Assembly (NCBI GenBank): GCA_052426225.1
Contig: JBNJNM010000006.1
Location: 558,001-622,000 of the forward strand
DNA from: Zancudomyces culisetae HAW-14-8
Lineage: Eukaryota > Fungi > Kickxellomycota
Length of the DNA stretch: 64,000 nt
Reading direction: 5' to 3'
The notes under the pieces are model-generated. The model was not told the DNA's origin. It worked only from the letters and a program-made list of their open reading frames with translations, and did not search any database. A program made the translations under genes and the position numbers. Shown in pieces: positions 1 to 64,000 of the stretch (the stretch's first letter is position 1; each line of letters begins with the position of its first letter).

Positions 1-659
1 TTGCTCCTCCTGCATCAGGGGATACAATTACTGCGTTTTTATAGTCTGGAATGTTCTCCATAATGTATTTTAATACGGATGGTTCTCCATACAGATTGTC
101 GACTGGTCTATCAAAGAACCCTTGGATTTGACTCGCGTGCAAATCCATTGTAATTACGTGGTCAGCACCTGCAACTGTCAACATGTTTGCAACAAGCTTG
201 GCAGTAATTGGAGCACGGGATTTATCCTTTTTGTCTTGTCTAGCATATGGGAAGCATGGAATAACAGCACAAATGTTTCTTGCAGAGGCCGTTTTACATG
301 CGTTTATCATAATTAGAAGCTCCATGAGATTGTCGTTTATCTCATCGCAACCTGATTGAATAATGTATACATCCTCGTCACGAACCGATTCACCAATCAC
401 CACAGCTGTTTCGTGGTTCGAGTATTTTGTAACTGTAACCTTTGAAAGCTCAAGCCCCAGTCGTCTATTTGCATTGTTCATGTTGTTTTTTTTATTAGTA
501 CAACCATTGAAAAGGCTGAACTGAGTATATTCACAGCATATACAATATTTAATAAATATATGATCAGATAGTTCATTTTTTTCTGTCTTACTTTACAATT
601 AATTTGGATAATTCTGGGTGGGAATTTCCACTTAAAATCTTGATTGAATTCGAGGCCAT
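1..659 (-). CDS. PRS: Ribose-phosphate pyrophosphokinase (PRPP synthetase), 5' part; runs off the left edge. Exon 1 659-592, exon 2 464-<1
   Basis: Manual minus-strand translation: [23 protein letters not shown]|RLGLEL...[36 protein letters not shown]...[54 protein letters not shown]...VSPDAGGA; GT-AG intron 591-465 keeps the frame. Confidence 0.96.
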
Positions 660-2803
660 TGCTGCAAATGCTTTCCTGTCAATAGGTTGCGAATCAAAAC
701 AAAGTGTGCGCGCTAGTGTGACTTTACAAAGTCATAAAAGATCTATCAGTTGTATGGATATATAACTTTAGCTATTTCAGCGACAAGCCAGAGCTATTCG
801 TAGAAATAAAGCTAATAGCGAAAAAAAAAAGAGCCTTGTAGTCAGAAAACGAGTTTGTGTGGTAGTTTAGCCCTTTTTTTTTAGTTGCTATTTAATTTCC
901 CGGGTCATGCGTCCTTTGATAGGCGGACAAAATTCTGAAAATAGTGCACTATTTGCTGGAAAAAATTTTTACTTTTTTTGCAAGCCTCAGATAACATTAG
1001 AATGATATGGATTCTGGACTGGAGTAGTAGATTAGATGAAAAAAAAGACTATATTGATTTATACTGTTGGAGCTCGAAGGCAGAAGGGCTAAGACTAATA
1101 GTTTTTTGGTTTGCAAGCCTATCTGGTAGTAGCTGCCTAAAAAAAAATTTTCAGAAGAGTTTGGGTTATTTTTTCAAACAAAAAATACTGGCTGGCCTTA
1201 TGTAAACACACAAATCACTCCATTTTCAGCTTTGAGGGTTAGGCGAAAAACTCGGAAATGTATATCAAAAGCAATTGTACCAAAAAGTGAATGATGTGGT
1301 GGCAAAAGGCAGAGACCAGACTCCCAAATTCCAGACTTTACGTTTAGACAAACAAAAAGCATCAAATCGGATGTTGTACTCTTACTATTTATGTGTTTTT
1401 GTATCTTGTGCTTGCGAAAATTTCGATTAAATAATTGCAAGTATTAAGACACATATTAATCAAAGATTTGTAACTAGAGTAAAAGTAGTATAGACTAATG
1501 ATAATGGCTTCAACGATCTTTTCATCGATGTTGCGTGGAAGAAAAAATAAAATAAATGAGTATTTAGTACACAGATTTCAAATCAAAACGGTGCTTTATT
1601 CGCAGTGTTTTACTCCTGAAGAAATATACATTCCATTACTACATATTTGCATTATAGCTATCTGGCTGACTGTGTATGGTTTCATAAAACGATTACATGT
1701 ACACTCAAAACCGCTAATGTAACTACGGTGAATACTTTCAAACTGTAATAAAGAAAGTCACTACAAAATATAATCATCATTAATGATAATGATTAAGTAT
1801 CTAAGACCCATATGGTATCCAAAGGTGTTATGATGGTATGTTTTTGTCATGATCTTGCTAGATACATATCTTATTTAATCTTCAAGATAGTACCAACCGT
1901 ATTGGTGTTCCTGGAACCCAGCTTGAAATTCCATACCAGTTTTCCGCTTTTTAAAGCGTACTTTTGAAACTAACCTGCTCTTATTTTTGCTCATTTTTTC
2001 AACAGATAGTAGATTGGCACAGTTTCAGACTTTTTTGAAATAAAGTTTATGATGAGCATAGGTAGCAATAATGTAAAAACAGACATTGCAAAAAAAACCC
2101 CCACCACATAAGCTCTGTTTTACCACAAGAGGGGCAGTAAAGGAATAACCATATCAAAACATCAATTTACTGAGAGGGACTTGTAATGGTAGAATAAAAC
2201 GTGCCAGAGCGGGTAATTATAAATTATATCTGCGATAGTCGCAAAATCACTCTTTGGATTCCTAAATCTACACACTCGATAAAGTGTGCTAAGGATAAAG
2301 TGTGCTAAGACCCCTAAACTTAGACAGGATTTCAGTGTTCTGTGGCAAAAGTATATGTACATTTTTGGGAAAATGTGTGCACATACAGATCCTTGTTATA
2401 CAGCTAACTCTCCTCCTCCTCCCCCCAAGGCAAATTTTAGTGTAATACCTCCACATTGTTTACCATTGGCTCAGTGGTTAGTGTGTCATAAAGAGATAAA
2501 CGTTTTCCACAAAGTTGATCCAAAAAAAAACGAGTAATTGTTATCATTGGTGATTTTTCGGAGAAAAATTAGAAAACTTCATGAATTCTGCCAAAAACTA
2601 TTTGCCAGTAAAATGGGTAAAAAAATCATTAAACCATCAAGGAAAAAAAACCACAACTCTGCTTTCAAATTTCGATAAAGGTAAACGCTGATAGACTTGA
2701 GTAAAGCTAGTTTTAAAATAATTAACAGACAAAAACACACCGAGTAGTAAGGTAAAAGGCTAACAAAGGAGTAAGGAAAGAAAAACTCACAGAGATTAAA
2801 AAC

Positions 2804-4351
2804 ATGAAATATCGATCAACAAGAGGAAAGGATACAGGCTTTTCGTTTGAAGATGTGGTTATGACAGGTTTGGCATCTGATGGAGGCCTGTTTATCCCCG
2901 AAGGAATCCCAACTCTACCAGAAGACTGGCGTAATAAGTGGGAAAACTACACCTTCCAGCAATTATCATTTGCAATATTGAGATTGTTTATAGACCAAGC
3001 AGAAATCCCAGATGAAAGTCTGCGAGAAATTATCGAAAAATCCTATTCGACCTTTACCAACAAAGATGTCACACCAATGGTCCAAATAGATAGCCAGGCG
3101 GATACGTGGATACTGGAACTTTTCCATGGTCCTACATTCGCATTCAAGGACGTTGCACTGCAGTTTTTGGGCAATCTCTTTGAGTATTTCTTAAAAAGAA
3201 GAAATTCTATGCGCAAGGACGAAAGCAGCCCAGTAAACAGAATCACTGTTGTTGGAGCAACCAGTGGAGATACAGGTGGAGCGGCCATATATGGGCTTAT
3301 GGGCAAAGAAAATGTCTCGCTGTTTATAATGCATCCAAACAACAGAGTTTCGACTATTCAAAAGGCCCAAATGACAACTGTAGATGAGGAGAATATCCAC
3401 AATATTGCTATAGAGGGAACATTTGATGATTGTCAAGATATTGTTAAACTACTCTTCGGACGTAAAGAGTTCAATAAAAAGTATTCGCTAGGAGCAATCA
3501 ACTCTATAAATTGGGCGAGAATCTTGGCACAGATAGTATACTATTTCCATTCATACTTTTCTCTTGTGCGTGCTGGAAAAGCTCAGCCAAAGATTGTGTT
3601 TGTTACACCTACCGGAAACTTTGGCGATATTCTTGCTGGCCACTACGCTCAACGACTGGGCCTTCCAATTGCCAAACTTGTGATAGCAACAAACTCAAAT
3701 GACATTTTGGATAGATTTTTCAAAAGCGGCGCCTATGAGAAAGGTGATGGCGGTGTTAAAGAAACACCATCACCAGCCATGGATATCCTCGTTTCATCTA
3801 ACTTTGAACGGTTTCTATGGTACTTGGCACGTGATCATGAATCTAAGGCCGACGATCTGGAAGGGAAGGGCAACGATGCAGGTCGCATTGTAGCTAAATG
3901 GATGGATGATCTAAAGCTTGATGGAACAACACGTGTTTCAGGTGATGCACACAAAGCTGCAAGACAATATTTCCTATCTGGTTCAACAAACAACCAAAAA
4001 ACCTACAAAACCATTAGAGCCTATTACTCTCCTCCTGAAGGATCTAGCCATGTTAACTATTTGATGGATCCCCATACCGCAGTCGGAGTTAATGTTGCCA
4101 ATACCCTTCGGGCTCAGCTCATCGAAGAGTTGGGCGGTGATGACTTCACTACGGTTTGTTTATCTACCGCTCATCCTGCAAAGTTTGTAGAGGCTATTGA
4201 AGAATCCCTTGATGGCTGCGAACCAAAGTTTGAATTCAGCGCTATCTGCCCAAAGCAATTTGTTGGGATTTTAGATCTTAAACAGAAATACAAAGTCCTT
4301 CCCAATTCTGCGGATGCGGTTGCTTCACATATTGAGCATACCCTATTATAA
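2804..4351 (+). CDS. THR4: Threonine synthase (fold-type II PLP enzyme), single exon
   Basis: MKYRSTRG start, GLASDGGLFIP, ELFHGPTFAFKDVALQ (PLP lysine), ATSGDTG, NSINWARILAQ, PTGNFGDI, STAHPAKF. Confidence 0.97.
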   Translation: MKYRSTRGKDTGFSFEDVVMTGLASDGGLFIPEGIPTLPEDWRNKWENYTFQQLSFAILRLFIDQAEIPDESLREIIEKSYSTFTNKDVTPMVQIDSQADTWILELFHGPTFAFKDVALQFLGNLFEYFLKRRNSMRKDESSPVNRITVVGATSGDTGGAAIYGLMGKENVSLFIMHPNNRVSTIQKAQMTTVDEENIHNIAIEGTFDDCQDIVKLLFGRKEFNKKYSLGAINSINWARILAQIVYYFHSYFSLVRAGKAQPKIVFVTPTGNFGDILAGHYAQRLGLPIAKLVIATNSNDILDRFFKSGAYEKGDGGVKETPSPAMDILVSSNFERFLWYLARDHESKADDLEGKGNDAGRIVAKWMDDLKLDGTTRVSGDAHKAARQYFLSGSTNNQKTYKTIRAYYSPPEGSSHVNYLMDPHTAVGVNVANTLRAQLIEELGGDDFTTVCLSTAHPAKFVEAIEESLDGCEPKFEFSAICPKQFVGILDLKQKYKVLPNSADAVASHIEHTLL

Positions 4352-4485
4352 TTATAAAGTTGCTATTACACCTTTTTACTCTTCGCTTTTACGGCCATTA
4401 TCTTGCTTGTGCACTTTTGTTTTTTTGAAAAGAGTATCTATCTAAGTGATTATTTGTTTTGAGCAATATCCTCGATTTCCACCTA

Positions 4486-4591
4486 TCTTTTTTCTCTTTT
4501 TTCTCTTTTTTCTCTTTTTTTTATTTCTTTTTCTCTTTTTTTTATTCCTTTTATACTTTTTTGTTTTTTCTTCTTTTCTCACTCTCTTTTT
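4486..4591. repeat. Polypyrimidine low-complexity tract, degenerate (TTTTTTCTC)n
   Basis: About 105 nt of almost pure T/C downstream of THR4. Confidence 0.8.
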
Positions 4592-5470
4592 GTGAGTAAC
4601 TGTCAAAAATCGGTACAAACAACTGAAAAAGACAGAAAGGAGTACTTGCCACTAGATAAACACTCCTATATGTTCTATTTACTTGCCTCTAGTAGTTGAT
4701 GTTTATAATAGTTACAAATTAAATCTTGTTGTTTGTGGCTCGCGTCAATCGGGAAAAGGGTCAAAGAGAGAGAGAAAGAGAGAGGAGGTTGACATACTTG
4801 ATTATTAAATGCTCAGGAATTTGAATAAGTTTGGTTCATAACATGTGCGAAATATACACAAAAATACTCTCAAACAAGGGGGAAGGGGGAATAAATGCAC
4901 CTAATGAAGATATTTGTTGTGTATTGGAGGACTGTACAAATCTACGTGGTTATTTTCAACAGACAGGAAGGCGGTATTTCATTATTATACAAATTGAGGC
5001 TGGTTAAACACATGTTTTCCCAGGCATTTAAACGGGCTAGGTCTAACGAACTCTATTCCTCACTATTCTTATGATAATCTTCACCCACTACCCACATCTT
5101 TTTTTTTTCTACAGAAACTGCTTGTTTCTGCTAAGTTGGATTCTATTTCCCCCATTTTACCCCCTGGTTTTTGCAATTTGTATGAATTCGGAATCGTTCT
5201 TCAAATTTGTAACAAAAAGCGAGCCCAATAATGGAAAAAAGAAGCGCTTGCTAAATTTCGGAACCGTTTATGACCAACTAAATTGACAAGTTGCAAGAAT
5301 AGATGCGAAAATTTTTCGGAGTGTTGAAAATCACTAAAACGTCTTGTCCACCTCTCATTTATTTTTGGAATTTGAACTTTCAAATATAACAACATATTGT
5401 ACTCAAAGAAGGAAAAAACTGTTCTTTTATCAGCTTTACATTGGTGTTTCCAAGAAATAAGTCTAATAAA

Positions 5471-7305
5471 ATGATACGAGGGTTAAAGAATCTAACAAAA
5501 GAAGAAAAGACTCTGCTGAATTCAACATTGTGTCACGACCCAAAGTCCAAACATAAATTTACAAATTGGTCCAGAACCTTTGATTGCGAACCATTTTTGT
5601 ATCTGGCACCTACCACTGAAAATGAGGTTATCGAGGTATGTTACCGTTGAATATCATACATTTATCTGAATATTAGTGGCATACTTGTCTCTATAGCCAT
5701 ATTAAACAGGGGGGGATTAAAAAGAGCCACGGCACCGGTAACAACCAGTCAAACCAAAATAAACAATCTATTTCTACTTAATTAGATTATAAATTTTGCA
5801 AGAAAGCGTGGACTTTCAGTAAAGCCAATTGGGTCAGGCCATTCCCCATCAGATTTGGCCTGTACCGATGGAATCATGTTAAACATGGACAAAATGAACC
5901 GAGTTATGGAGGTATGCATCAGTATTTATCACATTTTACACTGCTTTCTCGCTCAAATATAATGTCTATCAATAACTTTCGAGAATATTTATTTTTGAAA
6001 AAAAAATCTTGACTCTCTTTTTTAGGTTGATCTTGAAAACCACAGAGTAACGGTTGAGGCAGGCATCCGGCTAAAGGAGCTTCATTTGGTTTTGAAAAAG
6101 TGGAATCTCGCCTTATCATCTATCGGAAGTATCTCTGATCAAAGTCTGGCTGGTGTAATTGCCACAGCTACACACGGTACCGGTATAGAATATGGCTGTT
6201 TCTCATCTATCGTAGGTTCTATGATTTCATTTAATTATCGATCACTCGCACCTTTGTACTTCATACTACTAAATGCAGTTTATACAGATAACTGGACACA
6301 CTATAAAACGTTCCTGTGGATTAGGTTGTCGATCTCGTGCTAGTAGATGGGTTGGGTAGAAGACACTATTGCTCCAGTGATGTCAATGAGCCGCTGTTCA
6401 ATGCAGCAAGATGCAGTTTAGGTGCCCTAGGAATAATAACTCAACTTACTATTCAATGTGAGCCTGCGTTTTTGTTGAAGGCGGTTCAAGTTCCGGAGAA
6501 GCTCGACTATATACTTGATAATCTTATCGATCTCTTGGATGAGTCCGAGCACATGCGGTTCTGGTGGTTTCCGCATACTGACGACACTGTATTGTGGAAG
6601 GCAAATCGCACAAAAGAGCCAGTAAAACCACTTAAGGAGGGATTTGTGATGGATAAGCTTTTCGGATTCCACTTTTACCAATTCCAGCTTATGCTTGCGC
6701 GATATATGCCTAGCGTTATTCCATCAATCACCAAGTCCCATTATCAATTACGGTTCAACAAGAAAGTTGAATGGGTTGATGAAAGCTACAAGGTGTTTAA
6801 TTTTGACTGCCTATTTCCTCAATACGTGAATGAATGGGCTGTTCCAGTTGAAAACACCCGTACTGCTTTAAACATGCTTCGAGCTCTGTTTACTGCAGAA
6901 CCCGATCTAAAAGTTCATTTCCCCGTTGAAGTGCGTTTTGTCAAAAAAGACAATGTGATGCTAAGCCCCTGCTATAATCAATATGTCTGTTATATCGGTG
7001 TGATAATGTATAGACCATATTACCTCCCCGTTCCCTATAAAAAGTACTGGAAAGCGTATGAGGATATTATGCGCTCTCTACGTGGTCGTCCACATTGGGC
7101 AAAGGCTCATAAATTTTATTACTTTGATTTTCTCAAGGCTTATCCTGAGTTCCCTCGCTTTTTGGAAATTAGACAAGCTGTTGATCCTGAGGGTATCTTT
7201 TTGAATGATTATTTGAAGAGACATATAATGCCTCCATCTGCAGAAAACTGCACTGGACCACTGTCTTCGAAATCCGGAACCGAGAAACAGAATTCTAAGT
7301 TGTAG
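5471..7305 (+). CDS. ALO1: D-arabinono-1,4-lactone / L-gulonolactone oxidase (FAD-linked). Exons 5471-5635, 5786-5911, 6026-6211, 6325-7305
   Basis: Spliced translation gives F.NWSRTF.C.P, GSGHSPSDLAC (FAD-binding His), VTVEAGI, GSISDQSLAGVIATATHGTG, SLGALGII, RFWWFPHT, HFPVEVRF, GRPHWAK; three in-frame GT-AG introns. Confidence 0.93.
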
Positions 7306-7773
7306 TCTGTTTTTATTTTTACTATACTGAATAATACAGACCCGATATACTATTATTATTCTTGTTTTTATGCTTATATACCAACTTGGTTTCTAGTTCT
7401 CAAGCAAATAAATGCCAAATATAACATACGATCCAGAGGTCTGATGTGTCATCTGTTTGCGGTCAATTATCACTGACTATTTCTGCAACACATCTTTTTG
7501 TGAGCGGGAGAGTGGGAGTGGTTATTCTGAGAGCTTCTACAGCCCTTTTGATTTTCATATTGTGCTATTTACAGGGTTGGTAAAAAATGGTAATAGTTTT
7601 GCAGCACATAGATCCGATTCGAGAAAAATTTCTTTTTTTTTTGGTTGATTTAATTTTGTTAATATACTTGCTGGTTGAAAAATATACCTATTCTTCACTT
7701 TTCTCATAACAGAGTTGAAGAATCTTTGTAAATAAACACTAAATAAAGCTTCTCATAGTAAATTTTTGGAAAA

Positions 7774-9226
7774 ATGGCAGAAAAGAGAAAATTCGATGGA
7801 AAACCACGGGGAGAAAGGCAAAACAAAAAGTCCTATTTCAACAAAAAGGTAAGGAAGTAGCCTAGATTCATAAACTTGAAGCTGTGGAAGAATATTTTGT
7901 CTAGAGTATATCGACAATAGTACATAGATTAAGAATTGCACACACATATATATGCATATAAATATACATATTAATTTTTGAGGGAATAATCGCTGTAATA
8001 ATAACACAAATAATATCACAAATTCGAAATAGATTGAGCAGGAAGAGGCCTCTTTGGGTCTACCGGTGGGGAGTAAAGGCTTTTATGTTACCAGCATATT
8101 AGGGAAAGAGAAAAATAGCGTAAATGAAGTTATAAGACTCTTAGGAGAGGTAAATATGGTGTTTTATGCTTAATATGTGAAAATCTATTTTGTTGCGTTG
8201 TGGTTTTCAGAGATGGAAAAGCACTAAACAATATCGTAGTCTATTTTTAGCTTAATATTGATTTCTTGCGACCATGTGTTAATAATAACAAAAATAGTAT
8301 GTAAATGAGAGCGAAGTCGAAAAGACCGAAGAGGATAGCGAGAGTGGCAAGAATGAAGAGACCGAAAAGCAGGATTTGGAGGATGAAATTGCTCAGGAAT
8401 TGGCAGAATTCAAAAATTCCCGAAAAGAATCGATATTTAAACCTGTGTTTACTGGTGTCTCATGCAGTAAGTTCTTAGGAACCATGTGGCTCCCATCAGT
8501 ACAGTTTTTCTAGATTCTACTTCTTATTAACCTCCTATCAACACATGTAAACAATTAAACATAGTTTCATTTATCAAGTGTCCAGGATCAGTAGACGTTA
8601 TCGAGATTACTAGAAAAATGATGGACGATATAGCGAGCAACAAAAGCAAATCAACGCGCTACACCTGCCGCTTGGTACCAATACAAATGACATGCGGTGC
8701 AAGTACTGAAAGCATTATAAACGGCGTCCAAACAATAGGGAACTTTCTGTTAGATCCTGAATCCTCGCCTGTTTCGGTAATAGGTTTTCACTTGCTAAAC
8801 GTTTACCTTGTTATTAAATCATTATATCTTACTGACCACTTGTATAATTTTACAGTTCATGGCTGCCGTTAAAATCCGCAACAATTCAAAAGTAGATAAG
8901 ACTGAGGTCGTAAATGCAATTGGAAAATTGTTTGGGGAAAAAAACAACGTAAATCTGACCTACCCAGACTATACCATCATGGTTGAGGTTTTTAGGGTAA
9001 TGATATTCATTTTTTTTTTGTCCTGGAAGATATTAAATATCAAACGATTGCAAACTGATTATTAAATAACCAACAACCCTTTCTTATTCTTTAAAGTAAT
9101 TAATTATTGTAAACATAGAGCATATGCATACTGAGCATTATAAAGGACTATGTCAAGTTCAGAAAGTACAACATTGTCGGATTATTTTCCGAAGGAGTGT
9201 TACAAGAAAAGAAAACCCAGCAGTAG
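7774..9226 (+). CDS. TAN1: THUMP-domain tRNA acetylation adaptor (Tan1/THUMPD1), multi-exon; internal exon boundaries approximate
   Basis: Exon fragments GFYVTSILGKEKNSVNE, acidic LEDEIAQELAE, TRYTCRLVPIQMTC, KIRNNSK, VNLTYPDYTIMVEVF, KDYVKFRKYNI. Confidence 0.85.
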
Positions 9227-9500
9227 AGTATTATTTTAGATATTTTTTATTGTTCTTGAGCATGCCAGTTGCACTGTAGTATTTTTTACCGCCAATTTAT
9301 AGAATACACCCTGCAACACATCTAGTATACCTTTGAGGTTTACTGTAGCATTGGAAATGATTTTGTGTTGGGCCGAAGGTTCTTTCTGGTGCTAAAGTCA
9401 ATTTACAATTAAAATAATTGCTAATAAAAACTATTACAAATGAGCAGTGGTCGAGTGTTTTCTACAGTTGTCCTTCTCCCTCTCCCACCCCTTGATGTTG

Positions 9501-11629
9501 TTACTGAGCTTCTCTGTTTGCGTTTGGCTCAAACCTGTTGAGCTTTATCTCGTGGATTCTATACAATGACAAGTCGATTTCTGGGATACATAACGGAATG
9601 GACTTTTCGGGTATGTATACGTAGCAGAGTAGCAGAGTCTATGTGTTTTTACAATTTTGTCGAAACCAGTTTGTCGAGAATAGTAATTAAATGGTATGAT
9701 GTGATGTGACATAGCACAATATGATACTCAGCTAATATATCTCCTTCTTCCCTCATCAAGAAACCGATCAAAAATAACTAACCTTTCGAACTTGTGAACA
9801 TAGCCTAACATAAGAATGTAAGTGTATAATTTCTGCGCCTTCTGCAGGACCAAATACGCGGGTTTCATGATGTCTTTCATGGTACACAGGAATGATTTTA
9901 ACTGCAAACCTAGTAATTATTGGTTAAATTAAATGTCAAGCTACCAAACTTAGCCAGAGCTTCATGTACTTACTTGGAATGACTTTTCCGTGGCCCACTT
10001 TCGTACAGCACTATAACGAGAAAAATATAACACGTATCAATTGTTGTAATCATCCCAGTTACCAGCTACTGGTTGCTAGCTAATACTAGTCGATAAAAAA
10101 TAAAATAGTGCAAGTTTATGCTTACAAAAATCCACTGCAAACTTTATCCCACTTCTTACTATCCACCCAGCACTCCTATAATGGTAGTAAACTACATACT
10201 CAAGCAGCATTCTATTATCCCACTCCAATTTGCCGCCATCATTTGTGAGTATCAATCTCCATAGATCATACGCTGGTATTAACTTCTATTCCATGGTTAT
10301 AATCTGTCAAAAAATAATAACTCAAGTGAGGGTAATGACAAAATGCAAAAGTAGGTGAGTATATGGAATAATACAGCAAAAAAAACACAATTAAAAGTCA
10401 AATGTAAAATCAAAAATACCTTATCGCTACTATACAGCTCCATACATCCCAAAGCACAGGATAAAAACAGGGTTTCGCAACAACTTAACTGCATTGGTTC
10501 CATATACTCTACGTTTTTACTATTTACACTCTCGAAACATGTATCGATCCCTAATGTTGCAAAAAATAAAAATTTGTGTTTAGAAACAAAGCTAATGGAT
10601 AGTGGAATGATATATACATGTTTTTAAACATAAAAGGTCATTGGTTACTTTTCTCTGTTCCCTGCCTCTCAGCCCTTCGTTTCCAAGTCAACTCCTCGAC
10701 ATATCCGATGGTCTCTAAAACGCATACACATTTTTTTTAGTAATCGAAGCTATTGTTAGCATGTAAATAAACCAAAAAAAGTATCACAGCCTAGTGGTGT
10801 AAATACTAATCATTCCGAATAAATATACATACATCTATACATACCATCTTTCTGTCTGTATTTTTCGTATCTGCTTTTAAATGTCGGCTCCGAGCGTGAT
10901 AATATTCCCTTTCCAAAATTCCCATTTTCCCATATTTTATTTATCGTATGTTTGTCGTAACACCATACCTGAATCCCAGTCACAGCGCCAGTACCCCGAT
11001 CTTCATAGTAACTAACAGTGGCTTTTAAATCGGTGGAAAATACAAGGCCTCTCCTAAAGAGCGGATCTATAAATTTACTAAGCATAGCTTTTAATTGTGC
11101 TGTCAGACCATCGAGCCCTCCGTACTGTCTTTTTCCAGCATTTTTTCCTTTTTTTTGTTTTTTGACTGATGTAGTGTTTAATCGTGTATTTTTTGTCAAT
11201 TTATCTAGGAAAACGAGTTATAGCATATTATTAGTTGAGCATACTCTAGATTTTCTTTTTCGTACTGGCTACCTTTTGCATTTTAATTGAAACCTTTAAT
11301 AATTTTAGTCACGTCATACAATATAGAGATACAAATTGAGAATTACCATTTTTCAAAACCTGAAAGAAAGGAATCGCGGGTACTCTGGCAATTAATGTTT
11401 TCAATCTAAACAGTGCTCCGGAAAAAATGCTAAATATCCTGCTAAATGTCCTAATTAGATCCCTGGTAGCACGAAAATTAACAAACCTATACGAAATGCT
11501 CTTGAATTGTATTTGCAAAAGGTCAAACACTGAAGGTGTCTCGTCATATGGCAGCTTTTTTCTACTCTCAGCTGCTCTACGGATATTAGTCCTGATAGGA
11601 TTCTTTTTTATTCCATCCTGATTTTTCAT
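9501..11629 (-). CDS. SEN2: tRNA-splicing endonuclease catalytic subunit Sen2, multi-exon; 5' exon structure uncertain
   Basis: GNFGKGILSRSEPT motif (10810-11199 ORF); downstream exons YVVYYHYRSAGWIVRSGIKFAVDF, LYESGPRKSHS, RLCSQVRK, TLLLCYVYIP...IHEIKLNRFEPNANR. Confidence 0.85.
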
Positions 11630-13852
11630 ACTTGCCTTTCCTTGATTTTTACTCTCTCGCCTCTAATTCCTCCTTTTTTTCGGTTTTCAGTTTGTTTAAA
11701 AAGAATTTCTATATAGCTTTTTCTAGCTAGAGGAAAAATTGCTGATAATATTTTGAGGTCACTTAAGCCAATAAACAGCCAATGAAAGAGAGTTATTATT
11801 GGAATACACGATCTTGATGGAAACACCTAGAGTATCTAAGCGATCTACCCATAATGACATAATAGCGATTGTAGGACATGAAAGTATCACCGTATTACTA
11901 TGACGCAAGATGGAGTAGCGAGTTTTTTTTGAAAATTATTCATATTTAGGGTCGACAGACGAATATAGGATTTATTAAGGCTTGAGGTAAAATGGTTACT
12001 GTTAGTAAACTCACCATACAGTATCCAATGACTTACTGTAATTAAACGGACATTGGACTTTTTAACTGATTTTTGTCTGGTTTAGATGGTAAAAGTAAAG
12101 AGAGAAAGTACCGTGTAGTTTCTTCAGAGAGATGGCCAACTAACTTTAAGTGTGTCGAATATCCTCGGCTATTTTGTTCTTATTCATATCCCTCGCATTA
12201 ATTTTATCATATAATCAACTTTCATGCAATGTAACAGCTTTGGACTTTGATAATAGACGTTGTATACTTGGTTCCAACAAATAGTAATTTTGCTTTAGAC
12301 ACTTTTCAATTGCGGGCGGGTATTTATTATTGATGCATCCCTTGGAAGTTTGATTAGATCTAGATTTTTTTTATTAGATGAATTTATTAAATAAATATCA
12401 GAAAAACCACAAAAAAAATCCTATACAATATCTACCCAACTAATTTTCCTCCGTCCCTCTAGGGACTGCATACACACTGGGCGTTGGTTCAAAGAAGGAT
12501 CCAGATTTGAAATTCGAAAACAATTCGATCCACCGAGTAAATAGATATACTTTTTTCCAAATAGCGATGCTATGACCACCGTGTATCTCGTGCTAGTCGC
12601 GTTTTCTATTCCCGGTTATTGACACAGCATCTGGAATGAATATTTCAATTTAGCAAATAAAAAACAAAATGCTTCAACTAGAAGGGAGATGGGGGGGTTG
12701 AGGGTGTTTAGCTCAGTTTTGCATTATTTAGAAAATATAATTACTTATCTCAATTTAGCTGCGGGAATAAACACTCCAAGAATTCGAAAGATCATACTGT
12801 TTTGCGCATTTGCATATATTTAATATACAAAAGATGCACAGATACACAAAGACCACAAACAAGTACATGTTTACTTTTTTGGAAAATCTCACGAATTACA
12901 CAGCATAGCTGTAGAAAAAAAACCCAAACTATAGGTTCCACAAAATTAATTAGTCAATACCACCCTCACTTAATAAACTGAATTATTTAATTTCTTTTCG
13001 CCACCTTCGAGCACTGGTGGTAGATGTGGTCGGCAATATTATTAAAAAATCAATGAAAGAATTAGAGAACACGCTATGCAAGACGATGATTTTCTCCATG
13101 TGTAACCTAGTTTAGAAATACTGACAAGTAGTCACAGCTATTTGGCCAAATGAGGATATCCGAATTTCAGTGCGAAATTTGGAGATATAAAACATGCAAA
13201 GCTCAAGCATCTGAATCTCCAAATGTTTGGCAGCTAATTCGAAGGGAAAATAATGCATATAATTTCTTTTGCTGTAATTGGATATCCGAACCTTCAGACT
13301 CGAGAAAATTTTTAAAGATTCCATCACAACCATGAGGCATTTTCGCAAATCAAGAACGCAAAAAAAATTAATAGCAGTGTTTTTTTTTTTAGGGGGATTG
13401 AAATGTGGAATTTTGATTTAAAATCATGAAAAAGAAAAGAACCAAAGCTAAATATTTTTAGACTTTTAGAATCTACCATTTTTAATCAGTATATTAAAAC
13501 TGAGTATCTGGGCAGAAAGTCAAATACTAAAAAATAATAGTTAAAGTAGCCAAATTTTATTTAGGCGACAATTATAAACGAAATAGTAAAAACAGAAACA
13601 ACCCGATTATCCACCTTTTTTTTGCCGACGAGTCGACAGCAAAGATTTTAAATCGAGAGCTTTTAAGGCACTCTAATTCGAATTCACAGTGGCCGGAAAG
13701 GATTTTATGCGATTCACAACTATGCTAAAACAAAAGCCAAAAAATCTTTCAGGTAATTTATAAATGTAGCAAAATATAGTGCTTTTTCCATCAAATATCA
13801 TTAATATTATTAATAGTAGACAAAACAGTGGTAGTAATGGTAGACTGATAAA

Positions 13853-15361
13853 ATGTACAAAATAGTAATTCTGAAATCGACATTCTCGAAACTCGACAGT
13901 CCAGAGATAGTAGTAGATAGTGTCAGTGGAAAGAAATTTGTTACCGAGGATCCCAAAGGTGCGAATTTTAATGCTAAATGATATAAAATACCCATTATTA
14001 ATCCATATTATTTTTCAAGATATGTGTATTAGTGGATATAAAGATCACCTATTATTTTTCAGTGAATTCCAGAGAGTACTAATTAAAGTTCGTATGACGA
14101 TTTTTATATATTAGGAATTTATACGTCATGTAGAACGATCGGGTTTAAAAGGATTCTAAAGCTGGATAGTCATTTAGAGAGAATAGCGAATAGCTTGAAG
14201 CTATACATAGAAGAAAATAAAGAAAGTATGCCGCATATATACGAAGAAATAAAGAAGGCGATAGGTGAGGAGGGCGATATTTCCTCTTCAGAGTTCTGGA
14301 AAAAGAAACTTGTTCCGTGGTTTCGACAGGGATTGGAAATATATAGAACAGAGGTTGAAAAATATGAAACTACCATGAGAAGTACAATTGAACAAGTAGA
14401 GGGAAGAAAAAGGCTGGATAGCGGTAATACAGAAGACAAGAAGCGTTCCACTACTTTTAAGACTATGGGAAAACAAGTCAAAAATGGCGAGATACAATCC
14501 TGGAATGCTTCCAGAGATAACGAGAGCAATAGCAAGAAAAAACTCAAGTCTGAATTGCGGAAGGATGGAGAGAAGTCGGTTAAGGAAAATGGCGAAAAAG
14601 AGTCGGAGGAGAATGAGTGTGACAGCGGTAGCAATGAAGTGGAGATGATAACAGAGCACGGAAAACGCATTCGGATGAGCGAACTAGACACATCCCTGAG
14701 CGCGAGAAGCGCGGAAAGCTCAGACAGCATGGACCATACACATGAGCCAATGGAAGCGAAAGTGTCGGTTGTGGTAAGCTTGGATCCGATGGTGGTTAAG
14801 GTGATGATTACAGAGCTTTATGCTATTGGAACATCTAAACCATCCGTGCTCTTTTTGAAGGGTAGAAGGCATAATCCGAACGTGAAAGGCATAAGCTGGA
14901 TGTTGGAGAGAGAGAAGATGGAGGAGTTGATAGTTCCACCAATCAATGAAGTGGTTTTGGTTGATCCATATAAGCTAGGGTGCTACGAGGGCATATCTTC
15001 GAACTTTTTTGTAACGCAATTTAGTAGCGGAAAGGAGACTGAGTACTCGAGCTATAGGCTTGTCACAGCACCACTCGATGTAGTGCTAAAAGGAACGATA
15101 ATGGACTTGTTGCTGAAAATCTGCCAAAAGTATGGCATTGCGGTTGATTATAGACTACCTTTACTTTCGGAACTACAAACTGGTGCATGGAGCGGTGCCT
15201 TTGTTACCAGTACAAGTAGACTGGTATTGCCTATTTACTCGGTAAAAATCTTTGATAGACATGAACCTTATTATTTGGAAAGTGGAGCATGTCCCTTGGT
15301 CAAATTTTTAGCTTTAAGGGTGAAGGAATCACTGGAGCAAGAATCCGAGATCATTTGCTAG
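13853..15361 (+). CDS. Class IV (fold-type IV PLP) aminotransferase-like protein with a long charged insertion. Exons 13853-13958, 14115-15361
   Basis: PKGIYTSCRT...HLERI, RHNPNVK (putative PLP Lys), NEVVLVD..YEGISSNFFV, TAPLDVVLKGTI, GAFVTSTSRLVLPI. Confidence 0.82.
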
Positions 15362-15609
15362 ATACCCTATCCTTTTTTTTCGTAAGCTTTTATATTTTTT
15401 TCACAGTTTCATTGTTTTTTTTACTTTTTTTAAAAAAACCACTATGATGATTACCAAATTAGAAGAAACTTGGTGATAAGTTGAGCTTTTTTTTTGCATG
15501 GTGCTAATTGAAAGTAGCACTTTTACGTTTTTATTAGTACAAGTCATATCTATACCTGCGAAAAGCGATGATTTTTTAATTGGAATGGATGAGGAAAGAA
15601 AGAAAAGAG

Positions 15610-17388
15610 CTAAAACAAATATCTGGATTTGTCGAGTGCCTCTAATCGACATCGAGATGAGCAACATTTGAACTGAAAGGGTGCAAATGAATTACAGCTG
15701 GAAAAAAATACAAAGTAGAAAGTATCCGAAAGACAGTAACACCCACAAATTGAGCAATAATCAACAGTAAATCCATCAGCATTACTACTTTCAGTTTTTC
15801 TGGTGATATCGCCTCTGCCAAACTTCCTACCAACTTTCTCTTTTGCCAGCAATGAAAGGTCTTGCTTGATTTTATCGCTACTATACAGATTATTTAGTGC
15901 AAAATAATGGTGTTCATTAAGCTGGTTTGAACAATCGGTTCTTTCGGTATTCATTGATTTGTCTGATAGATCGCCCCGGTCTTTCGTCAGATATTTTATT
16001 TTGTTAACATGGTGGTAATAAACCAACTGGTTGTATATCTTAGCTCCTAAATGTAGGAATTTAGAGTTCCCAATGCTAAGGCATTGATTCCATTGATAGT
16101 TCTCCTCGTGAGCACCGTCACTACCACCATTAATGCTGTTCTTATCACCTCCAAGATTATTCCAGAAATACCTAAAATCGCTCTTGCTCCGATCGAATAA
16201 AAGAAATTTATCACTACCAACGTACTCTCTCACTCGGTTTTCTGAATTGCTGGTCGCTTTAAGGGAACAGCTGCATTTTGAAGTTGCAGTGATATCATTT
16301 GCACAATATCTAACAATATCCCTTTTGTAAAGTGAAATGCTGTTATAGATTAATTGAGCACAGCTCGAATAAAGCGGTCTTGGCCCATATCCATAAAAGA
16401 GGTAAATTAATCTCGAGCTTTGGCTATTAGTGTTGCCATCATGTGTGCGTTGATTGCTATTGTTATTGCTATTGTTATTGTTATTGTTATTGCCATTAGT
16501 GTTGATACCACTATTCAAATATATGTCTTCAGGATACTCTATCACCACTTTGTATGACCTTCTATTGCTAAAAAATTCTCCCTCTATCTTTTTAGCCAAG
16601 CCAAAAGGGGTTGCTGTCTTTATATTGTGAGGTTCTACTACCTCATTCACCCGTAGCATGTTCTCATTATCGTTTAAAAGCACAACATCAATAAAATTAT
16701 ACATTTCAATGGGTAAAAACTCCAGGTTGTTATGGCTCAAGTCTAAACAAACTAGTTGAGCCTGAAGATTTCCAATACACTGAGGAATAAATTCACTAGT
16801 AATATTGTTGTGCTGTAAATTAACAACTTTTAGATTTTTTAGCTGGCAAATTCGATGATCAACGTTTGTTAATTTATTATGGCTCAAATCTAAAATTTCT
16901 AGATTACTGCAAGCTGAGAATATGGATGCCGAAACCTTGGTCAAATTATTCCTACTTAATCGTAGCTCGGTAATGTTCTTGTATGCGCTACCATGAACAT
17001 TGCTGGTAAGCTCGTTGAAAAAGTACACATTGGTAATATTCTGTCTTGATAAATTCAACCTCTTGTTTAGCTTTATAGTTTGATGTGCTTGCTGTACGTT
17101 TTGGATGCCAGAAAATGAACGATTGGTATTTTGTTTATCTTTCAAGATATCCCGATACTCACTATTGTTTATTTTGGCTCCACAGATTTCTTTTGGTTGA
17201 TCCAAAACTCTTGTGTTTCGACTATCCGTAGCTATGGGTTGAATGAATGTACGATCTACTTGTAAGTAAACATCTCTTCTCGAAATTCCAGTGTGATTTT
17301 GGATTTTTGGTATTGTATTGCCTTTCTGAATCGAAATAGTTACTACATGGGGTGGATAATCCTTCCACCCCGTCAGATTGTCACTCAT
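15610..17388 (-). CDS. Leucine-rich-repeat protein with poly-Asn tract, BC-box-like segment and C-terminal Cys cluster
   Basis: About six LxLxxNxL repeats (LRLSRNNL, LDLSHNKL, VNLQHNNI, LDLSHNNL); PRPLYSSCAQLI; CSICGCYC...CCSSRC. First ATG at 17388; the ORF track extends to a GTG at 17412. Confidence 0.8.
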   Translation of the reverse strand: MSDNLTGWKDYPPHVVTISIQKGNTIPKIQNHTGISRRDVYLQVDRTFIQPIATDSRNTRVLDQPKEICGAKINNSEYRDILKDKQNTNRSFSGIQNVQQAHQTIKLNKRLNLSRQNITNVYFFNELTSNVHGSAYKNITELRLSRNNLTKVSASIFSACSNLEILDLSHNKLTNVDHRICQLKNLKVVNLQHNNITSEFIPQCIGNLQAQLVCLDLSHNNLEFLPIEMYNFIDVVLLNDNENMLRVNEVVEPHNIKTATPFGLAKKIEGEFFSNRRSYKVVIEYPEDIYLNSGINTNGNNNNNNNSNNNSNQRTHDGNTNSQSSRLIYLFYGYGPRPLYSSCAQLIYNSISLYKRDIVRYCANDITATSKCSCSLKATSNSENRVREYVGSDKFLLFDRSKSDFRYFWNNLGGDKNSINGGSDGAHEENYQWNQCLSIGNSKFLHLGAKIYNQLVYYHHVNKIKYLTKDRGDLSDKSMNTERTDCSNQLNEHHYFALNNLYSSDKIKQDLSLLAKEKVGRKFGRGDITRKTESSNADGFTVDYCSICGCYCLSDTFYFVFFSSCNSFAPFQFKCCSSRCRLEALDKSRYLF

Positions 17389-18052
17389 GCCAGGATTTTC
17401 GAATTTTCGCACACTCTTTCAAGAAAAATGGTTGTTGTATAAAAAATTGGGCAGTTTAGAATTGAATCTTCTTTGTTATCCTTTTCATTGATACTGTTCC
17501 TGTTGTCGTAATACAGACAATGCATCAAAATATTCCAACAGTTACCGGATATTTTCAAGTCTTATGCAACATTTTTTTATTATTCTTTCTTACAGAAAAG
17601 ATTATTGGCTTTTTAAACTTTGTTTTTTGGTAAGTGCTATTTTTCTTTGTTTTTAGCCCTGTTAAGCAATCACAAATTAGTGATAAATCTTTTTTTTTCC
17701 TCGGCCTTTTATTGGAAGAGATCAAAGTAAGCAGCTCACTAGCTTGCAGAGAATTGTGATTTTTTTTTTGCCATTGCTGAAAAATTTCATTCAGTTAATC
17801 GAAATGGCAATACTCAATTTTGTTGTAGTATATATATTGAGAAGAAAAATTTTTTTTTCATTTTTTTCTCTTTTTTTTTGGATAATTATAATCTTTTATA
17901 GTATCCCAAAGTATAACAGCTTTAAGAGTGGACAGTTTGTTAACAAGACACTTACCAGTACATTGAAGTGGCAAGCAGTAACCAAACTTTGTAAAAGTAT
18001 AATCTATAAAACAGAACTTTAACCTCCTACCTTAAGTTTTCTTTTCAAAAAA

Positions 18053-19669
18053 ATGGACAAGAAAGAGCAGACAAAGATAACAGATGCCTATGACACAATA
18101 TTGATACTGGATTTTGGATCTCAGTACAGCCATCTGATAACTAGAAGAATTAGAGAGTGTGGTGTGTACTGTGAGCTTTTGCCATGTACTGTAAAGGTGA
18201 AGGACTTGGAGTTCAAACCAAAGGGAATTATACTCTCAGGAAGTCCATACTCAAATCATGAGGAGGGAGCACCACATGTGGATAAACAAATGTTTGAGTT
18301 GGGGGTTCCCGTTTTGGGAATTTGCTATGGGCTGCAGGAAGTCGCACGCGTAAAAGGCCGAGGTGGAGAGATAGCTAGTGAGACAGGTCACCTTGTGCAA
18401 AAGAGAGAGTATGGATCAGCTACTTTGAACATTCTAGGTGGAGCCCAAAGACACGAGCTGTTTGATGGGTTTAATGGAGATCAAACACGTGTGTGGATGA
18501 GCCACGGAGACCATTTGGACGGATTGCCACAGGGATTCAAAGTGATTGGACACACCGAGACTTCCGAATACGCAGCAATAGCACATGAGATGGACAAGGT
18601 GTTTGGATTGCAATTCCACCCAGAAGTTACCCATAGTGAGGAGGGAGCAAAGATTTTAAGAAACTTTGCTATCAATGTCTGTGAGTGTCAAAGTAACTGG
18701 AGCATGGAAACATTTGTAGATAAGGAAATACAGAGGATCCGGGGTGTCGTAGGAGAGACAGGGCGAGTTATTGGAGCTGTTTCCGGTGGGGTAGACTCCA
18801 CAGTTGCAGCTGTGTTGATGAAGCGGGCAATAGGTGATCGATTCCACGCTGTTTTGGTGGATCATGGGTTGATGAGACTGAATGAAAGTAAAAATGTTAA
18901 AAAAGTTCTGGACGAACAGCTTGGAATCAATCTTACTATTGTGGATGCATCGGAATCTTTTCTTGGTAAGCTCAAAGGTGTAACTGATCCTGAACGAAAG
19001 AGAAAGATTATAGGAAATACATTTATTGAGGTGTTTGAGGAGCAAGCCAAGTTGATTGACGCCGAACAATCAGAGAAAATTGAATATTTGGTCCAGGGCA
19101 CCCTATATCCCGACGTGATTGAGTCAATCTCGTTTAAGGGCCCAAGCGCAACAATTAAATCACATCACAATGTTGGAGGTTTGCTTGACACCATGAAGCT
19201 CAAGCTTATCGAACCTCTTCGTGAGCTGTTCAAGGATGAAGTTCGAAAGATGGGTCTCCTTCTTGGTATTCCCGCTGATCTGATTTGGCGCCATCCATTC
19301 CCCGGGCCAGGTCTTGCTATTCGTATTCTTGGAGAAGTTACTCCTGCCCAGATTAGCATTGTCCAGCAAGCTGATCACATTTATATGAGTGAGCTGAAAG
19401 CAAACAATCTTTACAATCAGATCTCTCAGGCATATGCTGCTTTGCTACCGATCAGATCTGTTGGTGTTATGGGTGATAAGAGAACTTATGAACAGGTGAT
19501 TGCTCTCCGGGCTGTAGAGAGCACTGACTTTATGACTGCCGACTGGTTTGATATGCCCGTTAAAGTTATGAAAAGAATCAGTAGTCGAATAATCAATGAA
19601 GTTCATGGTGTCAACCGTGTAGTTTACGATGTTAGCTCCAAACCCCCAGCTACAATTGAATGGGAGTAG
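18053..19669 (+). CDS. GUA1: GMP synthase (glutamine-hydrolysing), single exon
   Basis: [68 protein letters not shown]. Confidence 0.98.
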
Positions 19670-19947
19670 TTTTTTTCTTATCTTTATTTTATTGCTTTTT
19701 AAATATAAAATGCCAATATTTTAGTAAATGATGCTAATTGGAGTAAGGTAGTAGGAAAAACACAATAAAAGAAAATCAGAGATAAAATCAAAGGGGTACA
19801 CAATCAATGGTCATATCACAGTTTGAATATACTTGGTAGCGTATTACCCCACATCCTCAGCTCTACTACTGCTAGTACTATCACTATCAGCATCATCCCC
19901 ACCCTCCTTTCAATATATATGTTCTACAAAAAGGACCCGGTTGAGCC

Positions 19948-21573
19948 CTAAACTCTGTCCTCTATTTTCCTATCGTCATCATCATTCCTTGTGTCTTCCA
20001 GGTCTTCCAGTATATAAACTTCCTGCTCTTCACGATCAACCACAGGCTGCCATTGGGTTTGACTCTTTATCTTCATGCTGGATATGTATCTTGCTGCCAT
20101 GATCATCGCAGCTGATATCAAAACTACCAATAAGAGTATTAGTGATGCACCACTTGACTTTTCCGGAGTATCATTATTTGTATGACTTAGCCGCAACTGC
20201 CTTTTCACATTCGAATCATACATGCCTTGTAAGCTATAGTCATCAATGTCCTCGAAAAAACTTAATATATCCAACATAGCAAGAGGATTATCCACTGCTG
20301 GCATATGACTCGCATTGTATATTTCTATATACGTTAACCCTCTCTCCGAGTTGAATCTTCCAGTGCTTTTCCCGTTCACTTTCCAATCTAGATAATTTTC
20401 CATGTGCCTACTGAAACCAGTGCCTCCCAAAAACGTCATATTTCCTATCATATACTCGTGGGCTAATGTATTGCATACTATATCTTTATCACCCGCGAAC
20501 AATACAACTTGTTTTATTTTTTCAATCACTTCTGGAAGCGCATATATAGCTGCATCTGATGTTAAATCTGCCGAGTATGTTCGATATACGTCTGTGTTAC
20601 ACTCCACCCAGAGGTTTTGCTTACTTTTTACCATATTAAGTTGACTTTTCACTATAGGTTGGTTTATATAACTCTTCAAATATGTCAAATTTGGCGGCCA
20701 GTCCGCTCCACACGCTGGCCTTGACTCTATAAGCCTGTAATCGTATATATTCAAGCACTTGGAGGTATCACCTCCTATCATCTGGTAATCGCTTAGTACG
20801 TTGAGAACGTTTTCACATTGGCTAACCTTGATTTTTTTGTACTTGTATGTTTCGTAGCCAAAGGCACATTCTTGTTGTCTCTCTTTCATCATACTCAAAG
20901 CCGTCCCATTTATCAATCCGTTACTCTCCAAAAATGGCAAATACGATAAATACGTAGTTTTCGGATCTATTAGCCCATTTCCTATCAGCAAGCCCTCAAT
21001 TGGTATTCGGTTACTCCTTAGCATCCTTTGTGCTATTTTTACAATGTATGTACCCGCAATACTCTCCCCAGTGATATAAAGCTTGTAGGTGTGGTATTCT
21101 GGAAATAGCTCATAGAATTTTTCAATAAAGTTCTCCAGATCCGCACTGCCCTCATCGTATGTGCTGGGACTTGTTCCAAAGCTGAACCCTGCACCAATTG
21201 GCTGATCAATAAATAGTACGTCTACCCTATTCACCCATGAATACTCCCTCATAACTATCTGACCCTTCAGGTCAAAATCGAATGGCCCTACTTCGAGAAA
21301 CAATCCATCAAAGCTGCTGCAACCTGGTCCACCGTTTAACCATATCACCAGTTCTTTTTGGGTTTTTGTGTTGTTTCTGATTAGCCAGAAAAACATATCT
21401 TTATCATCTTCAATCTTCAAGTGTCCTGCATAATTATCCAATTCCTTAAATTTCGGATACTGATCTGCCTGATATAGTTTTTTTACAAGATAGTCATCCC
21501 TGCTGTCCCAGGATTTTTCCAAATTCTCTTCTTCTAGTTTTTGTATTTCCTGCTCGAAATCTATATTCTCCAT
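19948..21573 (-). CDS. KEX1: Kex1-like serine carboxypeptidase (S10) with C-terminal transmembrane helix; N-terminus probably incomplete
   Basis: WLNGGPGCSS, DQPIGAGFS, TGESIAG (Ser), GDKDIVCN (Asp), NASHM (His), CGADWP, TM segment LILLLVVLISAAMIMA. Confidence 0.88.
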   Translation of the reverse strand: MENIDFEQEIQKLEEENLEKSWDSRDDYLVKKLYQADQYPKFKELDNYAGHLKIEDDKDMFFWLIRNNTKTQKELVIWLNGGPGCSSFDGLFLEVGPFDFDLKGQIVMREYSWVNRVDVLFIDQPIGAGFSFGTSPSTYDEGSADLENFIEKFYELFPEYHTYKLYITGESIAGTYIVKIAQRMLRSNRIPIEGLLIGNGLIDPKTTYLSYLPFLESNGLINGTALSMMKERQQECAFGYETYKYKKIKVSQCENVLNVLSDYQMIGGDTSKCLNIYDYRLIESRPACGADWPPNLTYLKSYINQPIVKSQLNMVKSKQNLWVECNTDVYRTYSADLTSDAAIYALPEVIEKIKQVVLFAGDKDIVCNTLAHEYMIGNMTFLGGTGFSRHMENYLDWKVNGKSTGRFNSERGLTYIEIYNASHMPAVDNPLAMLDILSFFEDIDDYSLQGMYDSNVKRQLRLSHTNNDTPEKSSGASLILLLVVLISAAMIMAARYISSMKIKSQTQWQPVVDREEQEVYILEDLEDTRNDDDDRKIEDRV

Positions 21574-23637
21574 TGTTTCTCATGCCCACTTTCTACTCTT
21601 TTTTCCAGTATCTTTGCCCTTTGTAAGATTTGTGCCTCAAGTTGAATCTTATCCCGTTTTATGCGGTACCTGTCTCCCTCTGTTGCACAAAAAAAAGCTA
21701 TAATCCAATGGTGTATGAGTACAGAGAAGATCTATTCTGTCAAGAAAAAGTCAAAGATATTTAACCCTCTACTTCCAAATCTTCTTACACATTTTGTCCT
21801 TTTACGTAATTTACCCTTTTTTGTAACTCTTCCAATTTTGCCCAATGTGCTAAACCTCAGCTATTTCGGAAAGCCACTCAAATAGCCCGATCTATTTACA
21901 AAGAAAATGTTGTAAACCTGTTCATGTAGAAACACCATAACACTTATCCCTTCTTTTTCTGTATTATTCTCAGGCCTAGTACAATGAAACAGCCTCTTAG
22001 CACACACAAGATCCTTTTTCAATTAGGCTATGAAAAAGCTAAATTCTTCTATGATGGGGCAACTTGTCCCATATTTCTTTTTCCAATGTATTATGCAAAA
22101 TCAATCAATACAATAAGCTACTGAGATTTCAAGTTGTTTGGTCTCATCAAGGGTTTTATATTGGTTTGAAAAGTCAAAATGATGTGAATAAAAAATAAAA
22201 CAAAGAATCTATTCCCACACACATTGCCATTTTGCCTTTCTCTTACAAAACCATTTCAAAAGCGTAATGGGAAAAAAAGACTCGAGTCTTTTATTCAATA
22301 TCTGCATACCATTGAGGTGGAACACCAAATTAGGTTCCGGCAATGGTAGCATATAGCGTGGAATACATGTTCTCGTATATTTTTCTGTTTGTTATCAAAT
22401 AACAATCAAAGGGCCTGAGGTACAGTTGGAGAGCAATACAGTTGACAACGGCATCATATGACAGTGCGCTTGTATATTTTGGAGCGAAAATTGCAACGTT
22501 CATATTTTTTCCATTTGCTTTCTTTACTTTCAAAAAGGCATCATTTTGTGAAAAGCTAATTCGAATGTGTCTATATATTAAATCTCCTTTTAGTAAAATA
22601 AAAAATGTTTTTCCAGGCTTGATACAAAGAAAAAGAATTCAAAAGCAAATATTTAATCCTGTTAGTTCCAGTAGTTCTTTAATCTTTAGCAGATACAATT
22701 TATCTGGCAACAAACTCGAATAGAAAAGAAAAACTATACGTGTGTTTTTAGGTTAGTCAAAGTTCATTGATTTATTCCAGCCATTCTGATTAATAGGTAT
22801 GGGCATTTTTGTCACTCTGTTTGTGTATATAGCCTATCTTGAAATAAGTAGTATACGGCGATATTTAATAAAACAGGTAATGGTTTTTATCATTTAAATC
22901 ACTATGATTGTAACCAATAATATAAAAAATAAAACAATTATTATAAAAGCAGGTATATGTAATAATAAACATATTGTTAAACTTCAAGCTGGACAGGGTA
23001 GCGTGTTCTGGTTTTCATTCCAATTAAAGTGAAGACTGATCTCATATTAGCGAGCAGTTCTACTTTGAGGTTGAATAAGGGGATCAAGGAGGAAATAGAT
23101 AATAGCTATCGTGCTGGAAATTGTAACGATACTAATGATTTTGTTACAAGTTAAATATTTATCTAAATTGCGGGGACTTCAAACATGAATACTTTAATAT
23201 ATCAGCTTGACAAGAGAATTTATTCAAGTCTTATCGTAACAAATTTGGAAATAAAGCATATCTTTATAATCATAACAGGTTCCAAGTAAATTTATGCTGA
23301 TATTAAAAGATTTGGTAGACTTTATAGTATCGTGAATTATACATGTATTTTCCACCTATTTAAAGTACTTTTGAATAAAAGCGTATTATCATAGGTTCTC
23401 CAATATTAACACATAAAAATTAATTATTTAAAGTGTATAGACCTGTTTATATTAACATATTATGCACAGCGGCGAAAAGCTTGTAATAGTACTGAGTGAC
23501 GCACAAAGCTAAGAAAAATTCAAATGTTATGTTTTGGTATGATTATAAATACCAACTAATGCTCCCATTTTCTGTTTTACCCAAAAGAAAAGGAGAGAGA
23601 AAACATATCTTGAATGAGATCAACTAAAGTAAATAAG

Positions 23638-24336
23638 ATGACAAAGGCATTGTTTGCTCTCCTACTATTGTTTGTGATAAAGACGTTTGGAACGGTAATA
23701 ATCACAAACCCAGTTGCCGGGACAAAGTGGGTGGTGGGACAAATAGTTCAAGTAGCATGGATGCAGAGTTTGCCACACGTTCCCCTAAAAGGAACATGTA
23801 GTATCAATCTACGAAGGGGTCCAAATACAGCAGCTCTTGGACATGCCCACTATTTAGGAGAGAATATTAACCTGGCAGATAGAACTTATAGCTTCGTAGT
23901 ACCTAAACTTGAGCCTTATGAAAAATACGCTGTTGAACTCATCATTCATGAAACAAACGAGGTCAACTACAGCCATTTTTTTGAAATTCTTGATCTGAAC
24001 ATTTTCCCAAACATTGTGATATATTCGACGAGTGATATTGAGCATGGAATACATACCACTTCTGCATATCAAATTACCTCTACAACTAGCGCAGTTCCTT
24101 TTAGCAGCACCAAAATCAGCGATATAAATGATAAAGTATCGCAAACTTACGAACTAGTAAACAATAGTTTGTCTGAGCAAGAAGATACTATCAACATTAC
24201 CGCTGAAAACTTATCTGTTACTGGCTCTGAATCAACATCAACATCAAGTACAAGCCCTGCCTCCAAGACTCTTCCTCGTGGCGGGCTTTATTTACTAGTT
24301 TCGGTTATAAGTTTAGTATATGTGCATATTGTGTAA
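23638..24336 (+). CDS. Secreted Ser/Thr-rich, probably GPI-anchored cell-wall protein (Kre9/Knh1-like N-terminal Ig-like domain)
   Basis: Signal peptide MTKALFALLLLFVIKTFG, ITNPVAGTKWVVG..V.W, NYSHFFEI, Ser/Thr-rich stalk, hydrophobic C-terminus. Confidence 0.8.
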   Translation: MTKALFALLLLFVIKTFGTVIITNPVAGTKWVVGQIVQVAWMQSLPHVPLKGTCSINLRRGPNTAALGHAHYLGENINLADRTYSFVVPKLEPYEKYAVELIIHETNEVNYSHFFEILDLNIFPNIVIYSTSDIEHGIHTTSAYQITSTTSAVPFSSTKISDINDKVSQTYELVNNSLSEQEDTINITAENLSVTGSESTSTSSTSPASKTLPRGGLYLLVSVISLVYVHIV

Positions 24337-25024
24337 CTGATTGTCAAAATAACGGGCGATAACCCTGCTTTGGCAAACATTGCTGGTTAATTCTCTAGTT
24401 CGTAAATAAAAACACTTTTTTAAAGTAAATACTAAATCTTGGTCTAAAGTTAGTCTTATCTGTAGACAAGTAAATTGAATATAAGTAAACATTTAGTTAG
24501 CTTGGCTTTAGCAAAGCACGCAGGCGCAGCTGCAGGTGCAAATGCTGTTAGATATTCAATGATAATTGTGTAGGTATTGTAGCAATCCATTATGTGTTTT
24601 TCCAATGTGTTTATGTTTATACATCGTACATACCAGAACAAATATGTAGTATTTAAGGAGCTCTGTGAGTTTTAAATTTATCCAGAAGAAGGAAGATTGA
24701 ACCCATAGCCTCGAGGCTAATTAATCTAGCTTTTGTACAACTTTACAGTTATATGTATAAAGACTGTTTGTTATTGCGAAATCTTTCTGCTCTCTTTTTT
24801 ATTTATTTTATTTTGCTTTATTTACCTTTTATGGCAAAATTGAAAACCTTTGAAATCCAATTGTGATATGTACAGCCAAGCAAACCAAATATGCAAGAAT
24901 AAAAAAGAATCAGTTTTGGCATTTCAATTAAATTATTTCAACTCACACCTTGATAGATTTTCTTAAAAATACAAGGAAGATATCCTGTTATATAGTAATA
25001 AACGTTATATCACCGATAAAAGAT

Positions 25025-26038
25025 ATGAAGCGCCAGGCACAACCCAAGGCTCAACACGATAATAGGAGGACAAATGATGTATTTGAAAATCAGCAACCAA
25101 CCAATGATTCAACGTTTTATCCTTTGCCCATAGCAATCAATAGAGCGGAGATGGTAAGCTGGAGATGGTTGCAGGATAGTTTAGGCTATACATACGCATA
25201 CAACGAGATGAAAGATGAATATTATTACTACGATTCAAACACCGGAATTATTTATGACTACACTCCATATTATAAATCGCTTGGATACGTGAAGGGCGAG
25301 CCTCCTGCACTAAAGCAAGAGGCTTACCAAGGGGCAAATTCAAATCTAGGCTATGGAGCGGTCAGCGGTAGCACAACTGGTGTCGAATCTCAGCAGGATG
25401 AAAAGAAAAAGGGGACAAAAAGAAAGAAGGTGCGAGCAGCGGGTGGTGAAGTTTGGATTGATCAGACGCTAGATGAATGGGATCAAAGTAAGTATCACTT
25501 TTATTTTATTTTATTTTATTTTATTTTCTACTACTTTCTACCTTGTTTTACAAGAAAAAAAGTGCTATGAGACAGGTAATGTAAAGCTTAATAAAATGTG
25601 TATAGACGATTATAGATTGTTTGTTGGAGACTTGGGAACGGATGTCTCTGATGACTTGCTGCATAGAACTTTTAGTGCTTATCCCTCACTTTTGAAGACA
25701 AAGATAGTCCGGGATAATAAGACCTCGAGATCTAAAGGGTATGGATTTGTAAGTTTTTCCGATCCAAAAGACTATGTTAAGGCATGGAAGGAGATGGATG
25801 GTAAGTTGTTATGTCAGTTTCAATATATACATATCTAGAACCAGCTATATATCATGTTTGAGGTTATGACTATGTTTCTTAATGAGGATACGAACTGTGC
25901 ATAGGAAAATATGTGGGAAATAGACCAATAAAGCTGAGAAAAAGTACATGGAAGGATAGAGAGGTGGACATCAAGAAAGTCAAGAAAGATCCATTCCTGT
26001 CAAAGGCGTATAGCGAGGCAAAAAAACATACGAAATAA
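25025..26038 (+). CDS. RBM42: RBM42-like RRM protein. Exons about 25025-25487, 25606-25800, 25905-26038
   Basis: RAAGGEVWIDQTLDEWD, DYRLFVGDLG (RNP2), SKGYGFVSF (RNP1), AWKEMDGKYVGNRPIKLRKSTW. Confidence 0.9.
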
Positions 26039-26534
26039 AGCACGTGTAAATTATGTATATAGAAAAGCTCTTTGCGGCTGTTTTGGATACCCGTAAAGAG
26101 CAGTTACGCTTGGCTGCCTTTATGCTTTTATTATAATTGATATGCCGTATTATCCCGAATTTTATGCAGGGGTACAAGAAAGTGCGATATTAAACCTCAA
26201 CAAGCAGTATAAGAAATTCAAGACCATCCTTTTTTTCTCACTATTATTGTTGTAAGCTGAAATAGCTAACAAACCAGCATTTTCAGAAAAAAAAATCGAA
26301 ATAAACAATAAAAATTGCATTTGTAAAGATCGCTTTTAGTAATTTATAATTGAAAAAAAATTTTTTTCGAGCAAATAGAAGTATTTAAAAAGCTATTTTC
26401 TTCAGAAATCTGTTATATTAAATTCAGTGCGAGCCAGGGAAAGATATAACAAATTACTACTAAGGGATATTTAGAGGTTAAAAACCACTGGTGATAATAA
26501 ATACAGACTTAAAAAGGAGACAAGATCGGTAAAA

Positions 26535-26870
26535 ATGGCCAAATCAGGAAGATCAAAATCGAAAATAAGAATGAGAAATCTTCGTAGAGAAAAGATATAC
26601 GGGCCCGTAGAGGCCGAAAGAACAGCAAGGTTGGCAGAAAAGCAAAAAATAAAATCAGGAACAGTAGACCAATTGATGATGGATTCTGAAAACGTCGAAA
26701 AAGTGGACCAGCCCGAAACTATGGAGGTAGAGGGACAAACCAAAAAAACCAATGTTGCAAGCAACAACAGCATCGATAGGCAACGAAAAGAAAAGAAGAT
26801 GAAATATAGCAAAAAGAAGCGTGTCGGAGCAAAAAAGAAGGGATTCAAATGGGTGCCCCAGAAACACTAG
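26535..26870 (+). CDS. Small basic nucleolar DUF2423 / LLPH-like protein
   Basis: MAKSGRSKSKIRMRNLRREKIYGPVEAERTARL N-terminus and Lys-rich tail are typical of the family. Confidence 0.75.
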   Translation: MAKSGRSKSKIRMRNLRREKIYGPVEAERTARLAEKQKIKSGTVDQLMMDSENVEKVDQPETMEVEGQTKKTNVASNNSIDRQRKEKKMKYSKKKRVGAKKKGFKWVPQKH

Positions 26871-27468
26871 GCAAGTATGTTGGGTTCTTGTTCTCTTTGT
26901 TATGATTTTCAGATGCAGACATCTTTTTTGAGTAAAAAAAATAACATGTAGTTGCAGGAGGTGAACTCTTTTAATAGTAGTCGTAGTATTATTAGTATTC
27001 TAGAAAGCAGTAGACTGTGTAAATAAAGATACATTTCCTAGTTAAAGCTTTTGTTTTTCATACTACTTTTTTGTCCTGACGTTTTTTCCTCTTGCCCTCT
27101 GCTTGACTCATTGGAGACACATCATTATACGCTCGTGGATAGGATAGCTTTATATTGTTCTTGAAAAGATAGGTTGGTATCGACATATCCATTTATATTA
27201 TTGATCGCTTTTGTAGTGCTTCAGTGAGGCTGTGGTGGACTCGGGTTTAAATTTAACCAAATCAAAAAAGGTGGATCTTAAAGATTTGGAATATAAACAA
27301 AAGTGGCCAATAAATTTTTCAAATAATAATACTGTCATTATACCTAGGTCCTTATTTAAACATACTTTGTGAGCTTTAACCTTTTCTTAGCTACGCTTCT
27401 AATTACTTTGATAAATACATTTACGAAAATATTGCAATAATCCGGAATTTCTATATAAAGGCGAGAAA

Positions 27469-29963
27469 ATGAGTGTTAATACCGGTAATAAAAGAGTCTT
27501 TGATGAGATTTCAAAGGATGGCTTATTGGATTCCATGACAGAGGTAAGACCATTAATTAATTCAGTAACTACCAAAGTAGTAATTGAACTAAATTTGATA
27601 ACAAAAAAATCTTAATCGAACCTCTGTTAATATATTAGGGCTTTTTTGTTCTTTCAGAAGGTATGTGAAATGGCTTGAATTCCACATTTAAAAATCTGCT
27701 GCCCTAAAAAAAAACGACTAAAAAAAATGAATACATAAAACATTCTAGATCAAATCCAGAATGAGGATAGAGAAGGTACCGAATATGAAATGTTGGAAGG
27801 AGAAGAGGCTTTTCATAGAGATATGCGCGAAGAGCTGTTTAAAGAGAGGTGGAATATTGTTGAAAATATACTAAAGGTAAGTCAACTAGCATTTGTATCC
27901 TTCAATTATGGAAAACAGATTTAACAATACTCAAATTGGGTAAAAGATAATATATTCTCTAATGAATTGGCTATCATTAAAACCTATCGCTAATAGTAAT
28001 ATAATAATGATAATGATCAGAACTAATACAACATTATTTAACCTAATAGGAGGAAATGGAAAAAAGCATTCAGGGTACTCTAGATAAAATTGTGGAATTT
28101 GTGAACGGAAAAGAGAAACGAATAGAGGAAGAAGATACACAAAAAGAGATAGCTGAAATCAAAACAGTGGTTGTTTCCACAGGGATAAACGGAAACGATT
28201 ATAATTTAGAGTTCAAGAGGATAGCAGATACAGTGAGGACAAGTGATGATGAAGTAGCAAATAAAGTGGCGATTGTAACTTCAAAAAAAGTTAAGAATAT
28301 AAAGACGTTAATGGCACAGATTATCAGACAGATACTTGGAAGTAAAGAACAGGAAAAGAAGTACGGACACAACTATGACATTGAGACACTAGGAAACTAT
28401 TGTAATGCGGAGCTAGAGGCGCAGGGGAAAAGGCCAAGGTTGGTGGTAATATTTGAGGATTTTGAAGGATTCCCACCTGTCGTAGTAAGCGACTTTATAG
28501 AGATTATTAGTATATATAGAGAAGAGATACCAGTGATACTAGTGTTTGGTGTGGCTAGTGGGATGTCAGCACTGCAGCAAAGATTACGGTTTGAGTCTCT
28601 CCAAAAAATCAACGTAGAAAAGTTTTCTATTAGTAGTACAACACAGGAGACAATTAATAGAATCGTATATAGGGTGTTTGTAGAGAATGGTGGAGGTGTC
28701 AACGTGGGATTTTCTGTGTACAAATTCATGATGAAACAGTTTATGCACAGTCATCTCTCAATTAATCAGATATTTAGTCAGTTGAAATATGCGTATATGG
28801 ATATGTTTTATGGGAATCCATTGAGCATTTTAATGGCGAGTCTAAGCAGCCCCACTATGGCGTACCAGATTAAAACTGTTGATGAACTAAAATTTACACC
28901 CAGCCATATTGAGATGGTATTGATGCAAAAGTCAGTAATCAGATATGTAGGCAACAAATATTCAGACGACAAAGAGCTGTTAAAAAAGGCACTCAATGAT
29001 CAAGTACATTTTACCCGGGTGATTCTTGTCGATATGCTGACAATAGTAGAACTATACCAGCGAAGATACAAAGTTGGGATAAAATTGATCGAAGCTATAC
29101 AGTCGGTCTTGCCGAAAAACGCCAAAAACCAGGCGTTTTCTGCTAGAATTATTCATTACAATACTGTGGGAGAGGGCTTTGAGAGCAGCCAGGTATTCGC
29201 CCAATTGGTTTCGGGGTTGAAAAGACTTAGCTCTTCGCAGATACTTGAGCTGCTACATAAGATTTTATCTATCTTGGAAAGAGAAGAGGAGCTTTACCGG
29301 CACCATAAATTAAAACTCGCCGGAATAAGGAAACCAGATGGGCTCTGCTATGATCCAAAACAACTTTGTGGTCAACCAATCGCCAAGATTACTGAATGCA
29401 TATCAGCCTTTAAGTCAAACACCTCTTCACCGGCCGAGACAAAAAGCGCATCCGTATACACACGTAGGCAAATCACCGAAAACCCATACCTACTAGCTCT
29501 TTCCTCCAACGATGTGCAAAACGAAAACGCATTAAGGCTCGCAAATTTATCTATCCCCAACATCTTATCCTCCTTCTTGCTACATTACTCCAATGTTCCT
29601 TTGCATGAGATATTTTACTACGACAATTCAAACCTGCTGTCTCAATCCTTCAATCCTCAAATTCGCCACTACATCCAAACCGCCCTTTCAACGCCCGAAT
29701 TTTATCTTGGGTCCCTCGAAGACTCTCAAGCAAAGTTTGATATCTCGGTACTTTATAACTTGCATTTAGAAACTGGACGCTTTATCAACCTTTATGATTG
29801 GTTTATGTCATATAATTATGTCATTAGCCGTGGTGGACCCATTGATAGTGGTCTACTGGTCCGTTTTCAGACAGCTGTGAACTCTCTCTTCTTTATGGGT
29901 CTTATTAAGCCCACTAATGTCAAACCTGACCATATCGAAAGATTGACATTTGGTTCTTTTTAG
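27469..29963 (+). CDS. ORC3: Origin recognition complex subunit 3; three short 5' exons plus main exon from about 28050
   Basis: DSMTE|GFFV N-terminal motif, LVVIFEDFEGF...DFI.I.S, IPVILVFGVAS, LKYAYMDMFYGNPLS, PLHEIFY, FNPQIR..IQTAL..P..YL, DISVLYNLHLETGRFINLYDWF, GLIKPT..KPDHIERLT. Confidence 0.92.
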
Positions 29964-30382
29964 TTTATATTTTGTAGTTTTATCTCCACTATAGATGGGT
30001 TATAGTCTTTGCACTACCCGCTTTATACCAAGTTCATTTTACCTAAACTTGTGAACGGGCCTCGGTTGAAGGTGGGAAGGGGTGTGAGGAGGTTGTTTGC
30101 CAACATTTTCTATTTCACACTCTATCATTTGCTAGCCTAGTGTAATGTGAAATTAAGATCAGCTTTTTTTTATTTGCCAAAACTTCGCCGTTAATTCGCC
30201 CAAATTTATCTATTGCACCTATCCTTTTTATGTACTAGCCAAAGAAAAAATAAATAAGAAAAAAATAAACATTGATTTAATAGATAATATTCCCTTTAGT
30301 TCATAATTTGGAATTAGACACAACCTGGAAAAATACTCGATTATACAAGTTAAGAGCCAAAAACAGTATAGTGCAAGACAAA

Positions 30383-30862
30383 ATGACTGAAATAAATAAA
30401 CCCTTGGATAGAAAATCACGCAAAATTTGTCACAGTTTCCGCGATGAATACTTCAACTGTCTGATAAAAAACAATATTGACTTACCTTCACAAGACACAA
30501 ATAACATTTGTTCAGCTCAAAGAGAAGAAGTGTATAAAAATTGTCCACAGTCCTGGGTACGTGTTTATATTATTTCTTCTGTATGTATTTTGTTTAATTT
30601 AGTCCACATCTCTACCATTAAAAATATCCGATTCTCTTTACCTTCCATGTCTTTGTATCTCTTATCTATACCGGGATAAGGGTGGGGATAACATACAACC
30701 ATTGAAGAGGACTGTGTTTTATTTGAAAATATGCGTTTGCTCGATGCTTATCAATTCACTAGACTAACCACGACTAAAATATTTGTATAGGCCAAGTATT
30801 TTATCGATCTTTACGAAATGACGAAGAAGCGAAATCTGGAAATATCCAAATATGAATCTTGA
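30383..30862 (+). CDS. COA6: Cytochrome c oxidase assembly factor Coa6 (twin Cx9C/Cx10C). Exons 30383-30556, 30791-30862
   Basis: PLDRKSRKICHSFRDEYFNCL...C.AQREEVYKNCPQSW|AKYF; in-frame GT-AG intron. Confidence 0.82.
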
Positions 30863-31470
30863 ATTCTGATTCTTGTTTACACTGTTTTTACATTGGCAGT
30901 TTTCTTCTTTATCTTTCTTATCGTTTAAAACTAGAATTTCATATTGCAGCTTACTTTCGATTTCAGTACTTATTAAATCCTTGTTCAAAAATTTCCACTT
31001 AATAGCTGTGAATCTTCCCCCCCCCCCCTTTTTTTTGTTAAAAGAAAAGCTTTATGAGGCGAAGATACAGATATCACTGAATGTGGCTAATAATATTCAT
31101 GCTAAATGGAGAAAATATCAATTCATATGATACACCCACACCACAAAACACACATATTTCTTCTTCTCACCACCCTTAAAGACATAAGTGTGTGTTACTG
31201 TAATCATGTTTATTGATGTTGTTGTCTTCACCAAACCATCTCATGCTATACTAGGTAAATGATACTATTTGCAAAGAGAGAAACGTAAGAGAAGCGAGAA
31301 TGTGAGAATGAACAGGAACAGGGATAGGGACAGAGGTATCCATTAGGATATGTAATTTTCAAGAGAGACCTCCAAGCTCTCTGTCTCAACCCCAGTACAC
31401 ATAGTCTAAGCACAAAATTCCAATAACCATTTTTGGTCCAGCAAATGAGCAACAGTTATTTTCTTGTTGT

Positions 31471-31932
31471 TGCCATAAAAGGACCTTTATCACCCTGATT
31501 GGTGGAACTTTGGCATGGATTCGATAGGACAGTGAAATAGTAGATATGGCACAAAGTACAAAGAGTCCCATTAGTAAGAATAGTCTTTGTACAAAGCGCC
31601 GTTAGAGAATAGGATCTGTATGCAAAGAGCATCGATAACGAAGAACGTCTTTAGATAAAAAACGCCGATAGTTTGTAGGAACCGACCCAGGATCATTTTT
31701 GTTTATTTATTGTATGTATTGTTATTTTAACTATATTCATATTACAGAATAGTCTGTTGGAAAAGAAGATATAAAGAAGAACAAAGAACCGTTGAAAACG
31801 AGAGAAAGAGTTATCTTGGGAAACTAACCTAGTTGATAATTAGCTTTATTTTCACTTGTTTTCGCAATAGGATTATTATATTTTATAACTATAATTAACC
31901 CTCGCAGTAATAAAGTTATCTTTTATACTACA
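31471..31932 (+). repeat. Putative 5' LTR (462 bp)
   Basis: Starts TGCCATAAAA, ends TACTACA, AATAAA near 31909, followed after 3 nt by a PBS. Confidence 0.72.
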
Positions 31933-31935
31933 GTT

Positions 31936-31945
31936 TGGTAGCACC
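31936..31945 (+). promoter_or_regulatory. Primer-binding site TGGTAGCACC, initiator tRNA-Met type
   Basis: Complementary to a tRNA 3' end ...GGUGCUACCA; one mismatch from the Ty1/Ty3 tRNAiMet PBS TGGTAGCGCC; lies just after the LTR CA. Confidence 0.7.
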
Positions 31946-32065
31946 ACCTATTCGGTGACCAGGAGAATAGATAGATGGGATTAAGACAGTTATCTAAAGA
32001 TATTCAAAAAGCCATATTAAGCAAGAGAATAGAGAAGTTAAATCAGAATATCAAGCAGAGCTAAA

Positions 32066-32881
32066 ATGGTAGTGGATAAAGAATTGATGACCACTGATAA
32101 TTTTAATCAAATGATGGAGAAGATTAAACAGTTAGAAGCACAGATAAAATGTCTTAACCTATGTCATGAGAGAGAGAAAGAAGAGAAAGAGTCGAAGAAA
32201 AAGGCTTTACTTGACACAGAATCAGATAACGACACCAAGGGCAGGGTATATATCAGACTGTATAACTTTACTGGAGCACTAGATGAAGATGTGATACCAT
32301 GGCTTGAGGTCATAGAAAATTGGAAAGTAGCAAACAAGAGCGTTGCAGAGGATATTTGCATTTCTTATGCTGCAAGTTATCTGACAGAGGCGGCTAGGGC
32401 GTGGTTCTCCTTCTGGAAGACAACCGTGAAGAACCCGTACAAGTCGTGGACAGTATTTGAGCAAGCGATTAAAAATAGATTTAATAACTCTGAGAGAACC
32501 TATAGACTACAACAAGAGTTTAGATATTTGGTACAGGACTCGTCAATATCTAAGTATACGGAACGGTTCGTCTATCTGTCTACAAACTTGAAGCTTTTAG
32601 CGTCTGATGAGATTATGCAGCGATACATTGAAGGACTGAAGCCAAAGGTCAAAGAGATAGTAGACCTCTGGTTTCCTAAAGATTTAACAGAAGTAATTCA
32701 GATTGCGAAAAAAGCAGAGACTGTATTTAAGTCGAACTATAACTCAAATAATAATCGACAACAATGCATGAGAAGCACTCGGAGTAAGCCATGGGAGTAT
32801 AAGAGTGCAGATAGAAGGTCACCAAAAATTGAATATATGGATGCGGATACAATAGATCTAAAAAAAAAAGATAAAACATAA
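32066..32881 (+). CDS. gag: Retrotransposon Gag (capsid)
   Basis: FTG...DVIPWL, YAASYLTEAARAWF, W.VFEQAIKNRF, L.QDSSISKYTERF, RYIEGLKP, P.DL.E.I..A, MDAD. Confidence 0.88.
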   Translation: MVVDKELMTTDNFNQMMEKIKQLEAQIKCLNLCHEREKEEKESKKKALLDTESDNDTKGRVYIRLYNFTGALDEDVIPWLEVIENWKVANKSVAEDICISYAASYLTEAARAWFSFWKTTVKNPYKSWTVFEQAIKNRFNNSERTYRLQQEFRYLVQDSSISKYTERFVYLSTNLKLLASDEIMQRYIEGLKPKVKEIVDLWFPKDLTEVIQIAKKAETVFKSNYNSNNNRQQCMRSTRSKPWEYKSADRRSPKIEYMDADTIDLKKKDKT

Positions 32882-33307
32882 ACAAGGCTGTTTGAGAAAG
32901 GGATTGTGTTTCTTGTGTAAGAAGCCAGGACATGTAGCAAGGGACTGCAAAAAAAGTAATCAGAAAGAGTCAGAGGGAAAAAACGACAGAAGAACTTAGT
33001 GCAGGAGTCAACTAAATTCAATTTTAATGACTCCAGAAAGTAAGTAAGAAATATATTACGGAAAGGATCAACCACTGTTAATCCAACTGGGGACAAACAA
33101 TCGACCGATCATAGCGTTAATAGGTAGCAACGCTACAACAGAATTCATATCTGATCTAATTAAGAGGCTAAGCATGTAGAGTAATAACTTACCAGAAGCA
33201 ACAAAAATTAGATTGGCAGACAATAAAATGAAAAATGTAAACACGTTTGCAGAAATACAACCAGGTTGTAATGAATTAAAGATGAAAGTAAAAGGGTATA
33301 TAATCTC
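32870..33307 (+). pseudogene. Frameshifted nucleocapsid zinc knuckle and degenerate aspartic protease
   Basis: Out-of-frame GLCFLCKKPGHVARDC (Cx2Cx4Hx4C); then IIALIGSNATTEFIS (DSG changed to GSN), in-frame TAG, KIRLADN; cut at 33307. Confidence 0.8.
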
Positions 33308-33561
33308 TAACAATACATACAATAAATAAACAAAAATGATCCTGGGTCGGTTCCTACAAACTATCGGCATTTTTTATCTAAAGACGTTTTTCGTTATCGA
33401 TGCTCTTTACATACAGATCCTATTCTCTAACGGCGCTTTGTACAAAGACTATTCTTACTAATGGGACTCTTTGTACTTTGTGCCATATCTACTATTTCAC
33501 TGTCCTATCGAATCCATGCCAAAGTTCCACCAATCAGGGTGATAAAGGTCCTTTTACGGCA
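33308..33561 (-). repeat. Inverted copy of 31471-31724 (first 254 bp of the LTR)
   Basis: Direct comparison gives 4 mismatches in 254 bp, all transitions; the same spurious ORF MGLFVLCAISTISLSYRIHAKVPPIRVIKVLL appears on both strands in the ORF track. Confidence 0.95.
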
Positions 33562-33749
33562 CTGTTTCTTTTTTTTTGCACCAGCAAATACAAGCGCAAT
33601 TAGAGAAAGCACATCAAAAATGAAATTGCTTTTTTTATTAATTAGAATATTGAGTTTTATTCCTACTTCAAACACATTTTACAAAAAACCAAACAAATAC
33701 ATTAAGCTTTACAGAATTCAAGCCAACTAACCCCTTTTGTGTAAAAAAA

Positions 33750-34816
33750 ATGGAAGAAAGGGAAGCTTTTGAAATGGTGCTTCTGCAGCTATCCATGCAG
33801 AGTGACCGAATTGGATATCCTAAAGTACAACTTCAGTTCCCGCCGCCAAAGATTGAACTAACAGTAAGAATTATAGTTAAGAGGGGCATCGCCCGATTTA
33901 ATTTCGTTTGATTATCTCGTCAAGGGTGTGAGAAGCCCAGACTAAAAATATTTTATTTAACTTTTTTATAGATACAAGGAAAGGATATAGCTAAACAACA
34001 AAAATTAGGAAAAGGTATTTAAACTTTTTACATGTAATATTAAGCAACTAACACAATAAAACATATAACGAAATATCAGTGTAACCTAGAATAAATTATG
34101 CCAAAGCGTTTACTTTTTTTTGGCTATCGATTGTAGATGGGTACATAGACTTAGATATAAAGTTTTTGAAAGAGCCAAAATTTAATTGCAGCATTCAGGT
34201 GCACGAATTGTATACCGGAAGTCGTATCAAGAAAACAATTGTCGAAAAATTAAAACAAACACAAGCATCCACAGGGATGGATGTCGGTGGAAAAAAAGAT
34301 GACGAGATATTCGGAAAGGATAAAGGAATCAAGCTAATACTTCGGGGAAAACCAATTATGGATGATAAATTTCTATACGATTACATTTTACAAACAACTG
34401 GCTCGGAATCTAAGGCGCCTTTGGTTGTTCATGCGATGATTGTTGCGAACAACACACCCAGTCAAGCTGAAGAGATGGAGCAGGATTCTGAAGGACAAGA
34501 TCAAAGCATAAGAAGTGGTCATCTAGATCAAGAGTTAAAAAGTATACTGACAAGTGCAGGTGGTGGGTTAGTAGGGAAAAAAGATGCGGATGTGACAGAG
34601 CAGCCACATGAGGACTCTAAGAAGCAAGCCACATATGGCGGCTCCGACAAGACGCAGATGGATATTAGTGAAAACGAGGCTGTAGAGATTCTGAAATCGA
34701 ACAATGACCCAAGCAGCGAGTTTTGGACTGACATCGAGGCTGTAGCTAAAAAACACTTTGGCGAAGGTTTTTCATCCAAGGTCAAAGGCTACATGTTTGA
34801 AAAAATATGCGGCTAA
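33750..34816 (+). CDS. GET5: Get5/Mdy2-like ubiquitin-like protein. Exons 33750-33863, 33972-34014, 34137-34816
   Basis: MEEREAF N-terminus, UBL domain (IKLILRGKPIMDDKFLYD), C-terminal FWTDIEAVAKKHF dimerisation motif. Confidence 0.78.
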
Positions 34817-35005
34817 TTACCATTTGTGTTTATGATTATATTTTTTTAGTGCACTTTATATATTAAATTGGGAGAATAACATTATTAATGACTAGAACTG
34901 TGAATCGTTCCGAACAATGCGAGTAATATTCATCGCATGTAATACATATTGAGTAGCGGGTATGTGTTACAAAACCAACACGCGAGTTAGTTTCTAGAAA
35001 AAAAG

Positions 35006-38000
35006 CTATAGCATGTTTATTCCAGCAATATGAGAATTTAGATAATTAATCCAACTCTCCATTTCAAGCTTGGACTCTGCGATATAAAATCCAAGAAATA
35101 AGCTCGATTCATCAGCAGGGGAGTTTCTCTTCATAATTGCAGAGATTTTACCATCAGTGTTGAGTGGGTTTAAACACATTAGTGGGATGTTGGTCGGCTC
35201 AAAGGGCAGTGTTTGTGCACTAGAGTGATCATGAGAACAACAAGTACTTGCACCAGGCGTAGTTTGTATCCCAATTTTGCTGGGATTAACAAAGCTAGCG
35301 TGTTGTACTGGAACTTTTCCTGTAGTGCTGCTGGTACCGTTATTACTGATATTGCTATCTAGGCAAAATTTAGAAGTAGCTCCAAGTTTTTCATCCTTTT
35401 TGTTATGCTTTAAACTGGCGCTAGTTGTGTGGTAATTGGGTTCAAAGATTTTCCTGCTTGGATCACGCCTGGAACTATGGATATTCTCCGAAAATCGCCT
35501 ATTAATGGTGGATAACTCTAGACCAGACTGTTCGGGTGCTTTATCAACAAAGCTAGATGTATTTTGCATCACAAGCTTCTCGCCAAAATTCTCAAGCACA
35601 AAATCGAACGGATTTCGGTGCATCAATTGAATCACAGGGTCACCATCAGCTTGCACTCCTTGACTGTATCTGTTGCTATACCTTTCACTGGTACTGCAGC
35701 CACCACTGCGCTGAGTAGCAATACTACTATCAAGATCTACGCCGTGGGTACCATAATCAGTATAAAATACATTTCCGTCATCATTGTTTCTATCATTAAA
35801 TACTTGGGTTATTTCTCCGAATTGCGAAGAAACTCTCATATTTCTCGGATTTATGGATGTGTCTAAAGCAGAGGATGTCGCTTTAAGCGAAGCAAACCCC
35901 TCTGTGCTACCCCGGTCCACAACTGAAGCATGAATTTGCTTTAAGTCTGAAAAGTCTAAATACCGAAACGCCATATCAACCCACGAGGTAGCCGTAGCAG
36001 GTGCTAATCTATATTTCACCAAAAATGGTTTGGCCACTTCAAACGGTGTGCTAACCATCAATGCACTTAAAAATTCACGAGCTGTATACGCAGTAAACCC
36101 TTTATTTTTATTGAGAAGTGCACATTCATGATCTGGTTCGTAAAGGCCATAATTATTGTCTGTAGGGGAGGGTTTTGTGTGGTTAAGAGTTTTCGGCGTG
36201 AAACTTCTTCCATGAATAGTGTTTGGTCGAAGGATTGTGGCACTTACAGGAAACCTAATCTGGATTTCAAAGTTTGATAAGGTCAAATAAGAAGGTCTAT
36301 TACTGAGTGGCGTTGCTGCAACCCCCAGCTCAGGTTTATAACCATTATAGCTGAGCCCTGTATGTGCTGCATCTGCGGGTGCTTGCTTGGCAGTTGATCC
36401 GCTGGATTCATCGCAAGTTCGGATTCCTAGGATAGAGTTTATGGTACACATTGTCTTCAAAGGCATAATAACAGATATAGGACTCCTTGATCCAAGATTT
36501 TGGACGTCACTTTCATTTGTGCATCTTTCTGGCAAGGGCGAGGTGTGTGATTTCTTCGCGTTTGGCACAAATATTCTACTTCGCAATAGATGTGACACCT
36601 TTTTCCTTGAAGAAGTGCCAAGATTCATATCCATTTTCCTTTTGAAAGGTTTCCATAATGCAAATGTGTGGTTTACTGGATCCAGTTTTAAAAATTTTCC
36701 ACTCGAAGAAAGACCATGAGCAATTTCTGCCTGCTCAAAATTATTCTGGATTGTCGAAGGGTTTCTGGCTGCCCCAATTTCGTATTCAGGGCTGGAAAGG
36801 GGTTGTGTGGATGTCTCGTAGGCCCCTTGACCGCCGTTCTGCATAAGTACTGACCCAGCTGAATTCGTATCCAGGTTTGGCATTCTGGTAAAAAGATCAG
36901 AGGCTCCAAATAGTAGGCCGTTCTGTGCATTGACTGCTGAATAATAAGATAGGAATGGTGCATCACTAAGCTCTCGCCGTGTAAAGCAATTTGGTGGATT
37001 AGAAAAGACGTATACATCTTTTAAGTCAATTGATCGGGAGTGCTTAAATAGAAAATGTGCAATTTTCACGTCACCGCCAAGGTAATTTGGCTCCTCAATT
37101 ATACCCGATTCAGTTTCTTGGAAGCTAACGCCTTCGTTCTGACGCAATTCGTTTTGTGTTGAACGGTGATGAATGTTGGGTACTTCAGATGAATCACCAT
37201 GTTCGGGCACTGCTGTAGATTTTTTTTTGTTTTTTTGTTGTGACCTGTGCTTATCTTGGGCGTCTTGGGCGTCTTGAGCTTCTTGCAACTTTACAAGGTT
37301 AGTTTTTACTTTGTCAACTATATGGTCAATTTCTTTTTTATAATCAGTCTTTGACTGTTTGGCCTTGTCTTTGGAAATAATGCTTTTTTTGGCTGCATTT
37401 ATCATTGATGCCATGGAGTCTCTGTCAGAAAAGTTGGGGACCTCAAACTCAAGTAACCATCCGCTTGTTAAAATACAGAAAACTCTCTGAAATAATGCAT
37501 TCTTATTTGTTTTTTTGTACAGATATCCGCTATAGACTATTCCAGTATGAACTGTGTTCTTTGAATCTTCAGTGTTATATATAACCAGGTTTTCCCACAG
37601 CTTCTCGTATTCTAAAGGGGTATTCTTCATGACTTGAGATAAAGTTGGGCTGTAATAGTCTCGAGGAGTTGAGATCAGTGTAGGATTTAGTGAAGGAGGT
37701 CCATACTTCATGTTGTTGTATTGAGTCAATAAACTCAGGTGACCATACCAGTGATTTCTGATTGTTTTGCTGCCAAAACACATGTATAAAATTGCACCAT
37801 CAGCATTGCAGTCTGACATTAAACCAGCTTTAAGTTCAATTGCAAGCCATCCCTCGAGCTCCTCATCCCTTCTCTTTCCCGAGTAATACTTCATCATAAA
37901 CGAGAATTGGTTGTTATGTTCCAACTTTATAAATTCTCGCTTCAAATAAAATTCCCGTTTCTTTCCATAGACCTCCTCAACAATATTATCTGGCGGAATG

Positions 38001-41000
38001 AATATTCTTGAGATGTACTTTGTTTGTACTATTGAATCTCCCAAAAAAACCAATTTTCCAAGACTATTTTCATCTTTAAACTTGAGCTTTTCGTGTTTAT
38101 TGCATGGAAATAAACACAATTTACAGGAATATTCACCATACTCTATTCCCGATTGATCATCTTTGAAGGTATCCAATGGATCCCGCTCACCTGCCTCATC
38201 CACTTTTCTATAGTATTTATCTGCAAAAATAGTACTTATTTTCTGATTAGTTTTGATAAAAACTATAGCATCCTGATAAACAGAAACCAAGCACCTTTTG
38301 AAGGTAAAATCTCTTTTGTTAGATTTAATACCGTTATGCATCGTGTGTGATTTTTTTTTTGCTGATTTTAGAGAAACCAGAGCATACCCACATACCTCAA
38401 ACGTGGAAACCATCTGTTTGATCTTTAGCTCACCAACAGTGTTGTGGTTATCAAGTAAGTGTAGTTCAAGCGCAGCCCCGCTGTTTTTTAATCCCACTGT
38501 ATCTACCAGTTCATTGGGTCCCATTAACAACTCATTCTGGCTCTGGCTCAAATAACTGTTAAACGCGGAAGATTCTTTTGATATTATTTTCAATCGGTCC
38601 TTGCACCTCCACCCCATTTCTATTGAAACCAAGCCGCGCTTGTGCCTATCTATCCACATTTTTACAGTATCTGAATATCTAGGTATGTTCACTAGTGTTT
38701 CTAAAACCAGATCTCGAATATCCCAAACGCTCACAAATCTTCTCAAGAATACACCTGTTCGTTTATCGTCAATAAAACGCTTGGTGCTCTGGCTGGACCC
38801 AGTATTATTCGCGGAATTTTTGCAACTATTTTGCTTCGGATTATTATCATACTCTTCTTGAATTTCCAACATAACCTTCCCTCTACCACGCAATGCCCCA
38901 CGCAGCGTGGATACACTTATATTTACCCCTAATAGTGGTACGCCCACATTTAGCTTTGATGGTGGAGAGAACTCTACATGTGTAGTTTTTCCAATAACTG
39001 ACTCTCTGTATTCCCTTAAACATGCGTTAATCCATTTTTCTAACTCTCCACACCAAACTTTGCTGGCTTTAAGGTTTGGAAACTTTATTAACAACATGTA
39101 GTAGCGTGATGCTTCAATTTGTGGTTTAGATTCCTCCTTTTCACACTCATCTGTATGCCTATAGAACATACCCACTGGCCCGTCCCATGTTTTCCCGGTG
39201 TTTTGTTTAAATTTTGTCGCAGGCTTATACCCAAAAGAGATGCCTATAATTCCATCCGAGTTGGAGTGACCCATAAGTTTTGGCGATAGTTTTGAAGCTG
39301 GAGGAAATAATATTTGCAGGTCTGGGATTCCAATAATGTCAGTAAAAACAAAAATCCCCCGCTGGGTCAAGGCTATCCAACTTTCTGTCCACCTGTATGC
39401 CCCTAACCCACCCCTGCTCCCATTCCAATTCGTTGGAACAATACCTCTTTCAAATATACCTTTGTCTATTCTTATTAGCCGTGTTGCTGCCCTTGAGCTC
39501 AGCCAAATAACATCACCACGAAACTCCATGTCCGTCCCGAAAGGCGTATTTTGCGCGACTTTTGGGTCTGCTACCCTTTTTCTTTCGTCTACCTTTTTTT
39601 TACGATTTTTTTCCAGTACCTTTTTCAAGATTGCTGAGAACAAACGATTTTGATTTTTATCAGCGGAACCTTTATTCTGATCTAACTTGCGATCATCACT
39701 ATCCTTATTTCCAGCTTCACATGCCTGTTCGCCATGTACTCCCTGTGAATCTCTGTTACTGGCTACGTTTCTCTCTTCTATATTGCTTGTATGCAGTAGA
39801 CTGGAGTTCCCCACTCGAGGATCCTCGTTTTTTTTAAACTCAGTTACAAACCCTCCCACACCCTCACCTGTTTGTATAGTGTCTGCACCAGCCAAACCCC
39901 CGCCCTTATTTTGACGAGATTTTATCTCAGCAACATCAGTGTCTAAGTCAGAAACGCTTTGTGAATCTTTATGTTCGGCGGTCACCTGGGAGTCTTTAAT
40001 ATATTCTTTCCTACTCTTTTTGTCAAATAATTCGCTATTATCTGGTTTCTGCTTGAACTCGTCTGTACCTAACGACGCATCTTCGGATGTTACCACATCC
40101 CAATAACTATCCTCCGAATCCGAGATTACACTATCACTCTCGCTATACTCTGCATTTGTGCCATCACCACTACTCGTCGCCCCTGATGTCTCACTCGATG
40201 AAGCTGAGCTTGAAGTATACATCTCTTTTGCGGTGGTAAACGTCTGCACAGAGTTGTTGCTGTGTCGTTCGCGATGTTTGCCAAACCCCCGTTTTATGGA
40301 GCTCAGATATTCCAAATTAAACGCGACCCCTGGCACACTTCGATTATTAGCCCCATATCTTGGAAAACTGAAAATTCTTGCCTTGGGTTTTAGCGTGTTC
40401 CTGCGTTGATCTTTTCGATATTTTGAGGATTTGTCTGATGAGTTGCCTTTATTTAAACATAAGCCTTCACTCTCGTTTTCGTGTTCATTTCCTTTTTTAC
40501 ATTCTCCGTCTTTAGGTAAAAAAATATCAACATTCATGTTTTTCCACTCTAAAGCTAACCTTGCACTACCTCTAGATGACTCGTTTTGAATCTCAGTGTT
40601 GAAGGAAACTGGTACAATGCCACTATTTTTTGCGGGATCGCAGACAATGTTGTTTAATGCATGATTATCCACATTTGCTGGTGAATTCGGGTGTGGTGGG
40701 TATAGTTTTTTGTTCAGTTGTGTCTGATCACTTTGCTCCTCCCTGTATTTACCTGTGTATTTACCTTTCGTAGTGGCCGTCTTTGTGGTATCCTCGTCTA
40801 ATACCTTGGTCGCTGTATGGATGTTCAATGGTAGTGTTTTGCTTCCCTTTTTATTTTCTATCGTATTTGGAGCGAGCCCTCCAAAAGTATTTCTCAGAAC
40901 GTTCGTTTTTCTTCTCCTATTGCCAGTGCGTTCCACTTTTAGCGTACTTTCGACCGCAGCCAGAACGTCCTCTTTGACTTTCTCACCTCTCCTTCTCCAA

Positions 41001-41098
41001 GGACAAAATCTTGTTCCTAAAAGTACCCGATAATTGCCTATATCGGCGTTTTTGTTTATTTCTACCTTTTCTGGCTCTTCTGGGATTTCCCAACTCAT
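35006..41098 (-). CDS. SPO71: Spo71/Mug56-like multi-PH-domain protein, 2030 aa, single exon
   Basis: N-terminal RVLLG..W, PH-like blocks ending in W..EL and RNHW..L, YSGYLYKK...FQRVFCILTSGWLLEF, SIDLKDVYVFS, terminal AESKLEMESWI. Confidence 0.7.
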   Translation of the reverse strand: MSWEIPEEPEKVEINKNADIGNYRVLLGTRFCPWRRRGEKVKEDVLAAVESTLKVERTGNRRRKTNVLRNTFGGLAPNTIENKKGSKTLPLNIHTATKVLDEDTTKTATTKGKYTGKYREEQSDQTQLNKKLYPPHPNSPANVDNHALNNIVCDPAKNSGIVPVSFNTEIQNESSRGSARLALEWKNMNVDIFLPKDGECKKGNEHENESEGLCLNKGNSSDKSSKYRKDQRRNTLKPKARIFSFPRYGANNRSVPGVAFNLEYLSSIKRGFGKHRERHSNNSVQTFTTAKEMYTSSSASSSETSGATSSGDGTNAEYSESDSVISDSEDSYWDVVTSEDASLGTDEFKQKPDNSELFDKKSRKEYIKDSQVTAEHKDSQSVSDLDTDVAEIKSRQNKGGGLAGADTIQTGEGVGGFVTEFKKNEDPRVGNSSLLHTSNIEERNVASNRDSQGVHGEQACEAGNKDSDDRKLDQNKGSADKNQNRLFSAILKKVLEKNRKKKVDERKRVADPKVAQNTPFGTDMEFRGDVIWLSSRAATRLIRIDKGIFERGIVPTNWNGSRGGLGAYRWTESWIALTQRGIFVFTDIIGIPDLQILFPPASKLSPKLMGHSNSDGIIGISFGYKPATKFKQNTGKTWDGPVGMFYRHTDECEKEESKPQIEASRYYMLLIKFPNLKASKVWCGELEKWINACLREYRESVIGKTTHVEFSPPSKLNVGVPLLGVNISVSTLRGALRGRGKVMLEIQEEYDNNPKQNSCKNSANNTGSSQSTKRFIDDKRTGVFLRRFVSVWDIRDLVLETLVNIPRYSDTVKMWIDRHKRGLVSIEMGWRCKDRLKIISKESSAFNSYLSQSQNELLMGPNELVDTVGLKNSGAALELHLLDNHNTVGELKIKQMVSTFEVCGYALVSLKSAKKKSHTMHNGIKSNKRDFTFKRCLVSVYQDAIVFIKTNQKISTIFADKYYRKVDEAGERDPLDTFKDDQSGIEYGEYSCKLCLFPCNKHEKLKFKDENSLGKLVFLGDSIVQTKYISRIFIPPDNIVEEVYGKKREFYLKREFIKLEHNNQFSFMMKYYSGKRRDEELEGWLAIELKAGLMSDCNADGAILYMCFGSKTIRNHWYGHLSLLTQYNNMKYGPPSLNPTLISTPRDYYSPTLSQVMKNTPLEYEKLWENLVIYNTEDSKNTVHTGIVYSGYLYKKTNKNALFQRVFCILTSGWLLEFEVPNFSDRDSMASMINAAKKSIISKDKAKQSKTDYKKEIDHIVDKVKTNLVKLQEAQDAQDAQDKHRSQQKNKKKSTAVPEHGDSSEVPNIHHRSTQNELRQNEGVSFQETESGIIEEPNYLGGDVKIAHFLFKHSRSIDLKDVYVFSNPPNCFTRRELSDAPFLSYYSAVNAQNGLLFGASDLFTRMPNLDTNSAGSVLMQNGGQGAYETSTQPLSSPEYEIGAARNPSTIQNNFEQAEIAHGLSSSGKFLKLDPVNHTFALWKPFKRKMDMNLGTSSRKKVSHLLRSRIFVPNAKKSHTSPLPERCTNESDVQNLGSRSPISVIMPLKTMCTINSILGIRTCDESSGSTAKQAPADAAHTGLSYNGYKPELGVAATPLSNRPSYLTLSNFEIQIRFPVSATILRPNTIHGRSFTPKTLNHTKPSPTDNNYGLYEPDHECALLNKNKGFTAYTAREFLSALMVSTPFEVAKPFLVKYRLAPATATSWVDMAFRYLDFSDLKQIHASVVDRGSTEGFASLKATSSALDTSINPRNMRVSSQFGEITQVFNDRNNDDGNVFYTDYGTHGVDLDSSIATQRSGGCSTSERYSNRYSQGVQADGDPVIQLMHRNPFDFVLENFGEKLVMQNTSSFVDKAPEQSGLELSTINRRFSENIHSSRRDPSRKIFEPNYHTTSASLKHNKKDEKLGATSKFCLDSNISNNGTSSTTGKVPVQHASFVNPSKIGIQTTPGASTCCSHDHSSAQTLPFEPTNIPLMCLNPLNTDGKISAIMKRNSPADESSLFLGFYIAESKLEMESWINYLNSHIAGINML

Positions 41099-42651
41099 TT
41101 TTGCTTTTTTAAGGTTTCTCTATTCGCCGATCTATGAATCTTCTCTATTTTTTTGACATTTTTGCTACTTTTTTCTGTACATATAGCTAATAATACATCT
41201 CTAGTTCTATTTTATTATTATTATAACCAATATTGAATGTGCCTTTTGTGAAAATAAGCGGTCTCATTAGACTCTGCTGTGATTTAACTTTAAAATAACA
41301 CGGTAAATTATTAAAAACCGACAATACTTCACACCAAAGTCAAGAACCCAACAAGACTCAACCATCAACAACAAATAGCATCGGCGTAAATGTCCATTTA
41401 TTGGAGTAACCCTCAGGTGTTGCAATTAAATCTAGCTCCTATTGCACGGGATATGCAATTCCAGACATTATTTCATTTATTTAGCATTCCTCCTCCGATT
41501 TGCTGAACCCAATTGATTGCTGCATTTTCAGGTTTACTTTTTATGTATTTTTTACAAGCCTTTCTTTACTCACATGTTTACACTATAAGATGACCCAACC
41601 AAGCAATATAAAAGCATTCCAGGAAGTTAAATTGTGATATTTAATACCAAACATCCACAAACTACACAATTATCTATGATTGGTACATTTCATCTGTATA
41701 AAACAAGCAAGATCCCAGTTTACTAAAACAAAAGCAAGAAAAGCGAACACACATACTCATCTATTGATACTGTGTACGACAGAAAAAATAAGTACTCGCT
41801 CATATATCCTAACAATTTTCGCATTTCCTTTATAAACGCAAATACCTTGTCTGGTGAGAATCAGACAAGCGAAATACTCGATTTATCGAGTATAACACCG
41901 ATATAACAATGATATGAGTCTCTTCTGTTTCAACAAAACCTTGACCTCGCCACCAGCCCCACCCTTAAGTTAAAATAGGTAAATATTGTCTATCAATACA
42001 AAGGAGGAATCGCCCCATTTTTGTGTTGAGATTATTAAATATGTACCACATAAAGTACTTGAAAGAATTTCCTAAATAATACTTATTTAATAATTCTTCC
42101 CCTGTTATTCAAAGGACACTACCACCTAGAAGTTTGTTCATAGATGTTTTTTCTGCTCAGAGCCGGTCTAGAATAATCATCCTAGTTCGACAGTCTTTAT
42201 CCAAGAATATCGGAGCGTTCCGACTTAGAAATGGGCACTATGCTGGCTTTTCTCACCTTTATAGGTAAAACAATCAGTTTTTGCGACTTCTACAAACGAG
42301 CTGTTGTTGAAGTCGGCTTTTTGTTATAAAAAAAATCGTCATCGTAAACACAGATAGCCAGCGACTTCAAGGTTTATTGTAAAAGCTGCAATAGCCAAAA
42401 AAACATAAATACACTTTTTTTGGGGGGTTGACCACTGGCAGCTTTGCAACCGCTAATTTCTCCTTATATCCACAACCTTTGTCTAAGCATTGCTACATCT
42501 TCAACAACACCTTTAGACTTTTATTCACGACGATCCAAATAATAATCTACTAAAATACATTACTAAACACGAACTTCTTTTTTTTTTATAGCAGTACTAT
42601 AAAACTCACAGTAACGAGCCGTTAAAAAGTAAAGAATTCACTAACAAGATG

Positions 42652-43965
42652 CTACCACATTATATTTAACAATATCGAGTCAATAACCTGTAAACCCTTA
42701 TCTGTTGGAACCAAAGAAAAATCCTCGCTGCACCCTTCTCTCGTACCCTCTTCATTTCTCCATTCAAGAAACCCAATTTTCACATATTCTTGTACATTTT
42801 TAGAGTTCAAAAACGATTTTAAACTATTATTTCGAGAATGAGTGGCATCTAAATTCTTTTTTTTATATAAAAGGTCATGAGTATCCCTAAATGTAGACTC
42901 TCTGATTCCATATATCGTTCTCAATCCGAGAAAAACCAACATTTTTAAGGCCATTTCTTTCTTTTCGTTGTCACTATCACAGGAATAGTTAATTGTCTTG
43001 GCTACACCATGACCAATATCCTGGTTTTCTACCTGCGTCATCCATCTTTTAGGCTCTCTAATACATTCTGTGCTAACCAGATAATCATTCATAACACTTT
43101 TTCCATGAGCACCAGGGCCCACACCTATATACTCACCTCCATTCCAATATTGCTTATTATGTATGCCTTCGTACTTTTTTCCTTTTGCGTAGCTTGAAAC
43201 TTCATATCTATACATTCCTTTTTGCTTCGTTTTATTATATGCCATTTCGTACATATCTGCCATCTGATCGCCACCTGGGATGTTTAAAAACTTTGATTGT
43301 GCATGGAGCGGCGTTCCATATTCCACAGTCAGTTGGTAAATTGATAAATGATTACTGTCACAGGCATTCAATCCTATGTCCAATTGACTTTCCCAGGCTT
43401 TTATATCTTGATCTGGAATTCCAAATATCAGATCATAGGTAACATTACCAAACAGCTTTTGTGCAGTTTGTAGAGCCTTGATTCCATCCTTGCCGCTATG
43501 TTTTCGCCCCATCCATTCCAATACCTTGTCGTCGAAGGACTGTATCCCTATTGAATACCTGTTAATTCCGGCCTGTTTAAATTCCTTCATTTTCTCAATT
43601 TCCCTGATGGACGGATTAGATTCAAGCGTGATCTCTGCATTTGGATTCATTACCATTCTCTTTTCAATGAACTCCAATATAGCACCGACATTCTTTGGTT
43701 CTGCCAAACTAGGGGTTCCCCCTCCAAAATACACACTGCGTATTTCTCTTTTCCCAGTTTTTTCAAAAAAGTAGCTGAGCTCTCTTATTAGATTTTCTTG
43801 TATCCTTTTATGGTCAATGTTTGGCTCTATATACTTGTTAAAATTACAGAAATTACATTTGTATTCACAATAGGGCCAATGTATGTATACAGAAAGTGGT
43901 TTGCTGCTTTTAAGGACCATTGGAGTATCCGTGAGCCGATTGTATAACAGAGTTCCTATCTTCAT
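42652..43965 (-). CDS. RSAD1: Radical-SAM heme chaperone RSAD1/HemW (HemN-like)
   Basis: YIHWPYCEYKCNFCNFNKY (Cx3Cx2C), YFGGGTPS, EITLESNP, GINRYSIGIQSF, HLSIYQLTVE.GT, YEVSSYA, HNKQYW, GVGPGAH. Confidence 0.92.
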   Translation of the reverse strand: MKIGTLLYNRLTDTPMVLKSSKPLSVYIHWPYCEYKCNFCNFNKYIEPNIDHKRIQENLIRELSYFFEKTGKREIRSVYFGGGTPSLAEPKNVGAILEFIEKRMVMNPNAEITLESNPSIREIEKMKEFKQAGINRYSIGIQSFDDKVLEWMGRKHSGKDGIKALQTAQKLFGNVTYDLIFGIPDQDIKAWESQLDIGLNACDSNHLSIYQLTVEYGTPLHAQSKFLNIPGGDQMADMYEMAYNKTKQKGMYRYEVSSYAKGKKYEGIHNKQYWNGGEYIGVGPGAHGKSVMNDYLVSTECIREPKRWMTQVENQDIGHGVAKTINYSCDSDNEKKEMALKMLVFLGLRTIYGIRESTFRDTHDLLYKKKNLDATHSRNNSLKSFLNSKNVQEYVKIGFLEWRNEEGTREGCSEDFSLVPTDKGLQVIDSILLNIMW

Positions 43966-44483
43966 ATCGCCGATTGTTCTTTTACTCTTTTACTCCTTTT
44001 TTTAACATTTTTGCTTTGTACAACCTGTAATTTTTGCAAATCAAAAAAATTATTGGAAAAAATAAATATATATTGTACCAAATTTCCAATGGTAAGTATT
44101 GGCAATTATTCGGCCAGCTTATGGGTAACAGATTATTAACACCCTCCGATCAGTCTTAAGAAAACATAAGCCTAATATCTTCAAACTGGACTCAATTCAT
44201 TTCAGGTAGGAATTGTTTATTCATAACCTAATAAACACCACTGACATCAGATATCTTGAAAAACTTAATACGAATACACAAAAATGATACTTTATTGGAG
44301 GATAAATGTTTAAGGCATCTATAAAGTACGAAAATACATCGTTGATATTTTTACCAGCATGTTTTTTCTCTCTTGTTTTTACAAAAACAAAAGTCACAAA
44401 ATATGGTTAAAACTAAACCTGGCGTCTTTTGGTATTTGAGCTACCAGATATTCGAGATCGTGCTTGGGTACAAGCTGTGGAAT

Positions 44484-45707
44484 CTATCTCCTGATAAAAG
44501 GTCGAACATATCTCCAGTAGTACATCAGACCGAAAGCTGCCCCACCAATATGTGCTGAACTGTCAATATTTCCTTTCTATATTACATTATTTATCATAAA
44601 CACCCGTTACATTGAATCAACATCTCTTAGGCTAATGCGTTGGTGCTAAAACACCTAGTGGTGTAATATTAATCAAAGTTCAAAAAATAGTTTATAACAC
44701 AAATATCAGTGATTATTACATTTCCAGATGCCGATCTATAAACGTCATATCCAATAAATCCTACAGCGGTTAGCCATGCTGGACAAGGAATCACAAAAAA
44801 GATAAGAAACTTGGCATTTGGATAAAGCGCGGAAAAAAATGCAACTACCGAAGACACAGCACCTATAAGATAAACCATGTTGTTATATCCAGAAAGCACA
44901 TGTATAGTATGGAGAAAATGTGATTATTAAGTGTATCAGTTTAAAACATACCTGACGAACCCAGCGACACAGATTTAGGAATTCTCTCGTATGGAACGCC
45001 TTTGATTTTGGGTAAGATTGCTTTATGATAAACATAGTGCATGGCAGATGCGCTGATGCATGAAAGAAGGTAGAAATTAACAAATCTTTTTACACCCAAG
45101 AATCGAGCAATCTATTTTTTTGTTCACGCTTTGTTGGTGAATACTTATTCGCCTGTTAAAATAGTAACAAAAAACATATCGAAATATCCTTTACCTCGGG
45201 AGCAATCGAATACAATGCAAACATATTAACGGCCAAATGGGGAAGATTTATATGACTGAATTCTGACGTTATCGCGGTCCATATGCGCCCACTGTTTATT
45301 CCATCGACGGAGCACGTAAAATTATCAACCATAAACTTGAATAGACCTCCTTCATGATATTTGTTGAGTTTTTCACGCGCATAATTCCAAGTGAAAAAGA
45401 CCAACACATTTGCGCCTATGATACCATATACGATCTTATTTGCCCCGTTGTTAAAAAAGTTAAATCGATTACTGTAACTAGACTTGTTATTTGCATTGCT
45501 ATATTCGTACCAACGCCCATAGTTCCTTTTCAAAATCGTCTTGTTGTGAATCTGTTCTTTCACCTTTGAAAGAGTTTTATATCTTGTGAGTTCTGGGAAT
45601 TTCAAACTAAATTTTCTAGTTTGTAGCGATAATATATTTGCTTTATTAAAATGCACTCCCAGAGTTCCACCTCTGGAGGAAAGACAAGCAAGCTTTAGAA
45701 GGGACAT
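44484..45707 (-). CDS. PCP1: Mitochondrial rhomboid protease (Pcp1/PARL), four exons
   Basis: Basic presequence, WTAITSEFSH...HLAVNM, SLGSSG (catalytic Ser), SAHIGGAAFG (catalytic His). Confidence 0.88.
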
Positions 45708-46569
45708 GGTAAAGGCCAATGTATATTGTTTATCTCTATTGTGTTTTAACTTAAATTATATTTCCCCTATCCTAAAATTTAACTTTTAAAGTAATTTTTT
45801 TTCAGGCTGATCAATTAAATGGCAAGATAAATACAACACTGTTTTCTTGCAGTATGTTTTATAATGTTATTACTTTAATGTATATGCTACTAGTTGGTGT
45901 ACATCATGCAATGATAAAGTGTCAAAATGCAAGCTGAATTCTCTAGAATCGTATAATAATACTTTTTCAAGCTGGGTATATGAGAAAAGCAACACCAATA
46001 TTGAGCGGCTGACTTGATAAAAGCATATTCCAAAACAAAACTGAAACCAGTATTTTATTTTGTTGAAATGTTTTCACTTATTGATACCTATATCATTTTG
46101 TTTAAGCGTTCTTTACAGGTACATTTGTATACAGCTTTGTACTGTTTTTTACAAACTTTGAGATGACGCAACAGAAAAGATATTTCAGAACAAAAAAAAG
46201 CATAAAGCCTAAACATAGGTTAATTGCTAATGAATGTCTATTTGGTTTACCAAAAAGCCGTTTTTTCGAGTAGAATGCTATATATTCTATCCCCTTGTAG
46301 AATAATGCACACTCTTGTACTACACTTGATTCAGAGATATCTTGTATTGCTATATACACTTAGGCATACTGGATGTCTCCAACGATGAATATATTTATGT
46401 TTTTGAAATTATGCTTTTGGGGTTGATTATTTAGTTTGGATGGAGTTTTTACTTTCTATTAATATGGAAAGGCCAGTGCATAATACTCACTGTACCTACC
46501 TTACAAATATGTAATTGAAGTAAATAACAGCTTTAGGTAAATATATCTACGATTCTCGCGAGTTAGCTA

Positions 46570-46608
46570 ATTCAGTTCAACGATTCAGTTCAACGATTCG
46601 GTTCAAAA
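46570..46608. repeat. 13-bp tandem repeat, three copies (ATTCAGTTCAACG)
   Basis: attcagttcaacg attcagttcaacg attcggttcaaaa. Confidence 0.85.
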
Positions 46609-48010
46609 ATGGGTGTTAAAATTGAAAAAGTAATGTTATCCATTGCAAAGTGAAAAGGAGATGCGTGATGGGATGGGCATCAAGATAAAAAGAATGGAAA
46701 TATTGCCATACATTTCCTGTAAATAGAATGTTTACTCTCCCTCTTTCATTATCCTCAAATTATTACTGGCTGCTCATAAATGTGTTGCACCAGATTGGAA
46801 ATAGAGATGTAAGTAGATGGTACCAAAGGAGAAGGGGTGGGAGAGAGTGGTAGTGGGTGATTTGCAAAAAGTTAGCCTGTGCAAAGCAGAGAGTTTACCA
46901 CCCATTGGTCTGGGCATATCCTGTGGGAGTTTCTTTACACCCTAGATCCCAGTCAATTTACTTGATAACTGTTAAGGAAAATGTCTATACATGTCTCGAA
47001 AAAAAAACATCATACAGACAACAGCAACAATAACTAATACTGCTGCTGCTACTACAGTCACCATCCCTTATTTTAGCAAAAGTAGAACCACAGGGATTTG
47101 CATTTTTGTTCAAGCTTCGGATTTCAAGGAAAATTATTTACATCACGATATTTACTGCTGTAGATTTTATCATCCGTTAAACTAGCAAAACAAGTATTTA
47201 GGGCTTGAATTGTTATTAAAGTAGTATGGTATACAAAGAATGGTCTAAAGCATACAAGTGAGTTAGTAAATAACACACAAACCCAAAAGTCTCTTTTGTA
47301 GTATGCGCTATTTGTGTGTGACCTGGTTGCTCCATACAGGTCTTGTTTTATACAGAAGCTATCTTTGCTAAAATCGAATAGGATTTGTGATGGTAAAACC
47401 TATGATTTTTTTTGTTTCAGAATGTGATTTCAAGCTCTTTGCTTTATCTTTTATCTACTCTTAGTGAGTGAGTATAATGTAACTAGTCAAAATCGATAGC
47501 GATAAACATAGGTGCTTGCCTTGTCAATTTCTTTCACTTCCAAAAAAAAAAAGTAAAAAATCATTCTCAAAATAATAAAACAAAACAATCCAAAATCCAA
47601 AACTCAAAACAATTACGCAAAACAAAATCTTAATAAGTGCATTGAAGACGCCCAAAAGGTCCCAGGTTCAGCCAATGGTAATATGTGTTTTTTTGATTTT
47701 CACAAGATTTTTACTTATCTAATTAGCCCCGGCATGTGCACTATAACTGGAAAAAGTCCTGTCATAGGTGTGGCATAGGTGTTGTAAGATTTCAAATTTC
47801 TCAAAAAAAAAACGATAAAACAAAAAAAACAGGTACAAACATATACACCATATACGCAACAAATGCACTCATATCATTTATGTTTTTTTTGTAATCAAAA
47901 TTGAACTCAAAGGTAGCTCAACAATTATATATTACAAGTGCTAGGCCCTACAAAAAAAATTTCCCCTTACTACAAAATATACAACAGTAATCCGGGGTTA
48001 AAAAATAAAC

Positions 48011-49283
48011 ATGGCATCAAAAGGAAAGGAGAGAACACCATTATCAACCCATTTGTTGGCAGGAGGAGCGGCCGGGTTTGCAGAGGCCTGTGTGTGCCAT
48101 CCTCTCGATACGATTAAAGTCAGAATGCAACTGAGCAACAGAAGGGTAAGTCTTATAAAGAGCTCTTATGATAGTTATGAAAAACGCGTATCTTGAATAA
48201 TTGTTCCCAGAAGTCTATGTAAAGGCACCTGAGTGAGCGGCTCCTTTATGTGTGTATACATGTATGTATTTGTACGTATGTGTGTACTTTTTTGTGCCAA
48301 CTCATAAGCTAAAAAAATTTTGACATAAGCAGTAAAGAGAAAAAAGTAGAGACAACGCTTTTTCTTGTATTATGAACAACCCTTTATCTATATGCTCATA
48401 TTTTTAACTTTGTACTATTGCATTTGTATTATAGAGTTCCTCTCCTAGAAGTAAAGCTGCAATTGCGAAGGGTGTCCAAAAGGCACTTCCACCAAAAAGC
48501 TTTGTTGGTGTTGGTGCTCAGATCGTTCGAAAAGAGGGTTTTGGAGCATTGTATAAAGGGCTAGGTGCAGTTGTTCTTGGAATTGTACCCAAGATGGCCA
48601 TTCGTTTCTCTTCCTTTGAGCTTTTCAAGTCATGGATGGCGGACAAAAATGGAAATGTAGATATGATGAAAATATTTCTTGCTGGGCTTGGAGCAGGCAC
48701 AACAGAAGCCATTGCTGTAGTTACACCTATGGATGTGATTAAAATTAGGCTACAGGCTCAAAGGCACTCGTTGATGGATCCACTAGATGTTCCCAAGTAT
48801 AGAAATGCTCCACATGCAGCCTACACAATTATCAGGGAGGAAGGCTTTGGTGCACTATACAAGGGAGTAGCATTGACAGCGTTGAGACAAGCCACCAATC
48901 AAGCAGCCAACTTCACTGCTTACCACTACTTTAAGAACGTATGTCTTAAACTTCAAGGTCTAGATGAGCTTCCAAGCTACCAGCATTTGCTCCTCGGTGG
49001 TATTTCAGGCGCAATGGGACCACTATCCAACGCCCCAATAGACACTATAAAAACACGTATCCAGAAATCTCCTGGTCTACCAGGCCAAAGTGGATGGTCA
49101 CGATTCATGCAGATTTCCCAGGAAATCATAAGAAACGAGGGCTATGGTGCTTTTTACAAAGGACTCACACCTAGAGTGCTAAGAGTTGCGCCAGGACAAG
49201 CAATAACCTTTATGGTGTACGAACGTGTTAAGAGTTGGATCGATATATTCAATGGAAAGGCCAAAGCCGCCTCTATCTCATAG
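48011..49283 (+). CDS. SFC1: Mitochondrial succinate-fumarate carrier. Exons 48011-48145, 48435-49283
   Basis: Three Px[DE]xxK carrier repeats (HPLDTIKVRMQ, TPMDVIKIRLQAQ, APIDTIKTRIQ); LYKGLGAV..GIVPKMAIRF, LRQATNQAANFT, TPRVLRVAPGQA. Confidence 0.93.
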
Positions 49284-50071
49284 ATTTTTTTACTTAATTT
49301 CGATATCTTTACTTTATAATTTTTGTTTTATATCTGCATTTTTTCTAATGCCATCAACGAGAATATGTTATTATATCATGATTATGGTGGTACAGATGCG
49401 CCAACAGAGTGGCTTGTTGGTCTGAATCGTGAATTAGCGCGAATGGGCGTAGCACACACTACCCTCCTTTGCGTCTGATAGTTATTTTTTTTTGTAATGA
49501 TTGGTTTTTCCGCACACTTTCCATTATTCTGACATTTACATATACTATGTTGATACGAGGGAATGGTCTTTAATACTATCGTTGACATTTTTTTAAAAAA
49601 AAAAGAGAGGAACCTCTACTATTTGTGGGGGTTTAATTAATTTAACAACATCAGTATTCACACTATCTGTTATACTTGGCAAGAGATGCTTTTTTTCAAG
49701 AATCTCATAAAGCTAGGGGCCTGTGTATAAAAGGCCGCTAGATTATATCACCTCGCTTGTAGGAAATATAGATATACCATATACTCCACTATAAAACTAG
49801 AGACAACAAGTTTTATTGTTTTTATCTAAAAGATATATAATTTCTGGTTACAAAATAGATATAAAAAATGCATGGCGCTGTGTTTTTTAGCTGTTCGTGT
49901 AAAGCACCTGATAAAGGATATATATCAAAAAGAAATGCTATTAATCCTAAATGACACCAATTTGGATGTTGTTACATTGTGATAATTAGACAATAGTGCA
50001 GGATGTTAATCAGAAAAATAAGTAAACCTTCCCCAATCAAATGCAGACTCTAAATCCCAAAGGGAAGGTAG

Positions 50072-50797
50072 TTAATCGGTTATTCCAGAGGAAACGTTTT
50101 CTTCATTGCATTGACTCTTTCCATCAAAAAATACATCGCATCTTGAAGTGGTTGCACTTCCAGACTTGTCATCAAAAACCTTGCACACATCGTATGGTGG
50201 TGAGTACAGATGAAGAGAGACGGAATGGACATCCTCCAAATCATTGTTTATTCTGTGAAGCCCTATTTTATCATGGATGTATGCAACATCGTTCAAGTAA
50301 AGCTTAGTTACTTTTTTAGGCATAATCTCTGTGTCTGTGTTAGCTGAACCGGCGTGTGGCATATCAAATTGCTCCTCAGTTAACTCACCATTCAGCAATT
50401 TCATCATGCAATGGCTATTTGCGTGGTCATGAATCGGACTTTTTACATTTTTGCCCCAAACCAAAAGGAGAAGGTTAAACTTCTTATTCCCAGCATCAAC
50501 TAGGTTTCTTGTGTATTTACACCCATTATAGTTGGCAAAATATTTCCAGTCATTAGCTGATGCCTTATAGGCGGTCATGAGCGCTTTGACCTTCTCAACT
50601 TTGACTAGGTCTTCACCCAGGCCCGAATCGGAACCCAAAACGCTATGAATTCCAGCGATCAGGTCATCAAGAGAGTTCACTTGAACTTCTGGGACAATAT
50701 CAACACCTTTGGTATCAAGTACTTTCTGCAGGTAGTGGGGGTGACTTGGTAGCACTGGCCTGAAGGCATTCTGTATTTCGGATGAGGTCTTTAACAT
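50072..50797 (-). CDS. CDO1: Cysteine dioxygenase (cupin), single exon
   Basis: YTRNLVDAGN.KFNLLLLVW, SPIHDHANSHC (two Fe-binding His and the cross-link Cys), GLHRI, SLHLYSPP (cross-link Tyr). Confidence 0.93.
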   Translation of the reverse strand: MLKTSSEIQNAFRPVLPSHPHYLQKVLDTKGVDIVPEVQVNSLDDLIAGIHSVLGSDSGLGEDLVKVEKVKALMTAYKASANDWKYFANYNGCKYTRNLVDAGNKKFNLLLLVWGKNVKSPIHDHANSHCMMKLLNGELTEEQFDMPHAGSANTDTEIMPKKVTKLYLNDVAYIHDKIGLHRINNDLEDVHSVSLHLYSPPYDVCKVFDDKSGSATTSRCDVFFDGKSQCNEENVSSGITD

Positions 50798-53700
50798 TTT
50801 TGCAGCTATTGTACTTCTTTCAACTAATAAACACAACTAAAATTCTGTATAAGAAAAAAAATATGTTGATAAGCATCAACAAGGGCGAGGTATTGGATAT
50901 TTATAAGTGCTAATTCGAATTCGAAATGACGACATTTCCAGCCACTACCGTTGCATCTTTTAATCCTTAACTGAATTGCAACCATTCTCCTTCACAAGTG
51001 AAAATTTTTTAGCTTTTACACAAGCCAATTTTCGAATAAGCGAATCCCAATCCTAGAGTTGGCAATTATCATTTCATTGTCCATTAATTGTTGACAAAGT
51101 TAGATAAGTAAGCCTCAGTTCCCCTTACTTGTTTTCTAAATATAAAATAACTATCACAAAAATGTCATTTCATGACTAAACTCGTGTCTTTTTGATTTTG
51201 TCTTTTTCTCTAACATGCTAGCAAGCCAATCAGTTTCTGTACTTGTTGAAATGTGTTTCATGAATTGATGGGAAATATATAAAGCGTGCTAGCTTGACAC
51301 TACAAAGTACCAAAGTATGTGGATTTTCTATATGATTGGATGCCTTTGGTCTATAAGATTAGAAATAATAATATCATTAACCTTGGAATTTTTGGTAGGT
51401 TGAAGCATGCCCAAATTCTAGGATAAGACCAAAAAATAATGGAAGAAGTGTAACATGACCAGTATTAACACCCAACGAATCTTCATCGTGATGGTGCCCA
51501 TGAAAGGTCAGGTCATATTGGGCCAGGTCAGCTGAAGATTAACAAAAGAAACAAAGGAAAATGTGTATTCCGAAAAAAAGAATGCTGGTCCACTAAAGTC
51601 GCCACTATTACTGGCGAGATACCAGTGTTGTAAATATATGGGTACTGTATTGTTTAACTTGATTGTTTTATAGGCCTCTCCACTAGGCTGAAGAATCTAT
51701 TGTGCTTCAGAATTATAGAAAAATCAATATCAAGTTTTGCCCTTTGCCAACAGCTATGATCATACATTGAGAACCTTGTGGATGGAATTGTATGTAAAAA
51801 AAACTTGTGTATTTCTCCAAGTGATCAAACCATTACACTGTTTGAGAAACAAGTTTTCACAGATATATACACTGTTTCCGATATGCTAATACTACGGTTC
51901 AAGTATCATTTAGATTTTAAATAAAACTTGCATGTGGCCCATGGGGTTGTAGTCGATAATATGTATCTTGTCCGTCTATAGGCAATTTGCATACAAACTT
52001 TTGTATTTTATGGTACACCTGGGCCTAAATTAGACAATCTAAGACAACACACAAATGAAGGGTCCATAAATTGGCATTTATATCATACATTCATTCTTGT
52101 TGAAACTTGTATTTTCAATATCGATGAAATTGTGTACTTTGTATACCAATTTCTCCTCACACGCCCCCCCCGTACTCCATTGCCTTAGTACAATTTATAA
52201 TGTTATTATTTAGCTCTAACCAATATCATATTATGAGCACTATGATCTAGAGTTATCACTGGTTAGTTAAATCTGCATTTCAATTCAATTATGCTTTAAT
52301 TGATTGTTGTAAGATAAACCTATATAAACATTAATATAGCTATGAATATGCTGTATAAACAATAGCTCCTAATGTTGGTCGGAGTCAATGAGCACATTAT
52401 ATGATTTTAATTCTACTTTTGCATGGCTATACTACTCAAAGAAAATGCCATCGCTATAAAGAAAAGATGGCTTGCACTTCTGACAGCAATGATACACAAC
52501 ACTACTTTGATTTAAAGTTAAACATCGAACCACGTTTTTTTTTAGTGCAAAACTGTACAGTTTCCGTATTAATAGTGTTTCACCAAAGTATAATTCTTTC
52601 AGATCGACATACAACTAAGATTGTGTTAAGGTCGATGTAGCTAATCCAACCACAAACAGGCCAAATTGAGGATATTTTCAATGTCCCAAACAGTAAACCA
52701 TTAAATAGATCCACAAAATCGTGTCCCTCCTCCCCTTCAGCATAGCAACACATGTATTACTTCAAAGAGCGTAACAAACACCACGTACTTGTGAGTATAT
52801 GTATCACATAAATTGTCATAAATCATATTTCTATTTCCTGCAAAAATAGTTCACTCCAAGCAAATGGCTTGGTTATTTTTAGATACATAGTGAGTTTTTA
52901 TTTATCCTTTTTTTTAGATTGATGGTAAGGCCTCGGTGTGCTACAGAAGGAGGAAAATGATGCCGAATCCCTACTTATTTTGTAAATACAAAATCTATGG
53001 ACTAATGTGTTCTTATTGTGCCAGACTCTGTCACTTATTGAATATTTCTTTTATTTCACTAGCAAAGTACGTTCAACTAAACCACGCGAAAAAAGCTTAA
53101 TTTTTACGATTAACAAGGCTGCATAGTTTGGCTAACACAAACAATATTGTGTGTAATCACATGTGTTATTAGCTAAAATGTAACAACATGGTATTACTCT
53201 ATGGTATCTGGCTATGTTTTGACTTAAACACCAGCGGTCTAGCTAAAGTGTATTGTAACTTTGAGCGTACCAGATAGGTATGGGTTGGCTAGTTGCTTTG
53301 GAATAACATTTTATTCCCGAAATATCCCTCAGAACCGCACCATTTACACAGATACACTGTTTGATGTATGCTAACTTTTCCTTTTCCGAAAAAACACTCG
53401 CACCTTTTCTGGTTTTTTGTATTTTTTACCAAGAAAGGCACTATAATGGATTTTGAACAGAGTAAAATAATTTTGGAATTTAGCAGATATGGCACCATTA
53501 TGTGATCAAATTATAAATTACAGCCAAATCTTAGAAACGATTACATATGTGTTTCCCAACAATTCTAAAGAAAGGCTTGAAAATGTTGCGATTTAATTAC
53601 CAATTTTATACTTGTTTTCATCTATAAATATCCAAGTATACTTTGTAAGCGAAAGCGAAAGGGAAAAATGGGATTTACTAACTTCAGTAAGCGAAATAGA

Positions 53701-54645
53701 AACCACAAAAAAAAAACTGGCTATCAACTGCTTAAATCCCTCATACAATGATACTTTCAGAATGCTAAGTAATCTTGATAAAAATATTTGTGCGTTCCCA
53801 AGTTTTGTTCATTTTAATAACAAAATATAAATAACTGCAGTAAAAAAAGTACATATTTATGTATAGGTGTTTATCATATCATTGTATGCGTCTTTTGGTA
53901 TCCCTGCAACAAAAAGCGCATAGTAGTGATACAACAGAGCACACAGCAATGTTAATGGGTTATAGTGGTGGTTCTTTACAAAGAAAACCACCGCTGTCCT
54001 AAAACATGTATTTTACACTTTTTCTTGGGCTTTGATATTATGTTTGCACAATATTGATATACATTCATTGGCAGTTTTTTTTTGACTTTTGTAATAGTTT
54101 GTATGAATTTACGTAAAGTTGGCTAAATATTAGTGATAGTCGATTTCTATTACGTTTGAATTATAAATGAACACTAGCTATAAAAAATACATGCCTAAAA
54201 AATAATCCCAACCGATTTATTTTTGTTTTTATTTTTTATTTTTGGCGAAATTGCAAAACTTTAATTATCGATTGGTAAAATACCCACATTTCAAGACTGC
54301 GAAAGAGAAGTACTACAAGCTTTGTCCTTGAACTTTTACTGCCTTTTATTCCTCTCTGCAGTTATTATTTTTTGATTTTCAAAAATAATGATGTTTATAC
54401 TTTGCCAAAACCGACTTATTGAGGGATAGGATTGGTGAAATTAAAAATGAAATTATTCAGGTGTGCCAACCTCCATCTAAAGGCTAATGGTTATAATTTC
54501 TTTCAACATTTAAGCTATACACTTTTACCTTTTTCTTTTTTTTAAAAACCTTTAAAAGGCATATAATTTAAAATTAAAGACACAGGTTTATACACTACAA
54601 CATTATAGGTGTTATCAAAGAGGATACCAAAAGTATACTACATTA

Positions 54646-57024
54646 ATGAGCTTCTCAAAGTCTATCCTAAAAAAACTTGGAGCAAAGGGGAAAGCGGCTA
54701 CAGCCGTGCCTCATGAGTTTTTGTATGGCAGCAAATCAAAAAAGAATGATGTAAAAAACACCCAAGAGCCTGATGATGCTCAAAGTATCGCACCAAGCGT
54801 TAGTGAGAGTCTGGACACTACCCACGTTCAAAGTAAGGCTGCAGACAGTGTCGGGACCGGTGGGGAAACAGATTTGATCTATTTGAGAATGAGAGGATTA
54901 AGACAGCTCGTAAAGTCATACATCCAACATTTTGAAAGCCTGGCCAAAGCGTACAAGCAGACGTTGGATACATTCCAAAAAGGACAGGACATCTTTAATA
55001 AACCCTTAGCAAACGACTTTCTGTTTTTACCCAATAATGAAGGTGGTATCCTATCCTGTGCTTCGTCACTGCAGTCTTTCTTATCAGACCAACTTAGACT
55101 TAAAGCACAGGCAGGTTTGAATGCAGTTAATAATGTTTTGGCAAACCTAGAGGCATATAAAAACGATATCAAAGCTAAAATGAATGACTATAACTCCAGA
55201 CTGGGTTTAATCTACTCAAATCTTACCAAATGCAAGAGTGCAGCAGAGACAACACAGCAGGCGCTAGAAAAGGCTATGGAAATGCTAAAAATAGAATCAG
55301 AGGCTCCAAAGGCTGGCGATCCATATCTGCTTAATCTAGGTTAGTAAAATGAATATTCGTGATGAATACTATATATATGTGTTACTTTTCTTCTTCATTT
55401 AAATATTTGTAATCATGCTGAACGACTTGAAGAGCGATTTAAGAACGGAGCTAAAAAGATTGTGTAGTTTAATAACTGTTATATGTCTTTTTTATTTAAA
55501 CAAATAGAGATGAAGTCTCTCATTGCACGCAGAGTAGATATGGAGAACACACTTTACTTGGCCATTCAAAGCGAGTTGAAAAATCTAGCTGATTGGGAAG
55601 TCACATTCTTACAGTCCATGCAAGCTCTTATAGCAGGTTTCTTTGACTGGGAGGCCAAAAGCAACCTGAAAACTTCGGAAGCAGAAAAAAAAATTGCAGA
55701 TCTATTCTCTAGCGCTGTGGCTACAGCTGAATGGTCTGGTTTTGTTACCAAATACAAAGACTTGTTGGAGTTCCCACAAAACTGTGATGGAAAATCCAAT
55801 GTTTCGAATTATAAATATACGTATATGGACCACTCTTCACTGAGAATCATAAAGAAAGGGCGACTTCAACGCGAGGATATTGGGTATGGTATATCAAATA
55901 AGTTTAAGGATTGCCAGGCTGTCATCACTGAGACAGGATTTATGCATCTTTTTGACGAAGTGAGTGGAATACAAAAGAATGCACCCAATCTTACTATATA
56001 TCTACCTTCAGTTTCTTTGGCACCTATCGACACACCTGATCTTCCAAGAAGTGCTCTCTTGCTCTATACCAAGAAGGGTTCTGCAAAATCAACCGCCTTA
56101 ACAGCTACTATCTCAAACAAGACTAAGTATTTGCTTAAGGCAGAGGATTATGTCGAAATGAAGGAGTGGTGGAAAATCATAGATAAATATACAACAGCCT
56201 CAGTTTCAGAAATATTGCAAAAGGAAGAAATTGTTGATAAGAAGGACAATGTTTCTGCAATCGGACTACCCGCAATCGGCTCAGCCACATCAACAAAGGA
56301 CGATGCGTCGGTTTTTGGGACAACAAGAAGTTTGCATTCTTCAAATATTGATTCACAGTACCTTCTCACGGGGACCAACTCCATTGGGTTTGGCCAGCCA
56401 GGTCATGTCTTTTCATACCAGCCTGTACAACAACCCGATGGCCAAATTGTTTATATTCCTGTGGTTCAACATACTGCTGTGGAGGAGCCATCTGGTGTCT
56501 TTGATCCATCACAGTACCCATCTGGTATACCACAATATGGCACCAACCCACATTTGCAATCGCCAGGCTTTGGTTACATTAATGCGGGAGGCGCTCAGAT
56601 GCCTATGATGATGCAGTACCCACCACAACCACAGCAAATGATGAACGTTCCTGGAAGTTCTCAACCAGGACTGGTTCCCACCCTTCCTATGTCGTTTATG
56701 CAAGGTATGCCTTCGGCTCAAATGACCCCACAGTTACTTCAGTCTCAACTGCAACCCCAAGTACAACCCCAGTTGCAGGCACAGCCTACAGGCAAAAATG
56801 ACCAGAAACCAGACTCACTAACACCCAACTCGTCGAGTTCCAACCAAAAGCCCGTTGAGGGACAAGCTGTATCTACAGAGCCCACCCCAGCTGCTTCTAA
56901 AACGCCAGAAGACTCTGCTTCTAGCAACACACAGAAGACAGAGCAAGCCAGTGCTCCAAAAGAACATACAGTTGATGGAACGGCGGCAGCTGAATCAGAT
57001 GTATTCCATGAGTGTAGTGAGTAG
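54646..57024 (+). CDS. Slm1-like BAR + PH domain protein with Q/P-rich tail. Exons 54646-55339, 55508-57024
   Basis: Helical BAR-like N-half (FLP..EGGI, GDPYL.N, EW..F); PH domain (KKGRLQR, VITETGFMHLF, PNLTIYLP, KAEDYVEMKEWW). Confidence 0.75.
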
Positions 57025-57563
57025 TCAGTTTAGTTTTTTATTTTATGGTTATATTTTACATGTTTGTTATTGGTTGTCTTATTTTCATATCTTTTATTCT
57101 TAATTTTATCGTTATACCTAGCTTTATCTCCAAATGGTGATCATGAAATTTTCATTATTTGAACCTGATGGTATAGTGCTCAACCTACTTATTACGGGTG
57201 TACGTATTTATCAAGTGGTGTATAAACACAACCAACCAGTATAAAATATAAGGCACCGAGAAAGCCAAGCCATTCAATTGTTTCAATATAGATGAAATAG
57301 GTCTGAGTGGACTAGCGATTACATATCCCGAGACCATGGACAGAAAATGCGAATAAAAAGCTATTTTGACCTTTGCACACGAGTTTCACAAGGTGTACAC
57401 ATAATGCCATCATTAAGCCAAAGCATATCATTAGAGTACTAGTTAAACGCTGTAACAAAAAGCCAAAAAGTCAAAAAGCTAAAGAGTTACAAGACTAGTA
57501 TAAAACACCCAAAGAAGTTGGTAGGGGACAATAATCAAAAACAACCAAAAAAAAAAACACTAT

Positions 57564-58295
57564 TTATGGAATATAGGCGGTGGATTTGATTTCAATCAAC
57601 AATTTGGATGGTAATTTTCCAGGAAGTCTACTGACTTCAACTGTGGTTCTAGCTGGACCCGTGGCTGCAGTGAAATATTCATTGTAAACTTTGTTATATC
57701 TTTCAAAATCGTTCATGTTTACGAGGAACACCGTGACGTCGATAAGATTTTCCAAGCCACCACCGAACTGTTCCAAAGCGTACTTGATACTATTTACATA
57801 ATTAGCACCAAATATTTTCTTTAATCAAAGCGTCCAGAAAACAAAAAACCAAACATTCTAAGAGAATGCAATGCTGTGTATTTCCAAGCAAAAAAAAAGA
57901 AAGGAAAAAGTTTCGTCTTACTTTTCTATAACTGTTCGAGTCTGTTCTTCTATATCCAGCTCTAGTGTACCATCGGGTAACTCAGTGACTCCAGCATAGC
58001 TGTTGTGTAAATCAAAAAAAAAAATAATAAATTGTTAAAACCTTGTGAGTTTGGATGGTTGTAAATTATATTTCACATTGCTTAAAGGTGGAAATGGCCC
58101 AAAGGCACAAGTTCGAAACAAAAAAAAAAACAAGATAAATATACCAAAAATCATTTACCTATTGTCTGGTCGGCGTGAGGACAAGCCGCTAACGTATACA
58201 AATGGTCCAACTTTTTTGGCATGAGGATACCCTGCAAGCGGTTGAGCCTTCTCGGTAAGTTGAAGTGATTCCACCTTCAGTTCGGGTAATTGCAT
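57564..58295 (-). CDS. Rid/YjgF-family protein, NbaF-type 2-aminomuconate deaminase. Exons 58295-58159, 57999-57922, 57789-57564
   Basis: Spliced translation [146 protein letters not shown]; SG.SSRRPDN, LVNMNDF and GPARTTV motifs. Confidence 0.88.
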
Positions 58296-58893
58296 TGTGT
58301 TTTTATTTTTTTTGTTGTTGTTGTGAGAATTGCGAATAAACTTGTGAGCGGATGTCGTTTGTTGAAATTATTACTCTATCCTGGTGCTAAGTGGTAACTA
58401 GTATGTTTTTCTCGATGTGATGGGGTATATTTCCGCTTTTTATGTTGTTTGGATACCAAAAATAATTTGCATCAACTAACAACACCAAAAGCGTGGGTGG
58501 AAAAAAGGGGGGAAGGAGGAGCTACAGCTTCATCATGCGATTGGGCAAGACCGGGCGTATTTGAGTATATTGCTGCTTGTTATTCATCTTTAGAAAATGG
58601 GCAAGGGTTGTTCACATCTTTAGCTAGCCATGGGTTTTTGAGGATTTTTAGTGGCTAGCCTGCCAAGTTAATTACTCACAACACAGTTATGGAATAATAC
58701 ATCAAGATTACGTTTATCAATCCTGGGAAAATCGTTGCTTCCAAGCTGAAACGAATTTCGATAGGAATCACAAACCTGGTTTGAAACAGAGAAAGCTAGG
58801 CTTAAGGAGAGCCTTCCTACCCCCTATTCTTTATCTTTTTCTCCCACACTTTTCTTGATCCTTCAAATAATCTATCAGGTTCAGATTTTCTGA

Positions 58894-58920
58894 CCCCCCC
58901 CCCCCCCCCACACACACACA
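58894..58920. repeat. C16 homopolymer followed by a (CA)n microsatellite
   Basis: Read directly from the sequence. Confidence 0.85.
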
Positions 58921-59456
58921 GGTTATCAGAAAGCATTGTATAGTGGGTATATGACGACTTTGATGGTTTATTACAGTCTAAATGATTAAAACCTGATTTT
59001 TGGTACCTAGTGCAACCCATTTCAACACAATCAACAAGTTAATTGATCACTAGGTTAATTATACAATTAGTTAATGTTTTTCGAATGTTTGCTAAAACTC
59101 GGCAACTTAGCTTGATAGCATGTTTAAAATATGATTTCATGTTTAATTTTGCAAAATGAAACATACTAAAATGTTCTAGGTCACGACAAAACTTCAACCA
59201 TACTTTTGTGTATCAGAATCACCACAAGATGCGATCTCCATTTTGGTCCACAACAGCATAATAAATCAATTTTCAACAACAAATAAATATCAGATGCCTT
59301 AATCTTCAAAAAAAAAAGGATTCTGAGTGTAGCTGTGCACTATTGTTCAAAGTTTATTGTAAATGGGGGGGGGGTGAAACAGGTTTACATAGAAAAAAGT
59401 TCATAGCAACAGTAGTAATATCAGTGTGTAAATAAATGCACATAAACATGAGGTAT

Positions 59457-60997
59457 TTAGAAATAGTCACTAGGGTCTAGCCCAAGGAGATGTAAAGCGT
59501 TAAATGCCAAGATGCTCTGCTTATCCTTTTCGCTAAGCCATGTACAGTTTGCAACAAGTTTCCCGGGAACGTCTTCTCCTAGTGGGAATGGATAATCAGA
59601 TCCCAAGACGATGTTTTTTACACCGATTTTTTTGACTAAAAATTCTAGAGTCTCTTCATCATGAACTAGCGAGTCAAAGTATAGTTTTGGCAGATAGCTT
59701 TCAGGATGAGCATTGCAGGAGTGGGCTACTAGATCTGGTCTACATTCATATCCATGGAATATGCGCCCCATTGTTCCCGGGAATGAGCCGCCTCCATGTG
59801 CAAAAACTACCTTCAGATTTGGATGTCTGTCATATACACCACCAAGTATCAATGAACAAATGGAAACTGTGGTTTCGCATGGCTATATATAGATATAAAT
59901 ATTAGTTATTTCCATATCGTATACAAACACTTTGCAAAAAGTGACCCCTGAATAGCACATCAAAATAAAACAAAAAAAATCAAAAGAATGCGGTGACTTT
60001 AAACCACGAAATAGGGGAGCGGAGACGTGGGATATTCTTGACAAATGTTTATAAAAATTGCTAAGCTTACCATTCCAATTAGCCATGGGAACCAGTACTT
60101 GGACATTCTCCCTTCAGAATCCATATCCCATGGATGTATAAATATGGTGGTGTTCAACTCTTCTGCTGCACTCCATATAGGCTCGAATTCAGGAGCATCC
60201 AAGTTCAGGTTATTCACATGTGAGCCTATTTGGAACCCACTCAGTCCCAGTTCCTTCACGCAGCGATGCATTTCGCGAACTGCAAGTTCAGGATCCTGCA
60301 TGGGGATAGTTCCCAATCCTATGAATCTCTTGGGGTTTTCAGAAACACATTGTGCTATGTGATCATTCAAAAACTGTGACACAAAAAGCGCATCCTTTGG
60401 CTTTGCCCAATAAGAGAACATTACTGGTATTGTAGAGATAACCTATTTCAGTTAAACCAAAGAATATTATATAGTTATATAGTGATCTTTCTAGATTCTC
60501 TAGACAAATACTGTGATAGTAAAAAGTAATAATAGAGACTTAGCATGTGATGCTAAAAAGTTGCGGAATAAACCGCACAACGACTTACTTGTACGTCTAC
60601 ACCATCCCTATCACACTCATGAATTCTCTGGGACGAGCGCCAGCAGTTGCAGTCAATTGTTCTAAAATTTCTGCCGTTTTGTATCATATCAGCCTTGTCT
60701 GGGCTCTATAAACATATTCATGCCTTTTTAATAGAGTTGGGGGTAAAGAAATGAAAACATAGTACTAAGGCCATTCAGAAAGCAAGATAAATAGTTGAAT
60801 AACTGAAAACTCATAGGTTTTCACCTCATACTTACGCTTGCATTATCTCTGAGCTTTATCCAGCCGCCATACCCAAACATTTCTTCAAAGTCTGGAATTT
60901 CCCTAGGAAGAATGTGTGTGTGGAAATCTATGACTAGCCTCCTAGCATCACCCGATGCGCTGTTTATTGTGCTCGAATCTTTTTCATCGATTGTCAT
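59457..60997 (-). CDS. ACMSD: 2-amino-3-carboxymuconate-6-semialdehyde decarboxylase. Exons 60997-60836, 60705-60589, 60442-60071, 59882-59457
   Basis: IDFHTHILP (HxH metal site), FGYGGWI, NFRTI..NCW, VQVISTIPVMFSYWAKP.D, RFIGLGTIPMQ.P, QIGSHVN, FIHPWDM, YWFPWLIGMPCET, AHGGGSFP..GRI.HG, GSDYPFPLGE. Confidence 0.96.
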
Positions 60998-63053
60998 TTT
61001 CTATGTTTATCCTTATCGTCTTTTCTTTACCTGCTAATCGTTTAAAGTCACAAAGCTAAATGTAAAATGGAAGATCCTTTCAAAAAGCTATACTAAATAA
61101 TAAGTACTCCTGATGTTATCACTTATTATATGAAGAAGGGATGTTCCTTTTTATTCGCAACTATGTGACTTGTAAGAGGGAGCGTGGGCAAAGTTTTATA
61201 CGAGGCATTATTTCAAAAATAGAAAAAAGCTGGGAGGGGTGTGTCTATTTTTTTTTTGTTACCAATGAATCGGCGTATGCTTTCACAACAACCCAAAAAA
61301 AATAATATGCGCTAAATGCAAAAGTGGTCACAGGAAGATGTGGAGGCTACAAGGCTGGTGTATATCTCAATAAACACATGTTTTTTATTTTTGCTTTGCT
61401 CATATTATACCCATCGGGTTTATCCTAATGATGAAGATGAAAAGAACAGATATGATGTAATTAGATTATGTGATTTTTAGGAAAGGCCAGTAATATGACT
61501 GAGTAGCATAGTTTTTTATTTTTTATTTGCCACGAACAATCATAGAATCTAGCAAGGTCTATTTTGTTTGGTAGTTCATATTTTTTTTCTCACTATTTCA
61601 AATCTAGTCCTTGAATGCATCAAGTTTAGGTAATGCAAGTAAAGGTAATGAGTTAATAGCATGTACGTATTCTGATGATAACAGAACCGCTTATAAGGAC
61701 AACTTGGTTATTCATGTTTGATAGATTTTCTGAGGGAAATCAGGAAAGTTTCTTTTTGAGTATTTGGGCAAGGTAACTACGATCTTTATTTTTTAAAACT
61801 AAAAGGAAAGATGAAATAGAATTGAGTTATGAGTGCTCACAGGCCAAAACAAGCACTGCGTTATCAGTTTGCTGTTTCATAACTTATGTAACCAGTTCCC
61901 ACGGATATTAAGGTGCTGTAACACGAAGATAGATAAATAGAGAGAAGAAGAGGGGGTGGGAAGGGAACATTTGTTTCAACTTTGTAGTTTTACTATGTTT
62001 ATTTCTGGTATTTTCATCTTATTTATTTTTCACAACTATTTGCAGAATGAAAGTGGTACCATCAGATATAAACATATCTATCTAGTTGGATAAATACACG
62101 CAAAAGCAAAAAGCGCTGAATTACAGCTTGACGGTTTATTCGTTGTTGATATCACTTCTTTTTTCAAATGGTTGATAGAAAGTGTGGGAAAAATAATAGC
62201 CCATTGCTTTGGTTAGGGGCTTGTTCTCAAAGCTCACAAACCTAACCTGCCTTGTGAACATTTTTGTTTTTTGGTATTTTTACGGCTAGTTTGTGGGATC
62301 ATCTATATGTGTTGATATCTGTTAAGATTATGAATAAAAGTAAAAAAAAGCAAAAAAAAAAGGTTGATTGAGGGGCTAGTCGAAAATATTGTTATAACAG
62401 TCGTGCATAATGATAGATACGTGAGTAGACACATAAATGTACCTATGCTGGCGTCTATATACCACTGGAGTCATGTTATATGGACACCAACAGCAAAAAC
62501 AAGTGTACTTTTTTTTTCTACAAAATTGGCTTTGCTTGTACTTTTCCATCAAAACAGCAAAAGTTGTTGGTTTTCACTCCTCTTTTCTCACACTATCAAT
62601 CTCCTCCCCTTCACCCCCTTTGGCCAATTTCTGTTATTTACTCGTTAATCAAATTTAGTACTTTTTTATGTTACTTTGACAGTTTCATCATTTTTCAAAT
62701 ATGACAAATTAATCAAAAACATGGAAAAAAACGAAATTGATTATAACAAACCGGTTTCAGCAGTTTCTATTTGGTAGCGCTTGAGGCATCAAATTGTGCA
62801 CGCTGTTTCAGTTACAAATTGTCGAATAAATCCTTAATGACTAAATTCAGCTTCGAGCGAACCCACTAATTGTTATTATTTTCGGTGAAAACTCAAAGCA
62901 TTGATGCATTTTACAGATAAAAAAATATAAGGCCTAGACCCATTGTAACGCACCTGTGTTGAAGAAATAAAAAATAAACACATAAAAGTTGGCAAACAAG
63001 TTGGATGAATTAAAATATCAAAATAACACACAAGAGAGAGAGAAAAAAAAGAG

Positions 63054-64000
63054 ATGACGCAAATCCTGCATGAAAACCTCATACCAGATCCCTTTACTGA
63101 ACAAGTAACAGTAAGAAATTACTTTGATGGTGAATGGCATGAACCCTCCAATGGCCAGTATCTGGATAACTACAACCCAAGTACAGGCAAAGTATACAGC
63201 AAAATCCCAGATTCCTCTGCCGAAGATGTAAGTCGAGCAGTTGCGGCGGCAAAAAAGGCATTTCCAGTGTGGAGCACCACCGACAAGGAGACAAGAGCAA
63301 AGCTCGTTCACAAGCTAGCTGACCTACTTGAGGAAAATTTGGAAGCCTTTGCGCAATACGAAACCATGGACCAAGGAAAAACTCTTACAATGTCCAGAAA
63401 TGTGGATATCGCGCGGGCTGTGTACAACTTTAGATATTTCGCAAATCTCCTGACAGGACAGACAACCGAGCACGTCGGCGAAACCAAATATATGAAGATG
63501 GTTACAGATTCCGCTGGTGCTCCTATAAAGGCTAATGCGCTTAGCTATACCAACAGAACACCTGTGGGTGTTGCAGGTCTCATAAGCCCCTGGAATCTTC
63601 CTTTATATCTGCTCACATGGAAGATCGCACCATGCATCGTTGCTGGAAATACATGTGTCTGTAAGCCAAGTGAATTTACAAGTGTTACTGCTATGATGCT
63701 TACAAGACTGGTTAAGGCAGCAGGTATTCCTGATGGTGTCATAAACATGGTCTTCGGGCTTGGCGCATCCGTTGGAAATAGCATTGTCACACACCCTGAT
63801 GTTCCATTGATCTCTTTCACAGGGGGGACAGTTACAGGAAAGCACATTGCTCGGACCGCAGCCCCATTATTTAAACATATATCTCTAGAACTTGGAGGCA
63901 AAAACCCAGCACTGGTGTTTGCGGATTCAAACTATGACGAGACTTTGACTTCATTGGTCAAGGCTTCATTCTTGAATCAGGGAGAAATTTGCCTGTGCCC
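63054..64000 (+). CDS. ALDH8A1: 2-aminomuconate 6-semialdehyde dehydrogenase (ALDH8A1-like), 5' part; runs off the right edge
   Basis: Open frame from ATG 63054, absent from the ORF track because it has no stop in the window: YNPSTG, DQGKT, DIARAVYNFRYFA, PVGVAGLISPWNLPLYLLTWKIAP, KPSEFTS, SFTGGT, LELGGKNP (Glu), NQGEICLC (Cys). Confidence 0.93.
   Translation, partial: MTQILHENLIPDPFTEQVTVRNYFDGEWHEPSNGQYLDNYNPSTGKVYSKIPDSSAEDVSRAVAAAKKAFPVWSTTDKETRAKLVHKLADLLEENLEAFAQYETMDQGKTLTMSRNVDIARAVYNFRYFANLLTGQTTEHVGETKYMKMVTDSAGAPIKANALSYTNRTPVGVAGLISPWNLPLYLLTWKIAPCIVAGNTCVCKPSEFTSVTAMMLTRLVKAAGIPDGVINMVFGLGASVGNSIVTHPDVPLISFTGGTVTGKHIARTAAPLFKHISLELGGKNPALVFADSNYDETLTSLVKASFLNQGEICLC

Follow-up and report, generated by a model that had tools for sequence, protein, structure and literature searches.

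A candidate three-gene cluster for late steps of the kynurenine pathway in Zancudomyces culisetae and other Harpellales

Known clusters of late kynurenine-pathway genes

The genes of the kynurenine pathway are not known to be linked in animals. In bacteria (Pseudomonas, Burkholderia), the three enzyme families of the locus described here occur, with an identical order of reactions, in the nbaCDEF, amn and kynurenine-pathway operons, and structures have been solved for the bacterial ACMSD (2hbv), 2-aminomuconate semialdehyde dehydrogenase (AMSDH; 4i1w) and 2-aminomuconate deaminase (AMD; 6izh). Among fungi, a “3-hydroxyanthranilate catabolic cluster” comprised of HAAO, ACMSD, AMSDH and AMD was described in Ascomycota (Martins et al. 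2021, mSystems, PMC7842363). The ascomycete HAAO and ACMSD genes lie head-to-head, 550 ± 220 bp apart, and AMD lacks introns, which are present in the other genes of the pathway (bioRxiv 10.64898/2026.06.05.730449). The AMD of A. flavus deaminates 2-aminomuconate, while human RIDA does not (Sassi et al. 2026, bioRxiv 10.64898/2026.06.05.730449), and animals have ASPDH/AMR in place of AMD (same source). A preliminary description of the present DNA had mentioned an Aspergillus precedent for a clustered 3-hydroxyanthranilate pathway. That precedent is real (PMC7842363; bioRxiv 10.64898/2026.06.05.730449), so the concept is not new and, as the same description had rightly cautioned, any novelty lies in which lineage has the cluster and in how it arose. 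Neither of the two reports mentions the Harpellales (Kickxellomycotina), and in the papers searched, published work on post-ACMS clustering in fungi was restricted to Ascomycota, with no mention of zygomycetes, chytrids or aphelids.

Here, we analyzed a stretch of 64,000 nucleotides from Z. culisetae, a fungus of mosquito guts (the window). Positions 57564–64000 contain three intact neighboring genes, encoding an AMD-type Rid protein, ACMSD and an ALDH8A1/AMSDH-type dehydrogenase (ALDH). We consider it likely that this locus is a metabolic cluster for late steps of the kynurenine pathway in a Harpellales fungus, with a linkage that was probably assembled separately from that in Ascomycota. Compared with the known ascomycete cluster, it is put together differently and belongs to a distant lineage of fungi. 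As in Ascomycota, ACMSD, an ALDH8A1-type AMSDH and a Rid-family AMD, which act in consecutive steps, are encoded within a few kilobases of each other, and the same product, 2-oxohex-3-enedioate plus ammonia, would be expected. However, HAAO is not in the Z. culisetae cluster, ACMSD faces ALDH rather than HAAO, across 2056 bases, and the intron pattern of the ascomycetes is reversed, with two introns in AMD and none in ALDH. The bacterial AMSDH and AMD are the best structure matches for the corresponding proteins here, but unlike the bacterial operons, the locus has a presumed divergent promoter and introns, and its genes are predicted to be transcribed separately, as eukaryotic units. The trio is not followed by genes for a decarboxylase, hydratase or aldolase. 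ACMSD exon 3 scored 178 bits against the human protein and 70 bits against that of Pseudomonas. ACMSD and ALDH are orthologous to the animal proteins (≈52–54% identity to those of amphibians), but the animal pathway runs from ACMSD and ALDH8A1 to ASPDH as a 2-aminomuconate reductase, whereas Z. culisetae has AMD, and the ASPDH-family Pfam model (PF01958) had no match in its genome. At the level of the individual genes there is nothing unexpected, since orthologues from other Harpellales are already so named in public databases.

Three genes at the Z. culisetae locus

From 57564 to the window-equivalent position 64628, the three genes occupy 7.1 kb. This lies within the 5–10 kb that defines the ascomycete cluster (for ACMSD, AMSDH and AMD). 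The trio is arranged as [<AMD <ACMSD ALDH>], with ALDH divergent from ACMSD (Table 1). The preliminary description had reported three adjacent genes with none intervening, in this order and on these strands, as we also find, and each of its gene assignments was upheld by domain and solved-structure matches. A search beyond base 64000, which it had suggested, yielded no further pathway genes: Vps23, a GTPase and eIF6 come next. All introns in the gene models are GT-AG. The spacer between ACMSD and ALDH is AT-rich (33% GC), and no second copy of its 2 kb was found elsewhere in the genome. Neither this spacer nor that between AMD and ACMSD contained Pfam-matching ORFs, tRNAs, Rfam families or tandem repeats. 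By our own rough estimate, which assumes a few thousand genes, the chance of these three named genes being consecutive is on the order of 1e-7.

Table 1. Features of the cluster in window coordinates. P0245 is the public 358-aa Z. culisetae protein.
Feature	Position	Strand	Remarks
AMD exon 3, with stop codon	57564..57789	-	PF01042 at 3e-17; best solved structure 6izh
AMD exon 2	57922..57999	-	25 complete codons, with a split codon at either end; GT-AG borders; collinear with intronless orthologues
AMD exon 1 (ATG at 58295)	58159..58295	-	carries AMD-type SSRRPDN segment
AMD/ACMSD spacer, ACMSD stop to AMD start	58296..59456		presumed AMD promoter
ACMSD exon 4, with stop codon	59457..59882	-	human 2wm1 residues 196-332 at 3.5e-42; P0245 residues 218-358
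ACMSD exon 3	60071..60442	-	human 4igm residues 73-195 at 6.5e-52; PF04909; P0245 residues 94-217
ACMSD exon 2	60589..60705	-	human residues 36-71 at 1.4e-3, Arg47 aligned; P0245 residues 55-93
ACMSD exon 1 (ATG at 60997)	60836..60997	-	human ACMSD residues 2-32 at 4.2e-8; P0245 residues 1-54
ACMSD/ALDH divergent spacer, between start codons	60998..63053		2056 bases; presumed bidirectional promoter
ALDH, part within window	63054..64000	+	first 947 bases of single exon; PF00171 at 2.3e-154

ACMSD is single-copy in the genome and has four exons separated by phase 0 introns. The exon translations tile the public protein exactly and cover human ACMSD residues 2–332 in order. The HxH metal-binding motif is found in exon 1 as DFHTH (DIHSH in human), in which His26 and His28 correspond to human His6 and His8. 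Human Arg47, His224, Arg235 and Asp291 are matched by Arg69, His246, Arg257 and Asp313 in the 4igm and 2wm1 alignments, and the presumed equivalent of His174 was recognized only by the motif IHPWD (His196). In human numbering, we take Arg47 and Arg235 to be substrate-binding and Asp291 to be a metal ligand. A branch of the ACMSD tree with a support of 98 has all fungi on one side, and the Harpellales are nested among them.

The intronless ALDH gene (63054–64628; 1575 bases, 524 aa) runs 628 bases past the end of the window, and the remainder was taken from the same contig (C6; L002:6054–7628 for the whole gene). The best solved structures were the 2-aminomuconate 6-semialdehyde dehydrogenases 4u3w and 4i1w, at ≈1e-113, and the top seven PDB sequences were all AMSDHs. 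Residues Arg120, Asn169, Glu268, Cys302 and Arg464 of PfAMSDH correspond to Arg121, Asn181, Glu279, Cys313 and Arg489 in the 4i1w alignment; Arg120 and Arg464 are the two arginines that hold the substrate carboxylate in AMSDH structures. Named homologues are called ALDH8A1 or 2-aminomuconic semialdehyde dehydrogenase. Placement outside the AMSDH clade had been set beforehand as a possible refutation; in the tree, the protein falls among the opisthokont ALDH8A1/AMSDH proteins, in the company of those from Metazoa, one nucleariid and one blastoclad. The protein was not filed under bacterial HpaE (478 bits) or hydroxymuconic semialdehyde dehydrogenase (477 bits), because these scores fall below the NCBIfam equivalog cut-offs of 638 and 693, respectively.

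The AMD gene encodes 146 aa in three exons, is one of three Rid genes found in a whole-genome scan, and has two phase 2 introns. Its splice junctions rebuild the residues of intronless orthologues (RRPDN-S/T-YAGV and VIE-N-IK). Exon 3 matched 6izh, annotated as “2-aminomuconate deaminase”, at 3.6e-15. The intronless orthologue of Smittium angustum (locus L007), ≈80% identical to exon 3 of the window, reached 130.9 bits with 6izh, compared with 74 bits for the best RidA-type chain. The earlier proposal that this Rid protein is a 2-aminomuconate deaminase thus agrees with its nearest solved structure, which is far ahead of the RidA-type chains. The extra segment SSRRPDNT...G that is absent from RidA could be aligned to 6izh in the S. 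angustum orthologue, and exons 1 and 2 of the window encode SSRRPDN-S-YAGV. UniRef already labels the Smittium orthologues “2-aminomuconate deaminase”. In the AMD tree, the protein lies inside a Harpellales clade (SH-aLRT 95). Intron 1, in the S/T codon, has the same position and phase as in Calcarisporiella; intron 2, which splits the Asn codon, has the position and phase seen in both Calcarisporiella and Amoeboaphelidium.

Other pathway genes in this genome are unlinked to the trio: kynureninase (contig C8), QPRT (C21), three IDO genes (C12, C10 and C23) and HAAO, whose only match (C22:119755–120195) lies between the PFK2/FBPase-2 and TAF10 genes. The genome had no match to 4-oxalocrotonate tautomerase (PF01361), and no enzyme for the further metabolism of 2-oxohex-3-enedioate is encoded in the cluster.

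Linkage in the Harpellales and other fungi

Synteny in relatives had been proposed as a check on the cluster, and the linkage is indeed conserved. The three genes also neighbor one another in assemblies of four further Harpellales, namely Smittium simulii (L005), Furculomyces boomerangus (L006), S. angustum and S. culicis (L025). No such trio was seen in five early-diverging fungi from outside this order. Three orders were seen in all. The first three of these assemblies share [AMD> <ACMSD ALDH>], S. culicis has [AMD> <ALDH ACMSD>], and Z. culisetae has the third. The head-to-head ACMSD/ALDH pair is kept in Z. culisetae and the four others, with divergent spacers that range from 483 to 3278 bases. 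No shared promoter motif was found in these orthologous spacers, nor any common k-mer above the null expectation. In S. mucronatum, all three proteins are recorded on contigs of equal size (53,933). The flanks of the trio turn over between species. The cluster consists of three identified genes with intact catalytic residues, and their adjacency has been kept across the Harpellales despite inversions.

Elsewhere, linkage was at most partial. ALDH was not linked to the other two genes within 10 kb in Ramicandelaber, Basidiobolus, Lobosporangium, Gigaspora or Paraphysoderma, and AMD was unlinked in Calcarisporiella. In Amoeboaphelidium (L023), AMD is head-to-head with an AMSDH-type ALDH that has 48.7% identity to that of the window, and in Ramicandelaber (L024), the 5' end of ACMSD comes after AMD.

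Origin and possible role of the linkage

Judging from their sequences, all three genes look like old fungal or opisthokont genes that were vertically inherited. Since the genes look vertical, and AMD has two intron positions in common with a Mucoromycota gene and one with an aphelid gene, a separate assembly in Harpellales is likely. The linkage was probably assembled within Kickxellomycotina/Harpellales, independently of the HAAO-containing cluster of Ascomycota. More generally, late tryptophan-catabolic genes may have become linked more than once in fungi, a proposition that we see as evenly poised. The forms differ: ACMSD/AMSDH head-to-head plus AMD in Harpellales, a HAAO/ACMSD core in Ascomycota, AMD/AMSDH in the aphelid and possibly AMD–ACMSD in Ramicandelaber. 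A single ancestral fungal cluster could instead have given rise to both the Harpellales trio and the ascomycete cluster, with loss of HAAO here and dispersal in most other early-diverging lineages. The apparent vertical inheritance and the partial linkages in scattered lineages are consistent with such a history, but it would require many independent dispersals, given the unlinked ALDH in five genera and the unlinked AMD of Calcarisporiella. Furthermore, the head-to-head HAAO/ACMSD pair (≈550 bases) that is reportedly conserved in ascomycetes is absent, HAAO being on another contig, and no ascomycete-named protein appeared among the best 120 matches of any trio protein, of which only part carry names. 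We therefore consider a single origin unlikely.

In bacteria, AMD, ALDH and tryptophan-pathway genes form operons, and AMD or the whole trio might have been acquired from there by horizontal transfer. A quick AMD tree placed the Harpellales beside an unnamed clade, apart from the remaining fungal AMDs, a member of this clade (L030) sits in a bacterial-looking AMD-TDO-ALDH operon, and bacterial AMDs are 55–60% identical to the Harpellales query orthologue. However, a tree in which all eukaryotic AMDs were kept together was likelier (+28.5 lnL) and was not rejected (p-AU 0.78). The two spliceosomal introns at the Calcarisporiella positions and phases, one of them shared with Amoeboaphelidium, also argue against transfer, as does the grouping of ACMSD and ALDH with fungal or opisthokont proteins, away from bacterial clades; we regard this origin as highly improbable. 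It is also rather improbable, in our view, that the adjacency is neutral synteny inherited in one order, devoid of functional or regulatory meaning, for enzymes that work wherever their genes lie. Such neutrality would fit the long, variable spacers, their lack of a shared promoter motif, the restriction of the full trio to a single order, and the synteny of part of the right flank (Vps23, GTPase) between Z. culisetae and Furculomyces. On the other hand, the three genes encode consecutive steps of one pathway, and their contiguity survived two changes of arrangement, with breakpoints at gene borders inside the trio, as well as turnover of the left flank. The trio is contiguous even though protein identity across these Harpellales falls to 61–69%. 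Moreover, genes of this pathway also form a cluster in Ascomycota (PMC7842363) and, in part, in an aphelid.

In the preferred reading of a cluster assembled within the Harpellales, activities predicted from sequence would make up a short pathway. ACMSD would decarboxylate 2-amino-3-carboxymuconate semialdehyde (ACMS) to 2-aminomuconate semialdehyde, the ALDH8A1-type dehydrogenase would oxidize this to 2-aminomuconate using NAD+, and the AMD-type Rid protein would convert the latter to 2-oxohex-3-enedioate (2-hydroxymuconate/4-oxalocrotonate tautomers) and ammonia. Substrate would be supplied through the unlinked IDO, kynureninase and HAAO genes, and the cluster would compete with the spontaneous cyclization of ACMS to quinolinate, which the unlinked QPRT would use for NAD synthesis. 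As the preliminary description had proposed, the cluster may thereby divert ACMS from this synthesis and may let the fungus use tryptophan as a source of carbon and nitrogen. The divergent ACMSD/ALDH spacer may provide shared regulation, and clustering may be of benefit in that three enzymes handling unstable, self-cyclizing intermediates are inherited and expressed together. Since Harpellales inhabit the guts of insect larvae, one might speculate that the cluster is of ecological use in connection with the uptake of kynurenine-pathway metabolites from the host.

The Harpellales cluster and the partial pairs elsewhere suggest either repeated assembly or long-retained linkage in a pathway with unstable intermediates. 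If the linkage did arise repeatedly, it would provide a natural test case for unstable or toxic intermediates as a driving force for gene clustering in eukaryotes. The common AMD introns would also mark AMD as ancestral in fungi, and not as a late acquisition from bacteria. These old introns trace AMD back to an ancestor shared by fungi and aphelids, which complements the 2026 finding that AMD in fungi takes the place of ASPDH in animals.

The three genes and their surroundings

The preliminary description placed three adjacent genes of tryptophan catabolism at 57564-64000. Gene models for all three, listed in the table below, show that the trio is real, and that its third member continues to the equivalent of 64628. 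The window corresponds to positions 558001-622000 of contig C6 in a 27 Mb assembly of 25 contigs. ACMSD lies upstream of a Rid-family gene of the 2-aminomuconate deaminase type (AMD), on the same strand, and is separated by a 2056-base AT-rich spacer from a divergent ALDH of the ALDH8A1/AMSDH type. Exons of the spliced genes were used as separate queries, while P0245, a public 358-aa protein named as ACMSD of Zancudomyces culisetae, served as full-length ACMSD, and intronless orthologues from Smittium simulii (L005) and S. angustum (L007) as full-length AMD. The translations of the four ACMSD exons tiled P0245 exactly, confirming that gene model and pointing to Z. culisetae, or to an organism that does not differ from it at this locus; the gene is single-copy in the genome. 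Both ACMSD and ALDH of the window are present in the public database. No Z. culisetae protein was found among the AMD homologues listed, which included five other Harpellales, and the public annotation of this species may lack the three-exon AMD gene (57564-58295) or carry a wrong model of it.

Genes of the trio and early pathway genes elsewhere in the genome (C, other contigs of the assembly; L002, the genome stretch read past the window end)
Gene	Location	Strand	Structure
AMD (Rid-family)	exons 58295-58159, 57999-57922, 57789-57564	minus	146 aa; two GT-AG introns, both phase 2
ACMSD	exons 60997-60836, 60705-60589, 60442-60071, 59882-59457	minus	358 aa; introns all phase 0
ALDH	63054 to the equivalent of 64628 (L002:6054-7628), beyond the window end	plus	524 aa; intronless
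HAAO	C22, between the PFK2 and TAF10 genes		
IDO, three genes	C12, C10, C23		
Kynureninase	C8		
QPRT	C21		

The preliminary description proposed a search for further pathway genes beyond 64000; the genes past ALDH encode Vps23, a GTPase and eIF6, none of them belonging to the pathway. The same is true upstream of AMD, where a BAR-PH gene, a cysteine dioxygenase and a mitochondrial carrier are found. No recognizable gene or RNA was detected in either of the two spacers (58296-59456 and 60998-63053). Thus, the cluster comprises exactly three genes, and the non-pathway neighbours on both sides speak against a larger one. The early pathway genes given in the table are present in the genome, but dispersed. 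There was no match anywhere in the genome to the ASPDH-family Pfam model (PF01958) or to 4-oxalocrotonate tautomerase (PF01361).

The 2-kb spacer between ACMSD and ALDH is unique in the genome. Across the four orthologous ACMSD/ALDH spacers, the frequency of common 7- to 9-mers did not exceed that in shuffled sequence. Nine copies of the hexamer TCACAA/TTGTGA are present in the two spacers of the window, at 2.4-3.5 per kb compared to 0.8 per kb in the whole window; however, at three other Harpellales loci, the orthologous spacers together with the regions upstream of AMD showed no such enrichment. This hexamer was discounted as evidence for a shared promoter motif.

Identity of the encoded proteins

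The four ACMSD exons cover residues 2-32, 36-71, 73-195 and 196-332 of the human enzyme in order, and the HxH motif, Arg47, His224, Arg235 and Asp291 are all aligned. Exon 3 scored 178 bits against the human enzyme, but only 70 bits against that of Pseudomonas. The ALDH matches PF00171 end to end, and the seven solved structures that it matches best all belong to 2-aminomuconate 6-semialdehyde dehydrogenases (about 1e-113). Sequence comparison with one of these, 4i1w, aligned the catalytic residues Cys302, Glu268 and Asn169 with Cys313, Glu279 and Asn181 of the window protein, and the carboxylate-binding Arg120 and Arg464 with Arg121 and Arg489. Its named homologues are ALDH8A1 or 2-aminomuconic semialdehyde dehydrogenases from animals and early-diverging fungi, with 49-53% identity. 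The AMSDH-type proteins of Harpellales exceed other members of the family in length by ≈40 residues; relative to the bacterial AMSDH structures, the window protein has additional residues at about 135-160 and 375-405.

For AMD, exon 3 matches PF01042, and the best solved structure is 6izh, a 2-aminomuconate deaminase. The S. angustum orthologue, to which exon 3 is ≈80% identical, scored 130.9 bits against 6izh; the best RidA-type chain reached 74 bits. An extra segment, SSRRPDNT...G, is common to 6izh and this orthologue, and is present in exons 1-2 of the window gene as well. Two more Rid genes, which are more canonical, are located on other contigs of the genome.

Linkage in other fungi

Z. 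culisetae is a gut symbiont of mosquito larvae that belongs to the Harpellales, and the trio recurs in other members of this order. In the window, the order is <AMD <ACMSD ALDH>, with arrowheads denoting the direction of transcription. In S. simulii, Furculomyces boomerangus (L006) and S. angustum it is AMD> <ACMSD ALDH>, and in S. culicis (L025) AMD> <ALDH ACMSD>. The divergent ACMSD/ALDH pair is unchanged in all five loci, with a spacer that ranges from 483 to 3278 bases, while the left flank of the trio differs among species. The three S. mucronatum proteins are reported from contigs of equal length. The window proteins are only 61-69% identical to those of these species. The annotation of F. 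boomerangus joins AMD to a UCR_hinge (QCR6-like) gene in a 228-aa product (L006:7030-8067); the two genes are separate in S. angustum and S. culicis, and the fusion is probably an annotation error.

Outside the Harpellales, neither ACMSD nor AMD was found within 10 kb of ALDH in Ramicandelaber, Basidiobolus meristosporus, Lobosporangium, Gigaspora or Paraphysoderma, and tblastn agreed. The AMD of Calcarisporiella is without cluster partners, and that of Amoeboaphelidium is head-to-head with an AMSDH-type ALDH. In Ramicandelaber, the 5' end of ACMSD follows AMD by ≈300 bases, where an 8.5-kb contig ends. This adjacency is uncertain, since the ends of the R. brevisporus contig (L024) form a 412-base inverted repeat that is 98% identical (226-637 and 8134-8545), with an ACMSD 5' end in each arm; either ACMSD is present in two copies there or the contig is misassembled. 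In B. meristosporus, there are three tandem ALDH8A1-like copies (L009:7661-13902), two of which are spanned by the fused gene call P0002 (875 aa). A Vps23/UEV-type gene is found near ALDH in Ramicandelaber (L008:5149-5433), in Furculomyces and in the present genome (L002:8281-8973). The ALDH locus may be an old anchor that ACMSD and AMD joined in the Harpellales. A bacterial-looking metagenomic contig, with dense genes and a T9SS-tail protein, carries AMD, tryptophan 2,3-dioxygenase and an AMSDH-type ALDH consecutively (L030:10001-13170), forming a compact bacterial counterpart of the linkage seen here.

Gene origins and relation to the ascomycete cluster

In the ACMSD tree, the fungal sequences all fall on one side of a branch with a support of 98, with the Harpellales nested among zygomycete lineages and the window sequence sister to the other five Harpellales. 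In the ALDH tree, the Harpellales form a long-stemmed clade (support 100), weakly grouped with Metazoa, a nucleariid and a blastoclad, and apart from the bacterial clades. The stem branch amounts to 0.7 changes per site.

A quick AMD tree, in which the window was represented by exon 3 alone, placed the Harpellales beside an unnamed clade with one member in a bacterial-looking AMD-TDO-ALDH operon, suggesting a bacterial origin of AMD. However, a tree in which all eukaryotic AMDs were held together had a higher likelihood and was not rejected by the AU test (p-AU 0.78). The introns are more telling than the tree. Intron 1 interrupts the S/T codon of RRPDN-S/T in phase 2 and coincides in position and phase with an intron of the Calcarisporiella gene; intron 2 interrupts the Asn codon before IK/IE, again in phase 2, and is also present in both Calcarisporiella and Amoeboaphelidium. 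Both the AU test and these shared introns speak against a bacterial origin, and the common intron positions and phases identify AMD as a gene of long standing in the fungal lineage. For the intronless AMD genes of Smittium, Furculomyces and Ramicandelaber, loss is the simplest explanation. In Amoeboaphelidium protococcarum, the AMD gene contains in-frame TAA codons at L023:10187-10189 and 10205-10207, which are Gln in the deposited protein P0184. This fits a non-canonical nuclear code, as previously reported for this aphelid.

A cluster of 3HAO, ACMSD, AMSDH and usually a Rid-family putative AMD has been described in Ascomycota (Martins et al., PMC7842363). The AMD of A. flavus, unlike human RIDA, deaminates 2-aminomuconate, and animals use ASPDH as a reductase in place of AMD (Sassi et al. 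2026, bioRxiv 10.64898/2026.06.05.730449). According to the same study, HAAO and ACMSD are always head-to-head in ascomycete clusters, 550 ± 220 bases apart, and AMD is the sole intronless gene. The Harpellales trio has three of the four genes in common with the ascomycete cluster, but neither of these architectural features holds in the window. Early-diverging fungi are mentioned in neither paper, and a literature search combining Harpellales with tryptophan gave no relevant results. The cluster was most likely assembled separately from that of ascomycetes, a reading in which we place moderate confidence.

Homology, residues and conserved linkage lend good support to the proposed function of the trio, consecutive steps in tryptophan catabolism. 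The three genes would be co-regulated and their products active on the pathway intermediates, and the trio may have the physiological role envisaged in the preliminary description, the use of tryptophan as a carbon and nitrogen source. The concept of clustering these genes is already published; the window cluster is a variant of a known fungal metabolic cluster in a new lineage.
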